A stretch of DNA of 59,855 nt, counting the filler. It is 9 parts of 9 records of this genome, joined end to end, with 100 filler letters (N's around TTAATTAATTAA, not from the genome) between each part and the next. Parts side by side here need not be neighbours in the genome. Positions count along the whole stretch, not along the records: positions 45,358 to 52,739 come from SRR31147125_103170; 8 more parts are not named here. The stretch is one strand, 5' to 3'. Both the position numbers and the translations under genes were made by a program. Positions within the stretch are counted from its first letter, which is position 1. Each line of letters opens with the position of its first letter. Shown here in pieces: positions 1 through 59,855 of this stretch. The notes beneath the pieces were generated by a model, which made no database searches, had not been told where the DNA came from, and worked only from the letters and a program-made list of their open reading frames with translations.

Positions 1-461
1 AGTGGGTCCTGCAAAGCAGCCAACTCTGGAGCCAGATTTATGTCGTTTTTCCAGATGTTGAATGCAGGCATAACGAAATATTCACGAAAGGCTCCATCGA
101 CATCGTAGCCGATACCCTTCCAGTGGTAACAAACATGGGCGTTGCCTGTCCTGCAATTGTCACACATACCGCAGACGAGATGCCCTTCACCAGACACATA
201 ATCGCCTTCCTTGACGTTAACCACGCCTTTTCCGACCTTGACGACTTCCGAGGAAAACTCGTGCCCGATAATGGTTGGAATCTTCACTCTGCCTTGTGAC
301 CACGGGTCCCAATTGTAGATATGGAGATCGGTTCCGCAAATTGCAACAGCTTTGTTTTTAAGGAGTACTTCACCTTGCTTAGGTTCGGGAATAGGTACAT
401 CTTCAAGCTCAAGACCATCCTCTTCCGGTCTGGCTTTGATAATAGCTTTCGTAGTTGCCAT
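1..461 (-). CDS. tdh: L-threonine 3-dehydrogenase (Zn-dependent MDR family), 3' truncated by window edge
   Basis: Manual translation from ATG at 461: MATTKAIIKARPEEDGLEL...AICGTDLHIYNWDPWSQGRVKIPTIIGHEF...GEGHLVCGMCDNCRTGNAHVC...LAALQDP. Not in the ORF track because it runs off the edge. Confidence 0.88.
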   Translation of the reverse strand, partial: MATTKAIIKARPEEDGLELEDVPIPEPKQGEVLLKNKAVAICGTDLHIYNWDPWSQGRVKIPTIIGHEFSSEVVKVGKGVVNVKEGDYVSGEGHLVCGMCDNCRTGNAHVCYHWKGIGYDVDGAFREYFVMPAFNIWKNDINLAPELAALQDP

Positions 462-512
462 GATGTCACTTTCGTAAATTGTTAATAAACCAATCCACAA
501 AACACAATGGCA

Positions 513-540
513 ATTCTACTCGCCGAATTTTAACAGTCAA
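513..540 (-). promoter_or_regulatory. Candidate sigma70 promoter of tdh
   Basis: TTGACT-N16-TAGAAT on the minus strand about 50 nt upstream of the ATG. Confidence 0.4.
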
Positions 541-585
541 AGCATTTCGGTAGTTTTTTTAGGAAAGTGGAGAATTCTGCTTTTG

Positions 586-1974
586 CTAGATCGAATCCAC
601 ATCCGGCTCAAATCCTGTGATTTTGGACATGGCATATGACCAGCGTTTGAGCTTTTTCATATCTGGAGTTTCTGGATAAAGATCGTAGAAATTGTAAACA
701 GCATTCATCTTGGCAACTGGAATCATGAACTTGCCTGAAATGATTGGAGATTTAATCGCTGTTTTCGTTAAATCGATCATTTCCGAAATGCTCGGTTTTA
801 CCATTCTTTGCAAAAAGCCCTTTACGGCAAGATCCCGATTGAGAAGTCCGGCTCTGGAAAGCTTTTCCATCTGTTTATTTGAAAGCTTCTGTAAAAATCT
901 GCGCGAAACATGATATGCTGCCGAAGTACGCCCTATTTCCTTTAAAAATGCCGCTTGATAGGCCCATGTCGCCTGCAATGATCCGGGATCACCATGCCCG
1001 GTTACTGTCTCCGAGAGTATCTTGCCAGCGATCATTCCTGTTCCAACACCGCTTCCATGAGCCGGAAATACCTGCGATCCGGCATCACCAACCAGAACTA
1101 TACCGGGAGCCGCCATTCTGTCGTATGGTCTTCTCATGTGTATGACTCTGGCACCACCAAAGAGCGGTTCACCGATCCATGGTTTATCGGCAATAAACTC
1201 CTGCATGATCTGGGGGCCTGTTTTGTGTTTTCCATCACCAATAGCTCCGCAAAGAAGCTCACACACTCCAAGCTTGACATCGATGAAGAAGCAGATTGTG
1301 GAAAAACCACCAGCCACAGCGGTAAAACACAATATTTTGTCGGAATCGATATCGTATCGTTCCTTGTATGTTCTTGCACCACTTCTGTCACGAAGCTCAA
1401 ACACGGTCTGCTTGGCGTTACACATATCGTCAGGAGTACAAGGTTTGCAATGACGGCTAAGTTCCGGAACTTTTCTTAACAATGCACCATTTTTGCCGGT
1501 AGCATCGACAAAAAGCCTTGCAGAAATCTTGATCTTTAATTTCTGACCGTAGCCGGTTTCCATTGTCGCACGAAGAGTTGTCGGTCTGTTTCCCTGAAAC
1601 TCGAATGATTCAGGCTGCAATCTTTCAAACGCTACAGTTCCTGCTTTTATGGCTTTTTCCTGTAAACGCCTGACCAACATTCGCATGTCAATATTATGAA
1701 CAGGGGCAGGTTCTATCGAAAACATTCGATGCCCACCGTAAGTGCGCATGATAACGGCATCATTGCCGCCTCTGTCTTCCGGTGTTTTGGGTCTTTCAAG
1801 ATCTGCTCGATCAAACATCCAGGGCGCAATGCCGTTAACCCATCTGGCACCAGCTTCCCCAAAAGATTTTTGATCGAAAATAGCTACTTTATAGCCATGT
1901 TTGGCCAGGTGATACGCAGCAGCGGCACCTGATGATCCTGCTCCAGCAACAACTACATCGAAGTTATAACTCAT
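586..1974 (-). CDS. NAD(P)/FAD-dependent oxidoreductase, geranylgeranyl reductase-like
   Basis: N-terminal DVVVAGAGSSG Rossmann motif, VDATG and LVGDAG...GSGVG motifs; 462 aa. Confidence 0.8.
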   Translation of the reverse strand: MSYNFDVVVAGAGSSGAAAAYHLAKHGYKVAIFDQKSFGEAGARWVNGIAPWMFDRADLERPKTPEDRGGNDAVIMRTYGGHRMFSIEPAPVHNIDMRMLVRRLQEKAIKAGTVAFERLQPESFEFQGNRPTTLRATMETGYGQKLKIKISARLFVDATGKNGALLRKVPELSRHCKPCTPDDMCNAKQTVFELRDRSGARTYKERYDIDSDKILCFTAVAGGFSTICFFIDVKLGVCELLCGAIGDGKHKTGPQIMQEFIADKPWIGEPLFGGARVIHMRRPYDRMAAPGIVLVGDAGSQVFPAHGSGVGTGMIAGKILSETVTGHGDPGSLQATWAYQAAFLKEIGRTSAAYHVSRRFLQKLSNKQMEKLSRAGLLNRDLAVKGFLQRMVKPSISEMIDLTKTAIKSPIISGKFMIPVAKMNAVYNFYDLYPETPDMKKLKRWSYAMSKITGFEPDVDSI

Positions 1975-2025
1975 GCTTTACACCTGCACAAACTTGCCAT
2001 AAGAGTCCTGATTTCACTAAACTAT

Positions 2026-2958
2026 TTAAAATTCTTCATCAATTGGAGCTTTTTCTTCAGGCTTAGGCTCCGGAAAACCCATATCTTTTTTTAGTTCTTT
2101 AGCAGCTCTTTTTTCAGCAGCATCGAAAAGCGAGAATAAAAGTTCCGAGTAAATTCCATCTGCCTTAAGATCCATCTTGATATCCGATAAAACGATTCGT
2201 CGTTTTAAATCCCATGTTTTGATTCTTACTTTGGCAACGCCGCGATACTTGGGATTTACAGCAGAACCGATGTTTTTGGTTTTCGGCATCTTTACCGTTC
2301 CGGCGATAAGAACATCCGCGCCACCAATTTCCTTAATAACTTTCAATTCTTTCTTTCTGCCTTTATACAGGTTCGGAATATCTTTGTCCTTGACCGGCAG
2401 TTTATACGGATCCGGTGGTACCATTTCGTACTCACTTGAGATAGCATCATACATTGCCTGTTCTACCGCAGAGGCATCAGCGTCACCTTCAGCAGCTTTT
2501 CCGAGTATTTTGACAAGGACTTTGCGCTTTTTGGGTTTGTAGTCAAACAAACTACGGATAACCTTGCCTAATTCCGCTTCCAAACCGGCAGTGCTGACTC
2601 TTCTGGGAACGATCCCTGTGGCTTTTTCTTCAGTTCCGCCTATTACCGAACTGATAGTGATTTTAAAGCCTTTTTTGCATTTTTTAGCCACTACAGACAT
2701 TGTTCTCGAAGTATCCGGTGTCGCCTTTTTCACAAAAGCGTACCGATCATCCCTTGTAAGGAATTCCCCAATAAAATCAGCCATTTTCCTGAAGGCTTTA
2801 GGGCTTTTGGGTGCTTTTAACTTGGATATTGCAACCGTTATTTTGCCATCATCGGCTTTGGCTGCCTTTGTTGATTTTTCTTCGGCAAATGAATTGAAGC
2901 TTGCTAAAAGAAAACAGGCAAGCACCAAAAATACTGTAATAATTCGTACTCGTGACAT
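2026..2958 (-). CDS. Hypothetical secreted Lys-rich protein
   Basis: 310-aa ORF with a signal peptide (MSRVRIITVFLVLACFLLASFNSFA); no family recognised. Confidence 0.7.
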   Translation of the reverse strand: MSRVRIITVFLVLACFLLASFNSFAEEKSTKAAKADDGKITVAISKLKAPKSPKAFRKMADFIGEFLTRDDRYAFVKKATPDTSRTMSVVAKKCKKGFKITISSVIGGTEEKATGIVPRRVSTAGLEAELGKVIRSLFDYKPKKRKVLVKILGKAAEGDADASAVEQAMYDAISSEYEMVPPDPYKLPVKDKDIPNLYKGRKKELKVIKEIGGADVLIAGTVKMPKTKNIGSAVNPKYRGVAKVRIKTWDLKRRIVLSDIKMDLKADGIYSELLFSLFDAAEKRAAKELKKDMGFPEPKPEEKAPIDEEF

Positions 2959-3092
2959 TTTATACCCCTAACACATTATCAATTAATATTTAATGAGCAT
3001 CATCCATATCGACAATCAAATTATAAGAAAATAGAATGTTTTGGGCAAGTGTATTCGTTGGGAAGAGGGTTTTTTCTGGAAATAGGAAAGAA

Positions 3093-4013
3093 TTATGTCA
3101 TTCTTTGCGTTTTCCTGATTGTCTTTTCATACCAGATCCAGGGCTCGATGAATATTCCAGTGATTATTCGTATCGGTTTCGATGCGAAAACAAGTGCGCT
3201 TAGATAGGCGATAGCAAATGAAAAGAGTAGCGGAACAAGAAATTCGGAATTTGCGAGAGTATCGAAAACTCGCTTAGATGTTTCTTCTGTAAACAAATAA
3301 CTCAATAATTCAGGCAAGTTATAGTTTTTAAATAACCACGACAATAAAGCCAGAATGTGATCCTGCAACAGGAAAATATACATCGTATATTGCCCGATAC
3401 TAGCGTACTTTTTGTATCGCTTGCCCTTGAAGTTCGGGAAAATGGCCAACACAATAAAAATCATCACCAGAGAGAAAAGATAGAAGTTGAATCTTCCAAA
3501 GGCATTTGCTGAATACCAACTGAACCATTCGACTTTAGCTTCATGATTTATGTTCAAAAACAGTAACAAACTGGCCAAAAACAGCACAAAAGCCGATATA
3601 AAGATAAAGAACAGAAATTCCAAGCCAGAATGCAGACTTCAGCACCTTGCGGTTTTCGATCAAAGGAGCTTCGCTTTTCAAAATCAGCACCAAGCCCACA
3701 AGCATTCGGAATAGAGCTAAAATAAAAAGATACCAGCTATTTGCGTAAGGATACAAAATATACGAAGCCAATCCTGAAAAATAGTAAATGCTTTGCAGAA
3801 TAACGGCAGGTAAAAGCAGAAATTTCAAAGAGTTTTCAATTATCCGCTTTGGGTTGCTTTTGTTTTTCTCGGTAGGCGTAAAAATTCCGGCAAACTCACA
3901 TTCTCTATGCTGTGATCTACGGATACATGTCCCATGAAGATCAAAACTCCGACAACCCAGAACTTCAGGTTGTCGAAAAAGTAATCTCGCGGTTTTTGCA
4001 CTGTTTGATCCAT
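3093..4013 (-). pseudogene. Acyltransferase family 3 (membrane O-acetyltransferase), disrupted
   Basis: Starts MDQTVQKPRDYFFDNLKFWVVGVLIFMGH (R-x-x-x-x-DNLK...GH motif), shifts frame to FAGIF...PYANSWYLFIL, then shifts again to ...IGQYTMYIFLLQ; the HMPxF segment is missing. Confidence 0.65.
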
Positions 4014-4040
4014 AATTATTATTGCTGCTTCCCTGATATC

Positions 4041-4070
4041 AAAAAAAGGCGGACATAAGCCCGCCTTTTC
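4041..4070 (-). terminator. Rho-independent terminator
   Basis: AAAAGGCGG-loop-CCGCCTTTT hairpin with a T7 tail on the minus strand, just after the 4093 stop. Confidence 0.75.
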
Positions 4071-4092
4071 GTATTTGGTTGTCTAATCCTTA

Positions 4093-5562
4093 TTAGCCAT
4101 CGAGATGATCGGCGATAATTTCGATAACGTCACGAACCTTGACGTCGTCTTCCATATCCTTGGCTTTGGAACCATCGGTAATCATTGTCATGCAATATGG
4201 ACAGGAAACACCGATAAGGCTCGGATTGCTTGTGTCTTTCATGATGTTTTCAAAGCGAATCTCGTTGACTCTCGGCTGCTCTTCTTCCATCCACATTCTT
4301 CCACCACCAGCACCGCAACAGAATGATGTTGATCTCGAAAGCTCAGGATCGACAACAGTCGCTCCGGCTTTTTCAAGCAGTTCTCTCGGTGATTCGTAAA
4401 TGTCATTATAGCGTCCAAGCATACATGAATCATGGTAGGCGACATTGCCAAGACCATTGGCTTTAATGTTCAGTTTGCCATCGTCAACCAGCTTGTTCAC
4501 GAAATCTGCGGCGTGCCAGACTTCATCGAATTCCATATCGAAATCGGAATATTCGTTTTTAAGAGTGTTAAAGCAATGCGGACAAAAAGCGATAACTTTC
4601 TTGACGTTGTAAGCCTTGAAAATCTCGACGTTTACATCGATCATAATCTGACCGAGGAATTCGTTTCCGAGGCGTCTTGCAGTCTCACCGCAACATTGTT
4701 CTTCTTCACCCAAAACAGCGTAATTCACACCGGCATGATTGAGGATTTTGCACATGGCGTTGGCGATTTTCATGCTGCGGATATCGAATGAACCCATACA
4801 TCCGACGTAAAGCAGATATTCTGCATCGGGGTTTTCGGAATAAAGAGGAACCGGAACTTCTTCAGTAATCCAGTCACCACGTTTATCAGATCCTAGTCCC
4901 CAGGGATTCGAGTTTCTTTCCCAACCTCTGAATGTGTTGTTCAGTTCCTGCGGCATATCGCCTTCAATCATCACGAGGCGGCGTCTTAGTTCAATGATTC
5001 TCGGAAGCTGTTCGATCATAACCGGACAGCGTTCTTCGCAGTCACGACAAAGAGTACAGGCCCAGATTGTTTCGGCAGAAATAACGCCACCGCAAGTCGG
5101 CTCACCTTCGTATTCCATTTCCTTGCCATCAGGACCGGTCTTTTTGCCAAGCAAAAACGGAGCACGTTCATATAGATGATGTTTGGATTCCGAGTTCACT
5201 TTCTTGAGCGACAAAGGTTTATCGGTAACCCATGCAGGGCATTGTGGCATACAACGACCGCATTCGGTACATGTGTAAAGATCGAGAATTTCTTTCCATG
5301 TGTATTGTTCGACATTTTCATATCCAACGACTACATTTGGATCATCTTCCATCTGTTCGATTTTATCTTCGAGGTCTTCCAGCTTTCTCATGTGACCCGG
5401 TGATTCGAGTCTTGAGAAAAATACGTTAGGAATAGCTGTAATGATATGGAAATGTTTTCCGAACGGCAGGTAGTTCAGGAAAACGAGAATCATTACCGAG
5501 TGAACCCAAACCATAGCTTCCCAAAGAATCTGACCGGATTCGGCAGTAAGCATCGGAGCAAA
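4093..5562 (-). CDS. Membrane (Fe-S)-binding oxidoreductase with 4Fe-4S and CCG domains (FadF/HdrED-like), 5' partial
   Basis: YLPFGKHFHI, CTECGRCMPQCP, CTLCRDCEERCP, CCGE, CPHC, YHDSC, CCGAGGG and CPYC motifs. Confidence 0.88.
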   Translation of the reverse strand, partial: FAPMLTAESGQILWEAMVWVHSVMILVFLNYLPFGKHFHIITAIPNVFFSRLESPGHMRKLEDLEDKIEQMEDDPNVVVGYENVEQYTWKEILDLYTCTECGRCMPQCPAWVTDKPLSLKKVNSESKHHLYERAPFLLGKKTGPDGKEMEYEGEPTCGGVISAETIWACTLCRDCEERCPVMIEQLPRIIELRRRLVMIEGDMPQELNNTFRGWERNSNPWGLGSDKRGDWITEEVPVPLYSENPDAEYLLYVGCMGSFDIRSMKIANAMCKILNHAGVNYAVLGEEEQCCGETARRLGNEFLGQIMIDVNVEIFKAYNVKKVIAFCPHCFNTLKNEYSDFDMEFDEVWHAADFVNKLVDDGKLNIKANGLGNVAYHDSCMLGRYNDIYESPRELLEKAGATVVDPELSRSTSFCCGAGGGRMWMEEEQPRVNEIRFENIMKDTSNPSLIGVSCPYCMTMITDGSKAKDMEDDVKVRDVIEIIADHLDG

Positions 5563-5662
5563 NNNNNNNNNNNNNNNNNNNNNNNNNNNNNNNNNNNNNN
5601 NNNNNNTTAATTAATTAANNNNNNNNNNNNNNNNNNNNNNNNNNNNNNNNNNNNNNNNNNNN
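5563..5662. other. Artificial contig linker
   Basis: N44-TTAATTAATTAA-N44 (stops in all six frames). The same linker recurs at 10674, 17005, 27301, 32905, 39131, 45258 and 52740. Confidence 0.98.
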
Positions 5663-6691
5663 CAGCGTCGAGGTGCTGTTTCCACGCCTGGCAATTGATA
5701 CGATCCGGAACAGGTCGCTGGAGACGGTGAGCAGATCGGGTTCGATATCAATACCCGCGGCGCCCGGAACATTCTTATACCAATTGGTGTTGTTGATCGG
5801 ATTGATATAGGTCTCGTCGGCCCTGGCCTCCCGGTATTCGACCAGCGCCTCGGCCAGATCCGAATTTTCAACCGACAAGAGGGCCGACAGCACCAGCGCG
5901 TCGGCGGTGGAGATGTTGATTTTGCCATCATAGGTGAATTGGTCGTCACCGGATGCCGAGAGCCCGTGAACCGTCAGCAGGGAAGATATGCCGGCCACGC
6001 CGCCCGCACCGAAAAACAGTTCCGGTGTGACCCCTTGAACGAGAGCGATCTCTCCCAGGTGGTCGAAAGGACCGTTTTTGCAGCCGTATGGCGGGTCCAG
6101 CTGTTCGTAATAATCGGATTCGGCACCGCTCAAGCCCGTAATGGCCTCATCGTCGCCATCGTCCAACCAGTCTTTAAGGGAATTGATGATCATGCTCGGA
6201 TCACTGTCCGGCGTATCTTCGAACACGGAAAATACCTGATCCAGCAATCGCTCCCACAACAATCGCTGGGTGGCGGAAAACTGTTGGCCCTCGGGGAATT
6301 TGACCAGGGCATTGACCTGGATCTTGCCGCGCTCATCGGTGATGTTGACATCCACGCGGCCGTCATCGAACGGAATCAGTTCCACCATCTCGGCCACCTT
6401 TTCTGGGTTGGCCCAATCCTCCTGAATGGTATCGCTATTGTTTTCCTTGCGGTCATTGATCAGCATCAGCATGGCGACCTGGGCGCCGGATAGGGCCATT
6501 TCAGAGAGGACCAGCTGCTCGCGGGCGCGTATGGCATTGCTGACCGAACTGCGGATCCGGCGATTCAATTCCAAGCCGGCGGTAAACAACACGGCGATCA
6601 CCCCCAGGGCCACCAGAATCGCCACCCCGCGCTGGTTGGTCAAAGTTGCCGACCTGGCCAGCTTATTCCTCGACGGCTTTGCGAAAAACAT
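5663..6691 (-). CDS. gspK: Type II secretion minor pseudopilin GspK, 3' partial
   Basis: NQRGVAIL prepilin site, ITDERGKIQVNAL, DWLD.DD, GAESDYY and GKINISTA motifs. Confidence 0.9.
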
Positions 6692-7370
6692 GCAGTGCTA
6701 CCCGTGTGGTGAATGTCCTCGACCGATCCCGGCCTCCGACGGTCAGGCGGATTTCCACTATCCGCGGCGTGGCATAATCGTTGTCGGCGGATTCCGAATC
6801 CCAGCGGTCGATCATTTCGCCTTCCTCATCCGCGTATTCGAATTCCAGGGCGATGATGTCGTCACATAAAACAGGGTCATCCTCGTTTTCTTCAAACTCG
6901 GAGACGGGGTAAAGATGGTCTGCGCGACGCAGCACCAAGGCGTCATGGAATCCCTTGTGAACATAGTAGACGATGCGGCATACCCCTTGACGCGGATCCT
7001 GGTTTAGCGCCAGATGGGCCAGGGAGGCGAATCGCAGACGCCCGAAGGTACTTCCGGCCACATCGCTGGTATCGCCCACCAGGCGGTAGTCATCCTCCGG
7101 TTCGTTGAACTCCGGCTTGGTGTACCGGGGGTAGTCTGAAATGACCAGGCCACTCAAATCCTTGCTCATGCGGTCCAGACAGATTCTGGCCGATTCAAAC
7201 ACGGCCACGTCTCCACCCACGGCGTCGGCGCTGGAAAAAACCGCGCGAAAGGAGCCGAATATCGTGGTGATGACGACGGCGAAAATGAAAATGGCCACCA
7301 TGATTTCCAGCAGGGTAAACCCGTGTTGCATCACCGATCCGGGCGGTGTCACTCGGCAGGCGCTATTCAT
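6663..7370 (-). CDS. gspJ: Type II secretion pseudopilin GspJ
   Basis: GFTLLEIMVAIFIFA N-methylation motif; lies between gspI and gspK. Confidence 0.8.
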   Translation of the reverse strand: MNSACRVTPPGSVMQHGFTLLEIMVAIFIFAVVITTIFGSFRAVFSSADAVGGDVAVFESARICLDRMSKDLSGLVISDYPRYTKPEFNEPEDDYRLVGDTSDVAGSTFGRLRFASLAHLALNQDPRQGVCRIVYYVHKGFHDALVLRRADHLYPVSEFEENEDDPVLCDDIIALEFEYADEEGEMIDRWDSESADNDYATPRIVEIRLTVGGRDRSRTFTTRVALHVFRKAVEE

Positions 7371-7836
7371 ACAGATACCTGTAGGTGGATAGCTGGAATG
7401 TTTGGTCGCCGGACCCGATGGTCAAGGTGATGCGTTTCAAGGCCGGTCCGTCGTCCTTTAACAGATCGGAGGTGGCGGTCTCGCTTTCAAGCTTCCATGT
7501 GTAGCCGGGGTGCAGGTCACCGAAATCGCCGCTGTCATCCATCAGATCGTTCAGATCGCCTGTCTCGATATCGGCCAGTTTCTGACGGGCCAGCATGGTT
7601 GCCACCGTGTCGAATCGCCCGCGGGCATCCATGAACAGGGTCTGGGTATGCATGCGATAGATGGCCGTCAAGGCGACCGCCACCACTGCCAGGGCGACCA
7701 TTACCTCCAAGAGCGTGAAGCCGTTTTGAGCGCCATGCCGGCGTGTCGTCCAATCCTGGCGCCGGTCGGCGTTTACCACCGGAAAGGGGCGCTGGTGCCT
7801 GTCGATCTGGTCGGCGCCATGCCTACCACCCCTCAT
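7363..7836 (-). CDS. gspI: Type II secretion pseudopilin GspI (start uncertain)
   Basis: GFTLLEVMVALAVVAVAL motif; short protein; gene order. Confidence 0.78.
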   Translation of the reverse strand: MRGGRHGADQIDRHQRPFPVVNADRRQDWTTRRHGAQNGFTLLEVMVALAVVAVALTAIYRMHTQTLFMDARGRFDTVATMLARQKLADIETGDLNDLMDDSGDFGDLHPGYTWKLESETATSDLLKDDGPALKRITLTIGSGDQTFQLSTYRYLYE

Positions 7837-8317
7837 CACCGCGAACCAGATTGACGCGCGGCAGAAACGGTTCGATGAAAAATGCCAGGCGATCACCGGC
7901 ATTGGTGCGTATGCGAATCACGGCCTTATCCGAATACCCCTGGGGGTGAAATCCGATGGCGACGGTTCCGCTGGACAAGCGATCGGTTGTGGAACGCGCC
8001 ACATGGTCTATGTTGACGCCGCGAGGCAGGCGGTGTCCTTTCTCGCGGGCCGTCGTTGCTTCGGTCTCGGCCAGATCGGCTGGTGCGACCCACAACTGCT
8101 GGGTATCCATCGAGACATTCAACAGGTATGATTTCTGCTGACTGACGGCGTTTTCCCTTGCCTGGCGAACATTGGCGATGATCCAGCGGGCGGTTTCCTC
8201 CTTGCCGTCGGATAAAAGGTCGCTGCTCAAACGCGGAATCGCCACCACCAGCATGATACTGATCAAGGCGGCCACGACGACCATTTCGATCAGGGTAAAC
8301 CCCCGGTCGTTGGCCAT
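7823..8317 (-). CDS. gspH: Type II secretion pseudopilin GspH
   Basis: MANDRGFTLIEMVVV...PRL; F.PQG motif near the C-terminus; follows gspG. Confidence 0.78.
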   Translation of the reverse strand: MANDRGFTLIEMVVVAALISIMLVVAIPRLSSDLLSDGKEETARWIIANVRQARENAVSQQKSYLLNVSMDTQQLWVAPADLAETEATTAREKGHRLPRGVNIDHVARSTTDRLSSGTVAIGFHPQGYSDKAVIRIRTNAGDRLAFFIEPFLPRVNLVRGDEGW

Positions 8318-8415
8318 GCGGGCGCCTTTGGCAGATGCATCGCCTGCCTGGCTTGCGGTCCTATGGGAGGGTGAGCGGCTGGATTTCAACGCGTCAGGCC
8401 ATTGATGGCGAGGGG

Positions 8416-8871
8416 TTAGTCGGATTCCCAGCTGTTGATGTCGGCATCGGTATCTTCGCCTCCGGATACGCCGTCGGCACCGTAGGCGATGATATCAAAA
8501 TCATCGTGGATGCCGGGGCTCAAATAGACAAAGTCGTTTCCCCAGGGATCCTTGGGCACTTTGCCCTTTTCCAGATATCCGCCTTTGCGCCAGTTCTTTG
8601 GAATGGTTCCCGAGGATGGCTGCTCCACCAGGGCTTGCAACCCCTGTTCGGTGGTGGGATAGGCGCCGTTGTCTAATTTGTAGAGCTTCAGCGCCGTTCC
8701 AATGCTTTCGATCTGCATACGGGCCTTGAGCTTTTTAGCCTGTTCCGGTCGTCCCATGATGCGAGGGACAATCAGCCCGGCCAGGATGCCGAGAATGACG
8801 ATGACCACCATGAGTTCGATCAAGGTAAAACCACGACGGTTGTTCACAACATGGGACAAGCGCAACTTCAT
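8416..8871 (-). CDS. gspG: Type II secretion major pseudopilin GspG
   Basis: [52 protein letters not shown] Shine-Dalgarno before the ATG at 8871. Confidence 0.95.
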
Positions 8872-9138
8872 GTTCCCTCCGTATGGGTGACACGTAGCTA
8901 TCAGGATGTTTTTCTTAACATGACAAAAAATATTAACCCAATGCGGTCCAACAATCAAGCGACAGGATGATTACTAAATGGTAATTATCGGCAAGCAGGG
9001 GCAAAGCTAAAATGATTAATCGTCAGTGGCCAGCGACCGGTGACCCCCACCCCATAAACCGTGGTCATCGGTTTAGGCTGAATGTGTTTTGACGGAAGGG
9101 CGGACGGTATTCTATCCGTTTTCCCCAACCCCATCTTT

Positions 9139-10365
9139 TTAGCCCACCAGCTGGTTCATTTCGAAAATAGGCAGGCAGATGGAAAGCACGATAAAGAGAA
9201 CCACGACGGCCATGACCAGGATCATGACCGGTTCCAGCATGGCCATCATGCTCATGATCGATGATTGGACTTCATTCTCATATACATCGGCGATTTTGTA
9301 GAGCATGGTCTCGAGCTCACCGCTTTGCTCACCCACCTGAACCATTTGTACCGCCAGGTCCGGGAACACGGCATCGGCGGCCAGTGACACTCCCAATCCC
9401 TGGCCCTTCTCGACCTCGCCCGACGCCTTTTCGATCAAACCGGAAATCACCACATTGCCGGTGACGTTCCTGACGATTTCCATGGCCGGCAGCATGGTTA
9501 CACCGTTCTCAAGCAATGAGGCCAGGGTGCGGGCGAAACGGGCCACGGCGATTTTCTTGAGCAGCGAACCGACGATGGGCATGGCCAGGAATACGCGATC
9601 CGTGGTGGCAAGCCCGCGTTCGGTTTTGCGAAAGGCTTTCAGGGCCACCAGGGCAATGATGATCAAAACGACCAACAACCACCAGTAGCCCTTGAAAATG
9701 TCGCTGGTGGCGATGAGAAATCGTGTCGGGGTGGGCAGGGCCTGGTTCATATCCTCGAAGATGGTCGTGATATTGGGAACCACGAAGGTCATCAGGAAGA
9801 AAAGCACCACGGTTCCGATGAGTGTCATGAGAATGGGGTAGGCCATGGCCGTTTGGATGCGGGATTTAAGCTCCTGCTGCTTTTCCATGATGTCGGCCAG
9901 GCGCTCGAGGACGATCTCCAAGGTGCCTGATGTCTCACCTGCTCGCACCATATTAATGTAGATCTGTGAGAAAACGGAAGGGTAGAGGGACAAGGCCGAG
10001 GCAAAGCTGTTGCCCTCCACAATGGAATCCTTGATGCGGGCGACGAGCTTGGTGAACCCTTGGGTCTTGGTCTGGGAAACCAGTGTCGTCAGGGCCGTTA
10101 CCAGGGGAAAACCGGCGGCGGTCAGGGTGGCCAGCTGCCTTGTCCACAGGCTTACCTGGGCCGGCGTGACCCGGTTGAAGATCCCCTGGAAAGGCGATTT
10201 GCGGGTTTCCTTGGAACTGTCGCCCTCGGTGATTTCTTTAACGCTGACGGGAAAACTGCCCATGGCGCGGATTTTCTGGCGGGCGGCCTGCGCCCCATCG
10301 GCATCGATGATGCCGTTGATGGTTTTTCCTTTGACGTCCAGGGCCTGGTAATCGAAAACGGGCAT
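9139..10365 (-). CDS. gspF: Type II secretion inner membrane protein GspF
   Basis: TRQLATL, VRAGETSG.L, AMAYP, VGEQSGELE and LEP motifs. Confidence 0.95.
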   Translation of the reverse strand: MPVFDYQALDVKGKTINGIIDADGAQAARQKIRAMGSFPVSVKEITEGDSSKETRKSPFQGIFNRVTPAQVSLWTRQLATLTAAGFPLVTALTTLVSQTKTQGFTKLVARIKDSIVEGNSFASALSLYPSVFSQIYINMVRAGETSGTLEIVLERLADIMEKQQELKSRIQTAMAYPILMTLIGTVVLFFLMTFVVPNITTIFEDMNQALPTPTRFLIATSDIFKGYWWLLVVLIIIALVALKAFRKTERGLATTDRVFLAMPIVGSLLKKIAVARFARTLASLLENGVTMLPAMEIVRNVTGNVVISGLIEKASGEVEKGQGLGVSLAADAVFPDLAVQMVQVGEQSGELETMLYKIADVYENEVQSSIMSMMAMLEPVMILVMAVVVLFIVLSICLPIFEMNQLVG

Positions 10366-10673
10366 GGCTGAACTTGCCAGCAGCGGCGCCGAAGCCGTGC
10401 CGCGAAAAAACCGTCCATTTGGTGGTTGTGCGGAGAGGTCCTGAGAAAACCGTCTTGATCCAGAAATGGAAGCACGCTTCTCTCTTCTATTGTCTGATGG
10501 TTACTTATAGCAAAGTTCGGGTGGTTTTTCAAAAACCGTGTGATCACCCCTTCATTTTCCTCCGGTTCCATGCTGCAAACGGAAAAGACCAGCACGCCGC
10601 CTGGCTTGACCAGCGGGGCGAGATGGTCGAGAAAACGAACCTGGCGGTCGGCATTGCGGGGGATGTCTTTTTT
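10152..10673 (-). CDS. rsmB: 16S rRNA m5C967 methyltransferase RsmB, C-terminal part; reading frame runs on into gspF
   Basis: LVKPGGVLVFSVCSMEPEENE...MDGFFAARLRR; homologous part ends near 10385 but the stop is at 10152. Confidence 0.8.
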   Translation of the reverse strand, partial: KKDIPRNADRQVRFLDHLAPLVKPGGVLVFSVCSMEPEENEGVITRFLKNHPNFAISNHQTIEERSVLPFLDQDGFLRTSPHNHQMDGFFAARLRRRCWQVQPCPFSITRPWTSKEKPSTASSMPMGRRPPARKSAPWAVFPSALKKSPRATVPRKPANRLSRGSSTGSRRPR

Positions 10674-10857
10674 NNNNNNNNNNNNNNNNNNNNNNNNNNN
10701 NNNNNNNNNNNNNNNNNTTAATTAATTAANNNNNNNNNNNNNNNNNNNNNNNNNNNNNNNNNNNNNNNNNNNNTACCAGACAACTTGTGTCCAGGTACTT
10801 AGATCGACTGACGCAATGTAGCATAGAGTTGTGTAACGAAAATTGACAAAAAAGAGA

Positions 10858-10885
10858 TAGGGGGCGGATTTAAAATCCGTCCCTA
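10858..10885. repeat. REP-like imperfect palindrome
   Basis: TAGGGGGCGGATTT-A-AAATCCGTCCCTA upstream of trmB. Confidence 0.5.
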
Positions 10886-10909
10886 AAGTTAGGTATATGT
10901 CTTGATGCC

Positions 10910-11668
10910 ATGCCCAAGAACAAGCGCATAAAGTACCAAAAAATTCAATCCCTTCCCAACGTCACGATTTCCGATGAAAAACACCTGAGATCAAGCCCTC
11001 CCGTTTCCTACCCCTGGGATGCGCCAACATTCCAAAACATGGAGGTCATTCTGGAACTCGGCTGCGGAAAAGGGGAACACACCCTTGCCTTTGCAATGGC
11101 AAATCCCCGCCGTCTCTGCATCGGCGTTGACTTTAAAAGTCATAGGCTCTGTGTCGGCGCTGAAAACGCCCTGTCGGAAGGATTGGACAATGTTCATTTT
11201 CTCCGGGCCCGTATCGAAGACATTCAGCACTTTTTTACTCATCAAGCGATTCGGGAAATCTGGCTCACCTTTCCCGATCCCCACCCCAAACAGCGAAGTA
11301 TCAAACATCGCCTCACCTCACCCGGCTTTTTAGATGCATATGCCCATCTGCTCATTCCCGGAGGTAAGTTGCACCTTAAAACCGACAGCGATCTGCTTTT
11401 CAACTATACGTTGGCCTCCGTCAAAGCGTGGGGCGGTTCAATCTTGTATTCATCAACAAACATCCATGCCCATCCCCCAACGGATGCCCCCCAAACCTCT
11501 CTGCCTATCTCTCATTTTGATACGCCTTCGCCCTTTTTCCTCCTCTCTACGCCTGACACCAAGACAATCAGCACCCCATCCATTCCTGCTATTTCAGCGT
11601 TTGAAAGAAATGCGTTGTCACAAGGATGCACCATAAAATACATGGCTTGCTCTCTACACACAAAATAG
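10910..11668 (+). CDS. trmB: tRNA (guanine-N7)-methyltransferase
   Basis: LELGCGKGE, IWLTFPDPHPK...HRL and LHLKTD motifs. Confidence 0.93.
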   Translation: MPKNKRIKYQKIQSLPNVTISDEKHLRSSPPVSYPWDAPTFQNMEVILELGCGKGEHTLAFAMANPRRLCIGVDFKSHRLCVGAENALSEGLDNVHFLRARIEDIQHFFTHQAIREIWLTFPDPHPKQRSIKHRLTSPGFLDAYAHLLIPGGKLHLKTDSDLLFNYTLASVKAWGGSILYSSTNIHAHPPTDAPQTSLPISHFDTPSPFFLLSTPDTKTISTPSIPAISAFERNALSQGCTIKYMACSLHTK

Positions 11669-11702
11669 AGTAAACTGAATTTTTTTCATTCCACCATCAA
11701 AA

Positions 11703-14700
11703 ATGGGGCAAGCCATGCAAACGACCAACTCGGATCACCTTCTCTCTCTTGACATGACCACGGTTCCCCTTGAGGGGGCCAACCTCATAGAGGCCAGTGC
11801 CGGAACCGGGAAGACCTTTACCATCGCCAATCTCTACCTGCGATTAATCCTGGAATACCGGTTGAGCGTCAGTGAAATCCTGGTGGTCACGTTTACGGAA
11901 AAAGCAACCAAAGAGCTCAAGGAGAAACTACGCCTCAACTTGGAAACCGCCCTTTCTTTTTTAAATCAGCTGATGCTTTCAGAAGAAGTTACGCTCGCAT
12001 TCACAGCCATAAATAATTCCCCATTGGAACGCATTCTGAAAAACTTCCTGGAATCTCAAAATAACCTAGATATGGACAGGGCACTGAAACAGGCCATCAA
12101 ACGACTCCGATTGGCCGTGGTCAGCTTTGACGAAGCCGCCGTGTTCACCATCCACGGATTTTGTCAACGCATGCTCAACGAGAATGCATTTGAAAGCGGA
12201 CTCCCCTTTGATGTCGAACTGTTGACGGACGACACCGAGCTTCTTACGGAGATCGTCAACGACTTCTGGCGCCTCAACATCCAGACGGTTGATGACGCCC
12301 TTGCCGGGCACTTGACCAATGCCGGATTTTCCAGGGAAACGTTGCTGGAAACGGCACAACGTCTTAACGGTAAGGAAGAAATATGCATTGACGGGAAACG
12401 GTCAGCACCGCCGGATCTGAATCTCTATACCGGCAGTCAAAATAAAGTTGATAGTGAGTATATTCATGCGGATCCCGACGACGAAAATGAACGTCTCGCG
12501 GAAAAGGCAGACGACGGGGAAGGCCTGGATAGCCATGGTCATTTTGGGAGTGAGGGGGAAAAAAAGAGTGATGAAAATGGGATAAACCAATCGAGAATAC
12601 TCCATATCATGGAATCCATGAAAACGCTTTCCAACGAGATGGAAACATGGGCAATTCGCCTCAAATCACCCCGATTCCGACAAGACGTAGGAGGGTTTTT
12701 GATGGATGCCCAAATATTCAATCAACCCTACAACAGAGCCGATAAACTCAATGCGCACTTTGATAAATTATTGGAAATCCTTGAGAACCCGGCTCAGTCA
12801 ATTAAGCCGCCCTGTATCTTTTCCTTCAGTCATCTGGTTGAAAAGCGATCCAAAAAAGCAATCACCGCAAATGCTGCCGTTCCGGAGCATCCCCTATTTG
12901 CATTTGCAGAGACACTGCCCCAACTGAAAGAGAGCTATATACGCTGCAGCAGACAGATTTTAGTGCAGATCAAAGTCGATTTTGCCTCATTTTTCACGGA
13001 AGCCTGGAAAGAGAGAAAGTCCAAACGGGGATTTCAAACATTCAACGATATTCTGCTCAACCTCAGACGGGCGCTGAGAAAAGATCAAGCCCATGACGGT
13101 CGATTCCGGGATCTGATCCGCTCTAAAATCAAAGCCGCCATGATCGATGAATTCCAGGACACCGATCCCGTACAGTTTGAAATTTTCAGATTGCTGTTTC
13201 TTCCCCAAAAAAATTCAGCCGACTTCGAGCCGTCATCAAAAAGAACAGCACCCTCCGAGTTCCCCACTGGACAAGTACCTGCATTCGAACCGTTCTCTGA
13301 GTCCGTACCAATGAGACCTACCGCCACGGATTCCATTCCTCTTTTTCTCATCGGGGATCCCAAGCAGTCCATCTATCGATTCCGGGGCGCTGATATTTAT
13401 GCCTATCTTCAGGCCAAACAACTGGTGGAAAAACGGTGGACCCTCAACACCAATTACCGGGCGGAAAGCGGTATTATCGAAGCGCTCAACTATCTTTTCA
13501 TCCAAGATCGAACCGCAGATCGATCGTCCCTCAATCCGTTTGCCGAGCCCGGAATTCCTTATCTTCGCGTCTCATCCGGAGGAATCATCGACAAAGAGGC
13601 CGCTTTGAAAGAGATCACGCAGAAAGAGACGGATTTAATGGCGCAAACCGATCCCCCCGATCCCGGGCTTTCCGTACTCTATCTCAAAAATGATGACAAA
13701 GTGATGAGTACCACGGATGCCGAGGCCGCTGTCTGCGATTTAATCACAAGAGAGATATTCACTCTTGTCCATGCCGGATCTGAAAACCGATTAGGGTTTG
13801 TCGATACTCAGAATGCCGCACAAGCATTCACACCGCTGAAAGTATCGGATATTGCCGTACTTGTCCGAACCCGAAAAGAGGCGGCAAAAGTGCGGGCCCA
13901 TCTTGACGGTGCCGGCATTCCCAGTGTCATTCAGGCCGGCGACAATGTCTTTCAGAGTGACGAGGCGCCCCATATGTTGGCACTGCTGACGGCGGTCTCG
14001 CAACCGGCAGACTACACCCTGCGCCCGTTTCTGCTCACGCCGATCATGGGAAAAACCATCGAAGATATGGAAGAGATCGCCGACAGCACCATCCAAGGGT
14101 ACTATCAAAGATGCATCGAGTTGCATCAAATCTGGAGTCGAAACGGATTCATGAGCATGTTCCGAACCGTGATGACCAAAGAGCGGGGCTATCAGCGAAT
14201 CCTCTCCATGCCGGGCGGCGAGCGGACCATCACCAACATCCTGCACCTTGCCGAGCTGATTCATCAACACGCCTTGGAGAGCCGAAGCGGTATCGAAGGA
14301 ACATTGACCTGGTTCCGGGAGCGGTTGCACCATTCCGATGAGCAGGCAGAACATGAAATTCACTTGGAACGGGATGCAGACGCCCTTCAGATCATCACGG
14401 TGCACAGCAGTAAAGGGCTGGAGTACCGCGTGGTGTTTTGCCCGTTTGAGTGGCGACGAAAATTCACCGGTTCCGGTCTTCCCAATCAAAAGCCTGAGAT
14501 AATGGGATATTACAATCGCAGCCATGGCTATTGGGAGCTGGATCTGTTTCCTGACGGACCGGAGTGGGACGCCCATATGGCCATGAACTATCATGAAATC
14601 CTTGCTGAAAATGTCCGTCTGCTCTATGTGGCCCTGACCCGGGCCAAAAATCACTGTTACCTCGTTACCGGCGATGTCAGCGGAAGTATCCAAAGCGCTC

Positions 14701-16315
14701 TCAATTATCTGCTGAATGGAAATGGCGGTATCCCATTATCCCCGGAAGCAGATACGGATACAAATGGCGATGGGGTTGGGGAGAGGGATGAAGATGGAAA
14801 TAGGAATGAGAATAACCGCAACCGTGTGGATGGCTATATCAGAGAGATGACCCCCGGCGGTACAGGCATGGGCAAGAAGATACAGGCACTGACCGGAAAC
14901 ATGCTAAACAGGCTCAGAGGCCTTACCGCATCTTCGGACAACTTGATTGCACTGCGGGAAATTCCATCCGAGCAATTGAACCAAACGCCATTTGATGAGA
15001 CGCTCTCCCTGAACATGGATGAAGGGGTCTCCTTAACGAACAGACGTCTTCCACGGCCCATGGAGAATACCTGGGGAATCGCCAGTTTCTCATGGTTGAC
15101 TCGAAATATCGGTCATGGCCACAGGCAGGCAGAGCCCCTCAAAGAGGATCCGGATGTATCCGATGAATTGACTGGTGTGCCGTCACCTGTCCCCGGCAGT
15201 GCCGGTAGCATCGGATGCGCCGGCAGTATCGAAAGCGTTGGAAGCTTCGGAAGCGCCATCACAGGAAGTTCTGCTGATATCGGAAGTGATGCACAAAATG
15301 CCTCGACCTTGCCTTCTGCCGATTCCGCAATACTCCCCAAGGGTGCCCGAACCGGTCTGGCCATTCATGAAATTTTTGAAAAAATTGATTTTATAGCCTC
15401 CGGTAGAGTAGCTGACCTCCCTGGCATAAGTATGAATGGTATGGATGCCGACGCGATCACCAAAGCAACCGAAAAGATGAAAAAAACCGGAGATATTGCT
15501 GTCTCCTCAGGCATCAAAGCCACCGGAGCTACCAGAACTACCGGCGCTACCGGAGAGATTGTGGTAGCCGCACTAAAGAAATTCGGCATCATTCACCCGG
15601 ATAAAAAGGATGAGTACCGCATCCGATTGGATGCCGCCCTTGCCATGGTCGACAATGTGCTGCACACGCCCATTCCTTTATCTTCAGCGTTATCTTCGAG
15701 GCGAAACGTCATTCCCAAAGCTCCCGCTTCCAACCAGCACAAGATTGATACAACCATACCAACCGAGCCCCCCCCATGGAAACATTTCAGTTGTCTTATA
15801 TCCCTCCATCCGCCCGTCTGAACGAGCTGGAGTTTTTCTATCCCATCAACAGACTCACCCCCAAAGGGCTGACTGACGTATTCAAACAGCACGGCATCGA
15901 CCATGTGGGAGATGAATTTGCCCATCGAATTGAGCAGCTCGACTTCAACCTTCGGAATGGATTCATGCAAGGATTTGTGGATCTCATCTTCGAGTATCAA
16001 GGGCAATATTACATCCTGGACTGGAAGAGCAACTGGCTGGGAGATCATCCGGACGCCTACACCTCACAGGCCATCGAGCAAAGCATGATCGATGCCTGCT
16101 ATATTTTGCAATATCACATCTACCTTGTTGCCGTGGATCTATGGCTCTCATCCAAGCTCCCCACTTACAACTATGATACCCATTTCGGCGGCGTCATCTA
16201 TGCCTATGTCCGGGGAATGAATCCCACGCGCTCCGGAAGCGGCATTTACTTTGACCGTCCCACCGAACCGCTGATCCGCGCCTTGGGCAAATCCCTCGGA
16301 GTTCATCATGAATGA
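11703..16315 (+). CDS. recB: Exodeoxyribonuclease V beta subunit; frameshift at C8 tract 15768-15775 separates helicase and nuclease parts
   Basis: EASAGTGKT, VTFT..AT.EL, IDEFQDT, GDPKQSIYRFRGAD, TVHSSKGLEY, LLYVALTRAK; nuclease motifs GFVDLIF...ILDWKSN...LQY in ORF 15776-16315. Confidence 0.93.
15195..15257 (+). repeat. Degenerate 9-bp tandem repeat (7 units) inside recB
   Basis: GGCAGTGCC GGTAGCATC GGATGCGCC GGCAGTATC GAAAGCGTT GGAAGCTTC GGAAGCGCC; a second 4-unit 9-bp array (GCYACCGGA-like) lies at 15519-15554. Confidence 0.7.
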
Positions 16316-17004
16316 TATATTTTCCCCCTCCCCGCCCCCTTTTCAGGCAGCGATATCCAACTCCGCTCACCTCATATCGAGGAAATATCGCCATATTCCC
16401 GGATTGAGGAAATTGACTTTCAATTTGCCGATTTCATGGTGCGTCTAGCCGCATCAACGTCCAAACCGCCGACTCAGCAGCCGCTGACTGCTCAATTGAC
16501 TGATAATGATACCGACAGTGACAAGACCGTGAACGCTCTTTTTCAATCCGCACTGATGTTGAGCTATCTGACCGGCCTTCGAAACTCTGCCATGGATCTA
16601 AAAAAAACAGCCGGTCGGCCCATTGAGGCATTCATTGAGATCGAAGAGCGCATCCCTCCCACGGGCATCTCATTTCCATCGTTTGACACCCTGTTGAAGA
16701 TGCTTAACAAGCATCCGGCAGTGGTCGGTATCGTGCCGGATCACTTCACCGATCATATTCAGACGCCCATGTTGCTGGATGAAGAAGGCAAGCTCTATCT
16801 CAATCGTTATTGGCAGTATGAGTTAAAAGTTGCCCAGGCGATCCGGACAAGGCTCTCATGGAAAAACAGTAAGGACGAAAAAAAACAAGTTCAAAAGATA
16901 CATAATGAGAATGAGAAAGAAAAAGAGAACGGAGACGGGGGCACCCTTCAACCCTATTTTTCCAAAACAACTCAACCATTGATCGAGCGCCTTTTCCCTC
17001 CCCC
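16308..17004 (+). CDS. recD: Exodeoxyribonuclease V alpha subunit, N-terminal part (3' partial; apparent early frameshift)
   Basis: EEIDFQFADFM and TPMLLD..GKLYLNRYWQYELKVA motifs; directly follows recB; the ATG at 16308 is out of frame across the C-rich tract at 16324-16339. Confidence 0.8.
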
Positions 17005-17435
17005 NNNNNNNNNNNNNNNNNNNNNNNNNNNNNNNNNNNNNNNNNNNNTTAATTAATTAANNNNNNNNNNNNNNNNNNNNNNNNNNNNNNNNNNNNNNNN
17101 NNNNGGGTCCTTTTTTCAATGCCGGGTTGGGACGGCCGGCCAAAGACCTTTACACGGTCGTCGGGGTTCTTGTCCTGCAACAAACCCATGATTTGACCGA
17201 CCAGGAGGCTATGGATCAACCGTCCTTCAACCTGTTATTATTCTATGTTTTCAGAATGTTATAGGAAGGCGGGCGAATGCATCCAAAAAATACCCCAGTT
17301 TCTCTGCCTTGCCGGCAAAGATGACAGACCGATCCATGCTAATCGAGGACCAGTGTGGTTCACCTTGAAAAGCCGGGCATTCGATCTTGGAAGCCGCCAT
17401 TTTTTTAGGTGACGCACACGGGATGGAAAAAGGAC

Positions 17436-17463
17436 TTGGCAAAACGAACGTTCGTGCTATTTT
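17436..17463 (+). promoter_or_regulatory. Promoter with central palindromic operator of the TetR gene
   Basis: TTGGCA-N16-TATTTT enclosing the perfect palindrome ACGAACGTTCGT (17444-17455); the ATG is 7 nt after the -10. Confidence 0.6.
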
Positions 17464-17470
17464 ACTGTTC

Positions 17471-18051
17471 ATGAAAAAAGGCGATCATACCCGGCAGGTC
17501 ATTCTGGAGACCGGGCTGAAAATGGCCAGTAGTGTCGGGTTGGAGGCCGTGACCATCGGCGAACTGGCCAAGGCGATCGGCATGTCCAAAAGCGGCCTCT
17601 TCGCCCATATTCAGTCCAAGGAAAACCTGCAGATGGAAATCCTGGCCTATGCCGGACAAGTCTTCGCCGATCACGTCGTCGTTCCGGCCCTTATCGTGCC
17701 GGCGGGCGTGGAGCGCATCAAGGCGCTGGTCACCAACTGGGTTACCTGGACCGAACGGCTGACCGGCGGTTGTATTTTCGTGGCCGCCAGCACCGAATTC
17801 AGTGACCGGCCGGGTTCGGTGCGGGACTTTTTGCTGCGTCAGCAGGCCGATTGGCTCGACAGCCTCACCCGCATGGCCCGTTCGGCCGTCCGCGTGGGAG
17901 ATTTCAGGACCGATATCGATCCCGGACAGTTTGCCTTCGATCTTTACTCGCTACTGCTGGGCTTTCACTTGTACGACAAGCTGTTGCAGGATACCCAAAC
18001 CCGCCAGCGTCAGCAGTCCGCGCTCGAGCGCTACTGGCGACCTACCGATAG
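17471..18051 (+). CDS. TetR/AcrR family transcriptional regulator (single-base frameshift near 18031)
   Basis: MKKGDHTRQVILE...TIGELAKAIGMSKSGLFAHIQSKENL helix-turn-helix and GGCIF motif; natural end LERLLATYR* lies in a shifted frame. Confidence 0.85.
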
Positions 18052-18108
18052 CCGGCGCCTGGGGAATTCCCCCTCAGCTTCGCCCCCAAGAGAACAGGAG
18101 AAACAAAC

Positions 18109-18782
18109 ATGGCCCAAAGGTTCTATTTGTCCACGGTTGGAACGGCAGGGGGATCCAGTTTCTCTCCTTCTTCAAACCAGTGATCGAGGCCGGCTGTTCG
18201 GTGATTGCCGTCGACGGGCCGGCCCACGGCGCCTCCATGGGGCAGGCCACCAACTACTTCGAATTCACCGACATGGTGCGCCAAATCATCAATCCGTCGA
18301 GCGGGTTCGATATCCGGGGGGTGGTGGCCCACTCGCTGGGCGCCTCGGCGGTGATCAACGCCCTGGCCCACGAAGCCATGGCCACGGATGCCGTATTGAT
18401 CGCTCCGGTGTTGCGGTTGAAGGAGATGCTGACCAACACCTTTATGCGCTACGGTGTGCCCCGGTGGATGGTCGCATCGATGATCGGCCACTTGGAAACA
18501 CGCTTCGGCTATGGTCTGGATCGCGACAATCCCATCCAGGCTGCAGCCAAGGTCCAATCCCGACTGTTGCTGGTCCACGACCGCGATGATGCGGTGACAC
18601 CGGTTGCCGATACAGAAGCGTTGGCAGCATCCAGGACCCGCATCGGCCTACTCGCCACCCAAGGGTTGGGTCACAGTCGCATCCTCGGTGATCCGAATGT
18701 GGTGGAAGGCACGGTACGTTTTTTAATCACGGATCCACGGCAGGCTGGCGCCAGGCCAGATGCTCTGAGCGTGTCGGGATGA
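18109..18782 (+). pseudogene. Alpha/beta hydrolase lacking its N-terminus
   Basis: GPKVLFVHGWNG, AHSLG, VHDRDD and GLGHSRIL motifs; the AGGAG plus ATG at 18109 is out of frame with the body. Confidence 0.7.
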
Positions 18783-18836
18783 TTGCCTTCGGCCGAAATG
18801 AAAGAGATTACAGAGAATTCAAGGCTCCGCGATTCA

Positions 18837-20183
18837 CTATTTAATCTTATCCTTCATCGCCCGCCATTGCTTCAAACGCCCGGCGATCATCTTCTCATAG
18901 CCCCGGTCCGTTGGGAAGTAAAAGAGGCTGCCGGCAATGGCGTCGGGAAGATGCTCCTGGGCGGCGTAGCCATCCTTGTAATCGTGGGCATAGCGGTAAT
19001 CCTTGCCGTAGCCCAAATCCTTCATCAAACCGGTCGGCGCGTTGCGGATATGCAGCGGCACCGGCAGGGCACCTTTTTTCCTTGCCACTTTGCGTGCTGT
19101 GTTCCAGGCCTTGTAAACGCTGTTGCTCTTGGGCGCCGTGGCCAGATAGACTGCCGCCTGGGCCAGGGCCAGGTCACCTTCCGGGTGTCCCAAAAAGCGG
19201 AAAGATTCCATGGCCCCCAATGCGATACGCAGGGCAAAGGGATCGGCATTGCCCACGTCTTCGGATGCGAAGCGTACCATGCGCCGCGCCACGTATAAGG
19301 CATCTTCACCGGCCTCCAGCATGCGTGCCAGCCAGTACAGCGCGGCATCGGGATCGCTGCCACGCAGGCTTTTGTGAAAAGCGGAGATAAGATTAAAATG
19401 CTCATCCCCGTGCTTGTCGTATAGCAGGGCCTTCTTTTGCAGTGCCTTTTCCACATGGGCGACGGCGATGGTCCTCGGCTTTTGTGTTGCCCCGGAGGTC
19501 TCGGCAAGAGTCAATGTTGCCGCGACCTCCAGGCTGTTGAGCACGCTGCGCGCATCCCCGGCGGAAATGCCGATCAAATGCTCGCGGGCGTTTTCGGATA
19601 GCGTCAGCCCGAGACCGCCAAGGCCGGCACCGGCGTCCGCCAGGGCTCGATCGGTCACCTGGCCCAGGGCCTCATCGTCCAGCAGGTTGAGGGTGATCAC
19701 CCGGCAGCGGGAAAGCAACGGAGAAATGACTTCGAAAGATGGATTTTCGGTGGTGGCGCCGATCAAGGTGATCAATCCGGATTCCACATGGTGAAGAAAC
19801 GCATCCTGCTGGGCCTTGTTGAACCGGTGGATCTCGTCCACGAACAGGATCGTGCGCTTGCGCTGGAACTGGCGCTGTTTCTTGGCCTCCTCGATCACTT
19901 CGCGGATCTGCTTAACACCGGCCAGCACCGCCGAAAAATGGATAAAATGAGACTCGGTCTCCCGGGCGATGATCCGCGCCAGGGTGGTTTTGCCGCATCC
20001 CGGCGGCCCCCACAGAATCATGGAAAAGATGCGATCGTTTTCGATGGCGTGGCGCACCAGGCTGCCCGGCCCGGTGACGTCAGCCTGCCCGAAAACATCC
20101 TCCAGCCGCCGGGGGCGCATGCGTTCGGCCAGCGGGCGCTCATGGTCGGCGGTGGCTTGAGCCTGTTGGTCGAAAAGCTCCAT
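18837..20183 (-). CDS. rarA: Replication-associated recombination protein A
   Basis: [39 protein letters not shown] and [11 protein letters not shown] motifs. Confidence 0.96.
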
Positions 20184-20292
20184 GCCTGCCTATATATACC
20201 AGTCGCCGATCAAAAAAAAGGCGATGGCCATGAAAATAAGGATAATTTTTCCGGTTGGCGTCAGGCGTCTCGAAATGGTGGACCGCAGTCCG

Positions 20293-20724
20293 TCACCGGC
20301 AGCACTGCGATTCGCCATTGCTGTTGGAGGTGATCAGAACCAACGGTGTTGGTGGCCTGCCCGTCGGCCCAAGCGGGCTATCGTTTTTGATTTTTGCCTC
20401 GTGGTTATCATCAACATCGACCTCGTCGATATCGATGGCGATTGTATTCATCAAATTCACCAGTGCATTGTGTAGAAGACCGTCACAGTAGCTCGGCCGG
20501 TAGGCGGTCATTTTGTTCTGAACCCGGAATAAATAACCGGCATAGCCGACCGTGGCCCTGACCTGCGATGCGACCCGCCTGGTTTTCTCGGCAGTGCGCA
20601 TCGTTTCCAAGGTCATGTCCACCCACTGGCGCTGATTGGCCGCATTGGCATTCTTTTCGGTAACACGCTGATAATTTAGAAGACGTTTCATGGTAATCTG
20701 GGTAATCGCGATGATCTGATACAA
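20293..20724 (-). CDS. Hypothetical protein, probable sigma54 target
   Basis: AAGGAG Shine-Dalgarno before the TTG at 20724 (MYQIIAITQITMKRLL...), downstream of a sigma54 promoter; 3' end uncertain. Confidence 0.5.
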   Translation of the reverse strand: MYQIIAITQITMKRLLNYQRVTEKNANAANQRQWVDMTLETMRTAEKTRRVASQVRATVGYAGYLFRVQNKMTAYRPSYCDGLLHNALVNLMNTIAIDIDEVDVDDNHEAKIKNDSPLGPTGRPPTPLVLITSNSNGESQCCR

Positions 20725-20843
20725 CGGGTCAATCTCCTTTTGCTGTTTTAAAAATTCGTTTATATCGGACCGTTTCCCGAAATTGATGACTGTGGGGACG
20801 TCCGGTAAACGCGCCTTTCTGAACGCCGGCACCTTAAATTCGA

Positions 20844-20859
20844 AGCAACGGCCATGCCA
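20844..20859 (-). promoter_or_regulatory. Sigma54 (-24/-12) promoter
   Basis: TGGCATGGCCGTTGCT matches TGGCAY-N5-TTGCW and is adjacent to an enhancer-binding protein gene. Confidence 0.75.
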
Positions 20860-21008
20860 TGGACAAAAAAATAACAATTCGCTTATATTTCAGGTATTTT
20901 AATAATGACAAAAGCTAATCCTGACGTATACCAGAGGTTATTACCGGCATAAGACCTTGATATCTTGGGAATTAGATAGTCGTCGGCCGACGGCCGGGCG
21001 ACGGAACA

Positions 21009-21087
21009 ATGGGGCAAGGCTGCCCCTCATTCGGGGAAAACACTTTTTTTTCGAAATATTACAAAAGGATACAGAGATGGGGCAAGG
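21009..21087. promoter_or_regulatory. Candidate upstream activator sites
   Basis: ATGGGGCAAGG occurs at 21009 and 21077; the first copy is part of the palindrome GGGGCA-N4-TGCCCC; 150-230 bp upstream of the sigma54 promoter. Confidence 0.45.
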
Positions 21088-21103
21088 ATGGTGCAAATTG
21101 GGT

Positions 21104-22927
21104 CTATTTGATTCCGTGGCGTTTCATTTTCCTCAGCAGGGTTTTTCTGTCGATTTTCAACATGGCGGCCGACGCCCCTCGACGCCAGCGATTCTGTTCC
21201 AGCACCCTTAAAATGACCTGCCGCTCAACCCTATCCAGTTCCGCCTGAAGGCCGGCGGCAGGCGGGTGGCAGGATAAGTCATTGACGTCCGAGACCTTAT
21301 CGCCAACCGTAGCGGAAGCCGTAAAGAAGCTAAAGTGCCCCGTGGCCGCAAAGCGCTGGATCGTATTTTGCAACTCACGGACATTGCCCGGCCAATCATA
21401 GTTTTTCAGCGTTTCCCGGATGGCCGGTGGAATGGCCATCGGTATGCCGATGGTGCCAAATTTTTCGAGAAAGTGATCGATCAACAGGGGAATGTCCTGC
21501 GGTCGCTCCCGCAACAGGGGCACCTGAATCGGAAACACGTTGATGCGAAAGTAAAAATCTTCCCGCATCAAGCCCTGATTGAGATGTTCCTGCAGATCCG
21601 CATTGGTGGCGGCAATGATACGCACGTCCGGTTTTCTGGTCTCGCTGCCGCCGACCGGCGTATAGCCGTAACCATCGATGACACGCAGCAGTTTGACCTG
21701 CATGATGGTACTCAGAGCTTCCAGTTCATCGAGAAATAGACTGCCGCCGTCAGCCACATCCAGATATCCCCTTGTATCGCTGCTGGCGCCGGTGAAAGCC
21801 CCCTTCCGGTAGCCAAAGAATTCACTTTCCAATAGGTTCTCGGGAATCGCACCGCAATTCACCGGGACGAACGCATTTTTCTTGCGATCACTCAGTTCAT
21901 GAATCGCCCGGGCGACCAGCTCTTTCCCGGTACCGGATTTTCCCATGACGACCACGCTGGCATTGGTTCCGGCGGCACGGACGATCTGTTCGTAAACGGC
22001 TTGCATGGCGGGACTGCGACCGATGATGGCACCCAGTCTATACCGATCCTTGAAAGATGTTTTCAGCTTCCTGTTTTCTCGGGCCAATTCCATTTCAGTA
22101 CGCTTGCGTTCGGTCACGTCGGTTATAAAGCCCTCAATGGAAATCACCTGGCCTTTTGCCGAATAATGGCCGAGGCCCTGCTCCCAAGCCCATTTTTCTT
22201 CACCCGAATGGGTGCGGATTCTGTAGGTTACGCCGAAGTTCTTTTTCTCCCGCAGGGCCTGTTTGACGTTTTGCCTGACCACCTGCCGGTCATCGGGGTG
22301 AATCAACCGGGTAAAGGCCCGGTCGAGTGGGCCGGTGAATTCTTCTGCGTCGTAACCCGTCAGCTCCTTGCAGCCCGGGCTGATAAACCGGACCTGCCAC
22401 CCATCGGCATACTTGCATTGATAAACGATGCCCGGGAAATTGTCCAACAGGGTCGCCATCAGGCGCTCGTTTTCCCGTAATGCCCGCTCCGCCTTCTTCT
22501 GGTCGGTAATATCGATGAGGGACAGGATACTCTTATCGGTGCCGGGAATCATATCCACGGTAACGTTGACCAGCCGGCGGTTTCCCTTGCGTCCGGCCAG
22601 GTGGAAACTGTAATCAGCCGGTGCCCGCCCGCCGGTCAGGCGTCTTTGGGCATGATAGTGCTGCAGCCGTTTGCAATCCTCCGGCGCCACGAGATCGAGG
22701 AAATTGATCGGGGCGCTGGGACGCGCCTCACCGATACCGCATAGACGCCCGAACTCACCATTGAAGGAAGACACAGACATATCGGTGTTCAACACGACAA
22801 TGGCGGTGCCGGTATGTTCGAACAGGGTTCGATACCAATCGTCAGTCCCATTGTCCCGGGCAGTGGTATGCTGTCGTTTCTGTACCATAATCATGGTCAG
22901 ATTAATGGATTCAATCCATATTTGCAA
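21104..22927 (-). CDS. Sigma54-dependent transcriptional activator (PAS-PAS-AAA+-Fis HTH)
   Basis: Two PAS domains, GKSGTGKEL, ESEFFGYRKGAFTGA, WPGNVREL, C-terminal HTH. Confidence 0.93.
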   Translation of the reverse strand: MQIWIESINLTMIMVQKRQHTTARDNGTDDWYRTLFEHTGTAIVVLNTDMSVSSFNGEFGRLCGIGEARPSAPINFLDLVAPEDCKRLQHYHAQRRLTGGRAPADYSFHLAGRKGNRRLVNVTVDMIPGTDKSILSLIDITDQKKAERALRENERLMATLLDNFPGIVYQCKYADGWQVRFISPGCKELTGYDAEEFTGPLDRAFTRLIHPDDRQVVRQNVKQALREKKNFGVTYRIRTHSGEEKWAWEQGLGHYSAKGQVISIEGFITDVTERKRTEMELARENRKLKTSFKDRYRLGAIIGRSPAMQAVYEQIVRAAGTNASVVVMGKSGTGKELVARAIHELSDRKKNAFVPVNCGAIPENLLESEFFGYRKGAFTGASSDTRGYLDVADGGSLFLDELEALSTIMQVKLLRVIDGYGYTPVGGSETRKPDVRIIAATNADLQEHLNQGLMREDFYFRINVFPIQVPLLRERPQDIPLLIDHFLEKFGTIGIPMAIPPAIRETLKNYDWPGNVRELQNTIQRFAATGHFSFFTASATVGDKVSDVNDLSCHPPAAGLQAELDRVERQVILRVLEQNRWRRGASAAMLKIDRKTLLRKMKRHGIK

Positions 22928-23109
22928 TCATCCAGGCCAAACCGTTATTCACCGACCAGTGGACCTGCGGTCCGGCAAGAAAGCCGATCTTCAAACAATT
23001 TGACATTGAGCGAGAGGAACATTAAGCCTATCTTATGTGAATCACACATAAACCCGTTGAAGCCCTTTTATTTTCAATATGCATAAGCAACATGGGAGAA
23101 TAAGTCACG

Positions 23110-23958
23110 ATGAAGTGTATCTTCGCCGATCGGCTCTACACGGGAACCGATATCCGAGGCCAGGCCAGGTGTTCTTGTCATTCAAGGATACCGGCATTGT
23201 TGGCGCTACGAAAACCAAACCGCCCCATTGTCGGCAAATGGGCCATTTCCCGGTGGTAACGCCGGCATTCATTGACCCCCACAGCCACATCGGATTATGC
23301 CGTGCCGGAGAACCGGAGTCCGAGGGCGAGGGCAACGAACAGGCCAAGCCCCTTCTACTTTCACCAGACGTGCTCGACTCGCTACAGATGGATGACCCGG
23401 CTTTTGCCGATGCCATTGAGATGGGAGTTCTGTATTCATGTATTGTCCCGGGCAGCGGCAACATCGTCGGCGGATTGTCCGCCATCATCCGTCATTAGGC
23501 CAAGAACAGCAGCGAGGCCCTCATCGGCCGGGCCGGCGTCAAGGCCGCCCTTGGCTACAACCCCATGTCCACCCGGAACTGGAAAGGCGAACGCCCCACC
23601 ACGCGCATGGGCGCGATAGGCATGTTTCGGGAAAAGCTGTATCAGGTGCGAGACAGAATGAACCGCTGGCAAAAAGCCAAGGGCAAGGAAAAAGAAAAGA
23701 TAGAATTTACTGCCGAGGAACGTGTACTGCGGAATCTGATCGAAGGGAAAACGCTTTTGCGGTGCCACGTCCATAAGATTGATATCCCGCAAAAATGCCG
23801 GTTTTTTGGGCATTGACAAAAAGGTCGGCACCCTGAAGAAGGGCCGCTGGGCCTCATTCACCTGCTGGAACGGTGACCCTTTCGACCTGACCGCATATCC
23901 GGTGGCCGTATATGGTGAGGGACAGCGCCTCTATCATCCGCAAGTGCCCCCTATTTGA
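23110..23958 (+). pseudogene. Amidohydrolase family protein, disrupted
   Basis: PAFIDPHSHIG, VPGSGNIVGG, KAALGYNP, PTTRMG, CHVHKID and GTLKKGRWA...WNGDPF motifs; frameshift near 23160, in-frame TAG at 23496, internal deletion near 23786. Confidence 0.8.
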
Positions 23959-23975
23959 TCGTGCACGTCGGCTTT

Positions 23976-25361
23976 TTAGCGCCTCTCCCGCCGTTTTCGC
24001 TTGCGTGTGACGGGCGTACGCTTCTTGTTCAGGAAATCGGGATTTTTTCCGGTACGCTGCTTTAGCAGGAGCCGCAAGGGAGTTTTATCCAACTTGAACG
24101 CCTCACGGATCTGGTTCACCAGGTAGCGTTGGTAGGAAAAATGAACGGCATCGGGAAAGTTCACAAAACTGACGAAGGTGGGCGGCCGGGCGGATACCTG
24201 GGTGGCATAGTAGAACTTAAGCCGCTTACCCTTGTGCAAGGAGGGCGGTGTGCGCACCAACGCCTTTTCCATGGCCTTGTTTAGCTGACCGGTGGTGATG
24301 CGGATAGCGTATTGGGCCCAGAGGTCATTTACCATGGGAAAAATCTTTGAGATACGTTGTCCGGTCTTGGCCGACACCGTAAGAACTGGCGCAAAGCCCA
24401 AGAACTTGGCTTCCATGCGCAATTTTTCGGTCATGCGTTTGAGCGCTTTACCGTCACGGTTGTCCACCAGGTCCCATTTGTTGAACAGGAAAATCGCCCC
24501 GCATCCGCGGTCATGGGCGTATCCGGCAACCCGAACATCCTGGTCGGAAATCCCCTCCTCGGCGTCGATGATGATCAGGGCTACATGACAGCGCTCCAGA
24601 CTGCGCAGGGCCTTGATGATGGAAAACTTCTCCAGGCGCAGGGAAACCTTGCCTTTGCGGCGGATGCCGGCCGTATCGATCAGTACATAGTTATGATCGT
24701 CCCTGGTAAAGGCCGTATCAATGGCATCCCGGGTGGTGCCAGCAACGTCACTGACCACTAATCGCTCCTCGCCCAAAATCGCGTTAATCAGGGAGGACTT
24801 GCCGGCGTTGGGCTTGCCGATCACTGCAATCCGAACGGCATCCGGGTGTTCGTTCTGAGTCGCGTCCTGGGGAAAAGCGGCGGTCAGCTCATCCAGAAAA
24901 TCGGCGACCCCGTATCCATGCTCGGCCGAGACGGGAAACAACTGCTCGAGCCCCAACGCATAAAACTCAAACAGTTCCTTTTCCTGGCTTTCAGCATCGA
25001 TCTTGTTGACCACGTAAAATACCGGCTTATGCATGGTCCGCAGGCTATGGATGAGGTCGGTATCAAAAGGTGAACTGCCGCCCTTCCCATCGAGAACCAG
25101 GACAACCGCATCGGCGTCCTCGATGGCCTGGAAGACCTGCTGACGAATGTGCGGGGCAAAGGCGTCGTCGTCACCCTCGGCAAAACCGCCGGTATCCACC
25201 AAGGTAAAGCGTTTATCGTTCCAGCGGGCATCGCCGAAATTTCTGTCCCGGGTCACGCCGGGCAGATCGTCCACGATGGCGTCACGGGACCGCGTGATGC
25301 GGTTGAACAAGGTGGATTTGCCCACATTGGGCCTGCCGACGATGGCAACGATGGGTTTCAT
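23976..25361 (-). CDS. der: Ribosome biogenesis GTPase Der (EngA)
   Basis: Two G domains (GRPNVGKST...DTGG; GKPNAGKSS...DTAG) plus a KH-like C-terminus. Confidence 0.97.
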   Translation of the reverse strand: MKPIVAIVGRPNVGKSTLFNRITRSRDAIVDDLPGVTRDRNFGDARWNDKRFTLVDTGGFAEGDDDAFAPHIRQQVFQAIEDADAVVLVLDGKGGSSPFDTDLIHSLRTMHKPVFYVVNKIDAESQEKELFEFYALGLEQLFPVSAEHGYGVADFLDELTAAFPQDATQNEHPDAVRIAVIGKPNAGKSSLINAILGEERLVVSDVAGTTRDAIDTAFTRDDHNYVLIDTAGIRRKGKVSLRLEKFSIIKALRSLERCHVALIIIDAEEGISDQDVRVAGYAHDRGCGAIFLFNKWDLVDNRDGKALKRMTEKLRMEAKFLGFAPVLTVSAKTGQRISKIFPMVNDLWAQYAIRITTGQLNKAMEKALVRTPPSLHKGKRLKFYYATQVSARPPTFVSFVNFPDAVHFSYQRYLVNQIREAFKLDKTPLRLLLKQRTGKNPDFLNKKRTPVTRKRKRRERR

Positions 25362-25608
25362 GGCGTTTATCCGTTTTCGTTCTTCTACCGATTCAAAGAC
25401 CGGTGGGAATTGTTCCTTGAGCGTTAAGCCCTGAAAAGGCTATATCCCACAGGTATGATTCGCATGTCAAACCCCCAATGACCGATGGATCGACAGTAAA
25501 ATGGGTTTTCCGGTCCAACGTTATGGTGTATGCTCTTTTTGACCCACGACTGTCGGCCAATGAAAGCTTGAACACCACCGTCAATCGATACTCTCAAAAG
25601 GAGGCCCC

Positions 25609-26458
25609 ATGCCGGATCTGGCATATGTGAATGGAGAGGTGATGCCCATTGAAAAAGCTATGGTCCCCATCGAAGATCGGGGATACCAGTTCGGCGACGG
25701 GGTCTACGAGTATGTCGCCAGCTATGAGGGTCGCATGTTCATGCTGGACGCCCACCTGGACCGCCTGGAGCGTTCCATGGGGGAACTGAACTACGCCGCG
25801 ATCGACCGGAATGAGATCAAAACCGCCATCGAAGAACTGTCCCAGCAGGCCGGCTACCCGCGGCGGGGATCTACATCCAGATCACACGGGGTGTGGCACC
25901 ACGCAACCATTCCTTTCGCGCCGATCTTCCCCATCAGATGGTAATGACGATCCGAGCGGTAAATGATCTGCCAAAGGGATTGCGCTCAAAGGGGATAACG
26001 GCCATCACCGTCCCGGATATCCGCTGGGGGCGGTGTGACATAAAGACCGTTCAGTTGCTGGCCAACAGCCTGGCCAAACAGCAAGCCCTTGATTCGGATT
26101 GTGACGATGCTATTTTTTCTCCCGGCACGGCATCGTCCGTGAAGGGACCAGTTCCAACGTCTTTATTGTTTCCGGCAAACGCCTGATGACGCATCCTTTG
26201 ACGGACAACATCCTGCCGGGCATCACACGCATGGCCATCATTCAGATCTGCAAAAAAATCAATCTGGATGTCGACATCACCCTTTTCAACACCGAAGCGC
26301 TCTATCAAGCGGACGAAGTTTTTCTCACCGGAACGGTCACCGAAGTGCTTCCGGTAGTGCGTATCGATGGAAACGTGATCGGCAAAGGCAAGCCGGGATC
26401 GCTTAGCCGCCGGCTGTACAAACTGTTGCGCAAGCAGACGTTGGGCCAACCGGATTGA
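25609..26458 (+). CDS. dat: Class IV aminotransferase (D-amino-acid transaminase-like), two apparent frameshifts
   Basis: EDRGYQFGDGVYE, RWGRCDIKTVQLLAN, EGTSSN, ILPGITR and ADEVFLTGT motifs split over three frames (near 25863 and 26115). Confidence 0.82.
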
Positions 26459-26628
26459 TAAATCCGAAAGGGTGTGCGGATTAAAGGTGTCAAGGGCTTG
26501 AGATGCATGCCGGCAACGGTTTTAAAGCATGGAGCTGAGGTCATGGAAAGACCAGCGGCGGTTTGACATTTGCGATTCACGCATCATTTTTTGAGTCATA
26601 TCGTAACACATACGAAAGGAGTGAAGAT

Positions 26629-26850
26629 ATGGCTTATACATGTAACCGTTGCGGAGCCGTTGCAGACGCACCCGGGCATCTGTGCAATCCTTGCGGGGAT
26701 GCGCAAAAATGCAGTTTCTGCGGTACCCCGGACGTGAATCCCACGCATATCTGTAAAGACAAGCTGGCGATCATGAAGTACGTCTGCGACGGATGCGGAC
26801 GAGTCGCCATGGAGGAGTCTCATCTGTGCAAACCGTCTGCCATAAAGTAG
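26629..26850 (+). CDS. Small Cys/His-rich putative metal-binding protein (73 aa)
   Basis: AAGGAG Shine-Dalgarno; three CxxCG-x7-HxC units. Confidence 0.8.
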   Translation: MAYTCNRCGAVADAPGHLCNPCGDAQKCSFCGTPDVNPTHICKDKLAIMKYVCDGCGRVAMEESHLCKPSAIK

Positions 26851-27002
26851 GTTCCAGGTAATCCACCCGCGGCCCCATACGCCCGACAGGAACGATAGCG
26901 GGCCTATGGGGTCGTCGCGATCTCTGCGATCCCCGATGCCTTCGTTCTCCGTGGCAAAATTCTCAAGCTCGATTTAAATCATTAATTCCATAGTATTTTC
27001 AC

Positions 27003-27300
27003 TTAACCGGCTATTTCCTTGCCCACTCGGCCACTTTGCCCCTCCGGTTTTTTCTCATCGCCATCCACCACCACCCTTTGTACACGGCGGGAAATGCCGC
27101 AAGTCATTTCATAGGGAATCGATCCCATGGACTCGGCCACGTCCAAGGCCTGGATCGATCCGTTCTGGGTGTCGCCCCAGATCAGGACGTCATCCCCGAT
27201 CCTCACTGTATCATTCCCCACATCGACCATAATCTGATCCATGGTGATCGTCCCCACCACCGGATAATGCCGATCGCCAATCATTACCCGAAGCCTCCCC
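27003..27300 (-). CDS. alr: Alanine racemase C-terminal domain, 5' partial
   Basis: VVGTITMDQIMVDV...GSIPYEMTCGISRRVQR. Confidence 0.88.
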
Positions 27301-27400
27301 NNNNNNNNNNNNNNNNNNNNNNNNNNNNNNNNNNNNNNNNNNNNTTAATTAATTAANNNNNNNNNNNNNNNNNNNNNNNNNNNNNNNNNNNNNNNNNNNN

Positions 27401-28694
27401 AAAGAATGTTATCCCGTATGGTGGTGTCAAAAATATATGGGTGTTGCGCCACATACCCGATATTCCTGCTGATATCCATTTTCGTCAATTGTCTTAACGG
27501 CTGACTATCCAGAAAAATCTCCCCGCGACGGTACTGGTAGAGCTGGCCGATCAACATGGCCAGCGTACTCTTACCACTGCCGGAGAAACCGACAATGGCC
27601 AGATGCTCTCCGGGTTGCACTTGTAATGACACTTCCCGCAACAGATCGATGCCGCTTTTGACGGAATAACTGAGATGTCGCGTCTCCACCTTGCCGGTGA
27701 GTGACACAACGGATCGATGAGATGGGACCATGTCGAACTCCGGCTTGACATTAAACGTCTCCATGACCCTTCGATACCGAACCACGGCATCCTGGTATCC
27801 TTGATAAAAGCCGATCAACTCCTTCCACGGATCATACACTTTTTCATATGCAGAAAGAAACGCCACCAGTGCTCCCAAGGAAAAACTGCCTCGAATGGCC
27901 AGATAGCCGCCAAAGACGAACAGTAGCAGCGGACCGGTGTTTTGGAACATATTGTTGACCATTTTAATGGTGTATTTAACCAAAAAGAGCTGGTTGATGC
28001 CTTGCATCAACGTGTGGGCGATGGTATCGAATCGATGGCCGATATGCCCAAATACCGCATTGCTTTGAATTTCATGGATCCCGGTGATCGACTCATTAAT
28101 GGCGTCGTTCATCTCTCTTAGGGTGCTGATTCGCCTTTGATTGTATTGATTGTAGCGCTTCTGGAGTTGGGGGATCAGGATAATCTCGATGGGGTAGATG
28201 GAGAGGCTGATGGCGGCCAGAAGGGGATCAAGATAGATCATATATCCGCCGAATGCCAGCAGGGTCAAGATGATGGTCATCGGGACGGCCAGCGCCCCGC
28301 CGATGAAATGGCCTACCTCGGAGAGCTCTCCGGAGAGGGCATTGATCACGGTACCTGGAGGGTGGGTGCGAAAAAAGACCAATGGAAGCTGCAGAATATG
28401 CGCATGAAGTTGACACCGGATATCGCATAGGATGGCCTGTCCCAATCGGGCTTGCATCATGTTGACGGCAAATTTCAACAGACCGAACAGGACAAATGCG
28501 ATGAAAAAGAGCGTGGCATAGGTGAGCAAAAGCGTCATATCGCCGCTGCTGATGGCCACGTTGACAATCCGTTTCTGCAGCTCCAGGGGCAGCACCTGCA
28601 TGGCCACACTAAAGAGAATGACACATAAAATGAGCAGCTGCCGGGTACGATTTTTTTTTAGAACCCAGTAATAGAGAGGCTTTTGAGTGATCAT
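27401..28694 (-). CDS. ABC exporter, fused permease/ATP-binding, 3' partial
   Basis: Six-TM ABC membrane domain, VGFSGSGKST Walker A, Q-loop. Confidence 0.88.
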
Positions 28695-28975
28695 ACACAC
28701 CTTTTTTATCGGTTTTCTCTTTTTTATCTGTCAAATTCCAGTCTTGAGTATTAAAGAGTCCGCCTTTGCCTGTCAAGCAGGGAAGGAGATATAGCTATCT
28801 CAATTCCCGAGTTCAGATGGGCAATCGAGAATTGAGACAGATGGCATGATGGGGGATGCTTTAGGTAATTTGTGAAAAACAATCTACCAGACTTGGAATC
28901 AATCAATTTCTATTTGAAATGTTCCATCAGAAAAGTCGGTAAACCCTAATCTGAAAATCACCTTAAACGTCCCGG

Positions 28976-30469
28976 TTAGAAACTGAACTCTATGGCCGCC
29001 GCCACTTTCCAGAAATCTTCAACCGTTCCGCCCACGGTTTCATCATAGTCGCCGTCTTCGTCGAATGTCATGTAGCCGAGTTCAGTGGCAAATACAAGGT
29101 TGGGCAGCACCTGATAATCTGAATTGAAGTTCACTTCAACAACGGATTCGTCTTCGTTGAGCAGGATATCGTTGGGAGCCTGGAATAGATCCTCATCAGC
29201 CGTCCCTTGGGCATACATCAGCTGAAATTCATGGGACCACTTTTCACCGGTCTTGATATCTTTCAGTTTGAAACCAACGGCCCACATGGAAGTGGCAACG
29301 GTGGTATCGTGGGAGTCAAACATATTGTCGTTGAATCGGCTGCCGCCGAAAAACGAGCTGGTGTAGGTAGGGCCGCCAATCAAAAGCGGCATCATATCGA
29401 GATCTTCGTCGTTTGCATCCGGTCCGTCTCCCCAGAAGGTAAAGAATTCAGGAGAACACCACCCCATCTTGTAATTGACGACCAGGTCGGCAAACATCCC
29501 GGCGATGGTGCTGTCCACAGTGGCGGTCTCCCAATCCATGGCGCCGTAGGTGATGCTGGTTTTGAGTGAAAGGTCATCACTTAGGTTAATGCCCAGGGCG
29601 GCACCGGCATAGTAAGAACCGACATCGTCGATGGGCATGGCATCTGCGATGCCGCTGTGGCTGCCGGAAAGAAAATCGGGGTAATTGAAGTAGGCATATC
29701 TCCAATGGCTGGGCGTATTTCGGATGACATCCTCTTCAATCAACGCATAGGCCGCCCATGGGGTGAATGTAACGATGCCCAGCGCCATGGGCAGTTTGGC
29801 AAACAGAAAATCAGCCTGGTCATCGGTATTGGTTTCAGTATCGTCCATGAGATCCGCCATTCTGAACCAACCGGCTTGCAGGGATGTTCCCTCGGACAAG
29901 GGCGCGTTCATGACGATACCGGCAGGAACTTCATAGAACAGGTTACTGCCGTATGCAATTTCACCCAAGCTGAAGCTCTGGGAACCGATTTTAAAATTGA
30001 ACCCACCCAGGGTGGTGTAGTCGATGTAGAGATTATCCAACTCAAGGATCAGATCGCCATCCTCTTCACCGCCCACAACGGCATCTGTGGAGCCGAAATA
30101 GCCGCCGGTGGAACCTTCACCAATCTGAAAGCTGGCAACCCCTTTCAAATGGTCGGAAACTTGCCACACCATATTGAGTTTCAGCTCTCGCGTGGCATCG
30201 AAGTCCGCATCATCCCCTTTGCTGTAGTCATCCACAAAATCGAGATATTGCGTGGCACCAAAGGAGGCTTTGATTCCTCCGCTGATGGTGAAAGATCCCA
30301 GCTCTCCATCGTCAAATGTCATGGCATGAAGAGATAGCGGCAATATCAGCGCCCAGACCATGAAAGCGATCATGATGGGACATGCCCACCGGAGGTGTCC
30401 ATGGGATCGCTTTGAAGGCTCAAAATGTCCGATTCGATTATTACGGTTTTCTCCTGTGATCAGCTTCAT
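28976..30469 (-). CDS. Outer membrane porin (Desulfobacterota homotrimeric porin-like)
   Basis: Signal peptide, acidic beta-strand-rich sequence, LKGVASFQIG motif, C-terminal IEFSF; AGGAG Shine-Dalgarno. Confidence 0.72.
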   Translation of the reverse strand: MKLITGENRNNRIGHFEPSKRSHGHLRWACPIMIAFMVWALILPLSLHAMTFDDGELGSFTISGGIKASFGATQYLDFVDDYSKGDDADFDATRELKLNMVWQVSDHLKGVASFQIGEGSTGGYFGSTDAVVGGEEDGDLILELDNLYIDYTTLGGFNFKIGSQSFSLGEIAYGSNLFYEVPAGIVMNAPLSEGTSLQAGWFRMADLMDDTETNTDDQADFLFAKLPMALGIVTFTPWAAYALIEEDVIRNTPSHWRYAYFNYPDFLSGSHSGIADAMPIDDVGSYYAGAALGINLSDDLSLKTSITYGAMDWETATVDSTIAGMFADLVVNYKMGWCSPEFFTFWGDGPDANDEDLDMMPLLIGGPTYTSSFFGGSRFNDNMFDSHDTTVATSMWAVGFKLKDIKTGEKWSHEFQLMYAQGTADEDLFQAPNDILLNEDESVVEVNFNSDYQVLPNLVFATELGYMTFDEDGDYDETVGGTVEDFWKVAAAIEFSF

Positions 30470-31009
30470 TCTTTTTCTCCTTTTCCTTTTTCGTGAAAAT
30501 GACTGGGTAATGCATCAAATATCTCGACAAATCAATAGATACAAATACCCATTAGTATCTATTGATTTATTATCTGTTAAAAAAATATTAGATTGTCAAA
30601 ATAAATGAGATATTACCCTAAACCAATAATTATTTAATGGAGTGTGGTAGGAGGCACACCCTTATTCAAGCTATAACCCAAAAAATATGCCGCAGATGGG
30701 AATATTGATTGTTTTTTATTATAACCAATTGAATTTATATCCAATATTAAAATAAATCTTGAACAATGTTGAATGTAAATCAATTTTTCACCGATAAAAC
30801 AACGATAAAAGATGAGTTACTCGAACGTTAAGTTGCGAAATCATAACGGTGCAATTCATGGACGATGAGTTCAATTGATTGGTTCCGAAATGAAATGAAA
30901 AAGCATTCTTTTACATTAAAAACCTCACGTTGATTGGTTCGAGAATTTTAATCCTTTGTTGTGTCAGGTGGCCTGAAATAGCCGTTATATTAAAACCCTG
31001 TTTGGCCTC

Positions 31010-31025
31010 AGGTATAATACTTGCT
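31010..31025 (+). promoter_or_regulatory. Candidate sigma54 promoter
   Basis: AGGTATAATACTTGCT (GG-N10-GC); direct repeat TTGATTGGTTC at 30875 and 30930 upstream. Confidence 0.5.
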
Positions 31026-31198
31026 TAATATCAACCTTATAAGCACAAGGTCATAAATGCTCATAAAAAAGAGTACGACGATATCTTTGATTGATGAGGG
31101 GCAATCATCAGTTTATCTCTTTCGAAACGTTATAGTTATTTTTGCCGATATGCTTCGTTGATTCATTGAGGGAAAACTCGATATATTAAGGAGGAATT

Positions 31199-32170
31199 AT
31201 GAACATTGATCGTCGCCGTTTTTTCAAGGTGCTGGGAGGCGCTGCTGTTTCGACAGCGGCTGTTCCTGCGGATTTGAACGCCTGGGAATCCAAAGCGCCA
31301 GCTGATGCATTCGGGTGTCTCGTGGATTTGACCCGCTGCGTTGGATGTAGAAAATGTGAAACCGCCTGTAGTCGGGTGAATCAACTCCCGCCACCGGTCA
31401 AATCCAATTGCGACTGTGCGGTATTTGAAGAAAAAAGACGCCCGGATGAAAAGGCTTTTACCGTGGTCAACCGCTTTTTCACCGGCAAGATAGACCGGCA
31501 TGATCGCCCGGTACCCACCTTTGTGAAGGTACAGTGCATGCATTGCCGGGATCCTGCCTGTGCATCCGCCTGCATTGTGGGGGCCATCACAAAAAAAGAG
31601 AACGGCGCCGTTCATTACGATGTCTCCAAATGCATTGGATGCCGATACTGCATGGTGGCCTGCCCCTTTGAAATTCCAGCATATGAATATTTCGATCCCC
31701 TCACCCCCCGGGTAATGAAATGCACGTTCTGCTTTGATCGCATCTCACAGTCGGGCGGACTTCCCGGATGTGCCGGCATCTGTCCGACTGAAGCCATCAC
31801 CTTTGGGAAACGACAGACTCTGCTCAAGCTTGCGAAACAGCGTCTCAATGAGAATCCAGGCACCTATGTCAATCACATTTACGGGGAGAAAGAAGTGGGG
31901 GGCACCTCATGGCTCTACATTTCATCGGAACCCTTTGAGAAGCTGAAGTTTCCCGGCCTGCCTGAAAAACCGGTCCCCGCACTTTCGGAAACCATTCAAC
32001 ATACGCTTTTCAGCTACCTCTGGTCGCCCATCTTGCTCTACGGTATCCTGGGGGGCGTCATGTATCGTCAAAATAGAAAACAAGATCAGCAGGAACCAAT
32101 GAAAAGAGCGGTTTCAACGTCAACGAAACAAGATCGCCTTTCAGATCACAGTAGCCAAGGAGGTGCCTGA
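31199..32170 (+). CDS. Periplasmic 4Fe-4S dicluster protein, HmcB/HybA family
   Basis: Tat signal RRRFFK, four 4Fe-4S motifs, [14 protein letters not shown]-terminal TM helix. Confidence 0.9.
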
Positions 32171-32904
32171 TGGGACATCATCCCACACCGCTTCACCAAA
32201 AGTTTTGGACCCCCGGCGTCATGGTTCTTCTGGCCTTTATGACTGCCGGAGCCGTGGCCATTTTTTTTCGTTTCACCGCAGGGATCGGGTATGTGAGCCA
32301 TCTCTCCACAGCCCGGCCATGGGGGCTCTGGGTGGGTGTGGATGTGGCCACCGGCGTCGCCTTGGCCGCCGGCGGATTCACTACGGCATTTCTGGCACAC
32401 ATTCTGGGCCGTCACCACTTTGAACCGGTGACCCGGCCCGCGCTTCTCACCGCCATGCTGGGGTACACCTTTGTGGTATTGGGCCTTCTGGTGGATATCG
32501 GTCGATCCTGGGCCATCTGGAAGCCCATGTTCAATTGGAATCCCAATTCCGCCCTGTTTGAGGTGGCCATGTGCGTCATGTTCTATCTCAATGTGCTCTA
32601 CGTTGAATTCATTCCCATTGTAACTGAGCAATTCAAGGACAACGTCAAGCTTCCGGGCCCCTTTAGCGCACTCAACGAAGTGGTTGAAATATTGTTAACC
32701 ATGGCCCACGCCATTCTGGACAAAGTGATGTGGATCTTTGTCATTGCCGGTGTGGTGCTTTCATGCATGCATCAATCGAGCCTCGGAACGCTGATGCTGG
32801 TGGCGCCCACCAAAATCCACCCCTTGTGGTATACGCCCATTCTCCCGCTACTCTTTCTCACCTCGGCCTTTGCCGTGGGATATCCCATGGTGGTCTTTGA
32901 AACC
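32170..32904 (+). CDS. NrfD/PsrC-family membrane subunit, HmcC/HybB-like, 3' partial
   Basis: PWGLWVGVDVATGVALAAGGF, VDIGRSW, SALFEVAMC and SCMHQSSLG motifs. Confidence 0.9.
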
Positions 32905-33004
32905 NNNNNNNNNNNNNNNNNNNNNNNNNNNNNNNNNNNNNNNNNNNNTTAATTAATTAANNNNNNNNNNNNNNNNNNNNNNNNNNNNNNNNNNNNNNNN
33001 NNNN

Positions 33005-33555
33005 CAGCAGCCGCTATTCCTATATCGCCGGCATTGCCCACATTCCCGAAGATCGTAAAACCATCGGCATCGCTCCCGATATGAGTGTTGACGAAAACCT
33101 GATCATGAAAAGCTTCAAGAGCGGTTCTTTCCGTCACTGGATCTTTCAGGATAAAAAAGCGATTCGGCGGAACGCGGAAGAAAAAATTGAGCAGTTTGCC
33201 ATTAAGACCGGCCCCGACGGCACTCCAGTCCGTTACCTGTCCGGCGGCAACATCCAGAAGGTCATCATCGCCCGGGAGCTGTCGGAAGAACCGGCCGTTC
33301 TGGTTGCCCTCTACCCGACCCAGCGGGCTCGACATTGGCAGCGCTGAGTATGTTCATAAAGTCATTGCCGACGGGGCAGATCGCGGGATGAGCACCATTC
33401 TGATCGCGGAAGACCTGGACGAACTGCTGAAACTCAGCGACCGGATTGCGGTCATGTTCCGCGGCCGCCTGATCGGCTATGTCGACCCGCAGAACACCAC
33501 GCGAGAAGAGATCGGCCTGATGATGAGTGGTGAGACTCAGGGGAGCCGTGCATGA
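33005..33555 (+). CDS. CUT2-type ABC transporter ATP-binding protein, C-terminal part (frameshift near 33320)
   Basis: YIAGIAHIPEDR...LSGGNIQKVIIAREL...GLDIGS...EDLDELLKLSDRIAVMFRG...EIGLMM. Confidence 0.85.
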
Positions 33556-34622
33556 AGGTTGTGATTGAAAAACGCGAAATATCTTCGCAGCTGTTCCGCT
33601 TCATGGCCCCCATTGTTTCTATTGCGATTGCGCTCTTCATCGCCGGATTTCTTCTTCTGGCCAGCGGTGTCAATCCGATGGATGCCTACCGTGAAATTAT
33701 TGTCGAGTCGCTCGGTTCGGTGTATGGGCTTTCAGAAACGCTGGTCAAAACGACACCGCTCATTTTTGCCGGTCTCGGAGTCAGCCTCGCGTTCCGTATG
33801 CAGATCTGGAACATCGGAGCCGAAGGACAAATCTACATGGGTGCAATGGGAGCCTCCTGGGTGGCCCTGTTCTCTGGCATTGAAAACCACTGGCTGATGC
33901 TCAGCGCCATGTTTGCCGCCGCCTTTCTCTTTGGTGGATGTTGGGCCGGAATCGCGGGATTCTTGCGAGCGCGCTGGCGGGTCAATGAAATCATCGTCAC
34001 CCTGCTGATGAACTACATCGCCATCCTCTGGGTCGACTACCTGGTCTATGGTCCATGGAAAGACCCGAAAGGCTTCAACTTCCCCCTGACCGCCCAGTTT
34101 ATAGATGCCGCACGCTTCACCGAATACTTCAACACCCGGCTCCACAGCGGATTTTTTCTGGCTCTCTTCTGCGCTTTGATCCTCTACCTGTTTATGGAGC
34201 GGACGGTCTGGGGCTATGAAATCAAGGTCATCGGCAGCAATCCGAAAGCGGCACAATACGCTGGAATGCGGACTGGTGTTGCCATCTTCGCCGTTCTCTT
34301 TTTAAGTGGAGCGATTGCCGGGGTTGCCGGTTTCAGTGAAGTCGCCGGCTTACAGCACCGCCTGCAGCACGGCATCTCCCCCGGCTACGGCTACACGGCG
34401 ATTATCATCGCATGGCTGGCCAAACGCAGCGCGATCGGTGTCGTTATTGTTTCATTTCTGCTCGGGATCCTGCTGGTTGGGGGCGAGAGCCTGCAATTGA
34501 TGTGGCAGCTTCCAGTTGCGTTCGTCTACGCCTTCCAGGGCTTGATCCTGTTCTTCCTGCTGGCGTCAGATTTCTTTATCATCTATCGGCCGAAACTGGT
34601 GCGGAGGGTCCGTCATGCTTGA
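33552..34622 (+). CDS. Nucleoside/purine ABC transporter permease
   Basis: WNIGAEGQ, VNEIIVTLLMNY, GSNPKAAQYAG and GYGYTAIIIAWL motifs. Confidence 0.9.
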   Translation: MKVVIEKREISSQLFRFMAPIVSIAIALFIAGFLLLASGVNPMDAYREIIVESLGSVYGLSETLVKTTPLIFAGLGVSLAFRMQIWNIGAEGQIYMGAMGASWVALFSGIENHWLMLSAMFAAAFLFGGCWAGIAGFLRARWRVNEIIVTLLMNYIAILWVDYLVYGPWKDPKGFNFPLTAQFIDAARFTEYFNTRLHSGFFLALFCALILYLFMERTVWGYEIKVIGSNPKAAQYAGMRTGVAIFAVLFLSGAIAGVAGFSEVAGLQHRLQHGISPGYGYTAIIIAWLAKRSAIGVVIVSFLLGILLVGGESLQLMWQLPVAFVYAFQGLILFFLLASDFFIIYRPKLVRRVRHA

Positions 34623-35535
34623 AATTCTTCTCGACGCCACTGTCCGTGCCGGGACACCGATCCTGTTTGCCACCCTCGGTGCGATCCTTAACGAGCGCTC
34701 GGGCATTATCAATCTCGGCATTGAAGGGCTGATGCTGATCGGAGCCCTGGCTGGTTTCGCCGGGACCTATATGAGCGGATCACTGTTTGTCGGTGTCCTG
34801 CTCGCTTTCTGTGCGACCTTTGTTGCTGGAAGCATCCATGCCCTGATTACCGTCCAACTGCGCGGCAATCAGATCGTCAGCGGGCTGGCGATGACCATGT
34901 TCGGCATCGGCATTACCGCCCTGTTCGGCAAATCCATGGTCGGCCTGACGATTAACGGATTCACCCGGATCGCAATTCCCGGTCTCAGCCAGATCCCGAT
35001 CATCGGCAAGGCATTTTTCAATCAGGACATTCTGATCTACTTCAGCTTTCTCCTCGTCTACCTGGTCTGGTTCTTCTTCTACCGGACCCGCTGGGGGATG
35101 GGCATGAGAACCATGGGTGAAAACCCGGCAGCCGCTGACACCTGCGGTCTGTCCGTCAGCAAGTACCGTTTTCTTGCGGTCACCATCGGCTCCGGCTTTG
35201 TCGGCATCGGCGGGGCATACCTGAGCCTTGCCATCACCCCGATGTGGATCGAAAACATGTCAGCCGGACGCGGATGGATCGCCGTTGCTCTGGTCATCTT
35301 TGCTGGCTGGTCGAGTCCACGAGCAATGTTCGGCGCTTATCTGTTCGGTGGCATTACCGCCATGCAGCTGCGTTTTCAGGCCATGGGAACAACCGTCAGC
35401 GCGCATATTCTGCAAATGCTTCCCTATTTTTTCACCATTCTGGTTCTGGTTGTCTCGACCCTGCGCCTTCAGAAAGGGAGCAGCCAGCAACCTGAGAGCC
35501 TCGGATTGCCCTACGACAGAGAGGACCGCAAATGA
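34615..35535 (+). CDS. Nucleoside/purine ABC transporter permease
   Basis: ERSGIINLGIEGLML, GENPAAADT.G and GRGWIAVALVIF motifs. Confidence 0.9.
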   Translation: MLEILLDATVRAGTPILFATLGAILNERSGIINLGIEGLMLIGALAGFAGTYMSGSLFVGVLLAFCATFVAGSIHALITVQLRGNQIVSGLAMTMFGIGITALFGKSMVGLTINGFTRIAIPGLSQIPIIGKAFFNQDILIYFSFLLVYLVWFFFYRTRWGMGMRTMGENPAAADTCGLSVSKYRFLAVTIGSGFVGIGGAYLSLAITPMWIENMSAGRGWIAVALVIFAGWSSPRAMFGAYLFGGITAMQLRFQAMGTTVSAHILQMLPYFFTILVLVVSTLRLQKGSSQQPESLGLPYDREDRK

Positions 35536-36059
35536 ATGCTGCCACTGTCCTGCTGGACCGGATCCGCAAGGAAGGCGCCATTAACGGCGAGGTCATCAAG
35601 GTGGATCGATTTCTCAATCACATGGTCGACCCGCAACTGTTTGATATCATGGCAGAGGATATCGCGGAACGCTTTAAATATCAGGACATCTCTCTTATCC
35701 TGACCGCAGAGACAAGCGGTATCATGCTCGCCATGGTCGTCGCGACTAAACTTGGCGTGCCCTTCGTCTATGCCAAGAAAAAACGCCCGATCACCATGCC
35801 CGATTACTTTGCTGCAGCCAGCTATTCTTTCACCAAACAGGAATCAACAACGCTCTATGTTTCAAGCGAAGCGATGACAGCGAAAGATCGTGTTCTTTTT
35901 ATCGATGATTTCTATGCTAAAGGATCAACTCTCAAGGCAGTGGAAGAGATTGTCTCCCAATCCGGAGCGACGCTCGTCGGTACCGCTGTCATCATAAACA
36001 AGTCTGACCGTCGTGACATTGAGTCGATTCTCACCATGGATGACTTAAAAAGCATATAG
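35532..36059 (+). CDS. xpt: Xanthine phosphoribosyltransferase
   Basis: IKVDRFLNHMVD, LTAETSGI, SFTKQ and VLFIDDF motifs. Confidence 0.88.
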   Translation: MNAATVLLDRIRKEGAINGEVIKVDRFLNHMVDPQLFDIMAEDIAERFKYQDISLILTAETSGIMLAMVVATKLGVPFVYAKKKRPITMPDYFAAASYSFTKQESTTLYVSSEAMTAKDRVLFIDDFYAKGSTLKAVEEIVSQSGATLVGTAVIINKSDRRDIESILTMDDLKSI

Positions 36060-36158
36060 ATAGTAAACCCGTCCGACAGCTCCTCTTATTTTTTATCTAT
36101 TATTTTTCTCATCTTCAAAAACCATAGAATGGACCGTCAAGAAAAACGCCAGCAGAAC

Positions 36159-36187
36159 TTGACTTGCGAGCCTCGATGCATTACATT
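36159..36187 (+). promoter_or_regulatory. Candidate sigma70 promoter
   Basis: TTGACT-N17-TACATT upstream of the small ORF. Confidence 0.5.
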
Positions 36188-36220
36188 GTATATACATTTG
36201 ATGTGCAAGAGGAGGGCTTC

Positions 36221-36436
36221 ATGGAATTATTTTTAATTTGCGTATGGTATGTGTCCGGAGTTATCTCTCTGGTCGCGCTGCTTAAAATTAGCAAGAAACC
36301 AGTAAAGGGTAACGTAACTCTCATCTTTCTAGGGTCACTACTGGGACCAGTAAGCCTTTTAATCGGATTACTTCTGAAGGAAGTTCCATCAGGGAGAGCG
36401 AAGCTTGACGTTCCTCAGGAGGAATCTGTCTTCTGA
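36221..36436 (+). CDS. Small hypothetical membrane protein (71 aa)
   Basis: AGGAGG Shine-Dalgarno; two hydrophobic segments (...GSLLGPVSLLIGLLL). Confidence 0.6.
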   Translation: MELFLICVWYVSGVISLVALLKISKKPVKGNVTLIFLGSLLGPVSLLIGLLLKEVPSGRAKLDVPQEESVF

Positions 36437-36470
36437 AGAAGATAACGATCGGAAAGTTTTTCCTTCTCAC

Positions 36471-36504
36471 AAAAAAGCCCGACTTTTATCCAAAGTCGGG
36501 CTTT
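36471..36504. terminator. Terminator between convergent genes
   Basis: AAAGCCCGACTTT-TATCC-AAAGTCGGGCTTT hairpin; T6 tail on the minus strand. Confidence 0.8.
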
Positions 36505-36525
36505 ATAATTTGCTGATTTCGGCGC

Positions 36526-37755
36526 TTACTTCGCGCTGACCTCTTTGACCATCTGCGCCAGCTTCTGACTCTGCTGCAGAGCCAGGTCAAGCTCGGTCTG
36601 GGTCGGCGCTCCCATCCATTCGATCGGCTCGACAAACTCCCACTTCAGCTTTTCCGTCAAATGATCCAGCTCACGCTGGGCACCTCCGGACCAGGCCGCT
36701 GAGCCGAAACGCAAGACTTTCTTGTTCCAGATCTTTTTGCGGCGGAACATATCCAGAACCCAAGCCATCGGTGGGAACATCTCGTACTCGTAAGTCGGCA
36801 TTCCGAGAATCAGACCGGTCGATTTCCAGGCTGAGGCAAGAATCTCACCGACATGAACATCAGGGACCCGGAAAACATGAACCGGAAGGCCTTCCTTACG
36901 TACGCCCTGAACAATGTTGTTGACCAGTTTTTCCGTGTTCCCGTACATGCTCGACCAGATGACGGTGACCTCCGGCTCAGCGGGGCCCTCCAAATAACTG
37001 GCGAAACGGCTGTAAGAATCAATGATCGCCTGAGGATTTTCGCGCCAGATAATACCATGAGAGGGGGCAATCACCTTGACGTCCAAAGCGGATAGTTTAG
37101 AGATCCCCTTGGCAACGAAGGTGGAAAAGCTGGAAACAATATTGGCATAATAGCGCAACGCTTCGTCACTGAAAAATTTGTGCTGCTCAGTCGAAAGCTG
37201 GTCGTCAAAATAGACGCCGTCAAGAGTGCCGTAAGAACCGAATGCGTCGCAGGAAATAAGTACGCCGCTGCTCTCTTCGTAGGTCATCATCGTCTCGGGC
37301 CAGTGGATGTTCGGTGTTTCGTAGAAACGCAGAACCTTGCCGCCGCCGAGGTCGAGGCGGTCACCATCATGAACGATGTTGACATTTTCGGTGATCCCGA
37401 AAAAAGACTTCAGCAGTGGAACAGTTTTCTTATTGACGTAGAACTGAACGTTTGGATTACGCTTGTGGAACTCAATCAGCCAGCTGGTGTGGTCCGGTTC
37501 CATATGGTTGATAACAACAAGGTCGATATCTTCCGGTTTAAGCGCCAGTGAATCGAGCTCCTTCATGAAATCGGCGGGGATGTTGCCGGTATCCTCAACC
37601 AGATCAATCAGAGCTGTTTTTTCACCCTGAATCACATAGGAGTTGATCGAGATCCCATTCGGCATCGGCCACATGCCCTCAAAAAGCTGGCAGCTTTCAA
37701 GGTTAACTGGCAAACAATAAATTCCATCCGTAATCTGTACAGCCTTCATCAACAA
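36526..37755 (-). CDS. fprA: Flavodiiron protein (A-type flavoprotein)
   Basis: NHMEPDH, HWPETM, SCDAFG and APSHG motifs; flavodoxin SMYGNT. Confidence 0.92.
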   Translation of the reverse strand: MLMKAVQITDGIYCLPVNLESCQLFEGMWPMPNGISINSYVIQGEKTALIDLVEDTGNIPADFMKELDSLALKPEDIDLVVINHMEPDHTSWLIEFHKRNPNVQFYVNKKTVPLLKSFFGITENVNIVHDGDRLDLGGGKVLRFYETPNIHWPETMMTYEESSGVLISCDAFGSYGTLDGVYFDDQLSTEQHKFFSDEALRYYANIVSSFSTFVAKGISKLSALDVKVIAPSHGIIWRENPQAIIDSYSRFASYLEGPAEPEVTVIWSSMYGNTEKLVNNIVQGVRKEGLPVHVFRVPDVHVGEILASAWKSTGLILGMPTYEYEMFPPMAWVLDMFRRKKIWNKKVLRFGSAAWSGGAQRELDHLTEKLKWEFVEPIEWMGAPTQTELDLALQQSQKLAQMVKEVSAK

Positions 37756-37798
37756 TATCCCTCTTCTCTTCCTTAGTTGTCAAAAGTTCCCCCCCATA

Positions 37799-38692
37799 TC
37801 AGGGGTCATCACAGGTCGTTTTCTGCTGATCAAAATCCGCTATCAGACAATCAAGTGTCTGAGCAATCGTTTTTCTGTATGGCTCCAGATCCGCCAGAGT
37901 TTTCAAGTCCTGCAGTGATTCCGGGATCGCCCTGTCAAAAGGAATCTGACCGATCACCGTTGCATCAAATTCACGCACAGATGCGCGTATCCGGTGGTCG
38001 ATCTCCGAACTGAATCCTGCTTTATTAATCAACACATAGTGGGGAATAGAGAACTTTCCAATCAGCTCGGCCAGGCGACGGTAATCCGACAGCCCTGAGA
38101 GGCTTTCTTCAACAACCGCGAGAACAAGATCGGTCCCCGTGATCGACGAGATTGCCTGGCAACTGGTCCCCGGTGGACCGTCAATAATAATGTAAGGAAT
38201 CTCCTGATCTTTTGCAACCTCCGAGGCCTGATTTCTGACCTTGGTAATCAATTTTCCGCTGTTATCTTCTCCGGGAACCAGGTCAGCATGAACCAGATAA
38301 CCATTGTCCAGAGAACTGACAAACCATTCACCGCTGACACGCGGAACCATACTGATCGCATTCACTGGACACGAAAATGCGCAGGACGCACAACCTTCAC
38401 AATCGGGTTCAATCCAGACCGAACCAGAGTCATCACGTGAGACGGCATCGAAATGACAGGCCTCCGCGCAAATCGTACAGCCATTGCATACCTGCCGATC
38501 AATAAAAGCAACATCCATACCGTTATAGGGCTCTTTGGTTTTTATTTCATGAGGCAGCAACAAGGGGAGATTAGAGGCATTGACATCAGCATCGACTGCA
38601 ACCACAGACGACAGCATCTGAATCAATGCCGCTGTGACGGAGGTCTTTCCAGCCCCGCCCTTACCACTGAGAACCGTAATCTGACGAGTCAT
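37799..38692 (-). CDS. MinD-superfamily P-loop ATPase with inserted ferredoxin domain
   Basis: SGKGGAGKT, DADV, two CxxCxxC motifs, GEDNSGKL, DGPPG. Confidence 0.88.
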   Translation of the reverse strand: MTRQITVLSGKGGAGKTSVTAALIQMLSSVVAVDADVNASNLPLLLPHEIKTKEPYNGMDVAFIDRQVCNGCTICAEACHFDAVSRDDSGSVWIEPDCEGCASCAFSCPVNAISMVPRVSGEWFVSSLDNGYLVHADLVPGEDNSGKLITKVRNQASEVAKDQEIPYIIIDGPPGTSCQAISSITGTDLVLAVVEESLSGLSDYRRLAELIGKFSIPHYVLINKAGFSSEIDHRIRASVREFDATVIGQIPFDRAIPESLQDLKTLADLEPYRKTIAQTLDCLIADFDQQKTTCDDP

Positions 38693-39130
38693 AAACGATC
38701 AATCTCCTCTCCGACAACACGTTCAAGAGCTGAGAAAAGATCTTGAAATTGATGGCTGAGAACGGCCCCTTGAAGGCTGGCTTTGTGGTAAGCCTCATTG
38801 AGCGGGACAACATATGAATATTTTTTACTCCGCCCCTGAAAACAGCTGTCTACTTTTTCGTCACTCATCGCTTTGTTGACAATGATGATGTAGTGCTTCT
38901 CCATCTGCACCAGAATCTGCTCCGTCTGGGCCATATCGTGCAAACCAAAAGGCGTCGGCTCAACGACCAGAACAACCAGATCGGCTGGTTTGATTGCTGC
39001 GACTGCCGCACAGGAATTTCCGGGCGGACCGTCAATCACAACAGATTTTCCGGGCTCAATCGACGACACCAGCTGACTGATCAGATAAGTGCCCCGCGTC
39101 GATCCGATCTTCAGGTCACCCACGTGAACC
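38689..39130 (-). CDS. Paralogous MinD-superfamily P-loop ATPase, 5' partial
   Basis: IDGPPGNSC and VEPTPFGLHD motifs. Confidence 0.85.
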
Positions 39131-39404
39131 NNNNNNNNNNNNNNNNNNNNNNNNNNNNNNNNNNNNNNNNNNNNTTAATTAATTAANNNNNNNNNNNNNN
39201 NNNNNNNNNNNNNNNNNNNNNNNNNNNNNNCCCCCCCATCAACCCATCTTATCCTGATGAGGGGCCAACACACACACACTCATGGTGTCAACATGCTCGG
39301 GAGTGTGGATCAGACGCCCATGATGATCAAGTGATCGCGAGGGGTTACGTGACGCGTCTTCCCCTTGACAGTGTATTGCTCCCCGTAAACAGCAAACCAC
39401 ATTC

Positions 39405-42400
39405 TCAACGCCTTATCAATTTGGCGTAGCGAATGGCCATGAGCACGAAGAAGAGTGTGGCACACCATAAGAGCAGAAGCACTCCGATATCGGGCCAGAG
39501 ATGAGACTACATGCCGAGTCGTCATCCTCTTTCCCAGGACGCACCCCCGCACACGCACACACCTTTACCATGTCGTATTGACCTTCATAGATATCTTTCC
39601 CCTCACGAATGGGACAGTAGAACCTGAGATCATCCCCAACAAGTACGGGCACCCCCCCGTCTCGGTTGTCCGGCCCGCAGTTGAACTCTGCCCCATCGAG
39701 CTCATTAATAGTTGCTGCCTCCAATCCATATCGGATGAAGGATATGTGATAGATCCAGACAAAATAAGGGGGAATCTTCTCGCAATCGGATGAGCATGGA
39801 GTTGGTGACACAAACCCACAACCAACCCACATCTTTGCGGGGTAAAAGGAATCCATTGAAGAAATTGAGCAAATTGATGATGGTGGGAGCAATGGCTGCC
39901 GCTGCCTCTAGGGAGGGCGAGAGAACACCTACAAGTTGACAAAGTGCCTGCGAGTTGAAGGCAACGAGCTTTGAGGGGGTACGGCGGATCCGTCAGGATC
40001 CATCCCACTTGGGCACACCGCAAGAAGGACGTACGAGATACACCAAGCAGTAAATGAAGAAGGGCGATCCTCCTCGCGACGTGTTCAATCCTGTCAAAAA
40101 GTAGAACGGGACCACATCTGATGATGAAACAAGTGAGAAGGAGGAGACACGCCACACACCCAACACCCAACACCCAACACCACCGCACAAAGTGTGTGGG
40201 CAAATGCCTCAAAGGGCAACCCGGTCAACACAAGAGACGCTAGGTAGGCAACGCTTCGATAGGTATGAGAAGATCTCTCCCGGCAGTACCTACGAAAGAG
40301 AATGTGAACCAACCCACCATTCCCACCCCACCCCACCCTGAAGCGTACACGGCGCGGTCCTCAATAATAAAGGGAAGGACGTTAATGGATCCCACGGCTG
40401 CTAGGATAAGCGAAAAGAAGAATGCAGACACACGCAGTCTCGCCCCTTCTTGTGAATTGTCAATCTACATGATGCCTGTCTGTCAAACAGAGAAGGGGTA
40501 CAGAGCACCATGAAGCCACCTGATAGTAGAGCGTGCCGACCACAAACGCCATGAACAGAGAACGGGTGACTTGACTCCTGAAGAATCCCGGCCTTCGTAG
40601 AAATCCACGGAATCCCCGCTTGAAACACTGCTTCAGTTGTGTTTTCAGCGTCGTTGCGTAGGGAGAGTCAAACGTGGGGATATGGGCACGCAGTTCCTGG
40701 GGCATGATACCGCGGCTGACCGTTTCGTCTATTTCTCGTGCCATTCGCGACTTCTGATACTCCAACGGTGCATTAAACATTTGGCTGCGTCCTATTCCAG
40801 ATCCTGTGACCTCTAGTACAAAATCGGCAGGATTGCGATCCTTTGGGCACTCCAGGCCATGTGTGGAAAGATATCCCTGGGACATCAAACACATGAATAC
40901 GTGCGTGCTTTCTGCGGATTGAACACGGACCAGAAGTGACGAGAAGTTCTCTCCAACGGGTCCATTATACACGACTTGTCCTCTGTGTAACAGAAGCGCG
41001 GCATCAAACATACGGAATATACTTGTTGATGGCTGCTCTTGGTGGTAAGTGAGAGAGACATGAGGAGAGCAGTACCTGATGAATTGTGCAGATAACAGTC
41101 CTGCCCGTTCGTGACACCTTTTTCACAACCTTCATCACCTACACGGGGCTGGGTGGGCAGGCATCGATACATCCCCACACACCATCTCGGCTCCAGCCGT
41201 GTCCAGCCCCGTTGTAGGCTCGTCGAGGAAAAGGAGCTTGGGATCAGCCGCCAATTCCACTCTGGCAGGATGCATGTTTCGTATTCGCAGCACACACACA
41301 CACGCACACACACCCTATGGTCAACCGTTTGCGTTGCTCAACCGAAATTCCTCCCGTCTGGTGCGTCCCAATGACGTGATCGGCAATGAATTCCAGCTCC
41401 AGGATGCGAAGAACACCCGTGGCGAAGGTAAGCTTCCTCTCTTTGGGCCTAGAGTCGGAGCACGTCGTTTAGCACATAGCATCATCGTAAGTGAACAAGT
41501 ACATGGATTCGGGAAGACGACACATTGCTGAGAATTCAATCGCTTCTCGCACGGTCGTGGTTGACATGTGGATGTCCTGTTGCTCCACATCTGCAAAGAC
41601 AGGGCCCATCTATCATCTCATGAATCCCGCATTCCTCGTACGTACAGCCCGTGAATCGCGAAAAGGAATCATCAAGACGATTCCCATTCACCAAGATCTC
41701 CCCCGACGTTGTACCTCCCGTTTTACGACCCGCCAAGACATCCAGGAGAGTACTCTTCCCAGCACCAGAGGCTCCCATCAGAGCCAATAGGACACCTACA
41801 AAGCGTAAGGTTACGAACGGTGGGCGAACAGGGCGCGAGAGACACACCAGGTCGAACGAATCCTGTCACGTCGTCTAGGAGAAGCTTTTGGGACTTATCG
41901 CCTGATTCATTCTCAACCGCCACTACAAACAAGAGGTCGGCTGGAATCCGGGGGAGGCAACAAGCAGACCGACACGTACCCGAGTAGGAGAGGTGGTGGA
42001 ACGAAAGATACGCCCCTGTCAACGTCCCGCGCCGCGGTGAACTAATTTCTCCTTCCGTGGATTCATTGTCAGGTATTTCTTCTTCAGAGAGGAGCTGGTG
42101 CAATCCGCGTCAAACGGAAGAAGGCGGGCCAAGGAAGAAAGATTTCACACATACAGCCATCTCGACGGCCCACGTCTTTCGATCCACCAGAGGTTTGTGC
42201 TTGACAGTAACTTCCTGTTTGGGCCGGTGCTGTTGCCGGATGGACTGCATGGCAATGTACGTGGCTACAGCCATCACCAACCACCCTGTTCGTGTCCACA
42301 TGAAGTCAGTCGCCAATATACGTGCGAGGTGACGTACACAATGCGCTAAGTCCCACGACGAGCCACATGCGACGGGTTGTTGCGACCACATCAAAGCGAT

Positions 42401-45257
42401 CCAACATCGTTTCCCCCTTGTGATGGGGCACACCTGGCGAGTCAATCAATACAGCACGAAGGTGTGTGTGTGTGTGTGCCACCTGATGGCCCTCAAACCC
42501 TGGTTCATCCAAGGGTGGGATCAGTTCGTTCTCAGAACATGTGAATGTCCTTTCACGGAATTCATTGATGGCCAGTGATTCGAAACCTGCTCCTACTCAA
42601 CCACACATTGCGTATAGTGAAACATACCATAGTGAAAAGGAGATAACCAATACGCCCAGATCCAGGGGCGTGGGATCTGTCCTTCTTGAATAAGAAACCC
42701 CGAGAACAAGACAAGAATGGAAAGAAGGGCGGGTGCAACGGCGCCCGCCACTTCGATGATCGGGGATAATGTGCACACAAGACGAACTGGGGTCACGTTC
42801 AGACATTCCATCTCTCTCTCTCAATGCACTCGCCCATCACCGGTACCGTAGGAAGTTGCAGCTTGTTGCAAGATTCCTAATTCGGCAAGAAAGATCCTGG
42901 GCAAGGGTGTGAATCCATCATGAGCGTGCATTGCATGTGTGTGCATACCAGAAATGTGTTCCTCCGTCACTTTTGTTGAGACCGATCGTCCAGTAACTGA
43001 ATTCTCGTCAGAAGAGGGGCAGTCTCATCTCTCATCCTCCACAGGCGCACATAATAAGGGAGTAGACGAGTGTCTCGGAAACTCCAACAAGGAACTCCAC
43101 CAGCAATGTGGAGAGATAGTAAGCTTTGTTCCGGTAGAATTTTGCCTCTCGTTGTGCATACAGGACCTGTCTAGAAGCGTCAGGCACGTACGTCTCTCAA
43201 GAATCGGCCGTACATCGCGTTCCAGGAACACGGGCCCTGCCGAAAGGTGTTCGTTCATCCATGCGTTGATCCATCCACAACACACGCGCACGGACCAATA
43301 ACCATCATCGACCCAAATACCACCTGTGCGACAACGGGAAAGATGACAGAAAGACGATTCTGTGCTCCCCGCTGATCCGTCCCGAGGTTAATGAAGGCAA
43401 GGCCCACCATCAAACTCATAATGATGGCACGGGCCGCACGGGCACGGAGATTTGCGCGTGTACGCAGTGTCACTTTGACGGCTCTGGATGTAAGGCCAAT
43501 CTGTCACGTCTGTCCGGATGAATCGACACCACACACAAAGAGGACGCACCTCTGAAAACAGACCTTGAACTGGCCCCATTCGGACAAAACATACCGAGGA
43601 ATGTCGGCAACTTCGTCAAAGATCGTCGGAGGCTCAGAGTTAATGGCCTTTGTAACTTTTTCGGCTTCTTCTGAGTCCTCGTACAGTCGAACGAGCTGCA
43701 AGAATAAGGATACACCCCACAGCATACGCACACATCAACCAAACCTCTTCCGGAGTTGTCGGAGCATCACTTTCGGGGTCTGCAAACTTACTTGGATTTC
43801 CCACAACTTCACCTGCGTACTGCGTGTCATCCATCGTGTAGTCCAGTGGGCAGAAAACAGACAACACACTCAAGAAGGATGCCGGATTCACATAATCGGG
43901 ACAGGGAAGACCCAATTTGGCGAAATAGGGAACGGCGTTCTCCCGAGGTCCAAAGTACGCTGTCTGGCCTTTGGTCAGAAGCAACACGTGGGTGAACTTG
44001 GCAAAGATCTCGGGACCGGGTTGGAGGAGAGAGATAATGGCGGGCATGGAAATGACTTGACAGAGCGTCCGCACGATCTCAATGATATCCCGTGCGGCCG
44101 GGGCGTCCAATCCGGAGGTGGGTTCTGAGGGATTGTTAACTGTGTGTAGAGATGACACAACTCCAGTACACTTACCATCCATCATCCAGACGGCTGCATC
44201 CTTTGCGAATTCGACTACACACCTTATGTCGGCGATTCGTCGTCCATGCTATCATTCCATTAAACGCACCTCCGAGAGTCAGACGTTTCATCTCTCCCCC
44301 GAGATGCCACGGATAAGGTTGTCTCCCACGACACACGTGGCAACATGCTTGAGACCCAAGGTGTGAAGAATAACTTCAATCCTCTTCCTTCTGTTCGGCT
44401 GAGCTTGGGGCAACAGACAGTCTGCGGCAAATTGAAGAACCTCACGGACGGTAAGCGTTGGAATGTGGAGATTCTCCTGAGATGAATGAAAATGTCAAAG
44501 ATCGAAGGATGGGAAGAGTGCACACCTGAGCAACGTAGCCGATCATCCGGTTGGCGTTGGGTCCGGGTGGCTTCCCTCCAATCAATACTTGACCCGATGT
44601 GAAGTGCAAGCGACTGGATAACAAACGAAGAAGAGTTGTCTTGCCACAGCCCGGTGGTCCAAGAACGAGAACAAGCATACCCGGCTGGAATGGATCCCAC
44701 CCACACGATCAACCAAGGCCTTCCTATCCGCACACAAACCTCTACGAAACCAGAGACCTTCTTCAAGATCTCCTTCTCCACAAAAGTCTTCTTCCTGATC
44801 CAAGGAATCATGTAGAAGATATTCTGCAAAAAGGTCTCCGGAGGTGTGTAGACCTCAGTGCGCACAACATAGCTCAGATCTCGCCAGAGGCAGGAGAGTC
44901 CGGAGAAGTCCTCGAACGCCTGTGTCTTCTCCTCTTCCAAGTATCCTGCTAGATCGAAGGTGGGTCGAATGTAGAGCCTGTGAGGACGTGAAAACACAAG
45001 TGGGGAACCTGACGGAAGAGACCAACCCCCGAACCTGTCTCCCTTGTATCGAATACCGATATCTCTGGACGAGCTTGCGGGATCGTGACGCATGGGTGGA
45101 CCACGGATGCGGGGATTACGTGAAAGGGCGGTAGTGGTAGTGGAGGAGGGGACATCATAGGGAGCCACAGGTACGCGGTTCCCATCCTCGAATGGCTGTT
45201 CGGAGTAGCCATTTCCGTCCGTCGCCAGAAACGTTAAGCGTGACCCGAAACGCCACC
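39405..45257 (-). CDS. Eukaryotic full-size ABCG/PDR transporter gene (NBD-TMD-NBD-TMD) with about 31 spliceosomal introns; 5' end probably incomplete
   Basis: Manual splicing of GT..AG introns gives [13 protein letters not shown](G)[83 protein letters not shown] and NPADFVLE; ends [10 protein letters not shown] at 39405. Two G-run frameshifts (near 44297 and 42414) must be assumed. Confidence 0.93.
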
Positions 45258-45357
45258 NNNNNNNNNNNNNNNNNNNNNNNNNNNNNNNNNNNNNNNNNNN
45301 NTTAATTAATTAANNNNNNNNNNNNNNNNNNNNNNNNNNNNNNNNNNNNNNNNNNNN

Positions 45358-45585
45358 AAAAAGATATGAAAAAGCTTTGAGGCTAAATGGAGCGGTGCAT
45401 CAAAAGTTTGATGAACTAGGAATTACGATGCCCGGAGGTTGGTTTTGGTCGGAATTGCTAGATAAATATATTGGAGAAGCCATTAATACCGTTGGACCGG
45501 AACAGGCTCAGGTGTTAGATCAAGAGGAAGAAAGATGGGCTTTGAAAAAGCTATGGAATATGCACTGGATTTTGATAAGGATTAG
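45358..45585 (+). CDS. C-terminus of a TPR/ATPase- or kinase-type signalling protein, 5' partial
   Basis: RYEKALRLNGA...GPEQAQ, then after a one-base shift GRKMGFEKAMEYALDFDKD*, resembling the EGRAMSLEQAVAYAL-type tail. Confidence 0.55.
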
Positions 45586-45603
45586 TTGAAGAGGTCTCTA
45601 TTA

Positions 45604-45672
45604 ATGATCGGAAAGACTATATCACACTACAAAATCCCAGAAAAACTCGGCGAAGGTGGTATAGATAGATAA
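45604..45672 (+). pseudogene. Ser/Thr protein kinase N-terminal stub
   Basis: MIGKTISHYKIPEKLGEGG followed at once by IDR*; this is the typical start of Hanks-type kinases. Confidence 0.75.
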
Positions 45673-45689
45673 ATTCGAGATAAAAAGAT

Positions 45690-45950
45690 GTGAGCAAAGA
45701 AAAACCTAAAATCTTCCTCAGCTGTGCCCACGCCGATATTGGCATGGCAAAACGGATCAATCAACACCTGAAACACTATGAACTGGATATATGGTTTCAT
45801 AATGAGTCGTTGTTAGCTTGCCAGAACTGCAAGTTTGACATCAACAAAGCCATTAAGAACAGCACACAGTTTGTTGCGTGACTCTCCAAAGAGTCCATTG
45901 ACAAAGTCGAGTATGTGCAGAAGGAATTGAGGATGCAATTGAAATGCTCG
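45690..45950 (+). pseudogene. Degraded TIR-domain gene
   Basis: KIFLSCAHAD...DIWFHNESLL...INKAIKNS.QFVA*LSKES...YVQKEL with an internal TGA at 45879. Confidence 0.75.
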
Positions 45951-46352
45951 ATAGACATCCACTGTCGAACACATACAATAAAATTGAGAAAGATGCAGAA
46001 TCAAAAATTTTGTATTAAAAGTGAATCAAATAAAAGCCTTGCTTTTAAATAAAGAATCTCTTGATTTTAAGCGAAAAGCGTCCACATTGTTCTAAGGACA
46101 TACAAGGATTCCTCTTCAATCAGCATCGAGAGATTCTTGAACACTGCTTTCGCCATATTTTCGCTTTTCGATTGTTAGTCGACATGTGGATCAAACGAAA
46201 GCATTAACACACCTACTACATCTTTAGGAAAAGGTTGTATCTTTTGGTTAGGCGAGCAGTTCCGGTCCTTAACGAGACGTGATCCAGGTATTATTCGCGT
46301 TAAAGCAAAGAAGCCTCCTACAATCAATCAGAAATATAGAAAGAGAAAATGT

Positions 46353-47888
46353 TTGGCTAATAAAGTCGATATAGCTGACAACGACGCCCATCTCAACATC
46401 GTCGAACTAGCAGAAATTCTCTCACGCCAAATTGAATATGGGGAGATTGCCCGGTTTGTGTCGCAAAAAGCTGTTAGCACACTTGGGGCAGAAGTGGCAC
46501 TCATTTTAATGATCAATCCGCAAACTCGGCATACAGTGAAGACTATTTTCAGGCAAGGCTATGAAATCGAGCATCCCCGCTATCGGGCCGTGCAAAATCT
46601 TATCAGCGGATGGATCATGAAACATAAAGAAGCATTTTGTTGTGCAGATATTCGGAAGGATCCACAATTTAAACAGCTCAAGCTGAATAATCTCGATATC
46701 AAATCAGTGTTGGGTGTGCCATTCCGCATGGAAAATTCAATATTCGGCACGATAATCCTGTTTCGTAAAAAATCAGATCCATCCTACCGTGAGCACCATA
46801 AGAATACACTGGAGCAAATCGCGCTTATTGCTGCTCCTTATGTGCGTAATGTCCAGAAAATCCAGCAATATTTTGAAGCGCCGATGCATAAAACAGCGCT
46901 ATTGGATAAGTATAAAAAATTGGGGCTTTTAGGTAAAAGCAGACGCTTCATTGAAATGCTTCAGGCGATTGAAGCGGCTTCCCGTTGTGATGTCAGAGTG
47001 TTGCTGGAAGGATCTAGTGGAACCGGGAAGGAGCTAGTTGCAAAAGCGATTCATATATTAAGTGCCCGCAGCTCCGGGCCTTTTATTGCCCTCGACTGCG
47101 GCGCCATTCCAACGAATTTATTGGAGAGTGAACTGTTTGGTCATGTGAAAGGCGCTTTCACCGGCGCAAATTATGATCGCATGGGTCTGCTGGAAGAGGC
47201 AAACGGTGGTACGCTTTTTATGGATGAAATTGTTAACCTGCCGCTTGATATGCAGTCGAAATTAATGCGTGTGTTGCAGGAAGGGGAAATCCGACCGGTG
47301 GGAAGTAACAAGGCCCGCAAAGTTGACGTGCGTATTATTTCTGCTGCCAGTGTATCGCTGCAAAAAATGATAGAGAAACAACTATTTCGTGAGGATTTAT
47401 TTTATCGCTTGTATGTGTATCCGATTTTAATTCCTTCTCTCGATGCCCGCAGCGAAGATATTCCCACATTAGCGAATCACTTTCTGAAAAAATATGCAAA
47501 ACAGCAGAACAAAAAAGCTGAGCTATTTCATGCAGACATGTTGCATTATTTGAAAAATCGTAACTGGCACGGCAATGTACGCGAGCTGGAAAATATCGTA
47601 GAAAGGTTAGTCACACTTGCTACTGTTGACATGGTCGAGTTGAATCATGAAATTTTGCCTCGCGATTTGCTGAAGGAATTCAAAGAAATGAAATTTGAGA
47701 TTGAGGACCATGACGTCCCGAGGTCATTATCTGAAAGCATTGATGAATACGAGAAAGATCTCATCCGCCAGGCGTTAATTAGACACAATTGGAATCAGGC
47801 TAAGGCCGCCCGGGCACTGAAGATTCCCAAACAAACCATTGGTTATAAAATGCAAAAATTGGGAATAAAAAAACCTGAATCAGATTAG
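46353..47888 (+). CDS. Sigma54-dependent transcriptional activator (GAF-AAA+-Fis HTH)
   Basis: GAF domain, GSSGTGKEL, ESELFGHVKGAFTGA, WHGNVRELEN, HTH. Confidence 0.93.
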   Translation: MANKVDIADNDAHLNIVELAEILSRQIEYGEIARFVSQKAVSTLGAEVALILMINPQTRHTVKTIFRQGYEIEHPRYRAVQNLISGWIMKHKEAFCCADIRKDPQFKQLKLNNLDIKSVLGVPFRMENSIFGTIILFRKKSDPSYREHHKNTLEQIALIAAPYVRNVQKIQQYFEAPMHKTALLDKYKKLGLLGKSRRFIEMLQAIEAASRCDVRVLLEGSSGTGKELVAKAIHILSARSSGPFIALDCGAIPTNLLESELFGHVKGAFTGANYDRMGLLEEANGGTLFMDEIVNLPLDMQSKLMRVLQEGEIRPVGSNKARKVDVRIISAASVSLQKMIEKQLFREDLFYRLYVYPILIPSLDARSEDIPTLANHFLKKYAKQQNKKAELFHADMLHYLKNRNWHGNVRELENIVERLVTLATVDMVELNHEILPRDLLKEFKEMKFEIEDHDVPRSLSESIDEYEKDLIRQALIRHNWNQAKAARALKIPKQTIGYKMQKLGIKKPESD

Positions 47889-48158
47889 CTGATGGATCAC
47901 CCTTTACATCCCCGGTTTTCATTACAACACATTTCATAATTCTTCAAATAGCTGCTATTTCATTACTCCCTTCATTTAAAAACATCATAAAATCTGTACA
48001 AAAATATTTACCCCTAACCTCCACAAAAACAGTCTCCATTTTTTAGTCCAATGATTGAGCCCGAAAGCGATTGAAATGGGTAAATGTGCATTTGTTGGAC
48101 TTTGACTAACCTATTATTATTTAATGTTTTGACATGGTATGAAAAATGAAATAAAAGC

Positions 48159-48174
48159 TGGCATGTTTATTGAA
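48159..48174 (+). promoter_or_regulatory. Candidate sigma54 promoter (variant -12)
   Basis: TGGCATGTTTATTGAA downstream of the activator gene; inverted AGTCCAA/TTGGACT half-sites upstream. Confidence 0.5.
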
Positions 48175-48357
48175 TATAGAAGCTTTGAGACAGCAAAAAA
48201 CAATTTTCTAATAACAGCAACCTTTGAACAAGAGTTAAGCAATTGACTTAACTAGCACCAAACCATTAAAGGAGGTGATGACAAAATCAAATTGAGTGTA
48301 TTCAAATCACTTAAATCATAATTCTGAAAGAAGCAATGTCATGTTGAAAAATCAGTT

Positions 48358-48777
48358 ATGTTGGTCTCTCTTGTATTCATTTTCGCCTGTGTAGTTTTTG
48401 CTACTGTTCCACAAAAAATCAACTATCAGGGATATCTTGCAGATGGCAGTGGCACCCCAATTATATCAACGACACCCCTTAAAATCACTATTAAAATTTA
48501 CAGCTCGGCATCAACAGCAATCCATTTATGGATGGCAACTTGTAGTATTCGCGTTAATGATGGTATGTTTAACGTAACATTAGGGAGTCCTGATTATTTG
48601 GGTGCTAACAAGGAAATTCCATACACCGTATTTAATGGCGACGTAAGATGGCTGGGTACATCTGTCAGTGGTGAGCCTGAAATGACGTCACGTAAAAAGT
48701 ATACCAGTGTTGCCTACAGTTTCAAACAAGATGTGGAATATAGCATAAAAATTCAAGGAGGAAATTTATCATGTTAA
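48358..48777 (+). CDS. Secreted hypothetical protein (VPQKINYQG-type domain), possibly truncated
   Basis: Signal peptide, VPQKINYQGYL, GMFNVTLG, RWLG and SVAYS motifs. Confidence 0.6.
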   Translation: MLVSLVFIFACVVFATVPQKINYQGYLADGSGTPIISTTPLKITIKIYSSASTAIHLWMATCSIRVNDGMFNVTLGSPDYLGANKEIPYTVFNGDVRWLGTSVSGEPEMTSRKKYTSVAYSFKQDVEYSIKIQGGNLSC

Positions 48778-49520
48778 AACGAAATTTTAAAACATCATGG
48801 ACGACGATTCTTATCATCGCAATTCTGGTTTTGTATAGTGATTGCGGCAAGGATCAACCTACAAAGGTTACAACATTACAGGAAGAACCTAAGACAGGTA
48901 CAGTAACGGATATAGATGGAAATGTCTATAAAACCGTGATAATAGGCAGTCAATGGTGGATGGCAGAGAATCTGAAGGTAACCCATTACCGTAATGGTGA
49001 GGCCATCCCCTTGGCAAACACAACTGCTGAGTGGAATGAAAAAAAAGATAGTGGTTGCCTTTATTGTAATCCTGATTTTAATACATCACTTGGGAAGGAG
49101 CGTGGCCTAATGTACAATTGGTATGCAGCAGTTGATAATAGAAAAATCGCTCCTGAGGGATGGCATGTACCGAGTGATGCAGAATGGAAAACATTGGCTG
49201 ATCGCCTTGGAGGTTTAAGTGTAGCCGGCGGCGCAATGAAAGAACAGGGTACGGATCATTGGCAAGCACCTAATACTGGCGCAACTAATTCAAGTGGGTT
49301 TACCGCAATACCTTCCGGAGTCACAATACCTTCCGGGGTGACTGGAGCTGGAGATGGAGGTCATATTTATACGGATATATTCGCCAATTACTGGAGTTCA
49401 ACAGAAGTCGACGCTTACAAGGCAAGGGAATATGCAATTAGAACCAATCTTGTTGATTTGCAAAGTCGGGATGTAGATAAGAATTTTGGCCTTGCCATTC
49501 GCTGTATAAAGGATGATTGA
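48771..49520 (+). CDS. FISUMP (Fibrobacter succinogenes major paralogous) domain lipoprotein
   Basis: DIDGNVYKTV.IG.QWWMAENL, YNWYA, PEGWHVPSDAEW, YWSST and IRCIKD motifs. Confidence 0.9.
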   Translation: MLKRNFKTSWTTILIIAILVLYSDCGKDQPTKVTTLQEEPKTGTVTDIDGNVYKTVIIGSQWWMAENLKVTHYRNGEAIPLANTTAEWNEKKDSGCLYCNPDFNTSLGKERGLMYNWYAAVDNRKIAPEGWHVPSDAEWKTLADRLGGLSVAGGAMKEQGTDHWQAPNTGATNSSGFTAIPSGVTIPSGVTGAGDGGHIYTDIFANYWSSTEVDAYKAREYAIRTNLVDLQSRDVDKNFGLAIRCIKDD

Positions 49521-49596
49521 TTATTTTGTTTTGGTCTCTGATAGGAATAAACTCATCATATACAATATTTTGTATTATTTTACTTTAAATTTAACA

Positions 49597-49614
49597 GCTT
49601 AACCATTGCTTGTA
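49597..49614 (+). other. Putative left arm (R''/L'') of a truncated attC site
   Basis: GCTTAAC-CATTGCTTGTA parallels AGCTAAC-CAAGCGTTTGTA of the intact attC at 50633. Confidence 0.4.
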
Positions 49615-49626
49615 ATTTATTGTAAA

Positions 49627-49914
49627 CCAGGGCATGATCGGATAGCCGACAGGAACGCGCTGGATACCATGAACTAAGGAAACGCCGGATCAGTCGTCAA
49701 CTGGCGTGGAACACGACTAAATCCGCTCATGGCCCGTGGCGATTGAGTCGTAGTCCAGCATTATCGATTGCATTACCCGGTCAATACTTTGACTCGATGG
49801 GACTGCCACGGTTACACGTTCAATAAACATAACCGATCGAATCGCCCTGGTACGTGATCCGTATGCCGGGTGCTGTAGCAGGAGCAAGGTCGTGAGACCT
49901 CGCCCTATCCTGAT
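49627..49914 (+). mobile_element. Group IIC(-attC) intron remnant: RT/maturase C-terminus plus domains V-VI
   Basis: 49656-49826 encodes RAGYHELRKRRISRQLAWNTTKSAHGPWRLSRSPALSIALPGQYFDSMGLPRLHVQ*; DV GAATCGCCCTGGTACGTGATCCGTATGCCGGGTGCTGT; DVI AGGTCGTGAGACCT; ends CCTATCCTGAT, followed by TAGACTC. Confidence 0.88.
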
Positions 49915-49959
49915 TAGACTCTCAACGCACTAAATGTGTAATTAGAACTTGTATAACTT

Positions 49960-50587
49960 GTGGAGGGAAATAGAAAATTTAAAGCTAAAAACTCTAAAAA
50001 ATCTGTCTAGTAATTCTTTAATACTATTAGTTATTGGATCTATAATAGGCTCTTTCATTATACCCTCGATTAGTTCTTAATCAAATCAGCAAAAACTATT
50101 ACAAGAGACAAGATTAAAAAAAACAATTGAAATTGTTACGCGCGACTCAGAAATTAATCGCCAGTTAAATACTATTCAAACGACCCTAGAGCTGTTCCAT
50201 AAGGATAACCTCAGCGGTGTTACTAATCTTGATGATTACAAGGAAGCCCAAAAAGAACTTTGTGAGCATATAAATGTGCTTTATCTTGAGCTCAACAAAT
50301 ACGCCTGGTGGTGGCATTGGGATATATACCAAGAAGCAATTATACTTGATTTAGCCTATAAAAATGAATTGCAGACCATTAGCGATACTCTAACAGCCTA
50401 TAAAAAAGGTTGAGTGAAAGTATTGGAACTCTATACTTTTTCATTCGAGTGTCTTAAGGAGAATTATGATCCAGCTGATACAACGGTTACCATTAAAATG
50501 GAAAAGACTCACGAAAATTTGACAAATTTAAGGATTAAACGCGATGAACAGATAAGCAAGATTGCCCAAGTAATTATGTCGAAATAG
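49960..50587 (+). pseudogene. Degraded AT-rich gene-cassette ORF (N-terminal TM, helical)
   Basis: Fragments NSLILLVIGSIIGSFIIPSISS*SNQQKLLQETRLKK...KYAWWWHWDIYQEA...KRDEQISKIAQVIMSK*; lies between TAGAC and the attC. Confidence 0.55.
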
Positions 50588-50632
50588 ACTTGATATAAAG
50601 TTATGAGAGTTGTTTGAAAATTGCGCAGGGGC

Positions 50633-50761
50633 AGCTAACCAAGCGTTTGTATCCGATTGCGGGTTCTGTGCATTTATAAAAGTTCGGAGAATTCTTAAGT
50701 TTGGAGAGTTAATCAAGTTTGGTGGTCGAAGCCGCCAACGGCTGAAACGTGTTCGTTAGGC
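50633..50761 (+). other. Integron attC recombination site (129 bp)
   Basis: R'' AGCTAAC and R' GTTAGGC; arms CGTTTGTATCCGATTGCGG and CCGCCAACGGCTGAAACG pair with bulged G and A; AT-rich variable centre. Confidence 0.8.
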
Positions 50762-50876
50762 AATGATAATTACCCATAAGATTTGAAAGTAGGTGACGCC
50801 TTTGCTTGTATGACATTGGTTTTATATTGTTCTTGAGAGAACTTGTTATATTTACCAATTCCAGGAAGAACAAACA

Positions 50877-52616
50877 ATGTTGTCAACCAAAAAAGTATTT
50901 ATGTTATTTTTTGTTTTTATACTTTTACTTACAATGAATGATTTCATTTTTTCAGCAACTTTTCTCGTTACCAACTCACTAGACAGCGGTCCAGGCTCAC
51001 TGCGCCAGGCGATTATCGATGCTAACAATAGTCCTGGTGAGGATAACATTGAATTCAATATCGCTGGGCAAGGTCCGCATGTAATTCAAGTGGAAGATGT
51101 GTTTCCATTTGTTAATGATCATGTGAATATTGATGGATATACACAACCTGGCGCTTTGCCAGCAACAGAAATTCAAGCGGCAGTAATAAAAATTGTATTA
51201 AATGGTGGCCTGGTTTCTGAGCCTTCCAGTCGCCCATTTGCAGGCCTGAATATTGGAAATAATTGTTCGATCCGCGGTCTGGTCATTCAGGAATTTGAAA
51301 TGGGGATCAATCTGGCTGGTGACAATAATATTGTAAAAGGTAACTATATTGGCTTGAATGTCACCGGAACAACAGCAATGGGCAATGACACAGATGGAAT
51401 TATTATTACTTCCAATCACAATACAGTTGGTGGCTCAACACCAGCTAGTCGGAATATTATTTCTGGTAACCGTGGTGATGGCGTTGCCATATTCTTTAAT
51501 TCACATTATAATACGATCATTGGTAATTATATAGGTACCGATGCAACTGGAGGATTTGCCATTGCCAATGTTTGGCAAGGCATTTCGATTAGCGGAAACG
51601 GCAATCAAGTTGGAAGTGAAAATCCTGGGGAGGGCAATGTTATATCCGGTAATCCAGGACATGGTGTTTATATTTCTATCTGGAGTGATGAGCATGATGT
51701 GCCAATTAATAACAGAGTAATAGGAAATAGAATTGGTACAAATGCTACCGGTACAATTCAATTATCAAATGGTCACGGGATAACGATAAACACTGCTGCA
51801 AAGACGACGATTGCGAATAATCTTATTTCAGGCAATGAAGATTCGGGAATATCGATTGATAATGAATATGCTGACGGTAATCTCATCACTCAAAATTCTA
51901 TCCACTCCAATGGCATGTTAGGAATTGACCTAAATATCGATTGGGTAACTGAAAATGATCCAGGTGATGGCGATGCTGGCGCTAACAATTCGATGAATTT
52001 TCCTGTACTAACTTCAGCTATGGCTACCCCGGGCAGAATTGTCCTCAAGGGTTATATTGACTCGCCAAATCCGACAAAGATTACACTGGAATTTTTTGCC
52101 AATTCCAATCCCGATCCTACTGAATATGGTGAAGGTGAAATATTTCTTGGCACTGCGAAACCGAACACCAACGGAGAATTTACAGCAGCGTTATCATCCG
52201 TTTCGCCCGGAACTTTCATTTCCGCTACAGCAACTGATAACGACAATAACACTTCTGAGTTTGCTAAAAACATCGAAGCAGTGGGACCAGGACAATTAGG
52301 AAAATCCATTACTTATCAAGCAATCTCCTCCGCTCCTTTAGAATTTGCTTTAGCTCAGAATCACCCTAATCCATTTAATCCCGAGACTCAAATTCGTTTC
52401 CAGCTTCCCGTCGCCAGTCATGTTACGCTTAAAATTTTCAACATTCTTGGTGAAAAAGTCAGAACATTAATCAATGGTCAATATGAAGCAGGCTATCATG
52501 CTGCTCATTGGGATGGAAAATACTATAATGGAAATAATGTATCAAGTGGAATTTATATATACTACATGAAGGCAGGTACTTTTTCTCAGGTAAAGAAGCT
52601 GAGTTTAATTCGATAA
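50877..52616 (+). CDS. Secreted right-handed parallel beta-helix protein with C-terminal FlgD-Ig/sorting domain
   Basis: DSGPGSLRQAI..AN, repeated GNYIG/NIISGN, LGIDL...NDPGDGDAGAN, and C-terminal QNHPNPFNPET...WDG...SGIYIY. Confidence 0.88.
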   Translation: MLSTKKVFMLFFVFILLLTMNDFIFSATFLVTNSLDSGPGSLRQAIIDANNSPGEDNIEFNIAGQGPHVIQVEDVFPFVNDHVNIDGYTQPGALPATEIQAAVIKIVLNGGLVSEPSSRPFAGLNIGNNCSIRGLVIQEFEMGINLAGDNNIVKGNYIGLNVTGTTAMGNDTDGIIITSNHNTVGGSTPASRNIISGNRGDGVAIFFNSHYNTIIGNYIGTDATGGFAIANVWQGISISGNGNQVGSENPGEGNVISGNPGHGVYISIWSDEHDVPINNRVIGNRIGTNATGTIQLSNGHGITINTAAKTTIANNLISGNEDSGISIDNEYADGNLITQNSIHSNGMLGIDLNIDWVTENDPGDGDAGANNSMNFPVLTSAMATPGRIVLKGYIDSPNPTKITLEFFANSNPDPTEYGEGEIFLGTAKPNTNGEFTAALSSVSPGTFISATATDNDNNTSEFAKNIEAVGPGQLGKSITYQAISSAPLEFALAQNHPNPFNPETQIRFQLPVASHVTLKIFNILGEKVRTLINGQYEAGYHAAHWDGKYYNGNNVSSGIYIYYMKAGTFSQVKKLSLIR

Positions 52617-52664
52617 CATTATTAACTAATTTGTAAGATACAATAAGTAAATAGAATGCGTCTA

Positions 52665-52739
52665 ATCGGGTAAGGGCGGGTATTACTCCCGCCCTCCCCA
52701 CACCACCGAACATGCGGCTTCCCGAAAGCTTTCGGGATT
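52665..52739 (-). mobile_element. 3' end of a group IIC-attC intron (half of DV plus DVI) inserted in an attC R'' site; cut by contig end
   Basis: Minus strand CCGCATGTTCGGTGGTGTGGGGAG-GGCGGGAGTAATACCCGCC-CTTACCCGAT followed by TAGACGC (top strand GCGTCTA|, i.e. an interrupted GTCTAAC). Confidence 0.85.
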
Positions 52740-52839
52740 NNNNNNNNNNNNNNNNNNNNNNNNNNNNNNNNNNNNNNNNNNNNTTAATTAATTAANNNNN
52801 NNNNNNNNNNNNNNNNNNNNNNNNNNNNNNNNNNNNNNN

Positions 52840-54191
52840 TAAAACCAAACATCATCTACATTTTAGCCGACGACCTTGGATACGGCGATTTGGGATGTTT
52901 TGGAAATACAAAAATAAAAACACCCTCGCTCGACCGGATGGCAGCCGAAGGAATACGTTTTACCAACCATTATTCAGGCCAAACGGTTTGCTCTCCATCG
53001 CGCTGTTCGTTAATGACAGGGATGCAAATGGGGCACGCCTCGGTAAAAGCAAACGGGCAGTTGTTGAATCCCGATGATGTAACCATTGCCGAGATTTTAA
53101 ATGAAGTTGGTTACAAAACTGGCGGCGCTGGGAAATGGGGATTGTCAAACGGGCCGGAGGCTCCAAATTCGCCAACTAACCAGGGATTCGACCACTGGCT
53201 GGGCTACGATAATCAAGGTTTTGCACACTTTCATTATCCTGAGTTTTTATGGCGTAACAAAACAAAAGTGGAGTATCCTGAAAACCTTGGGATTCGTGAT
53301 GAAAACGGGGATTATTATATTGAAGGAAAAGGAACATACAGCCATGATGAATTTACAAAAGAAGCTTTATGGTTTATAAAAGAAAATAAAGAAAATCCAT
53401 TCTTTTTGTACTTGCCTTATGCAATTCCACATGCCGAACTTATTGTTCCGACTGATTCCAGAGAACCTTACGAAAAGCTTGGATGGCCGGAAACTCCAAA
53501 AACAAAGGCAGGTTATTCCGATAGTAAAATGAAAGACCAGGGCTACGGAAGCCAGTATACCACTGGTTATTGTGCGCAAGACCAGCCCAATGCAACGTAT
53601 GCTGCCATGATTTCGCGCATGGACCGCGATATTGGCCGCATTATGGATTTACTGGATGAACTTGGAATTAGCGAAAACACAATAATCATGTTTGGCAGCG
53701 ATAATGGACCAACGCCCGAAGGCGGTCAGAGTATGGAGTTTTTCAATAGTTCGGGTGGTTTCCGTGGCGGCAAACGCGATATTTACGAAGGGGGTGTTCA
53801 CACGCCATTTATAGCTTATTGGAAAGGGAAAATTAAGGCTGGCACCGAGTCGGATTTAATAAGTCATTTCAGCGACTTTTTGCCAACTGCCTGCGACATT
53901 GCCGGAGTTGAGCCTGGAACTGTTGATGGTGTGAGTTTGTTACCTACATTTTTGGGTGAAAATAAAAAACAAAAGCAACATAAATTTCTGTACTGGGAGT
54001 GGAAAAATCTGCAGGCTCTTCGAGTTGGAGAGTGGAAATTCTTTTATATGAATGCAACAAAACCAGACCAAAAACCAGTTTATGAATTATATAATTTGGA
54101 AGAAGATCCGGCAGAACAAAACAATGTTGTTGCTGAACATCCTGAACTGGTTGAAAAATTTGTGCCTTATTTGAAAGAGGCGAGAGAATAA
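52840..54191 (+). CDS. Arylsulfatase (formylglycine-dependent, Cys-type), 5' partial
   Basis: KPNIIYILADDLGYGD, CSPSRCSLMTG, GKWGL, SDNG and GGKRDIYEGG motifs. Confidence 0.93.
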
Positions 54192-54301
54192 GGAATGATG
54201 AATGTTGATTGACGATTTTTGATTTGAGAATTGAAGAAAGAAATATACTTTATCATTCGTTAATAAGTATTCAACAATTAATTTGTATCAAAGAGTTTTT
54301 A

Positions 54302-54432
54302 TTTTGCACCGTGGCTTTAGCCCGGTGTCTATAAAAAAAGAAAATAAACGGCTTTAGCCTTTAATTTTGTTAACGGCTAAAGCCCAATTAAAATTCAATC
54401 TAATTATCGCCAAGCTAAAGCATGGCGCAAAA
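54302..54432. repeat. Intergenic nested-palindrome REP-like element, copy 1
   Basis: TTTTGCACCGTGGCTTTAGCCCGGTG...GGCTTTAGCC...GGCTAAAGCC...GCTAAAGCATGGCGCAAAA. Confidence 0.8.
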
Positions 54433-54489
54433 GACATTGGAAAACTATCAGTAACAAAAAATGCTATTTGATATATGTATAAATGAAAA

Positions 54490-54520
54490 ACCTGTCAGCG
54501 TCTAAAAGACCTGTCAGCGT
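54490..54520. repeat. Short REP-like direct repeat
   Basis: ACCTGTCAGCGT at 54490 and 54509. Confidence 0.55.
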
Positions 54521-54540
54521 TAAATAATAACTTAATTTCT

Positions 54541-57096
54541 ATGAACCTAAAACAGCTAATTCTAATAATCTTAACCGGAGTTTTGGGCTATTTTCATACA
54601 TCGGCTCAATCCAGCACTTTCATCGATAAAAAAGGAATTATGCGCTGGACCGAAACCAACGAAGAGTTGTGTGCTTTTGGAACAAACTATAACGTACCTT
54701 TTTCGTATTGGAAATGGCGAGAACCAATTGGTGCCGACCAGTACAAAGCCATCGACGAAGATGTGTACCACATTGCCCGGCTGGGACTTGACGGCTACCG
54801 AATTCATGTTTGGGATGTGTTTATAAGCGATTCGCTGGGGAACCTTATTTATAACGAGCATTTTAAATTGTACGATTATCTTCAGTATAAACTGAAAGAG
54901 CGTGGCATAAAAATGTATGTTACCCCAATGAATTTATTTACCGATGTGGATTATGGATTTGCTGCAAAATACGGTGGAAAAAATGGTTGCTTGTCCGATT
55001 CTACCGTTTTCCCGATAATGGAGAATTACCTGAAACAGTTTTTCAACCACGTGAATCCATACACGGGTATTGCATATAAAAACGACCCGGATATTATTGC
55101 CGTTGAGATTGTTAACGAGCCCGCGCACTGGAAAGATGCGAGCCTGGTTACTCCTTTTATTAATCGTATGTACGATGCCATTAGAAGTACCGGCTGCGAG
55201 AAGCCCATTTTGTATAACATGACCACTTGTGCTGATTTTATCGACGACGTTTTGCAATCGAAAGCCGAGGGAGGGAGTTTTCAGTGGTATCCCAGCGGAC
55301 TTACCTGCAATCATAATTTAAAAGGAAATATGCTGCCCAATGTCGACAAATATTACATTCCTTTTGCCGATAAACTGAAAAACAGCAATCGCCCCAAATT
55401 TGTATACGAATTTAGCCCGTCGGATATTGGTGCTTCAGGACCCGTTTACCCTGCCATGGCGCGGAGTTTTCGCGAGGCCGGTTTCCAATTTGCTGCGCAG
55501 TTTGCTTACGACCCGCTTCATGCAGCTTATTGCAATATTGAATACCGCACCCACTTTCTGAACCTGGCATACACACCTAAAAAAGCCATTGGTTTAATGA
55601 TTGCTTCCGAAGCTTTTCATACTGTTCCACTTAACAAAAGTTACGGACGTTATCCCAAAAATAATCAGTTTGAATCGTTCAGTCTGAGTGCCGAAAAAGA
55701 TTTGGCTACTTTGGTAACAGAAGAAAAGTTTCTGTACACTAATTCAACGGAAACAATTCCTCCAAAGCCAGAAAACCTGAAAAAGGTAGCAGGTACAGGA
55801 AATTCGCCGGTGGTAAAATATTCAGGAACAGGAGCCTATTTTCTCGATAAATTGGAAGATGGCGTTTGGCGTCTGGAAGTGATGCCCGATGCCTTTTGGG
55901 TAAGCGACCCGTTTTTTGTGCCTTACACCGACCGCGAAACGGCGATAACCGTTTGTCGCTCTCAACAAATGCAAATAGTCTTGCCCGGTTTGGGCGATGA
56001 TTTCAGAATAGTTGGTTTAAACGATGGAAATAAAACGAAAATCAGTGCAAAAGGAAAATTGTTCGAACTAACTCCGGGAGCTTATCTTCTTACAGAAAAA
56101 GACGTTTCTACTGATTTTAATGCTGAAAGTATGTGGCGAAATATTCAGCTAAAAGAATTTCATTTTCCCGAAAGAAAGTTGGAAAAAACGTATGTACTGC
56201 ATCAGGCGTTCCGCGAAGTTAATGCGGGTGAAAAACTCACTTTATCGGCACATGTTATTTCTCCTGAAAAAGCCGATGAGGTAGAATTAATTCTGCCAAA
56301 AAAAGGTGGCGGCGAAGCGATTAAAATGAAAGCTTTAGATGAATATAATTACTTGGTTGAAATTCCGGCAACGTTTACCAATTCTGAACAATTTCTGCGC
56401 TACTATTTCAATATAAAACATGGTGAAAACAATCAGCTTTTCCCTGGTGGAGAAGAAGGTGGTCATCTGCTGAAACGAAGAATTTACGATGGTGATTTAA
56501 AATTGGATGATTCTGAACCCTATCAAATTGCGGTTGTGGCATCTGAAAGTCAGGTGGTTTTATTCGATGCTGAAAAGGATTGGCAGACCTTAACCAAAAT
56601 GAACCGAAAGGACAATTTAAAGTTGGTTCCAGCAAATGTGCCGGGGAAAATGATGGTTGAAGTTCCAAGTCCTAATTTAAAAGCATCGGAGTACAATTCA
56701 ACGCTCGATTATTTCTGTGGCGATAAAATTGATTTTCGATTTTCAGCCTTGAAAAATAAAACTGAATTAGTGGTGTACGGAAAATCAAGCACTAAAAAGC
56801 CTTGTAAATTGCAGGTTTCTTTGTTAATGAAAAACGGTGCTGCATTCGGTGGAATTATTGAGGTGAACGAGGCCGGGGAATATTCGCTTCAACTAAACGA
56901 TTTAAAGAAAGTAAAATCGGTGTTGATGCCGCGCCCGTATCCAAAGTTTCACGCTTTCTGGTTCGAGCCCTCAGAGAAATCAGAATTTAATATTGAAGAT
57001 GTGGAAAAAATACAGTTTTCGATTGGACCGGGAATTCCTGAAAATGAATATCCTGAAAAGCATGGTGTGGCTGTTGGCTGGGTGTTGTTGAGGTAA
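54541..57096 (+). CDS. Secreted clan GH-A glycoside hydrolase (GH5-like) with long C-terminal extension
   Basis: Signal peptide, GTNY, YRIH, HVNPYTG.AYKNDPDI, EIVNEP (acid/base) and VYEF (nucleophile). Confidence 0.75.
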   Translation: MNLKQLILIILTGVLGYFHTSAQSSTFIDKKGIMRWTETNEELCAFGTNYNVPFSYWKWREPIGADQYKAIDEDVYHIARLGLDGYRIHVWDVFISDSLGNLIYNEHFKLYDYLQYKLKERGIKMYVTPMNLFTDVDYGFAAKYGGKNGCLSDSTVFPIMENYLKQFFNHVNPYTGIAYKNDPDIIAVEIVNEPAHWKDASLVTPFINRMYDAIRSTGCEKPILYNMTTCADFIDDVLQSKAEGGSFQWYPSGLTCNHNLKGNMLPNVDKYYIPFADKLKNSNRPKFVYEFSPSDIGASGPVYPAMARSFREAGFQFAAQFAYDPLHAAYCNIEYRTHFLNLAYTPKKAIGLMIASEAFHTVPLNKSYGRYPKNNQFESFSLSAEKDLATLVTEEKFLYTNSTETIPPKPENLKKVAGTGNSPVVKYSGTGAYFLDKLEDGVWRLEVMPDAFWVSDPFFVPYTDRETAITVCRSQQMQIVLPGLGDDFRIVGLNDGNKTKISAKGKLFELTPGAYLLTEKDVSTDFNAESMWRNIQLKEFHFPERKLEKTYVLHQAFREVNAGEKLTLSAHVISPEKADEVELILPKKGGGEAIKMKALDEYNYLVEIPATFTNSEQFLRYYFNIKHGENNQLFPGGEEGGHLLKRRIYDGDLKLDDSEPYQIAVVASESQVVLFDAEKDWQTLTKMNRKDNLKLVPANVPGKMMVEVPSPNLKASEYNSTLDYFCGDKIDFRFSALKNKTELVVYGKSSTKKPCKLQVSLLMKNGAAFGGIIEVNEAGEYSLQLNDLKKVKSVLMPRPYPKFHAFWFEPSEKSEFNIEDVEKIQFSIGPGIPENEYPEKHGVAVGWVLLR

Positions 57097-57251
57097 TTTT
57101 GCACCGTGGCTTTCCCCGTAGGGATACCTATGGCAAGCCCGGTGAGACAAGATTGAGTAAAACGAACGGCTTTAGCCTTTAACATTATTAAGGGCTAAAG
57201 CCTATTCTAAAATACAAATCAATTACCGCCAAGCTAAAGCATGGCGCAAAA
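57097..57251. repeat. Intergenic nested-palindrome REP-like element, copy 2
   Basis: Same termini and GGCTTTAGCC/GGCTAAAGCC units as 54302-54432, plus a 22-nt insert at 57114-57135. Confidence 0.8.
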
Positions 57252-57287
57252 CTTTACTTATTTTTGAATAATATCTAAACCTAAAAT

Positions 57288-59786
57288 ATGAAGACTAAAT
57301 TTCAAAACATTTTAATTCTAATTGTCTTTTGTGTTGTTAATGTACAAGCGCAAAATAACTACGAAATAAATATTGGCGAAGATTTGCCCTACATCGAGGG
57401 AAATCATTTTAAGCAGGGTACAAATACAAAACCTGATGGGGAATCGATTACGCTGAATAACTTTTTTTTGCGCGAGGGCGGCAAACCAATTCTTCCGGTA
57501 ATGGGCGAAATTCATTACACGCGTTATCCGCACGAGGAGTGGGAAGAAGCCATTCTGAAAATGAAAGCCAGCGGCATTGATATTATTGCCTGTTATTCGT
57601 TTTGGATTCATCACGAAGAGGAAGAGGGCAACATTCATTTCGATGGCGATTTGGATGTGCGTTATTTTCTTGAACTCTGTAAAAAGCACGATGTGCAGGC
57701 CTTTGTACGCATTGGGCCGTGGTGCCATGGCGAGTGCATAAATGGTGGTTACCCCATGTGGTATCAGAACCTGATTGGAACACGTCGCTTGCAAACCGTA
57801 AACGAGGTGAATGAGAAATACATTCGTCGTTGGTACAAGGCTTTGGCAAAAGAGTTTGAGGGCTTGTATTACAAAGATGGAGGGCCAATTGTAGCTATGC
57901 AGGTGGATAACGAGGTACGCTCGGCTACAAAAGACCATCCGGCGTATCAGTATCATATCGACTTAAAACGCATTGCCGTTGAGGCGGGCATTGATGTGCC
58001 AATTTACACGGCAACAGGTTGGAGTGGCGTTATTCCCGAAGACTACATGATGCCAACTTACGGAGGATATCCGGCAGCGCCGTGGGCACAAAATTCGGAC
58101 CCTTTGCCACCCATGGAAAACTATCTGTTTTATGCCAACCGAAACGACCCGAATGTGGGCACCGACCTTGGGTTAAACTCGGCTGGAGACAACGAAGAAG
58201 ACCGCAGCAATATTTATCGTCATCCGTTTTTTACGGTTGAAATGGGAGGAGGAAACCAGATTTCGTACCACCGCCGCCCGGTTATTGAGGGAAAAGATTT
58301 GCTGGCACTGGTTTATACGCGTTTGGGTTGTGGTGCAAATTCTATGGGATATTACGTGTATCATGGAGGTAGAAATCCGCTGAGCTGGAACAATGAATAT
58401 TCAACGCAAGAGGGACGTTTTAACGGGCCATTCCCGTATCCAAACGATTACCCGCTAATTTCCTACGATTTTCAATCGCCACTGAGCGAGTGGGGATTTA
58501 TGCGCGATTATTACCACGATTTTAAACTGATGCACTTGTTTTTGGAAAGTTACGGTTCCGATTTGGCAACCATGTACCCGGTGCTTCCAGCAGGAAATCC
58601 AACCGACCCGGCCGATGCTGAAAACCTGCGCTACTCGGTGCGGTCGCGCTTTGGTTCGGGCTACGTATTTGTGAACAACTATGTGCGCAATATGAAAATG
58701 AAAGACCACAATGGCGTTAGTTTCACTGTAAATACACCCAAAGGTTCGGTGCAAATTCCCGACGGAACCATAAATATACCGAATGAAACGTATGCGGTTT
58801 TTCCATTCAATTTAAAAATTGAAGATGCCACAATGACCTATGCCACGGCGCATCCGTTTGCAAAAATTGATGGCGATTTGCCAGTTTTATTTTATTATTC
58901 CATTCCAGGAGTTACGCCCGAGTTTAAGTTCGAACAAGAGGGAATTGCGTCGGTGAAAATAAATGGCTGCAAAAAGTCGACTAAAAATGGTGGTATTGTG
59001 ATAAAACCAATTGAAACAGAAAAAGATAGTTGGTTTACTGTAAAAACCACTTCGGGTAAAAAATTTATGGTGTACAATGTTTCGTACGAAAAAGCACGTT
59101 TTGCCTATAAATTCAATTTAAAAGGAAAAGAACACCTTGTAATTTCAGAAAAACTGGCCTTTGCTGACGCATCTAAAAATGAATTGGAAATGCGTTCGAT
59201 GGGAGAGAGCAAATTTGATTTTCAGGTTTATCCGAATGCCTCGTTTAAGAATGAAAATTTGGCGAAAGCCGGAAAAGAGGGCTTATTTACTGTTTACGAT
59301 GTCGATTTATCGGAATTTGAAGTTGCCGGGGAAGCCTTACAAGTGAACTACAAGCAGGAAACGCCGACCAATGCTTTTCGCGAGGCCTCGCGTGGTTTAA
59401 AAACCAATCCGAAAAATCCACTACACGAAATCCGTATCAATCCGCATAAAATGTATATGAATTATTCACTTGAATTGCCAAAACGTTTGCCCGAAAATGT
59501 AAATGATTTGCTTGTTGAATTTGATTACACAGGAAATACAGCGGCCCTTTACGCTGATGGTTTAATTGTTGCCGACGATTATTATTCGGGTCTTAAAATG
59601 CCGGTTGGTTTAAAACGTTTGGAAGATAAATTGGGCAATAATTTTACTTTTCAGATTACTCCTTTACTGAAAGATTACGAGATTTTCTTTGAGCCCGGAA
59701 CTGAACTTGACTTTGCAGGAAAAGAGTTTGGCGGGTTAAAGGGAATTTCTGTTACTCCGCAGTATAAGGTGCTTATTCGATATTAG
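57288..59786 (+). CDS. Beta-galactosidase, glycoside hydrolase family 35
   Basis: MGEIHYTRYP, FWIHHEE, RIGPWCHGE, QVDNE, EMGGG, YYVYHGGRNP and SYDFQSPL motifs. Confidence 0.9.
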   Translation: MKTKFQNILILIVFCVVNVQAQNNYEINIGEDLPYIEGNHFKQGTNTKPDGESITLNNFFLREGGKPILPVMGEIHYTRYPHEEWEEAILKMKASGIDIIACYSFWIHHEEEEGNIHFDGDLDVRYFLELCKKHDVQAFVRIGPWCHGECINGGYPMWYQNLIGTRRLQTVNEVNEKYIRRWYKALAKEFEGLYYKDGGPIVAMQVDNEVRSATKDHPAYQYHIDLKRIAVEAGIDVPIYTATGWSGVIPEDYMMPTYGGYPAAPWAQNSDPLPPMENYLFYANRNDPNVGTDLGLNSAGDNEEDRSNIYRHPFFTVEMGGGNQISYHRRPVIEGKDLLALVYTRLGCGANSMGYYVYHGGRNPLSWNNEYSTQEGRFNGPFPYPNDYPLISYDFQSPLSEWGFMRDYYHDFKLMHLFLESYGSDLATMYPVLPAGNPTDPADAENLRYSVRSRFGSGYVFVNNYVRNMKMKDHNGVSFTVNTPKGSVQIPDGTINIPNETYAVFPFNLKIEDATMTYATAHPFAKIDGDLPVLFYYSIPGVTPEFKFEQEGIASVKINGCKKSTKNGGIVIKPIETEKDSWFTVKTTSGKKFMVYNVSYEKARFAYKFNLKGKEHLVISEKLAFADASKNELEMRSMGESKFDFQVYPNASFKNENLAKAGKEGLFTVYDVDLSEFEVAGEALQVNYKQETPTNAFREASRGLKTNPKNPLHEIRINPHKMYMNYSLELPKRLPENVNDLLVEFDYTGNTAALYADGLIVADDYYSGLKMPVGLKRLEDKLGNNFTFQITPLLKDYEIFFEPGTELDFAGKEFGGLKGISVTPQYKVLIRY

Positions 59787-59799
59787 ATCTTGAAACGAG

Positions 59800-59841
59800 T
59801 CGTCACCCCACTATTTGCTAAAATCTATAGTGGGGTGACGA
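59800..59841. terminator. 15-bp stem hairpin after the GH35 gene (terminator or REP-like)
   Basis: TCGTCACCCCACTAT...ATAGTGGGGTGACGA; no clear T tail. Confidence 0.5.
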
Positions 59842-59855
59842 TTATGATTAAAAAT

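Follow-up and report, generated by a model that had tools for sequence, protein, structure and literature searches.

The window analysed here is a 59.9-kb stretch of DNA consisting of nine contigs joined with N/TTAATTAATTAA spacers, and the locus lies on the contig at positions 45358-52739 of this stretch. Two broken introns surround a dead gene, one weak attC-like site, and one large surface-protein gene (Table 1). No match to IntI was detected at E < 1 across the whole 59.9-kb window, this contig included, in agreement with the original prediction that the contig carries no integrase.

Table 1. Features of the locus in order along the stretch. A slash within a motif marks an intron insertion point.
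Feature	Position	Strand	Basis
Intron 1 relic: 3' end (~263 nt) of a group IIC intron of ~1.9 kb	49652-49914	+	blastn against intron loci, IEP tail match, fold
Intron 1 IEP stop codon	49824-49826	+	
Intron 1 D5	about 49845-49870	+	
Intron 1 D6 with bulged A 8 nt from the end	about 49880-49911	+	fold of the last 88 nt
Intron 1 3' exon TAGACTC, read as the rest of an attC R' core (GT/TAGAC)	49915-49921	+	sequence
Cassette A pseudogene, one frame	49946-50587	+	reading frame with in-frame stops
Pseudogene stop TAA	50078-50080	+	
Pseudogene stop TGA	50411-50413	+	
attC-like site, 129 nt	50633-50761	+	R2 covariance model with filters off; arm alignment
attC R''	50633-50639	+	
attC R' (GTTAGGC)	50755-50761	+	
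Cassette B gene, encoding a secreted parallel beta-helix protein (579 aa) that has a type IX secretion sorting domain	50877-52616	+	Pfam NosD/Beta_helix, FlgD_ig, Por_Secre_tail
GTCTA, read as the left part of an R'' core (GTCTA/AC) cut by intron 2; 43 nt past the stop of the 579-aa gene	52660-52664	+	sequence
Intron 2: IIC 3' end of the antisense (classical IIC-attC-like) kind; runs off the contig	52665-52739	-	phylum matches, fold

Gene content of the locus

The first gene had been described as a decayed ORF and is indeed a pseudogene, its single reading frame being interrupted by two in-frame stop codons. The N-terminal part has the look of a membrane anchor, and no Pfam family was found in the 57-aa C-terminal ORF (50414-50587), the only part of the pseudogene scanned. 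A second assembly, probably of the same reads, contains an extra A after position 50249 and thus differs in length by 1 nt. The second gene, also as predicted, encodes a 579-aa protein with a beta-helix and a T9SS sorting tail. Its best 120 homologues out of 7696 show 32-52% identity within a huge beta-helix family, the highest bit score belonging to a protein that is 38% identical; there was no sign of a shared cassette among these 120. A metagenome scan with the 579-aa protein returned two loci that matched in the T9SS tail only, and no relative in another context.

The host is probably an uncultured T9SS-bearing, KSB1/Calditrichota-like bacterium, the KSB1/Calditrichota label coming from the similarity of its mobile introns. 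For the sigma-54 regulator in the window, identity to the best matches from the two MAGs searched is only 40-46%.

Intron 1 is an inert group IIC relic

A blastn comparison with intron loci placed the start of homology to full-length IIC introns at 49652-49704 and its end at 49914-49916, with 80% identity over 214 nt to an intron from a KSB1 MAG (L004; E = 9e-51). This IIC homology upholds the prediction that the 3' part of a + strand group II intron ends as ...GAT/TAGACTC at 49914. Of 242 candidate proteins scored, 213 match the IEP tail (49638-49823) at E ≤ 0.001, and the best of them, a 439-aa RT+maturase (RT+GIIM) protein, is 91% identical; the last ~60 residues remain of an IEP whose RT+GIIM matches are ~440 aa long. 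D5 is homologous to the D5 of full-length relatives. In folds of both intron 1 and intron 2, D6 carries a bulged A and the intron terminates in GAT, as is characteristic of group II 3' ends.

The GUGYG 5' end and domains I-IV of intron 1 are absent, homology beginning near 49652 with no Rfam match to D1-D4. Because D1-D4 and most (~85%) of the IEP are gone, this intron is unable to splice or move and is an inert relic. Rfam searches gave no matches at the gathering threshold in the whole window and no group II match at E ≤ 10 on 49300-52739; for the introns this null is uninformative, since RF00029 also misses D5/D6 of L001 and L002, which are genuine integron introns. Upstream of intron 1, no attC body was seen with covariance model R2 (described below) run with filters off or by arm comparison. 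The attC left arm that had been proposed at 49597 did not hold up: it is only a 7-mer, lacks a covariance match, and resembles the 50633 site at the level of shuffled sequence (score 15, which 1289 of 2000 shuffles attain; shuffle mean 15.7).

Relatives of intron 1 share the strand of attC matches

We placed the IEP tail in a tree whose outgroup was a single classical IIC-attC IEP (L124). The tail and protein P0001 fall in a 6-row clade (SH-aLRT 100) nested within a 58-row clade (SH-aLRT 98) that includes the class 1 integron introns of pR148 and pPp47, and in which the 5' exon ends in CGT in 40 of the 42 rows with a mapped 5' exon. Terminator-homing IIC introns, which belong to the same class, form the sister group, while L124 is far from the tail. 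The attC association that had been predicted for the IEP is therefore retained, but not its placement within the classical IIC-attC clade.

The insertion sites of these relatives are similarly uniform. Among 63 distinct sites, the first 3' exon base is T in 62 and the 5' exon ends in CGT in 49; none of these 49 CGT-type sites has TAGAC as its 3' exon, and the pR148 and pPp47 introns cut at GT/TAGAT. When 54 sense-clade loci were searched with covariance model R1, built from 11 short attCs, all 68 matches lay on the strand of the intron, and the main ORF was on that same strand in 17/17 inter-attC segments. The classical case L124 served as a strand control, with the intron on the + strand and its attC matches on the - strand. 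A model match spans the 5' junction in 16 of 35 sense-clade loci, the remaining 19 giving none at E ≤ 0.005. The closest full-length relative with flanks, L004, is located 101 nt past the end of another intron and not in a recognised attC. Members of the clade are present in at least a dozen phyla (Desulfobacterota to Patescibacteria) in addition to clinical class 1 integrons.

Intron 1 shares the IEP clade, the T followed by the remainder of R', and co-orientation with the 50633 attC and both ORFs; its 5' exon, for which the clade has CGT/, was lost by truncation. On these features, intron 1 falls within a sense-strand clade associated with attC and distinct from the classical IIC-attC lineage. 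We tentatively propose, as something possible rather than probable, that a large and environmentally widespread IIC clade homes into the top strand of attC at R' (CGT/T) in cassette orientation, separately from the antisense lineage, and that the window contains one array invaded from both strands by two lineages. The concordance of 68/68 matches and 17/17 ORFs points to such a broad clade, whereas the accessible literature treats top-strand homing as one oddity, known from a single "unusual" Enterobacter cloacae intron in the sense strand of attC (Rodriguez-Martinez et al., 2012, via PMC7923331). If this proposal is correct, sense-oriented introns could be spliced from cassette transcripts, as the antisense lineage cannot; introns of the CGT/T clade would be co-transcribed with cassettes and would thus be relevant to intron effects on the expression of cassettes as well as to models of their origin.

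The site at 50633-50761 is attC-like and weak or degenerate

The site between the two genes was analysed with a home-built covariance model, R2, which is not that of IntegronFinder and was trained on 70 rows from attCs of other organisms only; 16 of these rows (junction matches) end in intron sequence instead of a full R', and its E-values are rough. With filters off, R2 returned 20.0 bits at exactly 50633-50761 on the + strand (E = 0.0062 over the window), spanning model positions 1-62 of 62 with 14 of 16 pairs standard. A covariance-model match was thus found where the original prediction had placed an attC. The next best score in the window (both strands, 119.7 kb) was 9.5 bits, i.e., 10.5 bits lower, and untrained Calditrichaceae/KSB1 attCs, one of them beside an integron integrase, score 13.5-24.4 bits, a range that encompasses the site. 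It is found in the single intergenic stretch separating the two ORFs, on the predicted strand. As known attCs do in their top strand, it carries an additional base in the left arm; the first extrahelical base is evident and the second ambiguous.

Thermodynamically, the site is unremarkable. Its single-strand folds are no better than those of shuffled sequences (z = -0.97 and -0.77). The bottom strand (z = -0.97) does not form a stable hairpin, its minimum free energy structure not pairing end to end, compared to z-scores of -3.2 to -6.0 in six of eight attC controls. When end pairing was forced, the energy was -9.4 kcal/mol, compared to -19.2 to -30.9 kcal/mol in eight attC controls (seven long attCs and the 99-nt L002), and this energy ranks 322nd and 562nd among the window's 1160 AAC...GTT pairs. 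In a crude arm-pairing scan, the site came first in the contig, but by a single point over one within the sigma-54 gene. R2 missed it with default filters, and R1 missed it both at E ≤ 10 with filters off (whole window) and with default filters (contig). Hence, of the predicted "intact-looking attC", the likeness to attC and the exact coordinates stand, but the intactness does not, given the unstable fold and a match seen only with filters off.

Two further approaches were dropped. A stricter descriptor of extrahelical bases accepted 0 of 2418 pairs and missed the candidate too, because alignment tie-breaking removes its second extra base; a model derived from a MAFFT alignment of eight long attCs was abandoned as the alignment was too poor. 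In the MAGs G001 and G002, no significant DNA relatives of the candidate or of the L004a attC were found beyond the L004a site itself.

Intron 2 resembles the classical antisense IIC-attC lineage

The predicted - strand intron end at 52665 was recovered with the 3' exon TAGACGC. Only 75 nt of this intron are visible, with a D6 whose bulged A is 7 nt from the end, an atypical D5, and a fold z-score of -3.7. Its GUGYG 5' end and domains I-IV fall past the contig end, as would the remainder of the R'' site that it cuts. Matches to it occur in 24 of 167 genomes from the phylum of the Calditrichaceae MAG G001, the best being 92% identical over 53 nt. It is identical at 37 of 45 positions to Calditrichaceae elements, which have the same ...TTACCCGAT end; over the whole 75 nt, a sense-clade intron (56/80) and Calditrichaceae elements (54/77) are about equally similar to it. 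The 12-nt end ...CCCTTACCCGAT, with the branch A 7 nt from the end, is common to intron 2, the three copies in G001, and 9 of 12 displayed copies from the phylum. The last 8 nt (TACCCGAT) and the branch-A position are also those of the classical intron, whereas in nearly all sense-clade members the end is ...CCCTATCCCGAT and the A lies 8 nt away from it.

The context of the relatives agrees with this assignment. One Calditrichaceae element (L086), whose 5' end is homologous to the classical intron, is inserted at TTGT/T of an attC (5' exon ATTGT/) antisense to toxin-antitoxin-like ORFs, and members of the intron 2 lineage lie opposite attC matches in 5/5 cases (three phylum cases, L086, and L088). 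Intron 2 is on the - strand, the adjoining gene and the 50633 attC being on the + strand; it alone of the two introns thus shows the antisense placement of the classical lineage. Intron-2-like loci of G001 appear to have no IEP, since a tblastn search with P0001 gave no match. Positions 52661/52664-52739, including the atypical D5, recur in at least five further contigs from run X1 whose depth is the same. From these resemblances, intron 2 is likely to be related to the classical antisense IIC-attC lineage (TTGT/T at R'') and may be an inert relic or a partial copy.

Alternatively, intron 2 could be a sense-strand intron in R' of a - oriented attC to the right, such that two arrays face each other and the 579-aa gene is not its cassette. 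The attC is near-palindromic, so the cut core alone does not give its strand, there are only 75 nt to judge from, and the 3' strand of D5 and the J5/6 linker are equally like the sense clade and the classical intron. However, the shared 12-nt end, the branch A at 7 nt rather than 8 nt, and the consistent placement of lineage members opposite attC matches make this arrangement very improbable.

The termination of the contig inside intron 2, together with a rise in depth from 37 to about 279 and about 230 across the two intron ends, could also suggest that unrelated flanks were fused through intron repeats during assembly. We give this hardly any credence: the repeats are inexact, with 2-11 differences over 47-79 nt in the other copies, and a single Logan contig from run X1 (10,100 nt, even depth of 37.2) spans 49300-52739, although it is not independent, because X1 is probably the source of the reads.

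The locus as a probable remnant of a cassette array

Both introns are located at GT/T of a GTTRRRY-type core, as originally predicted, and both 3' exons (T-AGAC) are perfect continuations of that core. The strand preferences of both introns, both ORFs, and the middle attC agree in the same + orientation, and hence the top strand of the array is the + strand. The convergent layout follows from the opposite strand preferences of the two lineages within one + oriented array, not from a bracketing function. The prediction of two convergent IIC-attC introns was correct as to both intron ends, but they are not of one kind, coming from different lineages. We assign a probability of roughly 0.68 to the locus being what is left of a small cassette array of the integron type that has no integrase nearby and whose outer sites were each invaded by a group IIC intron; the two cut cores would once have been parts of attC sites.

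This reading has to be weighed against one in which there is no array: attC-lineage introns would have inserted ectopically at terminator-like or other hairpins by chromosomal genes, with 50633-50761 a stray site or chance palindrome. IIC-attC introns are reported to keep their terminator-targeting ability (PMC7923331), over half of the sense-clade loci (19/35) have no junction match, L004 sits outside a recognised attC, the middle site is unremarkable in its folding, and the neighbouring genes are ordinary. An integrase-less attC cluster (CALIN) also requires at least two nearby attCs and no integrase, and the single complete site here, accompanied by two cut cores, counts against an array. 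Nevertheless, terminator-type relatives have T-rich 5' exons and unrelated 3' exons; their 5' exons consist of a GC hairpin and a T run ending in TTAT/ or TTTT/ (11 sites in one MAG), a motif that is absent from this locus. No terminator-like hairpin adjoins either insertion (the contig contains 7 such sites against 5.7 expected). Given also the concordance of all orientations, the two intact core continuations, and a 20-bit match standing 10.5 bits above the rest in the sole inter-ORF spacer and on the predicted strand, we consider the no-array explanation unlikely.

Class C introns home via reverse splicing into single-stranded hairpin DNA and recognise a hairpin plus 3-4 exon bases; such entry may apply to both introns of the array remnant. 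An intron of the sense-strand attC clade would have struck the upstream site in the top strand at R' (GT/T), and a classical antisense IIC-attC-type intron the site past the 579-aa gene in the bottom strand at R'' (GT/T on the complement). The first ~1.7 kb of intron 1 would then have disappeared along with its attC body, the cassette A gene would have gained two stop codons, and the middle attC may have drifted to marginal stability. With the outer cores split, an integrase could presumably no longer fold or cut the outer sites; the "freezing" of these sites by the introns is plausible as a consequence.

Another possibility is that the locus captures intron-assisted cassette formation in progress, or an array under regulation by active introns. 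Cassette formation of this kind is the subject of the Leon and Roy model (described in PMC7923331 and PMC3001079), and a sense-oriented intron could in principle splice out of a cassette transcript. Yet without D1-D4 and the greater part of its IEP, intron 1 can neither splice nor move, the cassette between the introns is a pseudogene, and intron 2 is antisense to the adjoining gene with an atypical D5. Nothing supports the suggested "snapshot of cassette building", with intron 1 dead and a pseudogene lying between the introns, and we regard this scenario as exceedingly improbable.

Comparison with known systems

The locus, as an integrase-less cassette-array remnant with intron relics, is a decayed example of a known phenomenon and not a new system. 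Truncated intron relics in integrase-less arrays have been reported (PMC7923331), and the locus itself therefore matters little. It adds what is probably a T9SS-bearing, KSB1/Calditrichota-like uncultured host to the known cases, and provides a clean example of two apparently attC-homing lineages with opposite strand preferences in one array.

The classical IIC-attC introns are of the S.ma.I2 type, here represented by the ltrA intron that follows dfrA14 in a class 1 integron on plasmid OW968333.1 (L124). Like these, intron 2 is antisense to the adjoining cassette gene and shares the R'' cut at GT/T in the bottom strand, the terminal 8 nt, and the branch-A position; its Calditrichaceae relatives are at TTGT/T. 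In contrast to the classical introns, no IEP of intron 2 is visible and its 5' exon lies beyond the contig, its atypical D5 is common to at least five sample-mates, and the host is seemingly an uncultured T9SS-bearing bacterium rather than a proteobacterial plasmid. Intron 1, for its part, compares with the sense-strand introns in the attCs after aadA1 (pR148) and after aac(6')-Ib4 (pPp47), which are on the same strand as the resistance cassettes. They have closely similar D5-D6 regions, the same GT/TAGA cut in R', and the same cassette orientation, but all that is left of intron 1 is 263 nt, its 5' exon and the body of its attC having been lost.

As in a CALIN, co-oriented ORFs are separated by an attC-like site with no integrase in the window. 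Unlike a CALIN, the locus has one complete weak attC, two sites that are deduced from intron cuts, and one cassette of 1.9 kb; for a cassette this large to encode an unexceptional T9SS surface protein is atypical. True integron integrases and conserved 127-nt attC families do occur in relatives from the same broad group.

Two other runs, X2 and X3, contained parts of the locus at a depth of 2-3, namely pieces of the 579-aa gene in X2 and pieces of the pseudogene in X3; both also match the intron ends.

A truncated, inert intron at the left end of a probable array

The contig that carries the finding (45358-52739, 7.4 kb) is one of nine, separated in the window by spacers of N/TTAATTAATTAA. A single 10,100-nt Logan contig, probably derived from the same reads, covers 49300-52739 and likewise ends at 52739. 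The genes left of the first intron (intron 1) are ordinary and are listed in the table together with the other features. The TIR fragment is a 63-aa ORF whose match to TIR_2 (E 4e-7) covers just the N-terminal half of the domain before a stop; this truncated gene adjoins other short, broken-looking ORFs.

Features of the contig
Feature	Position	Strand
TIR fragment	45690-45881 (left part of contig, near start)	
GAF/sigma-54 activator	46353-47888	
139-aa ORF	left of intron 1	
Fib_succ_major protein	48771-49520	
Intron 1, remaining part	49652-49914	+
D5 of intron 1	about 49845-49870	+
D6 of intron 1	about 49880-49911	+
Decayed ORF	49946-50587	+
Middle attC	50633-50761	+
579-aa gene		+
Intron 2, 3' end	52665-52739	-

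What remains of intron 1 encodes a 62-residue tail of the intron-encoded protein (IEP), closed by a TAA at 49824-49826. Among 242 scored candidate proteins, 213 match this tail at E<=0.001; the top match, a 439-aa protein with RT and maturase domains, is 91% identical. In a comparison with 84 fetched loci, the nucleotide homology extends from 49652-49704 to 49914-49916; a KSB1 MAG intron (L004) is 80% identical over 214 nt. All upstream parts, comprising D1-D4 and some 85% of the IEP, are missing, and intron 1 is inert. An Rfam search of intron 1 returned no match; since Rfam also misses D5 and D6 of true integron introns, this result is no argument against it. The possible attC left arm that the original prediction noted at 49597 had to be abandoned, as it is only a 7-mer with no model match and its likeness to the middle attC is at shuffle level. 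Neither the covariance model nor the shuffle comparison with the middle site revealed an attC in the 130 nt from the Fib_succ stop to the intron 1 stump. At L004, an Rfam Intron_gpII (D5/D6) match (L004:2019-2229) precedes the IIC intron on its strand, with 101 nt between the match and the intron's 5' end; the two are distinct group II introns, arranged in tandem or nested.

Intron 1 belongs to a broad sense-strand clade

The comparison set comprised 79 genome loci with related IEPs and two plasmid loci. Both intron ends were mappable in 66 of these 81 loci, giving 63 distinct sites; the 5' exon ends in CGT at 49 of them and the first 3' exon base is T at 62. Classic terminators (GC hairpin plus T run) account for 11 sites, all in one MAG. 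A covariance model built from 11 attCs of the fetched loci (R1), with compensatory changes in 11 of its 16 pairs, yielded 68 matches at E<=0.01 among 54 loci, every one on the strand of the intron and none in the terminator-type loci. An attC model match spans the 5' junction in 16 of 35 loci, and the main ORF lies on the intron's strand in all 17 segments between consecutive attC matches. The plasmids pR148 and pPp47 carry the intron inside the attC after aadA1 and aac(6')-Ib4, respectively, on the cassette strand and with the cut GT|TAGAT. A strand control, the classical case L124 (a class 1 integron with an intron after dfrA14), has its intron on the + strand and its cassettes and attC matches on the - strand.

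The IEP tree was computed on 68 rows by a quick search with SH-aLRT supports, omitting identical sequences and seven loci with an IEP of <380 aa. The intron 1 tail, which occupies only 14% of the columns, pairs with the related IEP P0001 (support 93) in a six-row clade (100) that includes Calditrichaceae and KSB1 introns. This is nested in a 58-row clade (98) of CGT|T introns that contains those of pR148 and pPp47. Terminator-type introns form its sister group; the outgroup, the single classical IIC-attC IEP, is far removed. The 58-row clade (among fetched loci L001-L081, e.g., L029:354-2086 and L042:3060-4072) extends over many phyla and clinical class 1 integrons.

Classical IIC-attC introns are described as antisense, targeting the attC bottom strand at R'' (TTGT/T), in the accessible text of PMC3001079 and PMC7923331, which record a single E. 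cloacae case, an “unusual” sense-strand IIC intron. In contrast, the 58-row clade is co-oriented with its attCs and cassettes. The predicted IIC-attC identity stands for intron 1 as far as association with attC is concerned, but its lineage is the sense-strand CGT|T clade rather than the classical one. This broad clade is the more interesting by-product of the analysis. The literature search yielded only the single E. cloacae mention; because subscription papers and supplements lay outside the search, we do not claim the clade as undescribed.

The middle site is probably a weak attC, and its upstream cassette is dead

For a second covariance model (R2), 70 attCs of other organisms were used, 16 of them with a 3' end that enters the intron. 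With filters off, R2 matched the middle site at exactly the predicted boundaries; the + strand match covers the full model, scores 20.0 bits and has 14 of 16 pairs standard. This is the top match of the whole window (E 0.0062; runner-up 9.5 bits). Under the same settings, four Calditrichaceae/KSB1 attCs outside the training set scored 13.5-24.4 bits, one of them adjoining an integron integrase above the TIGR02249 cut-off, and class 1 attCs scored 39.9-52.6 bits. The arm alignment places an extra base in the left arm, as in known attC top strands; a second extra base is ambiguous. There was no match at this site with R1 or with R2 under default filters. Folding of its single strands is at the level of shuffled sequence (z -0.97 and -0.77); six of eight long attC controls fold over their full length, with z -3.2 to -6.0. 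When its termini are constrained to pair, the site gives -9.4 to -12.0 kcal/mol, ranking 562 and 322 among 1160 AAC...GTT pairs. We read the site as a real attC that is weak or decaying, rather than intact-looking as originally described.

A 127-nt attC family in the Calditrichaceae MAG G001 has five matches at 78-100% identity (contigs C603, C511, and C816; L090:1850-1976; L086:785-910), four of them at >=90% and one next to an integron integrase that exceeds the TIGR02249 cut-off. An IntI (476 bits) is likewise present in the KSB1 MAG.

The ORF predicted to be decayed carries in-frame stops at 50078 and 50411. The X1 Logan assembly has an additional A after 50249 of this pseudogene (an assembly or strain difference), and a low-depth contig of another sample (X3), otherwise about 98% identical, has a TT insertion after 50431. 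The 579-aa gene is confirmed, and its product is a beta-helix T9SS protein with homologues of 32-52% identity (best 120 of 7696). As predicted, the contig lacks an integrase: IntI-like sequence is absent at E<1 across the whole window.

Intron 2 points to the antisense lineage

Just 75 nt of intron 2 lie on the contig, on the - strand, and the junction reads GAT|TAGACGC. This segment folds well (z -3.7), and its D6 has the branch A 7 nt from the 3' terminus. Of the 167 genomes of the phylum of G001, 24 have matches, the best at 92% over 53 nt. Most phylum copies have an ordinary D5; that of intron 2 is odd, with a base helix that is still complementary and an upper part 6 nt longer. The odd D5 is shared by at least five other contigs of the probable source read set (X1), which have the same depth (33-38); their copies of 52661/52664-52739 carry 2-11 differences and lie between different flanks. 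The variant may have spread as a family, or it may be a derivative repeat. Its replaced or expanded segment, the upper half of D5 at 52718-52739 (positions 1-22 of the 75-nt RNA), includes a 16-nt perfect palindrome.

One G001 copy of the intron 2 lineage (L086) is a ~460-nt element without an IEP, and its 5' end shows homology to the 5' end of the classical L124 intron. L086 lies antisense to toxin-antitoxin-like ORFs and interrupts, at ATTGT|T, a member of the conserved 127-nt attC family; attC matches near members of the lineage lie on the opposite strand in all five cases. Over its full 75 nt, intron 2 shares 54/77 identities with L085, vs 56/80 with a sense-clade intron. Its probable placement in the antisense lineage, a call that is not clean over 75 nt, draws above all on how D6 ends and where its branch A lies.

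A probable + strand cassette array remnant, invaded at its outer sites

One reading that fits everything is the remnant of a +-oriented cassette array whose inferred outer attC cores were invaded by introns. The sense-strand intron 1 would have cut R' (GT|TAGAC) of the upstream core and the antisense intron 2 R'' (GTCTA|AC) of the downstream core; the split cores would block integrase action. The strand preference of each lineage agrees with the two ORFs and with the middle attC in giving +, so the convergent layout is explained without a special function. With intron 1 inert and the cassette between the introns dead, the proposed snapshot of cassette building finds no support as cassette formation in progress. 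The accessible text of PMC7923331 already reports arrays that lack an integrase and carry truncated group II intron relics. On visual inspection of the translations, the cassettes on either side of the L086 relic (L086:50-694 and 1430-2166) specify PIN-like and DUF433-like pairs, in line with the toxin-antitoxin-rich arrays described in that text.
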